The notes under the pieces: model-generated
The model's database searches: none
What the model saw: the letters and a program-made list of their open reading frames with translations, nothing else
What the model was told of the DNA's origin: nothing
NCBI GenBank assembly: GCA_031835245.2
Contig: JAVKOQ020000035.1
Location: forward strand, 248,001-286,237
Origin: Balamuthia mandrillaris
Lineage: Eukaryota
Reading direction: 5' to 3'
Length of the DNA stretch: 38,237 bases
Program-made: the position numbers and the translations under genes
Shown here: positions 1 to 38,237 of the stretch, piece by piece
How the letters are laid out: each line of letters opens with the position of its first letter
How positions within the stretch are numbered: position 1 is the stretch's first letter

Positions 1-1401
1 TTACTATCTTTCTGGCGACTTTACCCTCAATCCTCCAACTCGATGCAAGATGCCGAACAAGTTTGTTGCTCTCTTCTTCTTGTTCTTCTTGTTCTTGTTC
101 TTCTTCTTCTTCTTCTTCTTCTTCTTCTTCTTCTTCTTGGATTATTTTGCTTATTTTGTATTTTAACCCAGATATCTTCCACCGTTTCTTGCTTTCATGC
201 CTTTGTTTTGGCGACTAATGCAATGCTTCAAGCGGTTCGCGCAGACGTGGGACAAGCAACACCTTTTCAATGCCGCCAAATATGGCATCGGCTTTGGTGT
301 AATCCTTTTCTCATCACTGCATGGAGACTATTCTGGTAACGCTCCAGTCTTTCCTCTCGTTCACTTAGTATCGCTAACCACGTATCTTCTCCTATCTATA
401 AAGTGTATTCGGACAACTGGAATGCGTCAAGAGTGTTGTGGGCAGTCCTTTTCGTGGTCAGCACGCTCTACACGTTCAGTTGGGATTATTTGATGGATTG
501 GGGCTTTGGCGAGTGGAAAAACAATCCCCACTTCCCGCTGCGACGCAAGCTCTTCTATCCTACCAAAAAATGGGTCCGTTCGCGTGCTCTCCTTCTCTTC
601 CTCTCTTCTGTTGTAATAGTGACACTCACTGCATTATTCTCGTTACATTGTTGCAGTTTTATTACTACGTTATCATCACAAATTTCTTCTTCAGGTTCTT
701 TTGGACGCTTACTATCAGCGGCTTGCCCTTTTACATTATGAACACAACTCTCTTGGGTTGGATTGCAGCTACCGTTGAGATTGTTCGGTATGTGCATGCC
801 TTGTTTTTTATCTGTCAATCCTTCTGTTTTTCCTTCACTTTCTTCTTCGTCATCCTTTTATTTTTAATCCCGCTTCTTCTCTTTCTTTTCTCTTTTCCCT
901 TCCTAATACTTGTTTCGCAATAACAGTCGTTTTCAATGGAGTATGATTCGAGTGGAATACGAACACATGTGCACCACCCGCAACGTGCTGACCTTCCGCG
1001 ATACCGACTTCATTCCTCTTCCCTTTGACGACCAGTCCATCGGCCACCACCACTCCTCCTCCTCCGGCCGCAGCTCCGACGACGAGTTCTCCAGAGAGTT
1101 TGCGCGCAAGGCTCGTCGTCACCCCCTCACCTCGCACTTCTTCTCCTCCAGCAGCAAAGAGGCCTCCCCGAAGAAGGCCGGTCACATGTCTCTGCGGACC
1201 CTATTTTCTTCCCCGTTTGACGCTTCCCGCCGCCGTCGTTCTGGAGAGGTGGACGAAGAGGAAGGAAGCGGGGGCTCGAGCGGAAACTCCTCTTCCTCTT
1301 CGGCTCCTTCTCGTTCGCTGTCGGAGGTCAGCAGCACCAGCGAGGATGAGGAGACGAGCGGCCTGCTTGCTAGGCACCATCACTCTGGCCTTATCAACTG
1401 A
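1..1401 (+). CDS. 3' part of an EXS-domain (XPR1/SYG1/PHO1/ERD1-type) membrane protein; multi-exon, 5' end outside window
   Basis: Spliced exons (approx. 1-60, 172-335, 403-573, 657-788, 926-1401) read ...FLAFMPLFWRLMQCFKRF..HLFNAAKY..STLYTFSWDYLMDWG..LRRKLFYP..YYYVIITNFFFRFFW..VEIVR..RFQWSMIRVEYEH. These are hallmark EXS motifs, followed by a Ser-rich tail and TGA at 1399-1401. Confidence 0.9.
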
Positions 1402-1555
1402 CCCTCTCCAATTTTTTTTTTTTGGCTTTTGGCTTTTTTGTTGTTTGCCTTCTTAAAGCTTTGTTGTTATTATTTATTATTCTTTTTTCTTTTTTTTTTC
1501 AAAATAAAAAACAAAAAAATAAACAAATTTTAATATCTATGAATAAACAAAGGAG

Positions 1556-1876
1556 ATGGAGAAGAACGTGAGCAAACGGCAGCAGTTGGACCAACGCGTG
1601 GCTGGCAGTTGGGAGTACATACGGTGGCGAAGGCGTTTGTGGGGGATGGGCCTGCTTACGGCCGGTCTGTTCGGGGGCTACCTCTATCGCGTGCTGCGGC
1701 GGGAGGACCAACCAGTTGCCTCCTCTTCTTCTTTTCCTCCTCTTCCTCCCCCTCCCCCTCCTTCTTCTTCATGGTACGCAGACGTACCAGCCACGCTTCG
1801 AAACTTATGGCGAACCATTACCAGCCACCTTGGTCTGCCTCCAACAGCAAAACAAAAAGACAAAAAACAAGACTGA
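1556..1876 (+). CDS. Small (106 aa) single-pass membrane protein of unknown function
   Basis: ATG-to-TGA intronless ORF after an A-rich leader. It has one hydrophobic segment (LWGMGLLTAGLFGGYLY) flanked by basic residues, then a Pro/Ser linker and an amphipathic-looking WYADVPATLRNLWRTITSHLG segment. Confidence 0.55.
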   Translation: MEKNVSKRQQLDQRVAGSWEYIRWRRRLWGMGLLTAGLFGGYLYRVLRREDQPVASSSSFPPLPPPPPPSSSWYADVPATLRNLWRTITSHLGLPPTAKQKDKKQD

Positions 1877-1950
1877 ATAATCTGTTTTGTTCGATGGTCT
1901 GCCGCTTTCTTCTGATCGACGACACAAACCCAATGTAATGTACAGCATCA
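1683..1950 (+). repeat. Direct repeat copy 1 (about 268 bp; 3' part of the small ORF plus its 3' flank)
   Basis: Near-identical to 2644-2911 (offset 961 bp; about 4 substitutions seen). Weaker similarity continues to TTCTTCAAACAAGTTAAA at about 2010 vs 3012. Confidence 0.95.
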
Positions 1951-2643
1951 CTGGCTCCGGTCTCTTCTCTCTCTCCCTCTCCCTCTTAAGCGTTCTTCAA
2001 ACAAGTTAAAGGAAAAGGAGGAGAAAGGGAACAAAAACGCACATGGACCTGGCCTCACATGTCGGCGCTGGGAGTGGTGCTCTTAGACAAGCCAAAAAAT
2101 AAAAAGTAAGCCCTTCCACTTGGCCCTTTTTACTGCAGGTCCAGGTGGCGCCACTCTTTACCTCCTCTCCGCCCTGAATTCGTACTGCTGTCCTTAGCGT
2201 GTAGGGTGATATCGGTATGGAATCCAGCAGCAGGAAAGGAGCACTCGGTGCATGAGCGCCTCACATGATAAGGTGACAAATGAGGTGTTTCACGAAGCGA
2301 AGCGTCATGTAATAAGCTGGTGTGGATCTGAGTTAAGCGATTCGAGCAGTCGATTTTAAACATGGAATGTCGTTCCATATAGAAATATATATATATATAT
2401 ATATCCATTCAACATTCAATGACGGTCATTGACATCGATATCCAGGTTCCTCAGGCTGTTCTATTGGAAGGATATCAATCGACATGGTGGTGCAACCCTC
2501 CTTTTTTTGTTTTGCACAACCAGTCAGCAAGACTAGCCATGGAAGCACCTAATACAGGCGGCGCACTCCAGGAAGAGGGATATGCTGCTGAAGCCGACAC
2601 TCTCAAAGGGAAAGGCAAGAAAACGGTAAAAAACTAGCTTTCT

Positions 2644-2911
2644 TCTATCGCGTGCTGCGGCGGGAGGACCAACCAGTTGCCTCCTCTTCTTCTTTTCCTC
2701 CTCTTCCTCCCCCTCCCCCTCCTTCTTCTTCATGGTACGCAGACGTACCAGCCACGCTTCGAAACTTATGGCGAACCATTACGAGCCACCTTGGTCTGCC
2801 TCGGACAGAAAAACAAAAAGACAAAAAACAAGACTGAATAATCTGTTTTGTTCGATGGTCTGCCGCTTTCTTCTGATCGACGACACAAACCCAATGTAAT
2901 GTACAGCATCA
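2644..2911 (+). repeat. Direct repeat copy 2: 5'-truncated duplicate of the 1556-1876 gene (pseudogene fragment or chimeric last exon)
   Basis: Starts mid-ORF at TCTATCGCGTGCTGCGG. It lacks the ATG and TM segment but keeps the frame to the same TGA (2835-2837). Confidence 0.9.
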
Positions 2912-2925
2912 GCACCAGCACCGGC

Positions 2926-2962
<37 letters not shown>

Positions 2963-3117
2963 TTAACTTAAAAACAAAAAGTTTTTTTTCTTCTTCAAAC
3001 AACAAGTTAAAAAACACCTATAGCTCTGTATAGCATTTGAAAAGGAGAGTAAAGTGGGTAAAAAAAACATACTTTGCACTTAACGAGAAAGGCGAGTCGT
3101 TGGCGTTGTTGGTGTTG

Positions 3118-3844
3118 TTACATCGCGGACAAGCTCTTCTGCAGTTTGGACTCCCTCTGCTTCAAGATCTTGACCAACTTCTTGTCCCCGCTGGATATCT
3201 TTCCTTTCTTCTTCGAGTCGGCGCCCTCTCCCTCCAAGCTGGCGATGAGCTGCTGCACCTTGGAGATCTCGCACTCGGTCTCCTCCTTCTTGCCCAAGAC
3301 GCGATGGTAGTCGAGGCTCAGCTGGAGCTTTCCCTCTCCCGGAGGAGCGCCCTCCACTGCCGCCTCGAAGGAGAACCAGTGCAGCTGCTTGACGCCGCCG
3401 CCTTGCTCGCTGAAGGACTTGGCCGCGGGGAACTGCAGCACGCCGATAGGGGTGGGCTTACCCATCACGTTGTATTGCACCGCCTCCACTTTGACTTTCT
3501 GTGGCTCTCCTGATTTTAGTACACTATTGCAGCAAGTGAGTTATGAAGAACATCTTCTGTCTTCTCTTCAGTCTCGCTCTCTCATACTCGCTCTAACTTG
3601 CTCACTTCTTAACAACAGAGAAGGGAGAGGAGCAAAAAGGGCAGGATACGTACAAGATAAAGCTTTCGTACCACTTGGGGTTGTTGGAGTTCATAACAAC
3701 CTTGGTGGTCTCTTTGTGACGTCCCACACGAACGGTGATGTAGGCATTGGCCTTGGTAGGTTTTCCCGACTGGTCCCTCGCCACAAGGTCTTTTGCTTGC
3801 AGCACTGTTTGTCGAACGTTAACAACGTCATTCCATTTAATGCT

Positions 3845-3884
<40 letters not shown>

Positions 3885-5472
3885 ACTACAGAAGAGAAAG
3901 GAGGCATTACCATCAACGTAGAAGATGTAGGAATCCTCTCCAAGTTTGATCTTGTGTTCCTTCTTTTTGGGTCTGGGCGGTCCCAAGTTGGCAAGGCCCA
4001 TTGATCCCATGATGGAGTCCTGAAAGACGCCTCCTCCACCTCCCTCTTTCTTTCTCTCCTCTCTTTCTTTCTTGAGCCTCTCCTTCTCTGCTTCTTTTTC
4101 CTTCTTGAGCCTCTCCTTCTCCGCCTCCTTTTCCCTTCTCACTCGCTCCTTTTCCATCTCTTCCAGCTGATCGTTACGTTCCTTGAGCATGCGGTCCGCC
4201 TCTGCCACTGAGTTGCGAACGTACTCCTCCAGCATTTCTTTTTTGTTGCTGAAGTGGTCCACTTCTGTTTCTACCTTCTCAATCTCCTCCTTCAAAGCTG
4301 CTAATGTTCCTAAGAGATTTGGTAGCTTATGTTCCACTTCTCTTAATTCTTCATTTTGTGCCGTTAGTGTGGAAGAAGGAAAAGGAGGATAACAGGAAAC
4401 GAACCTTTGACAGTTTTGTAGTCGCTGCTAGAGAGGAACTTGGGGACGGTGTCCGTTTGAAGAAGAAAGCTGATGGACTTTTGGGCCTCTTCGAAAAAGT
4501 TAATATTGGGAGTGCCGGTGGAGGCCTCCAGGTTGTTCTTCTCCTCTTGCATTTGTTGTTTCACTTTAGTGTTGACGTTGATCTCTGAGTCACTCTCCTG
4601 CAAGAGATATAAATGAGTAATGAAGATAATAACTACAGAGTATGGAAACAAAGAAAGAGAGAGAACAAAAGAAGAAACAAAGAGGAGGAGCAGAAGTGGA
4701 AGAAGAAGAAGAAGAACAAGAAGAAGAAGAAGAAGAACAAGAACAAGAAGAACAAGAAGAACAAGAACAAGAACAAGAACAAGAAGAACAAGAAGAACAA
4801 GAAGAACAAGAAGAAGAAGAACAAGAAGAACAAGAACAAGAACAAGAAGTGCTAAGACCTCTTTCAAGTATTTTTCATAAATATCAAAAGCTCGTTCGCG
4901 AAGAGCAGGTGCCGGTATTCCTATCTATTGTCAGCATTACAGCAAGAACAAAGCGTAAGAAAAAGAACAGAATTAAAACACAAAACGCACAAAAAAAATA
5001 CACAAAAAAAACAACAAACCCTATGGTTATGTTTGAAGTCTTCCACGGCAAGGTAAAAGTCAAAATTCTCAGAACAGAAGCTCTTGGCCAGGAAGACTCT
5101 GAACATAGTCTTCAACAGCTCGTCCTTCACAATGTTCTCGGGGGTGATTTCCTCGTCCTTCAACATCTCCACCTCCCCGCCCGTGGGAATAATCCCGCGC
5201 GGCAGCAGCGAGGCCACTCCCGAAGAAGCCAAGGAGGAGGCGGAGGAGCCCCTAGCGGAGGCCGCACGCCCTCTCGCCCGCCCAACGGCCCCATGGGACT
5301 CCCCGCTGCTCGTCAGGTCCACTTCGGAAGAGGAGTCATAGTAGGCGGCAGGGCTTGTGGCGGTTGTCGAATTGGAGTTGCTGAGCTGACCCCGTTGGAA
5401 GGAAGAGTCGGAGGAAGAGGAGGTCGACGAGAAGAGCTGGCTGCCAGAGCCTCTTGGTGAATTGCTGTGCAT
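3118..5472 (-). CDS. RGS-domain / coiled-coil / C2-domain protein, multi-exon
   Basis: Ser-rich N-terminus. RGS motifs FRVFLAKSFCSENFDFYLAVEDFK, AFDIYEKYL, SEINVN, FFEEAQKSISFLLQTDTVPKFLSSSDY lie over three exons. An E/K coiled coil follows, then a C2 domain (VLQAKDLVARDQSGK..NAYITVRVG..TTKVVMNSNNPKWYESF..G.LQLSLDY). Stop at 3118. Confidence 0.85.
4696..4849. repeat. Intronic (GAAGAA/GAACAA)n microsatellite
   Basis: Directly visible low-complexity array inside an intron of the RGS gene. Confidence 0.95.
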
Positions 5473-6300
5473 TGTCTTGCCTATGAGGTGCTTATCTTTC
5501 TAATTTTATTTTTTCTGTTCAAAAACCCCAACAAATAGTTTTTTTTAACCACAAAGAAGAATAATAATAAACAGAAGAAGAAGAATAAACAACGGCGAAG
5601 GTACCTTCTCTGTTTTTACTCCCCCGACGCGGTTCTGCTTGCTTTGTAAAAACGGTCAAACTTAAAAAACAAAAACCTTTTTCTTTTCGGTGTTAAATGC
5701 CCCCTTCCGCGCCTTCCTCTCTTCTCTTTCTCTTTCTCTTTATTTCTTCTCTGGGCGATGAATAACCGAATAATAATAAACAAAAAAAAATTATGGGGTG
5801 TGATTGCGTTCTCCTCTCATTTCGGTAACTCGTTGGCTTATGAATTGGACAGGGAGGGGGAAGAAATAAGGTGCCCCCGCCAACGAGTTGGCACCGCTTT
5901 GCCAAAACCCACCGCAACCACCCGCTAACCGTCGGCGGCGCCCCCCGCCATCACGGTGGCGGGCGTAACTCCCAACCATTAATGAAAAATTTCCAAACCA
6001 GAGCGCCAGGATGACCTCACCTACCGTCAATATTGTCGACTGGAAGCGAAAAGGGAGGAGGAAGGCACCACGCACTGCCGGCAGGAGAGAGGGAGAGAGA
6101 CGGGAGAGTGCAGGAAGGCCAAAGCTTGCCTGTTGCTGCCTAACAGGAAAAGCAAAAGAAAAAAAAAGTATTCCTACTGCTGCTTTGCTTTTCTTTGCCG
6201 TCCCCTGCACTCTTAATCTCGTCTTTTTTTGTTGTTTGTTTGCCGCCCGCATTTTTTTAGAGTATAGCAAAACGAAAAAAAAAAGTAAAGAGGCGGTGCG

Positions 6301-9300
6301 ATGCGAAGCAATGAAGAAACCATTTTGATAAGCTCCGGCCTGATCGCCAAACATGATCCGGAGGAGATCTACGAACTGACTGACATCCTTGGCAAAGGGT
6401 TCGTCGTTTTTCGCTCTTTGATGGTGGCTTCTCACCCAGTGGTCCTGTTTTTTTTTTAAAACTCATCACTCGCTCTCTTAAACAGCTCTCATGGGACTGT
6501 TTACAAAGCTATCAATCGTATGGATGGCACCATTGCGGCCGTTAAGAAGCTGCCGGACATCTTTCAGTCGAAGAAGGACTTGAAGGACAGCCTGAGAGAG
6601 ATCACCATTCTCAAAGAGCTGAACTCCCAGTTTTGCATTGAGTACTACAACAGCTACTTCAAGAATGGAGACCTTTGGGTACCATTTTGTGTTTCTTCTC
6701 GTTCTCTTGCCCTATGGTCTTCTCATTTCTGTTTCATTATCGTTTTCGGCTATTTCTTATAACTCATGTTGCTGTTGTATATGTTGTTTTGCTTCGTTCT
6801 TTGTTCTTCTTGTTCTTGTTCTTCTCCTTCTCCTCCTTCTGCTTCTGCTTCTGCTTCTATTCATGTTTATTTTTTCTCGTTCTTACATGTGTGATTCCCA
6901 TGGGATAGATCGCAATGGAGTATTTCGATGCGGGGTCGATAGGTGATTTGCTGGTGGTGAAAAAGCAAGCCCTCTCAGAGAGCCAGATTCGAATGATAGT
7001 CTACCAAGTTCTTAAAGGCCTAGAACACCTTCACTCTCGCCGCATGATCCATCGAGGCACGTTCTTCCTCCACTTCCTTCGCAAGTAGTTACAGCAACAT
7101 AACGCTCATTATGAACATCTAACTTGGGAGAGCAGACATAAAAGCAGGAAACGTTCTTCTCAACAAAAAGGGACAAGTGAAGCTCGCCGATTTTGGTATC
7201 ACTACTTTGGTTAGTCCCAACGAAAAGAAGAGTACCCAGATTGGAAGCCCCTTTTGGATGTCTCCTGAGTTGATTGTTGGAGATGGTTATGACCAAAAGG
7301 TCGCTTTTCCTTTTCTTTCGTGCTTAATGGTTTCTATGAAACGTTGTGTTCTGATCTCTTTGCTTTGTTACCCCAAATTGAGCAGACTGACATTTGGTCT
7401 CTTGGCATGACAATACTTGAGCTGGCGGAACCATTTCATCCTTTTTTCTCTCAAGAGCCTCTTTCTGTACCTTCTCTCTCACCTCTCTCTCACTCTCACT
7501 CTCACTCTCACTCTCTCTCTCTCTCTCTCTCTGTTTTCCCAACGCGCGACATATTCTAATGCATATGTTTCCACAGGCGGTCTTTCAAATAGTAAGCGGA
7601 CCTCCGCCACAACTGACCCGTAAAGAGGAATGGTCGCAACATTTTTTGGAGTTTCTCAATTTGTGTCTTGACAAGGACCCACAGCAACGGCCGGGCGCAA
7701 CGCAGCTCCTCCAACACCAATTTTTGAATATGCGGCCGAGAACCAACTCGACCTACCTTTTTGCCAGCCAAAGCGAGTCGAAGCAGACACCGCGAGAGAA
7801 GCTAGAGGAAATGCACAGTCCAACCACAACCAAGAAAATGGCAACCCCTTCTGGAGGTAGTGGCAACAGCAATAGCAATTCTTCAATGGACTGTCAGGCG
7901 TCTAACTCGCAGTTAGCCTGCGAGTATTTGACAGCCATGCAAGAACGGAATCTGCAAAGCCAGGTATATATTCGAGAGCGTCCTTTCTCTTCTCGTCCTT
8001 TTCCTGTTGTTTGTTGCGCTATCTCACTTTTTGTTTTCTAGCAAAAGCTGGCTGCGGATGCAAAAGAGGTAAGTTCCAAACACGTGTTTTACTTTGGTTA
8101 CCATACTGAAGTTTCTTTTTATTGAACGTTAAGGCGGTGGTGAAGATATTCTTGCAAGATAATTCTTATCGCAGTTTGCTTCTTAAAGAAAACGAGCAAA
8201 CGACTGAAGTTATTCAGCGGCTACGGAAAAAGGTTGGAGAGGTGCCCATGTTGCACACAGGCAATCTCAAGAAGTCTATGGTACCAGCATACAGCTCCCG
8301 CTTTGCGTTGGCTTTGTTGGTCTCCTCTTCTCCGGCAACCTCTTCCTCTCCTTCTTCATCGACCACGAAGCCCGCTCCCACTGAAATAGTGATGGGTGAA
8401 CATGATGTTCCTCTCGAAGCTATGAAGCAAAAACAGGATGAAGGTGAGCTCGTGTGGCTTTTGAAAGAAGTTCCAGACCAAAAGGTAATATTATTATTTT
8501 TATATGTCCGTTATGAGAAGAGTGAATAACTTCTCTTGCTGCTCTCTCTTTCTCTACCTCAAGGCCTTTGAGGAATTAGTTGCCGTTATTGAAAGATATA
8601 AAAAGATGGATAGTGATGGGGAAGAAAGCGAACAAACAACAATAGAAAACAGCGTCGCTCGGTTTCTAGCAAAAGAGGGAGCAAAGGAGCTCATCAATGA
8701 CTTTATCAACGTACTGCTAAAACCGCATCTGAGCGTCGTATCGGCCCTTTGTTCCAGCACAAGCGGCATTTCCCAACACAAAATGGATTGCATCGGTAAT
8801 GCCCTTATCATCGTGTTCGCAAATCATCGTCGTCTGGTAGATCTTTTCGTAAAGCTCTGCTCTATTGAAGTAGCGCATACAGGTACCTCTTTGGTTATTG
8901 TTGTTGTTGTTGCTGCTGCTGCTTCTTCTTGTTCTGCTTCCTCTTCTTTGTTCCTCCTTTTCCTGGTGATTCAATTATTTTGTTTTGTATAGTGTCAATA
9001 ACGGACCTGTTTCTGGCGGGTAGTATGATTGGCAAAATGTTACCAGCGTACATGAAAATGGCGCTGCAACCCTATCTACGAGCGGTCCTGATGCCCGTTA
9101 CCCAACTTTTATTTAAGCTGGATAAACCTCTCGTTGTACGTTTTTGCTCTCGTTTTTCCTTGTAATCAACAAGCATTATAACCTCAAGAAATACACCAGT
9201 TGGACCCCAGCATCACTAAATCGAAAGAAGAAACAAAAAAATGCATATCCAAGGTAAAGGAGATATGCAGAGTTCTAATAGAACGCCTTTTCGCGTCGAT

Positions 9301-9548
9301 GCCTGCGTTGCCATTGTACGTTTTGTTTTTTTAAAATGGCTAACTTGCAAGACGAGGGTTTTTTTTAAACATTGTTTCTTCCCATCTCTTTCTTGAAAGG
9401 ACGTTTCGGCGCATCTGTCAAAGGATGCATGAAATTGTAATTAATTGCTGGCCCACGAAGAGGCACATTGTTGTACAGTCTTTTCTCTTTACTAAGTTTT
9501 TATGCCCCGCCCTCGTTTCTCCTCAGCACTTTGGCCTAGTTGATGGTT

Positions 9549-9588
<40 letters not shown>

Positions 9589-10987
9589 GTTGACGTTTCT
9601 AATGCTAATAACGATTATCTTATGTAGCTAAAGTACCTGATAAGAGTGTATTTCGCTCCAGTGTACTTGTTTCCAAAACCATGCAAGCTATCGCTACAGG
9701 TGTTTACTTTGGAGAGCGAGAACGACACATGGCTGCACTCAACAAATTCGTGAAAGAGTGTTATCCTACTCTAGCAGAACACTTTCAAACAATAATTGTG
9801 CGTTACTCCTTTTTTTAAAAATTTCCTCTCTATGTACAAGTTATGTGTGGCTGATATTCATTCAAAAAACAAAAAAGGAATGTAAGCAACATTTACCGCC
9901 AACGCTAGCAAGCCGGACTCGCATGCAAAGCAAAACAATAGGAAGCGCTCCTCTCAAAGATGCATCCAACTCTGCAGTGAACAAGACAGAAAAACATATA
10001 CGCAGCTCATGGCTTTCCAGTTCTCCTCAACTGCAAATCAGCACCAGCTGCGACTCTCTTGATGCTCAGGTGAGGGATCGACCGTCCCTTTCCATGAACT
10101 CTCAGAAGCGGCCTTCCCTGGAGGGGCCTCCTCGCAGCATCAGCGTTGAATGCTTTCGCACAGCTCCCAAGTATGTCGAACCGGATGCGCAGAAGCGAAA
10201 GGAACGGGAAGAGCGCCGGAGAAGAGTAGAAGAGATAGAAAGAAAAATGAAAGGACTCCCCAATAACACGACCGACACGAAAACTCAAAGCCCTCCTGGA
10301 AGCCCTTCGCGTCTTTCGAAAAGCAGTGATGACCATCGGTACCGCCCCCAATCGACAGCAGCAGCAGCAACAGCAACGCATTCAGTTGGTTAGCACAGCG
10401 GCATCGGCCTCATCCGCTTTGTTGGAGGGCAGACCGCTGAAAATCGGCGGTGGCAGAACTGAATACTCACAAAAGGAGGAGCGAAAGCGCCGCGTTGCTC
10501 AAATAGAGAAGAAGCTTTTGGAGAAAGTCGACGGAGGAGGAAAAGCTGCTACGGTCTCACAAACGGAAGCAACAACTACTGTTGATGATAGTAAGGTCAC
10601 TCCAGCAGCAGCGCAAGCAGAAGGAGAAAAGGAGACCGAACACACAAGAGATGAAACGCCAAAAGAAGAAGAAAAGGAGACTGAACACACAAAACAAGAA
10701 CACACAAAAGCAGAAGAAGAAAAGACAAAAGAAGACGAAAGGGAAGAGAAAGAGGGAGAGGCGCGGCAAGAATGGCGAGCAGTAAGGAGGAACAGCCAAG
10801 CTGATGGCGACGAAGGGAGAGCGGTGAGCAGCAGGCGGAGGAGTCTGAAGAGGAAATGGGGCTCTGGTTTGCTGAAGAAGAGCACAGCAAAGCGGCGCTG
10901 CTGCTGCTACAATTGCTAAAGGATCCTGTTCTCTTTAATAAGGTCGCCAAGGCGATGAATGTGGAAGTTAGACTCCAACCCAGCTAA
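6301..10987 (+). CDS. STE20/MST-like Ser/Thr kinase fused to an RA-like domain and a RasGAP-like domain; multi-exon, 3' end uncertain (10393, 10919 or 10987)
   Basis: ATG at 6301 (MRSNEETILISSGLIAKHDPEEIYELTDILGKG|SHGTVYKA), then AAVKK, LW|IAMEYFDAGS, HR|DIKAGNVLL, KLADFG, IGSPFWMSPE, DIWSLG, CLDKDPQQRP. Next is VVKIFLQDNSYRSLLL..EVIQRLRKK (RA/ubiquitin-like), then a RasGAP-like region at 8564-9797 (DLFLAGS, YLRAVL, LDPS, FLFTKFLCPALVSP, SKTMQAIATG) and a charged low-complexity tail. Confidence 0.88.
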
Positions 10988-13900
10988 GCTCATTGTTTCC
11001 TTCCCTCCTTTTTTTTTGTTTCCACAACAACAACGACTATTTGTATTGCTTACTAATTTTCGCTTCACATGCGTGAGCTTTACTATGAATTTGCCGTAGG
11101 GGCCTGTGTTCACTTTTAATGTTTTGTCGTCCACCCAATCCATCTCCACTACATCCAACATCGAAGAAAGCAATGGTAATGCTGCTCACGATACGTGGAA
11201 CAGGTGAGCTAGAGAAGCGCGAAGAGAAGAGAGAAGAGAGAAGGCGTACGAGAGATTTTTGGAACGGGCGAAATTTGGATACAGTGAGGGTTGGAACCAA
11301 AGACATACAGGAATGAGGACTTGGTTCCCCAGATAACAACGTTGGAGTCTTCCATGGCGTAAGAAGCCAGCGTATCTCCTTTGCGATTGAAGAGAAGGGC
11401 GGTGATGGCAGACTTGTGTCCTCCTTCCAGAACGTGCCACTTGGTTGCTGTTTTCAAGTCGTAGATGACTATGACGGCACGTTCGCTTCCAACGGCCAGG
11501 CGTTGGGTCTTCTGATGGAAACTAACCATCGGGAAGAGCTTAACCAAAGAATGCAGAACGGTAGTTGCTCCTTTAAGGCAGCTTTCGCGGAGGTGAGGCA
11601 CATTTGGATCCAAAGAACGGACCACGGTGTCTACCAAACGGGGAAGCTCCGGTAGCAGCGCAACAGGATCCTTCTTCACAAAGCTTCCAAGCAAGGCTAG
11701 CGCGTCGGAGCGCTCTCTTGTACCAATGTCCGTTCGAGCGATAATTTCTCCAATAGCATCGATGGTGGCCCTTGGCTCTTGTATACCTATCAGCATAAGG
11801 CTGTGGTGTGCAATACCAGCTATATTCGGTGGCTCGGTTACCAGCGTGAGTGCAAACAGGGCGCGCACAAGGGATCTCAAGCTCTTCACATGAGGTTTCC
11901 ATATAGCAAAGCCTTTTCCTAGCAACTCTGCAGCAGTAACTCGCATGCTGTTGTTGCTCTTTTGCTTCAACAGCCGTAAAAGAGTTTTAGTAGCCTCCCG
12001 TGCCAACCTATTACCACAAAGTGTTACATTCTTCTACTAGGCATAGATTTGGAGGAGAGAGATACATTTCATCAATGCAATCCGGACGCTCTGAGGCAAG
12101 AATGGCTAACACTAGCACCACCGACGCTCGTTTACTTTGCACGGTACTAATTCCAGAATCTGAAAGTCGCACTATTGTGGAGTTGTAAGCTGTTAATCCT
12201 TTGGCCAAACTTCTAATTTTTTAGTAGGAAAAGATACATACGTTGGCTAGACCACGACAACGCGAACGACTTGAGGGATTCAGGTGACATTCTGCTGGTT
12301 GTCGTCGAGAAGATGGATCTTGCTGATTGCATCACATCATCTGGTTGATATGTTTAAGTGTTTTGTATTTTAAGTTGCCTGAAGAAAAGAGGGAGAAGCA
12401 AACCAAACGGATCTTGCCAATAACGTGCCAAGAAAGGAAGAGATGGGCCTATATAATTTGGAGTCATATCAGGGGCTAACGCACAAAAGTAAGAGAGCAA
12501 CTGGCTAGTTGCATTCTTATTGTCACCCAGTTGAAGCATAGTTTTGATAACTGTAACGGCAGAAAGGGTATGTAAAGCTGTTAGGTGACTCGAAATTTGC
12601 CACCGGCCAGCACCAGTCGCCTTTCCGGGCACTAACATGCTGTACATATTTCCTGCAGGAGTAGTGCTTTTCCACGAACAGAGAGAGAGAGAGATGAGGC
12701 GTAGTTCCATTGAGAGAGAGGGAGAGAAGGTAGTTCTTACGTTTGAATGCCAACGGTAATGGCTGGGTCAGGAGGCATAAGACGAAGCTCCTCTCTGCAT
12801 ATCCGATCTAGCGAAGTGGAGGCATTCCAGGGAATGAGATAAGTGAAGAGGGATACAGATTGGGTTCTTAAACACGGATTCGTTTTCTTCCACGAGCATG
12901 GAGAACCGCTATCCTCACCACTGGAACCTCGTTCTATTGAGGAGGTGCTCTTACGATGCCCAGCTTTTTTAGTCGAGGAGGTGGTAGGCACCGATGGAGT
13001 AGAAGAAGTAGCAGATGGTTGACGCAGGTGCGTATAAAGATCATGTACGATATTCTTTATATCAAGAAGTAGAATTTGAAGAGGCGAGTGATGCTCCTGT
13101 TGGCTACGCTCTCCAACGCAAAGGCTCAACGCTTTGGCGGTCCTTTGTGAAGTGTCAATTGACGTGTTCCTTTTTGTGCACAAAGGAAAACCAAAGTCAG
13201 ATACCCTTCAAACGTTTGTATAAATAAGTACGTACTCCGTGGTAAGCATGGTTGTGCTATGAAGTATTTCCATTGCGGAGCGACCGTGCACACAACTTTC
13301 AAGAATACCAGAACTCAACTATACAGCGTACAGATATGTCATTACTACTGAGAGGAGAGAGAGAGAGAGAGAAAAAAGGTACCTCCCACACCGATACAGA
13401 ACCATCTTCGCAATGCACGATGAGGTAGTCTTGTAGGATTTTCAACCCAATACCTGCTATTTGAGTGGCATGGCCTCCAAATATCCGCATGCTTGTTAAC
13501 AACAGAAGAGAGTCAGTCAGACTTTGACTTGGCACAACAGGATAGCAAGATACCAATTCATATTTTCCAACGAAAAGAGACCAACAGACTTATCCATGGA
13601 AACAGATAAGAACACACCAGCGGTTATAGTGCCAACGCCAGCCTTGGTGGCCACCACCATAGAATGAGTTTCTTGGGCACCAGAATCGTCTCGATCCGCC
13701 GTTTGGTCTGTTTTTACGGTGGTAGTTTTGTAGGAGAGAAAAGGAGCAGGCTTTTCTTTAAAAGGCCCGTATGGTTGGTATAGTTGTGTTACTGCGTTTG
13801 TATGTTGTGAGAACACGTGAAGCAACTCCAATGTGCGAAGATTCCAAACTTTGATCAAACAATCAGCAGAAGAAGAAACCAAAAAGTCGCGAGTTCCGGT

Positions 13901-16483
13901 GTGGTAGGTTAGCAGACTCGTTATCCTGGAAGAATGGGCGTGCTTTATCCGTCGAGAGGTGGCCTGTTTACGAGTTGGCAGGTCCCTGATGCTGATGTCA
14001 CCGTTTTCGTAACCCCGAAGGAGAGTAAGGCTTTCTTCTTCGACCAATGAAAAAGTGATTTGGGAGGCAGGCGAAGTGGAGAAGGTGGAAGAGGAACTCA
14101 AAGAAGCAGAGGGCCAACCCCACGATAACGATGAATACGCCCATGGAGTAACGGTTGGCTTGACAGTAGTTGGGATTGTAGCAGAGGAAGAGTAGTCATA
14201 CGAGGGTCTTGGCACCCGCCAAACAAGGACACGACCCTGTTTGTCGGCGGCTACTAGCATGTGGTGATGACAATGAAGAAGGATGGAAGAAAAGGGCAAA
14301 GCAGTTGCTGAAGAGGGACCATCTTGCAACAGGCTGCTTATAGAAGCAGAAGACGATGAGGATAAAGCTTTGTCTGCAAACTGGTGTAGGAAAGTCTCCC
14401 CACAGTCATAAACGTGAGAAAGGACTGGAAGCTTTGGACCAGAAATGGAAGCTTTTGCAGTCTGAGTGATGGATTGGTCAGGTGATGATGATATGAACTC
14501 GTCGGAAGAGGAGGGAGACACTGTGATTTTCCACTCAGCAGTCTTCTCTCTCGTTTTGCTATTGATGAGGGTCGTGGAGGAGGATATAATTGGGGAATGA
14601 GAAGATGAGAGTGAGGACAAATGTGGGCTAGATGATGACTTAAAGATCTTCTCAGCGCGTCTATGAATACCAGGTAATAACATCGAGCCTTGCGATTGTG
14701 CTCTATCGGTTGGTGCGGAGGAGGCAGTCCCATCTCCGGTTGTGCTCGAAGCACCATTTGTTTGGATCGCTTCGGTGATGCCAGAAGAAGAGATGCCGTT
14801 CGTGTGAGGCACATCAATGTGGCCAACACCCTGTAGGTCTGTTTCACTAAGGTTAAATGCAGGTAGGTCCTTCCATTTTTCTGGCAGGTCATAAATAAAA
14901 CTTGTCCCATTCTTAAGAAACAAAAATAAGCTCAGTGATGTCTCTATTACCAGATTAATTTTGTAGGAGTATAATGACATGTAAAACATACCTCTGCCCA
15001 TATCACAATCTGGAGTGGGCTCAAATAGGCAGCACCAGACCAACGGCTGATATCACCATACCTGTTGTTGTGCTCGCTTTGAGTTTTCGAGCCATCAGCT
15101 TCCCCACTTGCTCCTTTTATAACTGTAGGTATTGTAGGGCATTCCACAGACGCAAGCAATCTTGGGCTTTGCATCGTGTAAATCTATGCGAAAATCAATA
15201 AGAAATGGGATTAGTGAATGTTATCCCATCAAAGATGCAAGCACATTCACAAAGGTATTGACGTACAAGCCAATGAGTTTCAGTAAGTATGAGTAGAGTC
15301 TGAAGTGAAGGTGATACACTAACAGCAACGGGCAAAGCGCTATCAGGGCTAAGGCACAGCGTCTGAAGTGCAAACTCGGGAGATAGAGTCGATACAGATC
15401 CAGATGAAGAGGTGAGAGATAACCCAGCAGCACCGCCATCAGCAGCGCCACCGTTTCCGCCACCACATACTTTCAACAGCGATGAGAAGTGAAGGATACC
15501 ATCTATGCCCATAGATAGTAGACAAGGATGGTGCCTCATGCCTCCTCCCAGGTCGCAACTAAAGAGATCAATAACCCAATCCGAATGGCGCTTTATCTTG
15601 TGTACCACCTGCAATGTTTACATTGTGTTTGTACGGTTAAATATACAAGAGAGAGAGAGAGAGAGAGAGAGAGGAGTACCTTCATCATCCACAAATCAAC
15701 AATGAAAACAAGGGAGCTTTGTCCAGCGCAAGCTATGTGCCTGTTGTCGGGCATGGTGACCATCTTTGTCGGACTGTCCATTCCTTCTGTTGACGTTCGA
15801 TCAAAAAGTTGAGGAACGCTGTCCACGCAACAACCCTCCGTGTAGTCCCATGCACACAACGTTCCATCTTCCGACACTGTTTCCAATCCGATACCAAATA
15901 ATGAAGGGAGAGAGAGAGAGAGAGGGAGAGAGAGAGAGAATCAGTTGCGGTTGATAGCAAGCCATGTTCGGAGAGAAGCAAAGGTTGATAACGGGTCATA
16001 GACAGAGAAGCAGCGAAGCAGATAGAGAACGCACAGCTGACAACGACAGAAGTCCATTCATGAGTGCCAAAGGCAAGGGCTAAAATGGGAGAGGTGCAGC
16101 CAATGAGCATCATCAGAGGTTGCAACCGTTCATTCACCTGTGCAGTTGTTGGTAAAAGTGAGTGATAAAGAACAAGAAACAACAAGAACCGAACAAGAGA
16201 GAGAGAGAGAGAGAGAGAAGGAAAGATCAATAACCTTGATGCCTTTCTTTCTGGACAGAGTCCAAACGCATAGCTGGCCGGAGCGAGATCCGGTTATGAG
16301 GTGTTGTCCATCGGGTGAGACCACAACGCAAGTCACGCGATGCGTAGGAGGGCCATCCCATATGGCCACCGGCACCTGCAGCGGCGAGGAAGAGGCAGCA
16401 GAAGGAGGGGGCGCCCAAAGCCCTTTGGAGGAGGATTGTTTTTTGGCGCGAGGGGAGGTGCGTGCCTTCTTCGTGGAAGCCAT
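10916..16483 (-). CDS. WDR7: WD40-repeat protein WDR7 / rabconnectin-3 beta homolog; multi-exon, exact 3' end uncertain
   Basis: The N-terminus VPVAIWDGPPTHRVTCVVVSPDGQHLITGSRSGQLCVW, the internal AAELLGKGFAIWKPH and the C-terminus FPMVSFHQKTQRLAVG..IYDLK..GHKSAITALLF..LASYAMEDS match recalled WDR7/WDR72 family signatures. ATG at 16483. Confidence 0.85.
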
Positions 16484-16688
16484 AGGAAACGATTTCAACA
16501 AAAACACACACAAATAGTCTGATTTCAGGGCTTTGGTCCTTGCAAGGAAGAAGAATAAGTAGCAGCAGCAGAAGAAGCTAGCCGCAAAGGGTATTCCTTC
16601 AGCGCAGCAGCAGGCCTGCTTCCAACTCTTTCTCTCTCTCCTCCTTCCTCCTTTTCTTTTTCAACAAGGGCTTCCTTTTCGTGTCGCG

Positions 16689-16830
16689 ATGACGTGTATG
16701 CTTACCAAAACATAGATCGGTTACATCATTTATTTCTATAAATAGCAATGATGACGCATCCCTCCTGATTTATGGGCAGATGAGTATCTGATTACGTCAA
16801 AATTTACTATGAAAGGAAATCGTGACCTCA
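16689..16830. promoter_or_regulatory. Cluster of CRE/ATF(bZIP)-like motifs in the divergent promoter between WDR7 and the SH3-PH-LRR gene
   Basis: ATGACGTG (16689), TTACATCA (16721), ATGACGCA (16751), ATTACGTCA (16791) and GTGACCTCA (16822) within about 140 bp of head-to-head intergenic DNA. Confidence 0.35.
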
Positions 16831-17151
16831 CCAAAAACGCGATAATTAATCAAAAGGAATAGAAAAAAAGAATAATAGAAAGAGAGAGAAGGAAAAGAAA
16901 AACGAAGAGAGAGAGACACGTTTGGCAAAAAGGATTAAAACCTGTTGTTGTTTGCCACCGTGAACCTTATCGTTTTTTTTTTTAAAAAAAAAGGTATTAC
17001 TGCTCTTTTTTTCTATTCTTTCATTTTTCTTGGCCTTAACCCGGCCACCGCTGCGAAGAGGTGAAGAGGCCGTGAGGTGAACGAAGGATAACCGTACCGG
17101 CCAGTTGAATTATTCTCGTTACCTTTGGGAAGCAACGCATCATAGCGTATC

Positions 17152-19728
17152 ATGAAAAAGTCGCTCAAAAAGTTGGGCCACACCAGCCTTCACCCTGGGT
17201 CCCTCAAAGACAAACTGGGAGGGCGCCCCCCCACGGCCGGCGCGCTGGAGGCCGCCGCCGAAGGGGAGGACCACGAGGGAAAAATAGGCACGCCGGCCTT
17301 GGTGGAGGCCATCTTCGACTACCAAGCCACGGAAGCCAAAGAGCTCACCTTTCGCAAAGGAGATCGCTTCCATCTTCTGTTTTTGGTTGGTTTTGTTTGT
17401 TGTTTTGTTTCTTAAAATTTTGAAGCCTTTGTTAGGCAGTTCCTGCTCCTGACCAAGAAAACGCGCTGCAGGATGCAACTGGGTGGGCCATCGGTCAACT
17501 GTCCAACGGCACTCAGGTACTCTTTAAAACTTTATTTTAATCAAAAACGAACAAACTCGAGCGGGTGCTTACCGCTTTATAACTACACAACAGGGCTGGT
17601 TTTCCATAGAGTTTGTTCAAGTGCTGGAAGAGGGTGTGACCATGCCTGCTGCTGTGGAGGAGGGTGGCGGCAGTAATAACGCCCCCTCCATTGCTATCGG
17701 CAAAAGAGAGAAGCTCCCACCCAGCGAGGCCTCTTCTGAAAGCGATGGCCACAAAGACGAAACACAGGCACCTCCACAGCAGGAAAATGCTGAAACAGTG
17801 GCAGCGATTGAGGTGAAGCCAGAGGACAGTGGCACCGTTGCTTCTGTTGAAAGACCGGTATGCCTTGTGCCTCCTCTTTTTATCCTGGTTCCTCTTCGTC
17901 AGCATCGCCTTTTTCTCACCATAGTGCGTGCTATAGGTTAAACTGCACAAAAGTGGAAAGTTGTTGAAGAAAAAGAAGCAACTGCGAACGCCAACTGACT
18001 ACGACAGCATTGAAAATGAGGTTCGTTGCCTTGTCTCCTCCTGCTTTTTGTTCCCGTCAAACTAACAAGTAAACCAAACAACATCAAATGAAAATAATTG
18101 CTGATGAAGGTGTTGATATGTGGTTGGCTCAACAAGAAAGGAAGAACCCGAAGGAACTGGAAAAAGAGATGGTTCCAACTCAAAGTACGCATTAAGTTGC
18201 TCTCTCTCTTTTCCTCTGCTCTCGGTCTCTCTCTCTCTCTCTCTCTCTGCCTGACAAATACGTGGCTTTCAATAACAATATAGGGACCACATTTAACTTA
18301 TTTTGCGAAAGAAGGAGAGAAAGAACCTATCAACTCCATTCACTTTGATAGTTGTATAGTGGACGAGTTGAAACTCAGAGAAGGCAGCGCTAGGGTATCT
18401 ATACGTGCCCTATTTCTCTGTCTTCGCACTTTATCAAGAATACTGACCAAGGTTATTGCAAGCCATGTAACCTGTTAATAACAGAAGGAAGAAAACTTTA
18501 TTTCTACGCAGATGATGACGACGAAAACATACGATGGCATCTCCTCTTCACCTGTAAGAGTGCCGAATTGGCCTACGTGAAAAAGATGAAGGTTCAGAGC
18601 CAACCCCTTAATCTCAACCTGGTACAATTCCTGCATCATCCGTTTGTGAAGAAACTTTATCTGGACGAAACCTCGGTGTCTCTGGAGGGCATGGTTGCTC
18701 TCTCCCAGGTAGTGCGCCACCACAAAACGTTGCAAGTGCTCTCGTTGAAGCAGACCGGGCTTGATAAGCTTGGTCTGGACTCCCTCTGTGATGCCCTGAA
18801 GATCAACCAAAGCCTCCTCTATCTCGATTTGAGCTACAACGGCATCGACGCTGAAGGAGCCAGATCATTGCAAGAGGTTCGTGGGCCTTGCTTCAAACTT
18901 CAAAAGCACCTCGCCTCTAACTCGTCGTAACGCCATTAAGGCATTAAAGCAAAACACAAGCATACAAGGGCTTAGTCTTACAAACAATCCGTTGGGCGAA
19001 GCTGGGGTTCAACTTCTATCCGAGTGTTTAGACAACCACCGGTTCGCTTTTCTCACTTTTCTCTTGCCTTATCTCATTTCGGTATATAAATTTATAAACA
19101 GCCAATTGGAGGAATTGCGATTAAAACGCACCGCCATGACTGATAATGCCGTTAAGCATCTTTGCGAAGCACTTAGTAGGCCTCATGTCCTTCCTGCTCT
19201 TCACTTGGATGGAAATAAAATCGGTAACCCCTTCTCTCTCTCTCTCTCTCTCTCTCTCACATTATCTCCTCTCATCTTGGAAGCCAACGCTCATTTTCCC
19301 TATTACTAAATTGAAAATTAAAATAACAGGGGTAGCAGGCATACGACATATCGCCAAGCTGCTGAAATGCAACCAAAGCATCACCTCCCTCCATTTGGAA
19401 AAGTGCGGGTTGGACTCTGCGGCACTTGCCCTCCTTGCCAAGGCCGTTGGCAAGAGCGCCACCGTCAAGGAACTCTTCCTGGCCGGGAATTCCATGGATC
19501 CTTCCGCTATACGTCCTGTCATCTTAATGGCTGCTGTAAGTATTCTTCTTCTCTGTTCTTTTTTCCCTGCATCTTTGCTTTGCTGTTCTCATTTCCAACG
19601 GAACAAAGGAGCACAAAGAACTACGAAGCGTGGACATTGGTTACAAACTGAACAGTAGCAATCTAGAGCTGCTTCGGGTGCTGTATGCATGTGGCTTGTT
19701 GGCTACCAATAACAGTGCATCCTCGTAA
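17152..19728 (+). CDS. SH3 + PH + ribonuclease-inhibitor-type LRR protein, multi-exon
   Basis: SH3: VEAIFDYQATEAKELTFRKGDRFHL..GWAIGQLSNGTQ|GWFSIEFVQVL. PH: GWLNKKGRTRRNWKKRWFQLK..LTYF..LYFYADDDDENIRW. LRRs: LQVLSLKQTGL, LLYLDLSYNGI, LSLTNNPLG, LHLDGNKIG, LFLAGNSM. TAA at 19726-19728. Confidence 0.85.
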
Positions 19729-19831
19729 TCATGGTTGTTCGCTGCTGCTGGATCGAATGGATCACCAAACACATGAATAATGTACTATAACAATTACTAT
19801 TACTATTGCTATACGTTTGAAAAAGAGCAAA

Positions 19832-20967
19832 CTAGTCGGATGCATTGCTGGCGGACGTCGATTTGATCTCTGGATTCTTCTTCAACCTCAGAATGGTTAT
19901 CTTCTGATGTTGGTAGATCGGATCCAACTCACTCTCCGCAACCTGCGTGTTGCATTCATAGAAAAAACCAAAAAATGCAAGTTTTTAGCGTTCATGTTCT
20001 CAGGAATTGCACGATGTGCATTTGGAGCATACCCTGTCTCCGCTAAAGTAATTGTACACGAGGCTCCAGAACACGCGCACTGACTCGGGGTTGTGTTCCT
20101 GAAAGCCAAAGAGGATTTCGGTGTCCTCATCGGCCAGAGCCCAAATGGTGGCCAGCAGGTCCGGGACCTTCTTGTCTAGGTACACTGTGTCAGCGGCCAG
20201 CACCATGTCAAAGTGGCCCAGCCCTTTGTAGTCGCTCTCGTTTCCCCTTGTTTTGCGTTTTTTGATGAGGCAGAGAACGAGAGCAGGAATAGAAAAAACA
20301 GAGAGAGAGAGAGAGAGCAGGAGGAGAGGAAGCAGAGGAAAGAGGGAGAGAAAGTGAGAGAGAACAAGGAGAAGAACAAGATACCAAAACAATTCTTGAA
20401 CGACCAATTGGCCATCGGTAATGAGGGAGGCATTCTTTTGGGCGTTAAGCTTCATGAGAGGGACGATCCATTTGCAGTCGGTGCCTATGACGTTGGCCCC
20501 AAGCACGGCTGCCGACAGACTGAGCACGCCACAACCACCGCCCACTTCTATGATCCGTTTGCCGACGACGGAGGAAGGGTCCTGGCTCTTGCGATGCTCC
20601 AAAAACTTGCTCAACACGATGCTCTTTGTTATTGTTTCAGTGTAAGATGGGATGGCACGAAAAAGGAGGAGGCAAAAAGGAGTCAAAGAAAAAAGTTTAC
20701 CGAGTCCCAAACGGTGAGGCCAACGATTTCGACCGAGTTGGCGAGGCCTTGGTGGATGACAAGCTTTTTGCCCTCCACCTCCAGCTCAAAGTCGTCGAGG
20801 TAGCGTTCCTTGTCGGTCTTTTTCAGCCTTCTCCATGTGTCGCTGCCTTCCTGCTTATTCTCCTCGGTCTCCTCCTGCGGGGCCTGTTGTTCCTCCGCCT
20901 CCGCCTGTTCCTTCTCCCCGCCGCCTCGTTGGGCGCCGCGCAAGACCAGTGGCACCGCGGAGCTCAT
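19832..20967 (-). CDS. METTL21-like (Methyltransf_16 family) protein-lysine methyltransferase, multi-exon
   Basis: GLTVWDS|SIVLSKFL, motif I IIEVGGGCGVLSL, post-I VIGTD, ELFW|G and the DxxY motif FDMVLAADTVY. Last exon VAESELDPIYQHQKITILRLKK; TAG at 19832. The start may extend to 21100 via an extra exon. Confidence 0.88.
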
Positions 20968-20979
20968 TACGCTTTACGT

Positions 20980-20998
20980 CCTCCTCCTCCTCCTCCTC

Positions 20999-21061
<63 letters not shown>
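20980..21061. repeat. (CTC)n(CTG)~20 trinucleotide tract
   Basis: Visible array upstream of the methyltransferase ATG; reads as polyQ/polyE on the minus strand. Confidence 0.9.
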
Positions 21062-21062
<1 letters not shown>

Positions 21063-21481
21063 GGTGGTGGTTGTGGTCGTTGGTGGTTCCTGTTCACCAT
21101 TTGTTACGATAATTATTGGTGAATTATCGACAATAATCCTGATGGCTTATTTCGGGTCGACACAATCAGAACAGTGTTCCGGTTGACGCCACACGAAAGT
21201 TGGCAGACGCCCTGCTGAAAAGTGGCAGAAAGGGGAGGGAGAACAAATGACCAACCGCTGTGCTCTGCCCCGCTGCCCCGCTGCTAGTAATTATTACGGA
21301 TAGATATCAAGATACCAGCTGCTGCTGCTGCTGCTGCTGCTGCTTCGTCTTGCCCAGTAGCAGAATATTTTCGAGGGCAAGCTTTTGGTCTCTCTACTCC
21401 GCCTGGTGGCTTTTTTTTGGGGGAATTCACGAACTGCTGTTGCTGCTGCGGAGAAAGAACCAACTTTTTTTTTTTTTGACG

Positions 21482-21909
21482 ATGACGAGCTCCACCGTCA
21501 AACTGTGCTTCCGAGTGAACTACAAGACGGAATGGGGTCAAGAGGTGGCGCTTGTGGGAGACCTTCCTAGCCTCGGCCTCTGGAACCCTGTGCAGTCAGT
21601 GAGGTGGGTGGCGCTCTCTTTCAGTGTCCTCTTTCACTGTAAACCTTTTTTTTCCCATAGCTCACCGAACAAAACAACAGGATGAACTGGGTGGCGGAGG
21701 AGGGCGACTGGGAAGGGGAAGTGGAGTTGGAGCCCCATCTCAACATAGAGTATAAATTTGTGGTAGTTAACAGTCACAGCCGTATTGCCGTCCGTTGGGA
21801 GGGTGACCCCAACAGAACCCTTCGTGTGCCGCCCACCAATGCTTTGCTTTCTCATGTTTGGCAGGTGAGTCCCTTGCTCTTCTCTGCAAGCTATTTTTCC
21901 ACTTCTCCA

Positions 21910-21958
<49 letters not shown>

Positions 21959-24900
21959 TACTCTTCTCTCTCTTCTCTCTCTTGTCGTTCTTTTTGGTCT
22001 TCTCCAAACGCTGATGCCTCTCTCTCTCTCTCTCTCTCTCTTGCTCGCTCTCCCTTGGCTGGTTGAACACGAATAGGAAGGGTTGGGCCCCTTCGAAGAA
22101 GTGAAAAGGACGGCAGCCTTCAGCAAGGTCATCTTTAGAGGGAAGAACTCGGACGCCCCGTCCCCAAGCATTGCCCAAGAAGAGCTCAATGAGGCATTGC
22201 GTGAAGGCCTGGAGAAGCGAAACGATGGTCGGTGTTAACAGCTTGTTCAATGCTTGTGTGCTTGTCTTTCTTTGGGGTGAGCTAACAGAAAAACCACTTA
22301 CAGACTCTTCAAGTGTTTTACTTCAACTCAAGTTGCGTCATGACTATGTGGGCAGCTCAAAATCCATTTGCGTTGTTGGAAGTTGTGAGACTCTGGGCTC
22401 CTGGTACCCCAGTCGAGCATTGCCTCTCTCTAGAGTAGGAGAGTCGCTTTGGCAGCTTACCATACTAGTTCCCGAGGATGACATACCTTTCGAGTATAAA
22501 TACATCCTTCGCGACAGTTCTTTCACAGAGGTACCCTGTTTTACTGAAGGAGACTCTTTATTGCTTTGCTTATAACGCTAACACCAAAATTTTTGAATGC
22601 GTAGGTGGCATGGGAGAGTGGTCCCAATAGAGTATTCAATGCATTTCCTGACCAACTAGAGGACATGCCTCTGTTTCTCTTTGATGATGGCTTGTTTAGG
22701 GTAGTTTTTCCCGCTTGTGTGACTGTTCATATGTATGTCCTCTCGACATGCTAACGAATATTTATAACTAACTCCAATTGAACTAGTCCGAGATAGGGCC
22801 ATGGAAAGGAGCTGGCGCTGCTGTACCCGTTTTTTCGCTGCGCAGTGAGAATGGTTTGGGAGTGGGTGAATTTCCCGATATCAAGCTGTTGATTGATTGG
22901 GCCAAGTTGGTGGGCCTTCAGCTCATCCAGCTTTTGCCTGTCAACGATACCACCGCCCATGGCATGTGGTGGGATTCTTATCCTTACAGGTATCTTGGTT
23001 CCCTCTTGTAGTGCTTTACTTCCGCTCCTCTTCTCCTGTACTTATCATTGGCGTCTTGATTCTGTTGCATAGTGCAATCTCCGTGTTTGCCTTGCATCCG
23101 ATTTACCTCAACCTTCAGCAGCTGGACCCGCCTGCGAACGTTCTAAAGAAGATCCAACGACATGTTAAAGCAATGAAAGGAGATGCACCACTTGACTACG
23201 AGGTTCCCTCCCTTTTTCTTTTTCTCCCCTTGTTTTGTTCTCCTTTTTGGCTTATGATACATATTTTTCCGCATTCACAGAGAGTTATGGCCATTAAAAA
23301 CAAATATCTTAAAAGGATATACAGCCATTACAAACAGGCGTGGCTGCATAGCTCCGAACTTAAAGCATTCGTAAAAGAGCACGAGTCATGGCTCCCAGCC
23401 TACGCTCTCTTCTCCTATCTGAAGGAACTCAACTCCACAGCTGACTTTCACAAGTGGCCAAAATACACCACCATCACAGAGGTATAGCAGTTAGTTGATT
23501 TCACCTTTGCAACATTGGCGGGAATTAACGTAGAGGTACAACTTTACAGGAAGTCATCGCTACTCTTACCAGTCCCACAAGTGATATCTATGAGGACAAT
23601 ATTGCTTACCACTACTTTGTGCAATACCATCTTTCCCGGCAGCTTTCCGATGCATCAAGATATGCAGCGGAGAAAGGGGTGGTAATAAAAGGAGACTTGC
23701 CTATTGGTGTGGATCCTCTCAGTGTGGATGCGTGGCTACATCCTCACCTGTTCAACCTTGATAAGCAGACTGGAGCACCACCTGACTATTTTGGTGTGTA
23801 ACCTTTGTTGTCATCCGAGTTACGAATCTTGCTAACCAAAAATCATTATCCTTAACCCTATGGTGTTTAGCCAAGTATGGTCAAAACTGGGGCTTTCCCA
23901 CTTACAACTGGGAAGAAATGGCGAAAGATAATTACAGTTGGTGGCGGCAGCGCCTGCAAGTGCTTTCCAAGTATTTCCATGCGTACGTATCTCAGAGCAT
24001 TAGCTATTTTATTTTTTCGTTTTTTCGTTGTTATTGACCATAACCATTCCAGCTACCGAATCGACCATGTTTTGGGCTTCTTCCGCATTTGGGAGATACC
24101 TGGTCATTGCATTAACGGCCTATTGGGCAGACTGAATCCCAGCATTCCCATTTGGAATTGGGAGTTGGAAGGAAAAGGCGTTTGGGATTTCCGCCGCCTT
24201 ACAGGTAAATTGCATCACTACTGCTGAAACATTATAATGAAGACGAAGAGCTGATCCTTTGTGTTTTGCATAGATCCCTACGTTACTGATGAATTGTTGC
24301 AAACGAGCTTTGGAAAGGAATGGCAGAATATAAAAGCTCGCTTCTTTAATGTGGGTGAAAGTACTCAACGGATTCAATTCAAACCAGAGTATCTAACTGA
24401 AAAAGCCCTTCAGGTAAATGTCCCCTCAGCCCCGTTTGGCTGGGTCTTTAATTATCTGCTTACTCTATTGTATAGGAAGCCTTTGATGAGGACCACAGTC
24501 TTCCTGAAAAGCAGAAAGCGGAAACTTTGAAGAAGTTGTGGGATCTGCTTGGCAATGTAATACTTTTGAGGTATAAAATGTTCTTCCTTTTTTTTTTCTT
24601 TTCCTTCTTCTCCTCCTTCTTCTTTGCCTTTGGTTTTTTCTTTGCTCAATGGATTACTCGCCTCTCACTTCGTTTGGCCCAAACGAATGAAGGGATGAAG
24701 AGGACCCAGAAAGAAAATTCTACCCCCGAGTGGATATGATGACCACATCCTCCTTCGCAGAGTTGCACAATGAAAGTATCCAGAATGCATTACGGGACCT
24801 TTACTGTGACTATTTCTATCGTCGTCAGGACAACGAGTGGAGAAAGGGTGCATTGAGTAAGTGATATTAAACTATTGCTTTTTAGGGCCTCTTACTGTTT

Positions 24901-25882
24901 TACCAGAGAACGCTAACCAAACACTGCTCAGAAAAACTTTCTGTTATGCGCTCCGCCTCAGACATGTTGATTTGTGCTGAAGACCTTGGAATGTTGGCTA
25001 ATTGTGTTCCAAGGGTACTAGAAGAACTTGCTATTCTTGCGTTGCGTGTGCAGCGCATGCCTAAAGACGTCGGGGTCGAGTTTGCTCGTTGTGAAAGCTA
25101 TGAATATCTGAGTGTTTGTACGCCATCCACTCATGATACCTCAACCCTTAGGTACTTTGTCGCTTCTCTCTCTCCTCTCTCTATCTCTCTATCTCTATCT
25201 CTCCTTCATTTGAGTTGCTCATTGAGGTTGCTACTCATAATAGGGGGTGGTGGGAGGAAGATCCAGAAGCCACCCAGCGATACTACAACGATATTCTTGG
25301 CGTGCAGGGCACTGCTCCTAAAGAATGTGAGCCCGCTATTATACACAAGATACTGGACCAACATCTAGCGTCTCCGAGCATGTGGGCCATTTTTGCCGTT
25401 CAAGTAAGCATCTTCTTTCTGGACGTTTGTTTGTGGCGCGCTCTAATACTGCGTTGTTAGGATTTGTTTGCTTTGAAGCAAGAATTGAGAAAGCACAGCC
25501 CACAAGAGGAGCGTATAAACGAGCCAGCAGTTCGTCATCACTATTGGAGGTACATTCTCTGTTCTCTGGCCGGTGTTAACCACAAGCGAGTCACTTATCC
25601 TGCTTCTAACGTTTGCTATTAATTGTGGATAGATATCGCATTCCATTCACATTAGAGGAATTGTGCTTCCAACAGGAGCCACATGAGGACGATGGAGTTA
25701 ACGAGCTCAGCGTGAATCAGCTCCAGCTTGAAGAAGGCGACGAGACAAAGAAGAAGAAAGAAAAGAAGAGAAACTTACTCGTAACCGCAATAACGTCTCC
25801 CTTAGCTTCCAATCCCTTTGCTGACCTAGCACAGCAGCTCAGCTCCCTTATTCAAAAGCATCATAGAGAACCTTGGTTGTGA
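21482..25882 (+). CDS. DPE2: 4-alpha-glucanotransferase DPE2 (two CBM20 domains + GH77), multi-exon
   Basis: CBM20 #1 (FRVNYKTEWGQEVALVGDLPSLGLW..YKFVV..WEGDPNR) and CBM20 #2 (CVVGSCETLGSW..FEYKYI..WESGPNR). GH77 motifs PWKGAGAAVPVFSLRS, QLLPVNDT, IKGDLPIGV, GAPPDYF..GQNWGFPTYNW, and the catalytic YRIDHVLGF, ICAEDLG, STHDT. Confidence 0.93.
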
Positions 25883-26118
25883 TCCTCGTTTGAATAAATA
25901 GACTTCTTAAGGTCTTTACAAATTAACCTTCTTTCTCAGCGCAAATGTTTGTGGTTTTTTTAGTTGTCTGCATCCCTTCCTAGCAGCAGCTGTGGACGTT
26001 GGTAGAAGTGAATGGATAGTAAATAGGCGGACAGCAGGTTAGTGTTTACATTTCTTATTTAGTGTTTATTCCAACAACTAGAGAAAAGTGAAGCTTTCCA
26101 AAAGTTGGTGGCGTGTGT

Positions 26119-26872
26119 TCAAGGGTTGCCCACAAGCCATGCCTCGCTCTCAATGCAGTGATTGATCCGTTGGCGCGTCAGTTGATCGGGAATTAGACGC
26201 TCGGACTCAACGCCTTCTTTCAGGACAAGCAATGTAGGAAAAGATGAACCAGCCACCTCCAGGCGTTGAGCAAGCTCAGGATAACTAGAGGCCTTCAACC
26301 GGCAAAAGAGTACCCTCCCGTCAGTTCGCGCACACTCCCTTCTTATCAGTTCAGCTGCAGCACGCGTCGCTTCATCCTCCCTGTTATTTTACCATTAGCC
26401 GGAGTTGGTAGTAAGAGCTCTCTGTCTCCTCTCTCGCTCTCTCTCGCTCTCTCTCTCTCTCAGATGCTCTCCTCTTGTACATCTCTCTCTCCCTCCCTCT
26501 CCCTCTCTCCCTCCCTCACTCCCCTGTCTGACTTTGAGACCAAGGTGCTTACTGGGTGAAACACAAAAGAGCAACAGGAAGGGACTCGTAAATGATGCGC
26601 TCGAAGAAGTCTTCTCTAGTCACCAACTCGTCTTTCTCTGAGGGAGGAGAGGGCAGCGGAGCGAAGTGAACTGTAGATTGGTTGCTGTTTTCGTGAGTGG
26701 CAGGTCGAGGGCCAGTGGAAGCACTGGCGTAGTTTCTGCTTGACCACGAGGGTAGAGTAGCAGCCAGGCCCAAACGAGGAGCGCGCAGAAAAGAAGTCGC
26801 TGCAATCCTAGGAGCAAGAGGTCTCTTAAGCGCCAGACCGGCAATGGCGTTGCCACGGGAGCCCAGCCTCAT
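26119..26872 (-). CDS. Thioredoxin-fold protein lacking CxxC, with a probable mitochondrial transit peptide (2 exons: 26872-26553, 26380-26119)
   Basis: R/S/A/L-rich, acid-free N-terminus ending SSRNYAS. The spliced product continues VTREDFFERIIYESLPVALLCFTQ|EDEATRAAAELIRRECARTDGRVLFCRLKASSYPELAQRLEVAGSSFPTLLVLKEGVESERL, following the Trx pattern (F..I...PV, PELAQR..V, PT..V.K.G). Confidence 0.7.
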
Positions 26873-27539
26873 TCTGCTTGCTTGCCTTTAGCTTGCTTGC
26901 CTTTAGCTTGCTTGCTTGCTAGCGTTGTCGTTCCTGCTACACAGCGACACAGCGTGAAATTCCCCTCCTCTGCTAGAAAGTGACCCCTCATCCTGAAACA
27001 AAAAAAAAAGGCGCACTGCGGCTCCAGCCAGCCCAGCCCAGCCCAGCCCGTTGTTACAATGCCGGAGGTTGGTTATTTTTTTCGCTGTCTCATTGATCGA
27101 CTTGATCTTGGCGCCCCGCTGGAAAAACAAAGTGTACTTTATTCATACAAACGCTTCAGCACAAAAAGAGGGGAGATAAATGCGCCGCCTTAGTCTTTAC
27201 CGCCACCACCACCACCACTCCACCATCACTATCCATTTGGGAGAGGGTGGTGGCGCATGGCCTGCCTTTTCCTCATTCAGAAGGTGGAGGAGGAGCAGGA
27301 GGAAGGAGGAGAGCTGACAACGATGACGATGATGGGTAGCTGGGCAGATGGGTAGATGTACGGGCCAGGTAAGGTGGAGAAATAGAGGGCATTCTCAAAC
27401 AGAGGGAGGCATGAGGTAGGTTTGCAGTTGGGACGGATGACTGAAGGAGGCCTCCACCTAGTTCGGCAGTTGGAGGGAGGAAGAGGAAGGGAGAAAGGGG
27501 GAGTAAAGAGTCGGGTGCTGGCTATATCATCATCTGTCT

Positions 27540-28325
27540 CTAGTTGTCCTTGACGATTTGTTTTTTGATCAAGCTTTTGGAGGCAAGGTCTGCTGCTGTC
27601 TGTCCTTCCTTGTTGTGTATGGAGGGGTCGGCACCAGCGGCCATGAGGGCCTTCACCGTACCGAGCTTGTTCTTCTTGGCGGCCTCGTGCAGGGGGGTGT
27701 TTCCTCGCTCGTTGAGGGCGTTGACCTGGGCGCCATACTTGAGCAGCAGGTTGAGAGCGTCGGTTTGGCCCCAAAAGGCGGCTGTGTGGAGAGGGGTTTG
27801 GCCGTCGGGGGCCTTGCCTTGCACAGCTGCGCCTTTGGTCAGGAGCAGCTGCATGCCCTCCAGCCAGCCGGTCTGGCTGGCAATGGCGAGTGGGGTGGAG
27901 CCTTGCTCGTTGGCCTCATCAAAGGGAACGCCTTGGTCTATGGCAAACTGAAGGAAGGCAGGATTGCCCAGGGTGGCCGCCTTGTGGCAAATACTCTCGT
28001 CGGCGTCTGTGAGGGCCTTGGGGTCCACCCCTTTCTCTTTGACGAGGTACTGGAGGACCTCCCAGTTGCCGTCCCTAACGGCCAGGTGGAGGGGCAGCCT
28101 CCCTGCCAATGACTTTATGTGAACGTCTGCACCTTTGGCCACGCACAGCTTGAAGCACTCCAACGTGCCGTCGTCGCTGGCAAGGTGGTGCAGCACCGTG
28201 TAACCCTCTATGGGGTCGGCGTAGTTGGGCGGCGCTCCGGCCTCCAACGCCTCCTCCACTCCAGCAAAGTCTCCGTTCTCAGCCGCCGCTAAGAGTTGCT
28301 CTCCCAGTTCCCTCTTGGTAGCCAT
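27540..28325 (-). CDS. Ankyrin-repeat protein (261 aa, intronless CDS)
   Basis: About 7 ANK repeats: GYTVLHHLA, GRLPLHLAV, SICHKAA, GSTPLAIAS, GQTPLHTAA, GNTPLHEAA, GQTAADLA. Confidence 0.92.
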   Translation of the reverse strand: MATKRELGEQLLAAAENGDFAGVEEALEAGAPPNYADPIEGYTVLHHLASDDGTLECFKLCVAKGADVHIKSLAGRLPLHLAVRDGNWEVLQYLVKEKGVDPKALTDADESICHKAATLGNPAFLQFAIDQGVPFDEANEQGSTPLAIASQTGWLEGMQLLLTKGAAVQGKAPDGQTPLHTAAFWGQTDALNLLLKYGAQVNALNERGNTPLHEAAKKNKLGTVKALMAAGADPSIHNKEGQTAADLASKSLIKKQIVKDN

Positions 28326-28924
28326 CTGTTTGCAACCTGCAAAATATATTGGGGCAGGGCGTTACGGTGAGTGGGTGTCAACGACGAGCTGCTGCTCGCC
28401 CAACAAACATCAAAAACAACAGGCTGCCGCACAAATAGCTTACCTTTGCTTGGCGTGTCTTTCTTCCTCTTCTTCTCCTCTTTACACACGGCGAATGAAA
28501 AAACTTATTCCCCCTCCTCCTCCGCTTTCTTCTCTCTTTTCTGGTGCCAAAAGGGATATATAGCAACGCGGATACGGCTATCCGCACACAGCAAATGCCC
28601 CCAGCGTTGGTCGGTCGGTCGGTTGCTAGGTTTGTTTGCCCCACCAGCAGACGGGCAAGAGAAGAGAGAAGAGAGAAGAGAGATGAAGAAGAGCCTTGGG
28701 GAAGAAGACAAGCTACATTACAACAGTTTCGTTTGGTTTATTATTCACAAGTGCTGCTAAAAGCAAGGAAGAGAGAAAGTAATGACACAATAGAATCGTA
28801 GTAGAGGAAAACAACAAAGGTTACAAAGAAGGGTCCAATCCATCCAACCGTGAGCACGGGAGAGCAAGCTTCCCAACAAATCCACACACACTATCGGCAA
28901 ATAAAAACAGAAGGGGTTCTGCAT

Positions 28925-29893
28925 TTAAAAGGCCACGGGCAGAGCACTTCGTCCAGTGGCGGTAGGGAAAGGTGGGTTGCTGTGCTTCTCGCGGAGGGAA
29001 AGGCTTCCCAAGTTGTGGTTAGCCAGAGCCAGCTCTTTCCCTAACATCTCTACGCTAAGGAGGTGGCCAGGCTGCTGCTGCACGTTATCATCACAGGAGG
29101 CAGCATAGAAGAGCTCCCAGGACTTGTTACCGGCAACGGCTTGCAAGAGGGAGGCAATGCACATGACCATGGCTTGGTCTTGGCAAGAGGAAGCCAGGTC
29201 GAGGGGGGTCTCGCCGTCCTCGTTGGGTAACGCAAGGGAGGCTCCAAGGGCCACCAAGAGGCGAACGCAATCCGGGTGCTCCTCACGCACGGCCCAGTGA
29301 AGCGCGGTGTCACCTTCGTGATCTCGGGCGTTGAGGGGGGCGCCGTGTTTGGCCAAGACCTCCACGATCTCCTCGTCACCAACAGCGGCGGCGGCATGGA
29401 GGGCGGTGGCCCCGTCCATGGTAGTCACAAAGACGTTGGCTCCATTTTCCAGCAGAAACTCTACCTTCTCCACCATTCCAAGTTGGGAGGCTCTGTACAA
29501 AGCAGTCTCACCGGCGTAGTTTTGGATATTTACATCTGCGCCGTGGTCCACAAACGCCTCCATAAGCTCCTCCGAACCGTTAGAAGCCACCGCCCACATC
29601 AAAGGGGTGTTGCCTTCCGCGTCCCTAGAGTTTTTGTCCATCCCGTTCTCCAAAAGAAAATTCACTATGTCCACGTTGTTAAGGGAGGCGGCAAAGTGGA
29701 GGGGCCCATAGCCTGCCAGCATCTCATTCTTGCCTCGTCTTACTTCCTCTACCAGCCCTTGTAGCACCTTGAGGTTTCCCTCCCAAGCGGCCCTACACAT
29801 GCCTCCCTGTCCCCTCGTTTCATCCTCTTCCGTATGTAGATGCTGACTGGGTGAGGAAGAAGGGGGATAACTAAACAGAACAGTGGATTGCAT
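28925..29893 (-). CDS. Ankyrin-repeat protein (322 aa, intronless CDS)
   Basis: GYGPLHFAA, GNTPLMWAV, GETALYRAS, GATALHAAA, GDTALHWAV, GETPLDLA, followed by a non-ANK tail. Confidence 0.92.
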   Translation of the reverse strand: MQSTVLFSYPPSSSPSQHLHTEEDETRGQGGMCRAAWEGNLKVLQGLVEEVRRGKNEMLAGYGPLHFAASLNNVDIVNFLLENGMDKNSRDAEGNTPLMWAVASNGSEELMEAFVDHGADVNIQNYAGETALYRASQLGMVEKVEFLLENGANVFVTTMDGATALHAAAAVGDEEIVEVLAKHGAPLNARDHEGDTALHWAVREEHPDCVRLLVALGASLALPNEDGETPLDLASSCQDQAMVMCIASLLQAVAGNKSWELFYAASCDDNVQQQPGHLLSVEMLGKELALANHNLGSLSLREKHSNPPFPTATGRSALPVAF

Positions 29894-30376
29894 GTTGATG
29901 TGGTAGTAGGATGGGGGGGAAGAATATCAAATTACAAGGGGCAGCAACAATCCAAAACGTTTGAAAAACGAAAACGAAAAGGTGGGGTGTGTTGGGTGCT
30001 GCTGGTTGTATAGAAAGTGCAAAATATAAAGAATCTTGCTTGCTCTTTGTTGCTGTTGCTGTTCAAGTGTTATGCGAAAGAGGAAAAACAAAGAAAAAAG
30101 AAATAAAAAGTGGAAAAAGCCAGAAAATAGACAGAGCTGGGCCTAGGAATTAATACAGAAAGGTACCAGGAAAATAACTAGTACCGTGCCGCAACGCAAA
30201 AGGCGGGAACGGTTTCCTCTGAGAAAAACCAGCGAACAGGGGCCGGTAGGATTTCGTGCGGAGTTACGGAAAATTTTCTCCAATAGGAACAATGTTCCAC
30301 AAAAGGAAATGGTGTACAACAACCCTTTATTGTCGACGGACGAAATTTTTCTCGCTTTCTTTAGATCTTATGATCT

Positions 30377-30777
30377 TCAATAAAACTGGGTCATCAACGC
30401 AGGGAACCAGTACTGCGTTTCGGAGGCCTGCTCATCAACCCATGCCATGCCTTCCTGCAGCATTAGGTTCTGTTTTCTTGTTGTTTAGTTCATGGCCACC
30501 CTGCAGGTGTTCAGGGAATAAAAGTAAGCAGTCTGCTAGCTTACCAATACAGCGTCTATCCGGTGTTGAACCCAACCGAGTTCGTTGCGAAGTTGACCCT
30601 GGGTCACATAAAAGGTGTCTTGGGCTAGACTAAGAACAGCACTGTGGTCACTACTGAGCTCGCATGGGACGGATTGTACAATCAACTTGCATCCCACAGG
30701 AAGAATTTTAAAGCCGTTGCCTAATGTATTCAGCTTTTTGATGGCACGCTCGATATCATCCCTGTTGCCAGAACAAC

Positions 30778-30861
<84 letters not shown>

Positions 30862-31643
30862 AAAAGAAGGAAGAAGGGAGATATTTGAGGACTCAAATTT
30901 ACAAATGAAAGGATTACCACGTACCGTGTTATGGTTTGTTGGTGAAGTCCTACTCTCATTTTTTCGAGGTGTTTCTGCAGCTCCGAAAGTTCAATCAGAC
31001 CGCCGTTGGTTGGTCGGGTTCGCAAGCACACATCCACTATTTGCACTGCCAACTCATAGTAAAAATTCCCAACCCCCAACAACTCCGCCCAGAATCCTTT
31101 GTTTGCTTCCGTACGAGAAGGAAGAGGAGAGGGAAGAGGTGCGCAACGGAGAACGCATAACATTGACGGGAGAAAAGAGGGAGAAAGGTAGATTAACACA
31201 AGGAGTGTGGAATAGGAGAAAGCGCTTACAAGCTAATGGGTCAACGCCAATGGAAGCACACATGCTTTGGAACTGCTGGCGGAACTCGGGGTTTTTGTTT
31301 ATCTCTTTCTTGTATTTAGCAGCAAACTTGGCCAAGTTCTCTCGGAACAAGCCAAGTTGTTGTTGCATCTACTTAGACTCTAGTACATAAGCACCCAAAA
31401 CAAACAAACTAATGCGAACATGATGCAAAAGGCAATGGAGACCCATACCCATTTTACTCTCTCTTCTTCCAGTTGGGAGCCCGCCAGGCTAAACGTTTCC
31501 TGTTGGCCGCTTCCGTGTTAAACACGCCTGAGAGGAGAGAGGAGAGAGGAGAGAGGGAGGGCGCAAGGAGGAGGAGAGACCTTGTGTTGGTGCAACCGTT
31601 GCAAGCCGGAAATGCCAACGCCCCTTCTTCTTCGCTGGGCCAT
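30377..31643 (-). CDS. SNF8: ESCRT-II subunit SNF8/VPS22/EAP30, 6 exons
   Basis: [14 protein letters not shown].., [116 protein letters not shown] at 30377. Confidence 0.95.
30784..30858. repeat. (GA)n microsatellite in an SNF8 intron
   Basis: Visible uninterrupted dinucleotide array; many shorter (CT)n/(GA)n tracts occur in other introns. Confidence 0.95.
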
Positions 31644-31855
31644 CCCCGCTTTCCCCCCCCTTTGCTAAGTCTTCACTATTAGGTTGGGGCATTCATGCAC
31701 AAATGGTTACACCACCCCTCAGATGATTTTCGGAGTTTCGGCGTGTTCTGTCCAATCACCCCCTCCCTTTTTAGTCTAAATAGAGAGTCTGGTCGTTTGG
31801 CCAACAGCGCTGAAAGGAAGCAAAGAAAGAGGGAGAGAAGAGGCACCGCCCAAGG

Positions 31856-33155
31856 ATGCAGCGCACTCGAGTTGTGCTAGGTGCCCTGGCATTACTGGTG
31901 CTGTGTAGCGTGACGGCGACGGTTGCACAAGGATTTAGTGCTTGGGCTTATGTGTTCAAGAATGACGATTTGGGGGGAGGGGCCAGAAGGTCTTTGGATG
32001 TTGGAGAGTTTCAGCGAGAAGCGGGTATCAAGCACGACTTCATGAAGGTCATACGTCAACAGAAACAACAGATGAATGAGTTACGCACTTTTGAAGCACA
32101 GCATAGAAATGACGATAACCTCGGCCAACAACTTCGCAATCTTGCCCCTCGGGTGGACCTGTTGGACCCCGAACCAGGTGAGTGAAATATCGTTTTCCCC
32201 ACACTTTTCTCAAAACGCCACGCGGTACCCTCGAGTGGTGGATGTTTCGTAGGCGGACGATCTTATAGTCCTCTGGCATCACGGCATCTATCAGCCTCCC
32301 GCCACCAGTCCTGATTAACATCATAGTCCGAATTTTCTCACATTCGTGAATATATTTCTATCAGGAACCTCCCAGGTAATAGGAAGTGGTATAGGTGGCT
32401 CCCTTCCACTTGCTGGATTCTCCTTCGATCTTGACTTTTCAAGACTGTACACCTTCGCGAGAGCGGGAGTATCACACAAAACCGTCGGACCCCTTGTCAT
32501 GTACAGGCGCCCGGATGAAGTCAGCCCTCTGTGGTTTGAAGGTGGGTTTTCTCTTTGGTTATTTATCGTTCTACCGCCTCTCATCTTATCTCCAATCATT
32601 GTAACAATCTTTTTTCAGCTGCTGCCAACACAGTTGTTGGAGACAGCTTGGAGCCCCCCACTTTCGAGCTTGTTTTATTTGTTCAGTCTTATGCTCAGCA
32701 AACTGCCCGGCTTCCTGTCACAGTGGTTCGCATGCGAAATGCAGTCGTTAAGCACTACACTGCTGATTATAGAGGTTTGGTCACATGTGGCTCTTCTTTT
32801 TCTCTTCTCCGCCCTAACCTCACTTCTTGCTGACCCTCATCCAACCATTATACTTTGTTATTGTTTATCATCCTGATCTGTTTTCCTTGATTGACACCGT
32901 TTCAAACTTGTTGTTACCCTTATAATGGCAGTCGTGGCGGATGCGCAGTCTCCAACTCCTAGATACATCGAGGCCATCACGTTTGATGGTCCTCTCTACG
33001 AATTTGGTTTCCTTGACACCATTGAAGGGTCATGCACTACCACAGCCTGCCCTCCAAACGCTCGGACCGCATTCAACTGCCCCTTTTTCGACGACTACCC
33101 CAGCCTCAGCTATGTTGATCTCCAAGTCCCTGAATGTGGACCTTCTCCTCCTTAA
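31856..33155 (+). CDS. Secreted 292-aa protein with apparent Hcp/TssD (T6SS tube protein)-like core; exons 31856-32177, 32365-32541, 32619-32774, 32932-33155
   Basis: Three phase-1 GT-AG introns give an open 879-nt CDS. Signal peptide MQRTRVVLGALALLVLCSVTATVA. Hcp-like segments: AYVFKNDDLGGGARRSLDV, GSLPLAGFSFDL, GPLVMYRRPDEVSPLWFEAAA, FELVLF, VTVVRMRNAVVKHYT, YIEAITFDGPLYEF. Confidence in the gene model is higher than in the Hcp assignment. Confidence 0.7.
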
Positions 33156-33299
33156 AATAAGCGAAGATTCCTTTGTCATGTCTCGTCTCTCGTTTGTATG
33201 CACTCTCTCTTACTTTGATTCACCCCATCCGGTCTTTATCTGGTTGTTTTGTAATGAGTAGATATAGAACATGAGCAGAGATGTGAGAGAGCGAGATTT

Positions 33300-34641
33300 T
33301 TAAAGTTTATTTTTGTTAGGACGTTGGATGGTGGCAACTATGACGCAAACATCATCTAGCTTACCCCCAAGATAGCGAAGGCCACGCATTTTGTAACAAT
33401 TTACACCGAAGGGCACCTCCACGTTTGGTTTCTTGGCAATAGCTTGGGCATTCTTTGCGAGCAGTTGGGCTATAGCTTCTTCGCTCATACCTTTTTGCTT
33501 TGCTTGGTTCACCAGATCTAAAATTTGCTTGTCAAACATGTTGTCGAAGAGTCCATCTGTACCCACAATGATAATGTCGCCCTCTTGCATTTCCAGTGTC
33601 GTCTCCACAGCCTTTCTTGGGGAGTCCCCATCAGAACCAAGCTGGTATGGGCAATTGAAGTCTTTACAAGAGGAGAGAGAGAAAGGAGAAAGAAAGAGCG
33701 GAAAATGATGAAGAGAGCAAGAACAAAGTGTTAAATGCTGTGGCAGCAAAAAAAAAAAAAAAAAAGAACGGGAAGAGATACAGTGCTGCTGCTCTTCTGA
33801 ACGGTGAATAATTTGGCTGTCCCGAATGACCATAAAGGAGGAATCGCCCAAATAGGAGGCGTTCAGCACACAATCATCCAACAGCAAAACTAGGGCAGTA
33901 CTTGAACCTGACGAGACAAATCATCCAACAGCAGCAGAGGTCAGGCGATAACACAAAAACAAACAAAAAAATGGCTTGGAGGACTGAAAAAAAAACCTGT
34001 AATGTGCTTGGTCTTCTGCAAAGCCATGTCAAGGATGTCGGTTGTGACTAGCGGTGATTTGTGTTGCTTTGCTTCCTCCTGGTGAAGTCGTTCTTTGCTC
34101 TCCATTAACATTTGTTTGACTTTAATATCAGCTGCTTTGTGTGCCTCTTCCATGAGCTTTCTGGAGAATAGGGCAGGATCGATGTTGTGAGTGGCCCACC
34201 CTCCTACCTGTTGGTTGGGATTAGTGGTTGTGCCGCATTTTAAAAAAAGAAGGGCCAAAATACCCCATCAGCGACGCCAAGACTTTTCTCAGTGTCAGAG
34301 ATGTAGTAAGCATCTTCTCCGCCTTTTTGTGCCTTATCAGGGTGAGGGAGGTTGTAGGCCGCTGCCCGGAAGTGAAAGTTGCAACCAACGCGCGCATGTT
34401 TGGTGGTGGTCTGGCCAGCGGCTCCACTTCCCACACCTCCGCCCGAGGCATGCGTTGTGGAGGCAAAACAACGCCGAGGTTGTAGTTGACACAACGTGTT
34501 GAAGCCCACTCTGAGGTGGGCAAGTGGCGCCCGCCGTTGTCCCGCAATCAGCTTGCAGGTCAGCCCACCACCTCTTGCGGCGGCAGTGGCGAGCAAGACG
34601 GGTCTATGGACGGAGAGATTGGAGCTCCAGCTCATCATCAT
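33300..34641 (-). CDS. PPTC7: PP2C-family phosphatase PTC7 homolog (mitochondrial-type), 4 exons
   Basis: Transit-peptide-like N-terminus, then LPHPDKAQKGGEDAYY..GVADG|VGGW..DPALFSRKLM, GSSTA..LGDSSFMVIR..SEEQQH|YFNCPYQLG, GDIIIVGTDGLFDN, GGKLDDVCVIVA. Confidence 0.93.
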
Positions 34642-34789
34642 CACTCTGGCACAGGCGTGGGTGGGTGGGTAGTTGCAAGAAGACAGAAAGTGAGGCTTCT
34701 CTCTTCCTATTAGGGTGAATAGTTGTTTGAGGCGGCTGGCTTGCTATATTTGGAAAAGTGCTTAGCTTGCTGCTCTTCCTGCTCATAAT

Positions 34790-35537
34790 GTTTATATATT
34801 TTTTTACAACTTTGCTTGCACTGTCTCATCTCTTGTTGTTATAATTCATCTCATTTGCTAGGAACCATGCTTTTCCTCAGTTCAACTTTTATGATTTGAA
34901 GATTTTGAACTCACTGACTACAATTTTCCCTTCAAGTTTCAGTTATAGAATATAATCCATCAGAATAATAATTACACCAGCCTTTATCTTCAGTATTTTT
35001 AATCCATCCTCTAAAGCACATGAGCTCTTTCCACCTTGATCTTCCTAGTGTTCTATGATATGATTCCTTAGTTAAAGCCATATTCCTTTAACCATTTTAT
35101 TCTATGGAGCTCTAGCTTTGTTGCTTATGAACAGCTAATAGTAGTTATAAGAAGTTTATAAATGTTTATCTGCTCTTTATTTGCTCTAAGAGCAACATCA
35201 AACCATATATAAAAAGTAAGCATTGTACATACTTAGTGTACTTTTACTGTTCTTACTCCTTCATCCTCAATCCCTTTTCAATTGTTTACTAAAACAAGTG
35301 AAAAGAGTTGAAAGCTTTTAGACTAGCTTTGCACTATTTGTATCCTCCTTTTTTCTCTATCTTTTTTTTTTACAATCTCCTTTGCTTTTTTTAGATTACT
35401 CCTAAGGATTGATGAAATGCTGACAATATCCACACTTTCAAATTGCTTTTACTGCCCATGATCTGTTTACAACTTTGCTTGCATTGTTTTATCTCTTGTG
35501 CTTTGTTGCATTTCTTTCACTTGACAAAAGCTTTGTA
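34790..35537. mobile_element. Decayed AT-rich, CpG-free repeat-like sequence (possibly the 3' remainder of the LINE relic or another TE)
   Basis: Abrupt compositional switch after the PPTC7 5' region, no CpG dinucleotides, no intact ORF, contiguous with the TE cluster. Confidence 0.4.
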
Positions 35538-35539
35538 TA

Positions 35540-36783
35540 AAGGGTGTCCAATAAATTTCAGTAATTTTCTTTTTCTTCTAAAAGAAAAAAGCAAAATGGA
35601 GAGTAAGTGTGAGGATGAGACCATGACAATCAAGTCTTTACTCAGGTGCAAGCATAGCTCTGGCAGCCCAACTGTAGTTGAGAAACTGTACCTAAAGGGC
35701 AAGAAGCACTTCGACTCAAAATTCAAACTTTATATCTTGATGATGGCCTCATAGCAGCACAGATCAGTCAGCACTTGAGTTGCCCTTCAACTATGGTCCA
35801 CAGATGGATTAACAGCATCAATAAACGTCCATTTACAAACGACAAACCAAGCTCAGGATGACCACAAAAACGTAACCCTTAAGTCTAAAAAAAGATGAAG
35901 AAGAAAACACAAGGAAAGTTCCCCTGCTTTACACACCTCAATTGATTGAAATCAGAGGAATTAAACATTAGCAAGAGCACCATTCATAATGAGCTCAGAG
36001 AAGGGGGAATAATACCACTCCAGCAAGTAAAACAGTAAACATTGACTCCACAATAAAAGCAACAAAGACTTCACTTTGCACAGGCCTACCTCTCTCACAA
36101 CTGAGAAGAAACTCTCATAACTGGCGAGAAACACTTCCCCTTGTTCAGTGCTCCTAACTGCAAAAACAATGTGGGATTATCCTGGTGTGGAGTATGTTTT
36201 TGAGCATGTGAAACACCCTTCTACTTACTGTGTCTAGGGAGGCATTTCCAGCTTTGGAGCCACCCCTCCTATCAGCTACAAAGGAAATGTCAAGACTGAA
36301 ACCTATGTGGACATACTGACCCACGCCCTGCCTAACATCAACAAAATGTTTGGTTTAACCATTTGATGTCTTCAACAAGATGGGGCCTCTGCTTATACAT
36401 CAAAGGCAAGTACAGAATTCATCCATCAAAACTTTGTGATGTTTATTCCCCCAGATGATTGGCCTTTGAACTCTCTAGACTTGTCTTTGATACAAAACCT
36501 CTGGGCCATCATCAGTGACAAAGTTCAAGCTCAGAACCCAAAGACACTCAAGGAACTGCAAGAAGCTATGAATGCTGCATGGGATGAAATTTCTTTGGCT
36601 CAGATAAAAAGGCTGGTTTCTTTCATCCCTTCTCATCTTCAATCATGTAATGAAAACAATGGGAGCTGGACGTATTAATACCTGACTGTTGTAGTTTTTT
36701 TTGCACTCTATTTTATTAAAAAAAGTTTACTTGAGGCTTAGTAACTTTTATTTAACATGTACCACAATTTTTTGAACACCCTT
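35540..36783 (+). mobile_element. Defective Tc1/mariner (IS630-Tc1-mariner) DNA transposon, about 1.24 kb, with TIRs and TA target duplication
   Basis: Left TA|AAGGGTGTCCAATAAATT and right AATTTTTTGAACACCCTT|TA (16/18 inverted match). Internal HTH-like remnant (AAQISQHLSCPSTMVHRWI..G*PQK) and DDE_3-type C-terminus QQDGASAYTSK..WPLNSLDLSLIQNLW..LKELQEAMNAAWDEI..NGSWTY. Multiple stops and frameshifts. Confidence 0.9.
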
Positions 36784-36785
36784 TA

Positions 36786-38237
36786 GTCATATGATTAGCT
36801 TTTTAACTTGTTCTTCATTTCAGTTGTTTATACTCTGGATATCAAAGTTATTTTCCCAAAGAGTTGAACATCTTAACAGGAGGTGTTCTACTGTTTCCTC
36901 CTCAGCATATAGAGCACATACTATCCTCTTCAGATTGTTGAACAATTCTCTAACTATGAGCAGCTGTATACCTTCCTTGGTGATTACTGAGCTATGTCCA
37001 ATTGAATACCTTTCACTAGTTTAGAAGTTCTACCACAGCTATGCTTTTATAAAATGTCTTCTTTCATTTTGTCTTTCTCTTTCCTGTCTTGGTTCTTTGC
37101 TTTGGTTCTAATAGTGATGTTAGCAGTTAGAGCCACATTTAGTCTTCTCTGAAGCTTAAAAGGATCGCTGGTCACCACTGCCAAATCATCTGCAAACAAC
37201 AAGCAAATATTTCCTTTTCCTCTGCCGTAGCTTTCTTGCCACCACATCAATCAATATACACATTGAACAAGAAGGGAGACAAAACTCCTCCTTGCTTAAC
37301 TCTTCTTTCTACCCGAAATTCCTCAGAGAGTTGCCCATTCACATGAATGACACTTGTCATCCCACAGTACAACTCTGCAATGATGCCCACTGCTGCCTCT
37401 TCTGCTTCTCTTTTGTGCAATGTCCTTGCCAGTATGTTATGGTCAAGCATGTCGTATGCCTTGCTGATATTCAACAGAGCAAATATAAGTGAATTCTTTG
37501 CTTCTCTTCATCAGGCATTTCTTCAACTGCCATACTTGATCCATGACTCCTCTTCCTTTTCTAAATCTGCCCTGGCAATCACTTATTCACCCATGCTCTC
37601 TTGCTTGTATGTTCAACTGCACCAAGATAGCTCCCTCAAACACCTTGGCTGCTTTGCATAGGAGGGTAATACCTCTACAGTATGCTGGGTTCTGGGGATC
37701 TCCTGCCTTATACAAGGGGATAACCATCCCGTGTTCCCACTCCTTGGTTCTCAATGGCCTTGATCAGTGTCCAAGTTGTGTTTTGCACATGTTTACCTCC
37801 ATACTTCATCATTTCCCCATCGATATTATCCACTTCAGCTGCTTTGCCCATCCTCAATCTTTTCTTCCATGCAAGATTAAAGCTCTTTTTCTTAAGCCAG
37901 TTGCTGCCAGACCAAGACAGTCCTTCTGGACCTGCTTCCTCTTGATGCAAGCTCCCAATGGAAGAATCCTTCCTTCCCAGCTTTGCCCAATGTTCCTTCA
38001 AGGCTGCCATGCTACCATGGTGCTTAATAACTGCTTTGGTCTCTGCTTTATGCTTTGCCACTATCCTCCACATGTTGCCAATCCATTTCTGCATTTCCTT
38101 GATGTTCTCTTGTCTCTTTCACTTCATCCAGTCCTTCTTTTCTTAATAAAGGAGGAACCCAGGTGAAGTATAGTATAACAAGTAGTTTTTGTTACTATAG
38201 TATCTATGTTAACAAAAACTAGGTTATAGATAATAGT
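36786..38237 (-). mobile_element. Degenerate non-LTR retrotransposon (LINE) ORF2: reverse transcriptase plus C-terminal zinc-knuckle remnant
   Basis: Fragments GKAAEVDNIDGEMMKYGG, NISKAYDMLDH, RVKQGGVLSPFLFNVYID and LLFADDLAVV (RT motifs), plus VCALYAEEETVEHLLLRC (CCHC-type, about 36866-36920). Frameshifted and stop-ridden. Confidence 0.88.

Follow-up and report, generated by a model that had tools for sequence, protein, structure and literature searches.

A spliced nuclear gene of Balamuthia mandrillaris encodes a putatively secreted protein with a probable Hcp core

Hcp, the protein of the inner tube, is treated as a signature of type VI secretion (T6SS) in bacteria. In the window analysed here, a stretch of 38,237 nucleotides from the amoeba Balamuthia mandrillaris (contig JAVKOQ020000035.1, positions 248,001 to 286,237), a real, spliced, nuclear gene encodes a protein of 292 amino acids (P0001) whose residues 145-251 are, from the comparison of its whole family with bacterial sequences, very probably homologous to Hcp. 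The protein is an Hcp homologue that stands outside the canonical family, both by the curated score cut-off and by its predicted non-cytoplasmic location, and its gene is not evidence of a secretion system. The reading preferred here is that of a secreted protein with an Hcp core, acquired once and long ago from a bacterium, which would form a single ring and act as a scaffold of the surface or cyst wall, not as an injection tube. Taken as a whole, this reading has about an even chance of being correct.

The gene is located on the forward strand and comprises four exons. Exon 1 (31856..32177, codons 1-107) encodes the predicted signal peptide, a possible Hcp strand 1 and a charged helical insert or pro-region, whereas exon 2 (32365..32541, codons 108-167) contributes the likely Hcp strand 2, a loop, strand 3 and the helix motif D-x-x-S-P-x-(W/F)-F. 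The Hcp-like strands 4-6 are found in exon 3 (32619..32774, codons 167-219), and exon 4 (32932..33155, codons 219-292 and the stop) adds the Hcp-like I-E-x-I-x-F strand followed by a family-specific tail. The three introns (intron 1, 32178..32364, 187 nt; intron 2, 32542..32618, 77 nt; intron 3, 32775..32931, 157 nt) run from GT to AG in phase 1, and none has a length divisible by three. The splice given in the preliminary description was confirmed: its product is letter-identical to the NCBI hypothetical protein QOT17_005605 of B. mandrillaris, which was retrieved with exon 2 as the query. The open frame alone is weak proof of the gene model, because 1027 combinations of GT donors and AG acceptors also yield one. 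Instead, the model is supported by this NCBI entry, by the relatives of the protein and by a contig from sequencing run X1 (an RNA run by guess only). The X1 contig skips intron 2 exactly, and 11 of the 12 letters of its loose end ahead of exon 2 agree with the terminal letters of exon 1, in support of intron 1. The RNA-based confirmation of the junctions thus succeeded for intron 2 and partly for intron 1; no read or contig bridges the junction of intron 3. A second NCBI model on another contig (P0002) reads through intron 3, but the frame of exon 4 is continued in all three relatives. The 90% identity cluster of QOT17_005605 has four members, all from B. mandrillaris: the same protein is found on three contigs, with copies at 99% and 95% identity, along with the intron 3 read-through model. 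Expression was low in three RNA runs, 3-5% of each of which was read. Run X5 gave a few reads on exon 1, while X6 and X7 gave zero on the coding part, and an ankyrin gene nearby was about ten times deeper than the Hcp-like gene in X5. The evidence of transcription consists of the single X1 contig and the few X5 reads.

On the upstream side the gene is flanked by the exons of SNF8/Vps22 (30539..31368, reverse strand), recognized in a Pfam scan by EAP30, and on the downstream side by a PP2C/SpoIIE-type phosphatase (33300..34743, reverse strand). The position between two host genes described earlier is therefore correct, the second one being presumably PPTC7-like. The low expression, together with the fact that no sequencing contig joins the Hcp-like gene to either neighbour, would suit a bacterial contaminant or a dead recent insertion. 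However, the gene contains three spliceosomal introns, one of which was seen spliced, and a DNA contig from run X4 covers 31766-33050 including the introns at a depth of 7, compared to 4-7 on the flanks. Moreover, the frame is intact in the copies of 95-99% identity, and two intron positions are apparently common to a relative (P0006) of 29-31% identity. Contamination, already considered unlikely in the preliminary description, is not credible; the rival is largely refuted and retains virtually no probability.

By itself, P0001 has no match in Pfam, NCBIfam, PHROGs or the PDB sequences. On an own profile built from 25 bacterial Hcps it scores -0.1 bits, which 5 of 500 shuffles also reached, and hhalign gives it 1.9%. 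Its link to Hcp is for this reason a transitive one, via its relatives. A HMMER search of 1.84 billion proteins yielded four matches at E ≤0.001, namely P0001 itself and the three relatives P0005, P0006 and P0007 (E 7e-9 to 1e-4, identities 24-31%). P0008 is the full-length form of P0005, and a profile made of P0006, P0007 and P0008 gives P0001 84.9 bits. No relative was found in the viral contigs, metagenome contigs, plasmids and phages that were searched.

For these relatives, Hcp is the only family recognized. PF05638 is the sole Pfam match of P0005 (E 0.005, 17.6 bits) and P0006 (E 0.0005, 20.9 bits), below the cut-off of 23.5 bits, and TIGR03344 is the sole NCBIfam match of P0006 (E 0.02) and P0007 (E 0.03), at 14-15 bits against a cut-off of 58.9. 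P0007 has no Pfam match, and P0005 and P0008 have no NCBIfam match. The proposed search with these two models was hence negative for P0001 and positive for its relatives, in all cases below the curated cut-offs. On the own Hcp profile, the relatives obtain 18.2, 15.2 (P0006) and 8.8 bits, and for each of them none of 500 shuffles reaches the score. When the family as a whole was compared to bacterial Hcp, hhalign returned 96.2% with a pairwise E of 2.6e-9 and a score of 63.2 over 90 columns, which correspond to residues 145-251 (32475..33029, spliced). In comparison, 100 column shuffles scored at most 15.9 and the reversed alignment 12.4. In a blind six-frame search of 401 proteobacterial genomes, Hcp genes took 7 of the top 8 places and 8 of all 19 at E ≤1, no single Hcp place being significant (best E 0.006). 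The ESM Atlas assigned Hcp with 0.90 to residues 105-250 (PF05638 in 28 of 30 matches); the value of 0.80 for the whole P0001 serves as a lead only. With the family profile, the best of three rows from the PDB was Hcp3 (3HE1, E 0.35). The remote relation to Hcp, first noticed from motifs, is thereby corroborated.

In its anatomy the family is colinear with Hcp/TssD (PF05638, TIGR03344; Hcp3 of P. aeruginosa, 3HE1) from strand 3 via the D-x-x-S-P helix and strands 4-6 to the I-E-x-I-x-F strand. The order of the strands is compatible with the Hcp fold of a beta-barrel plus a single helix. A likely strand 2 aligns at residues 119-131 in global alignments only. When tested as separate segments, the first two and the last of the Hcp strands were at or near chance, and an invariant N-C-x-F sits at the place of the last Hcp strand by eye, without statistical support. 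All motifs listed in the preliminary description do occur in the stated order, with statistical backing for those in residues 145-251 and little for the first, N-terminal one. In contrast to Hcp/TssD, the amoebal gene has three introns, and its product shows a predicted signal peptide, about 80 extra N-terminal residues and a Cys-rich tail.

An old age of the family is suggested by P0006. This protein carries two inserts, each of which starts with Gly at the codons that are split in Balamuthia by intron 2 (167) and intron 3 (219). Gly is the residue given by the read-through of such a phase-1 intron, as in P0002. Removal of both inserts raises the Hcp score of P0006 from 15.2 to 28.6 bits, a score that 1 in 300 random removals attained. 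Most probably, P0006 comes from a eukaryotic contig and was annotated without splicing, with two intron positions in common with Balamuthia. Because the inserts fall exactly at introns 2 and 3, the family appears to be eukaryotic and old, and P0005, P0007 and P0008 would be of eukaryotic origin as well. The contigs that carry P0005/P0008 (1.4 kb) and P0007 (1.2 kb) are transcript-sized. It is very likely, as far as the shared positions can tell, that the transfer from bacteria to eukaryotes predates the gain of these two introns. The donor would have been either a canonical Hcp that then gained a leader or an already exported bacterial Hcp. P0008 also displays a long acidic insert (residues ~140-215) where Hcp has its stacking loop.

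The gain in score of P0006 also bears on the question of whether the similarity to Hcp could have arisen by chance or convergence in an unrelated secreted beta protein. P0001 has no direct match to Hcp, and a confident fold is lacking too: both AlphaFold2 models had a pLDDT of about 40, and the proposed fold searches were uninformative. Nevertheless, several controlled methods converge on one family and one set of residues, and P0006 nearly doubles its Hcp score once the intron-like inserts are removed. A coincidental resemblance is considered highly improbable.

At the N-terminus, a signal peptide is predicted for residues 1 to ~24/25 (31856..31930). Residues 3-24 form the sole strongly hydrophobic stretch of P0001, with a 13-residue mean hydropathy of 2.81 compared to at most 1.37 elsewhere. 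The same feature is found in P0008, so that both family members with an apparently whole N-terminus carry the predicted leader that had been noted before. Cytoplasmic Hcp, on the other hand, is exported by the T6SS itself. A candidate Hcp strand 1 (residues ~28-53, 31937..32014) is located directly behind the signal peptide, where it is also put by MAFFT, albeit with weak support. Residues 28-49 provide the best ungapped match of residues 26-125 to any of 25 Hcp starts, with a score of 33 that none of 60 shuffles reached (maximum 31). However, a profile test of this match was at chance, and so was the corresponding match in P0008. The suggested resemblance to the start of enterobacterial Hcp consequently holds by a narrow margin in the direct comparison and fails in the other two. 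If residues 28-49 do represent strand 1, they would be followed by an insert of ~80 residues; otherwise, these ~80 residues would be a pro-region. Residues ~49-96 of P0001 are charged and predicted to be helical, while residues ~110-250 are predicted to form strands. Dibasic motifs are present in the N-terminal region of both P0001 and P0008 and could be convertase sites.

The opposite end of the protein is formed by a Cys-rich tail (33033..33152) that is absent from bacterial Hcp and contains C253, C258, C268, C287 and the invariant N-C-x-F. As P0007 retains only the second pair (C268 and C287), two disulfides may be present, linking residues 253-258 and 268-287.

In the preliminary description, bacterial Hcp was said to have no signal peptide. 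This does not hold in general, since two alphaproteobacterial genomes (G236 and G483) each contain a lone Hcp (L202:1883-2566 and L217:1348-2016, respectively) in which a Sec-type leader immediately precedes strand 1. With one query, such leader-bearing lone Hcps were encountered in 2 of the 301 genomes searched from this class. No TssC sheath match was obtained in G236 or G483, genomes that may be incomplete (two control genomes gave one). Like the amoebal protein, L202 and L217 have the Hcp domain behind an export signal and outside a T6SS cluster. Unlike the family, they are bacterial, near-canonical in sequence and devoid of the Cys tail, and they score only -2.7 and 5.6 bits on the family profile. 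L202 does not contain the usual Hcp helix motif. They do not group next to the eukaryotic clade as its sisters in either of two trees, but a clade uniting it with L202 was not rejected (p-AU 0.37). Given the existence of leader-bearing bacterial Hcps and this tolerated joint clade, the signal peptide may have come along with the transferred gene. No description of such leader-bearing lone Hcps of bacteria was found in a literature search. A further, very divergent Hcp-like gene (L203:1909-2475, Pfam 23.3 bits) was observed in a small-genome proteobacterium (G211, 1.1 Mb).

Gp19/eCIS tail-tube proteins belong to the same fold superfamily as Hcp. The tubes of phage T4 (gp19) and of eCIS (Afp1/5), represented by PF06841, form a branch separate from the family in the tree, and an identity of the family with them was rejected, as hhalign against 26 such proteins gave 3.8% compared to the 96.2% for Hcp. 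No family member has a Pfam match to the TssD of Bacteroidota (PF17642). In the suggested phylogeny with bacterial Hcp, the four family rows group together (100/99) and fall with Hcp rather than with gp19, with no firm position among the Hcps.

For the preferred reading, the following course of events is proposed. The gene would have been taken up once from a bacterium, long ago, with introns and the Cys-rich tail appearing later. The protein would enter the ER and be secreted while the disulfides of the tail are formed, which is very likely. Outside the cell, it would assemble into a single Hcp-type ring; the ring of Hcp itself is a hexamer of 80/40 Å. In the Hcp of A. baumannii, the contact to the next subunit is made by a helix, and Hcps are still hexameric at low sequence identity (PMC4469607, accessible part of the paper). 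The region of this helix falls in the best-kept stretch of the family. Its conservation is no proof of a ring, as the helix has packing contacts within its own subunit too; for this reason, and because the partner (last) strand is unplaced, the odds of a hexameric ring are put at even. Such a ring might finally serve as a scaffold on the surface or in the cyst wall. This role takes the largest single share among those considered but is still a tentative one.

The same tail and N-terminal extension may be read differently. The protein could be Hcp-derived and secreted without being a ring: as a monomer or low-order assembly, its barrel would act as a lectin-like, adhesive or signalling module for binding, and the former ring interface would be hidden under the tail and pro-region. 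The last Hcp strand seems to be replaced by or hidden in the Cys-rich tail and was unplaced in the profile test, 75-90 extra residues precede strand 2 in P0001 and P0008, and the identity of the family to Hcp is 9-16%. Yet all four proteins preserve the helix motif and the I-E-x-I-x-F strand best, the N-C-x-F occupies the place of the last strand (if only by eye), and Hcps remain hexameric at low identity, as cited above. A non-ring module is regarded as rather unlikely.

If the ring of the preferred reading does exist, its lumen could bind small proteins. It might then carry peptides made by the amoeba itself or, as a decoy, capture the type VI effectors of bacteria at the surface or within phagosomes. 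Hcp is described to bind and stabilize small effectors on the inner face of its ring, but also to do so specifically and with a poorly conserved inner face (PMC4469607, accessible part). Ticks have domesticated dae2, a type VI effector gene, and use it in defence (10.1101/2020.04.10.036376, accessible part). No partner gene was found near the amoebal one among the frames of the window that were scanned. This role is distinctly unlikely.

Tubes are not expected from the preferred single ring. In one Hcp, rings stack by way of the loop that links strands 2 and 3, and native Hcp alone forms no tubes in vitro (PMC4650826, accessible part). This loop is short in P0001, ~30 residues longer in P0007 and ~90 residues longer in P0008. 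Since these inserts are large and variable among the members, there is a strong probability that neither stacking into tubes nor contraction takes place. A eukaryotic phage-tail-like machine, in which tubes would stack with relatives of spike and sheath proteins encoded elsewhere in the genome, could draw on the homology to Hcp itself, and the scan of the window leaves room for such partners. The variation of the stacking loop by up to ~90 residues and the in vitro behaviour of Hcp speak against it. Furthermore, no T6SS or phage family was detected in a Pfam scan of 30 ORFs of the window (which has more than 90 frames of at least 100 amino acids), nor was a second Hcp-like frame among its 1195 segments. 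Such a machine is deemed very unlikely. The broader proposal, in which the amoebal Hcp would be a secreted, disulfide-locked ring or short tube of a phage-tail-derived surface or delivery structure that also has spike or sheath relatives, and would represent the eukaryotic branch of an undescribed extracellular use of Hcp independent of the T6SS, is unlikely.

To our knowledge, the domesticated type VI genes so far are toxin enzymes and never structural parts. The dae genes reportedly gained introns and signal peptides (Chou et al. 2015). With Dae2 of ticks, the amoebal gene has in common that a type VI gene was moved to a eukaryote and kept (10.1101/2020.04.10.036376, accessible part). However, Dae functions on its own as a toxin enzyme, whereas the amoebal protein is a relative of a structural tube subunit for which no catalytic role is known. 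If the family is indeed one of secreted Hcps, Balamuthia would be a first case of a eukaryote that kept a structural part of a phage-tail machine. Together with the exported bacterial Hcps, the amoebal family raises the testable question of which job the Hcp fold performs outside the cell without the machine. As a putatively secreted protein of a poorly understood human pathogen, with no human or animal relative detected, it could also become a diagnostic marker. No eukaryotic Hcp family was found in a literature search that comprised mostly listings and the beginnings of abstracts, with most subscription journals beyond reach; the match for 'eukaryotic Hcp' concerned the hybrid cluster protein (PMC13632651, accessible part). 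Neither Hcp nor secretion is mentioned in the accessible main text of the Balamuthia annotation paper (PMC10471605), and Hcp is likewise absent from the portion of a 2026 review on gene transfer in Acanthamoeba that was examined (PMC13305018).

Several other features were observed in the window. Long GA microsatellites are located at 30773-30873 (in an SNF8 intron) and at 31528-31559 (between SNF8 and the Hcp-like gene), where short-read contigs break. Short dispersed repeats at 34803-34835 and 28657-28693 are matched by many contigs and reads that run off, and show a raised depth. The stretch at 35400-38200 is AT-rich (GC 0.35-0.43). By motif, 36367-36678 (forward strand) is presumably a piece of a Tc1/mariner transposase, and we take 37047-37507 (reverse strand) to hold LINE reverse-transcriptase-like pieces. 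Two adjoining ankyrin-repeat genes with long uninterrupted frames are present at 27540-28361 and 28925-29926 (reverse strand), the second being the best-covered gene of the stretch in X5. Further upstream, at 21251-25460 (forward strand), a multi-exon gene encodes a DPE2-like 4-alpha-glucanotransferase (GH77) with a CBM20 domain.
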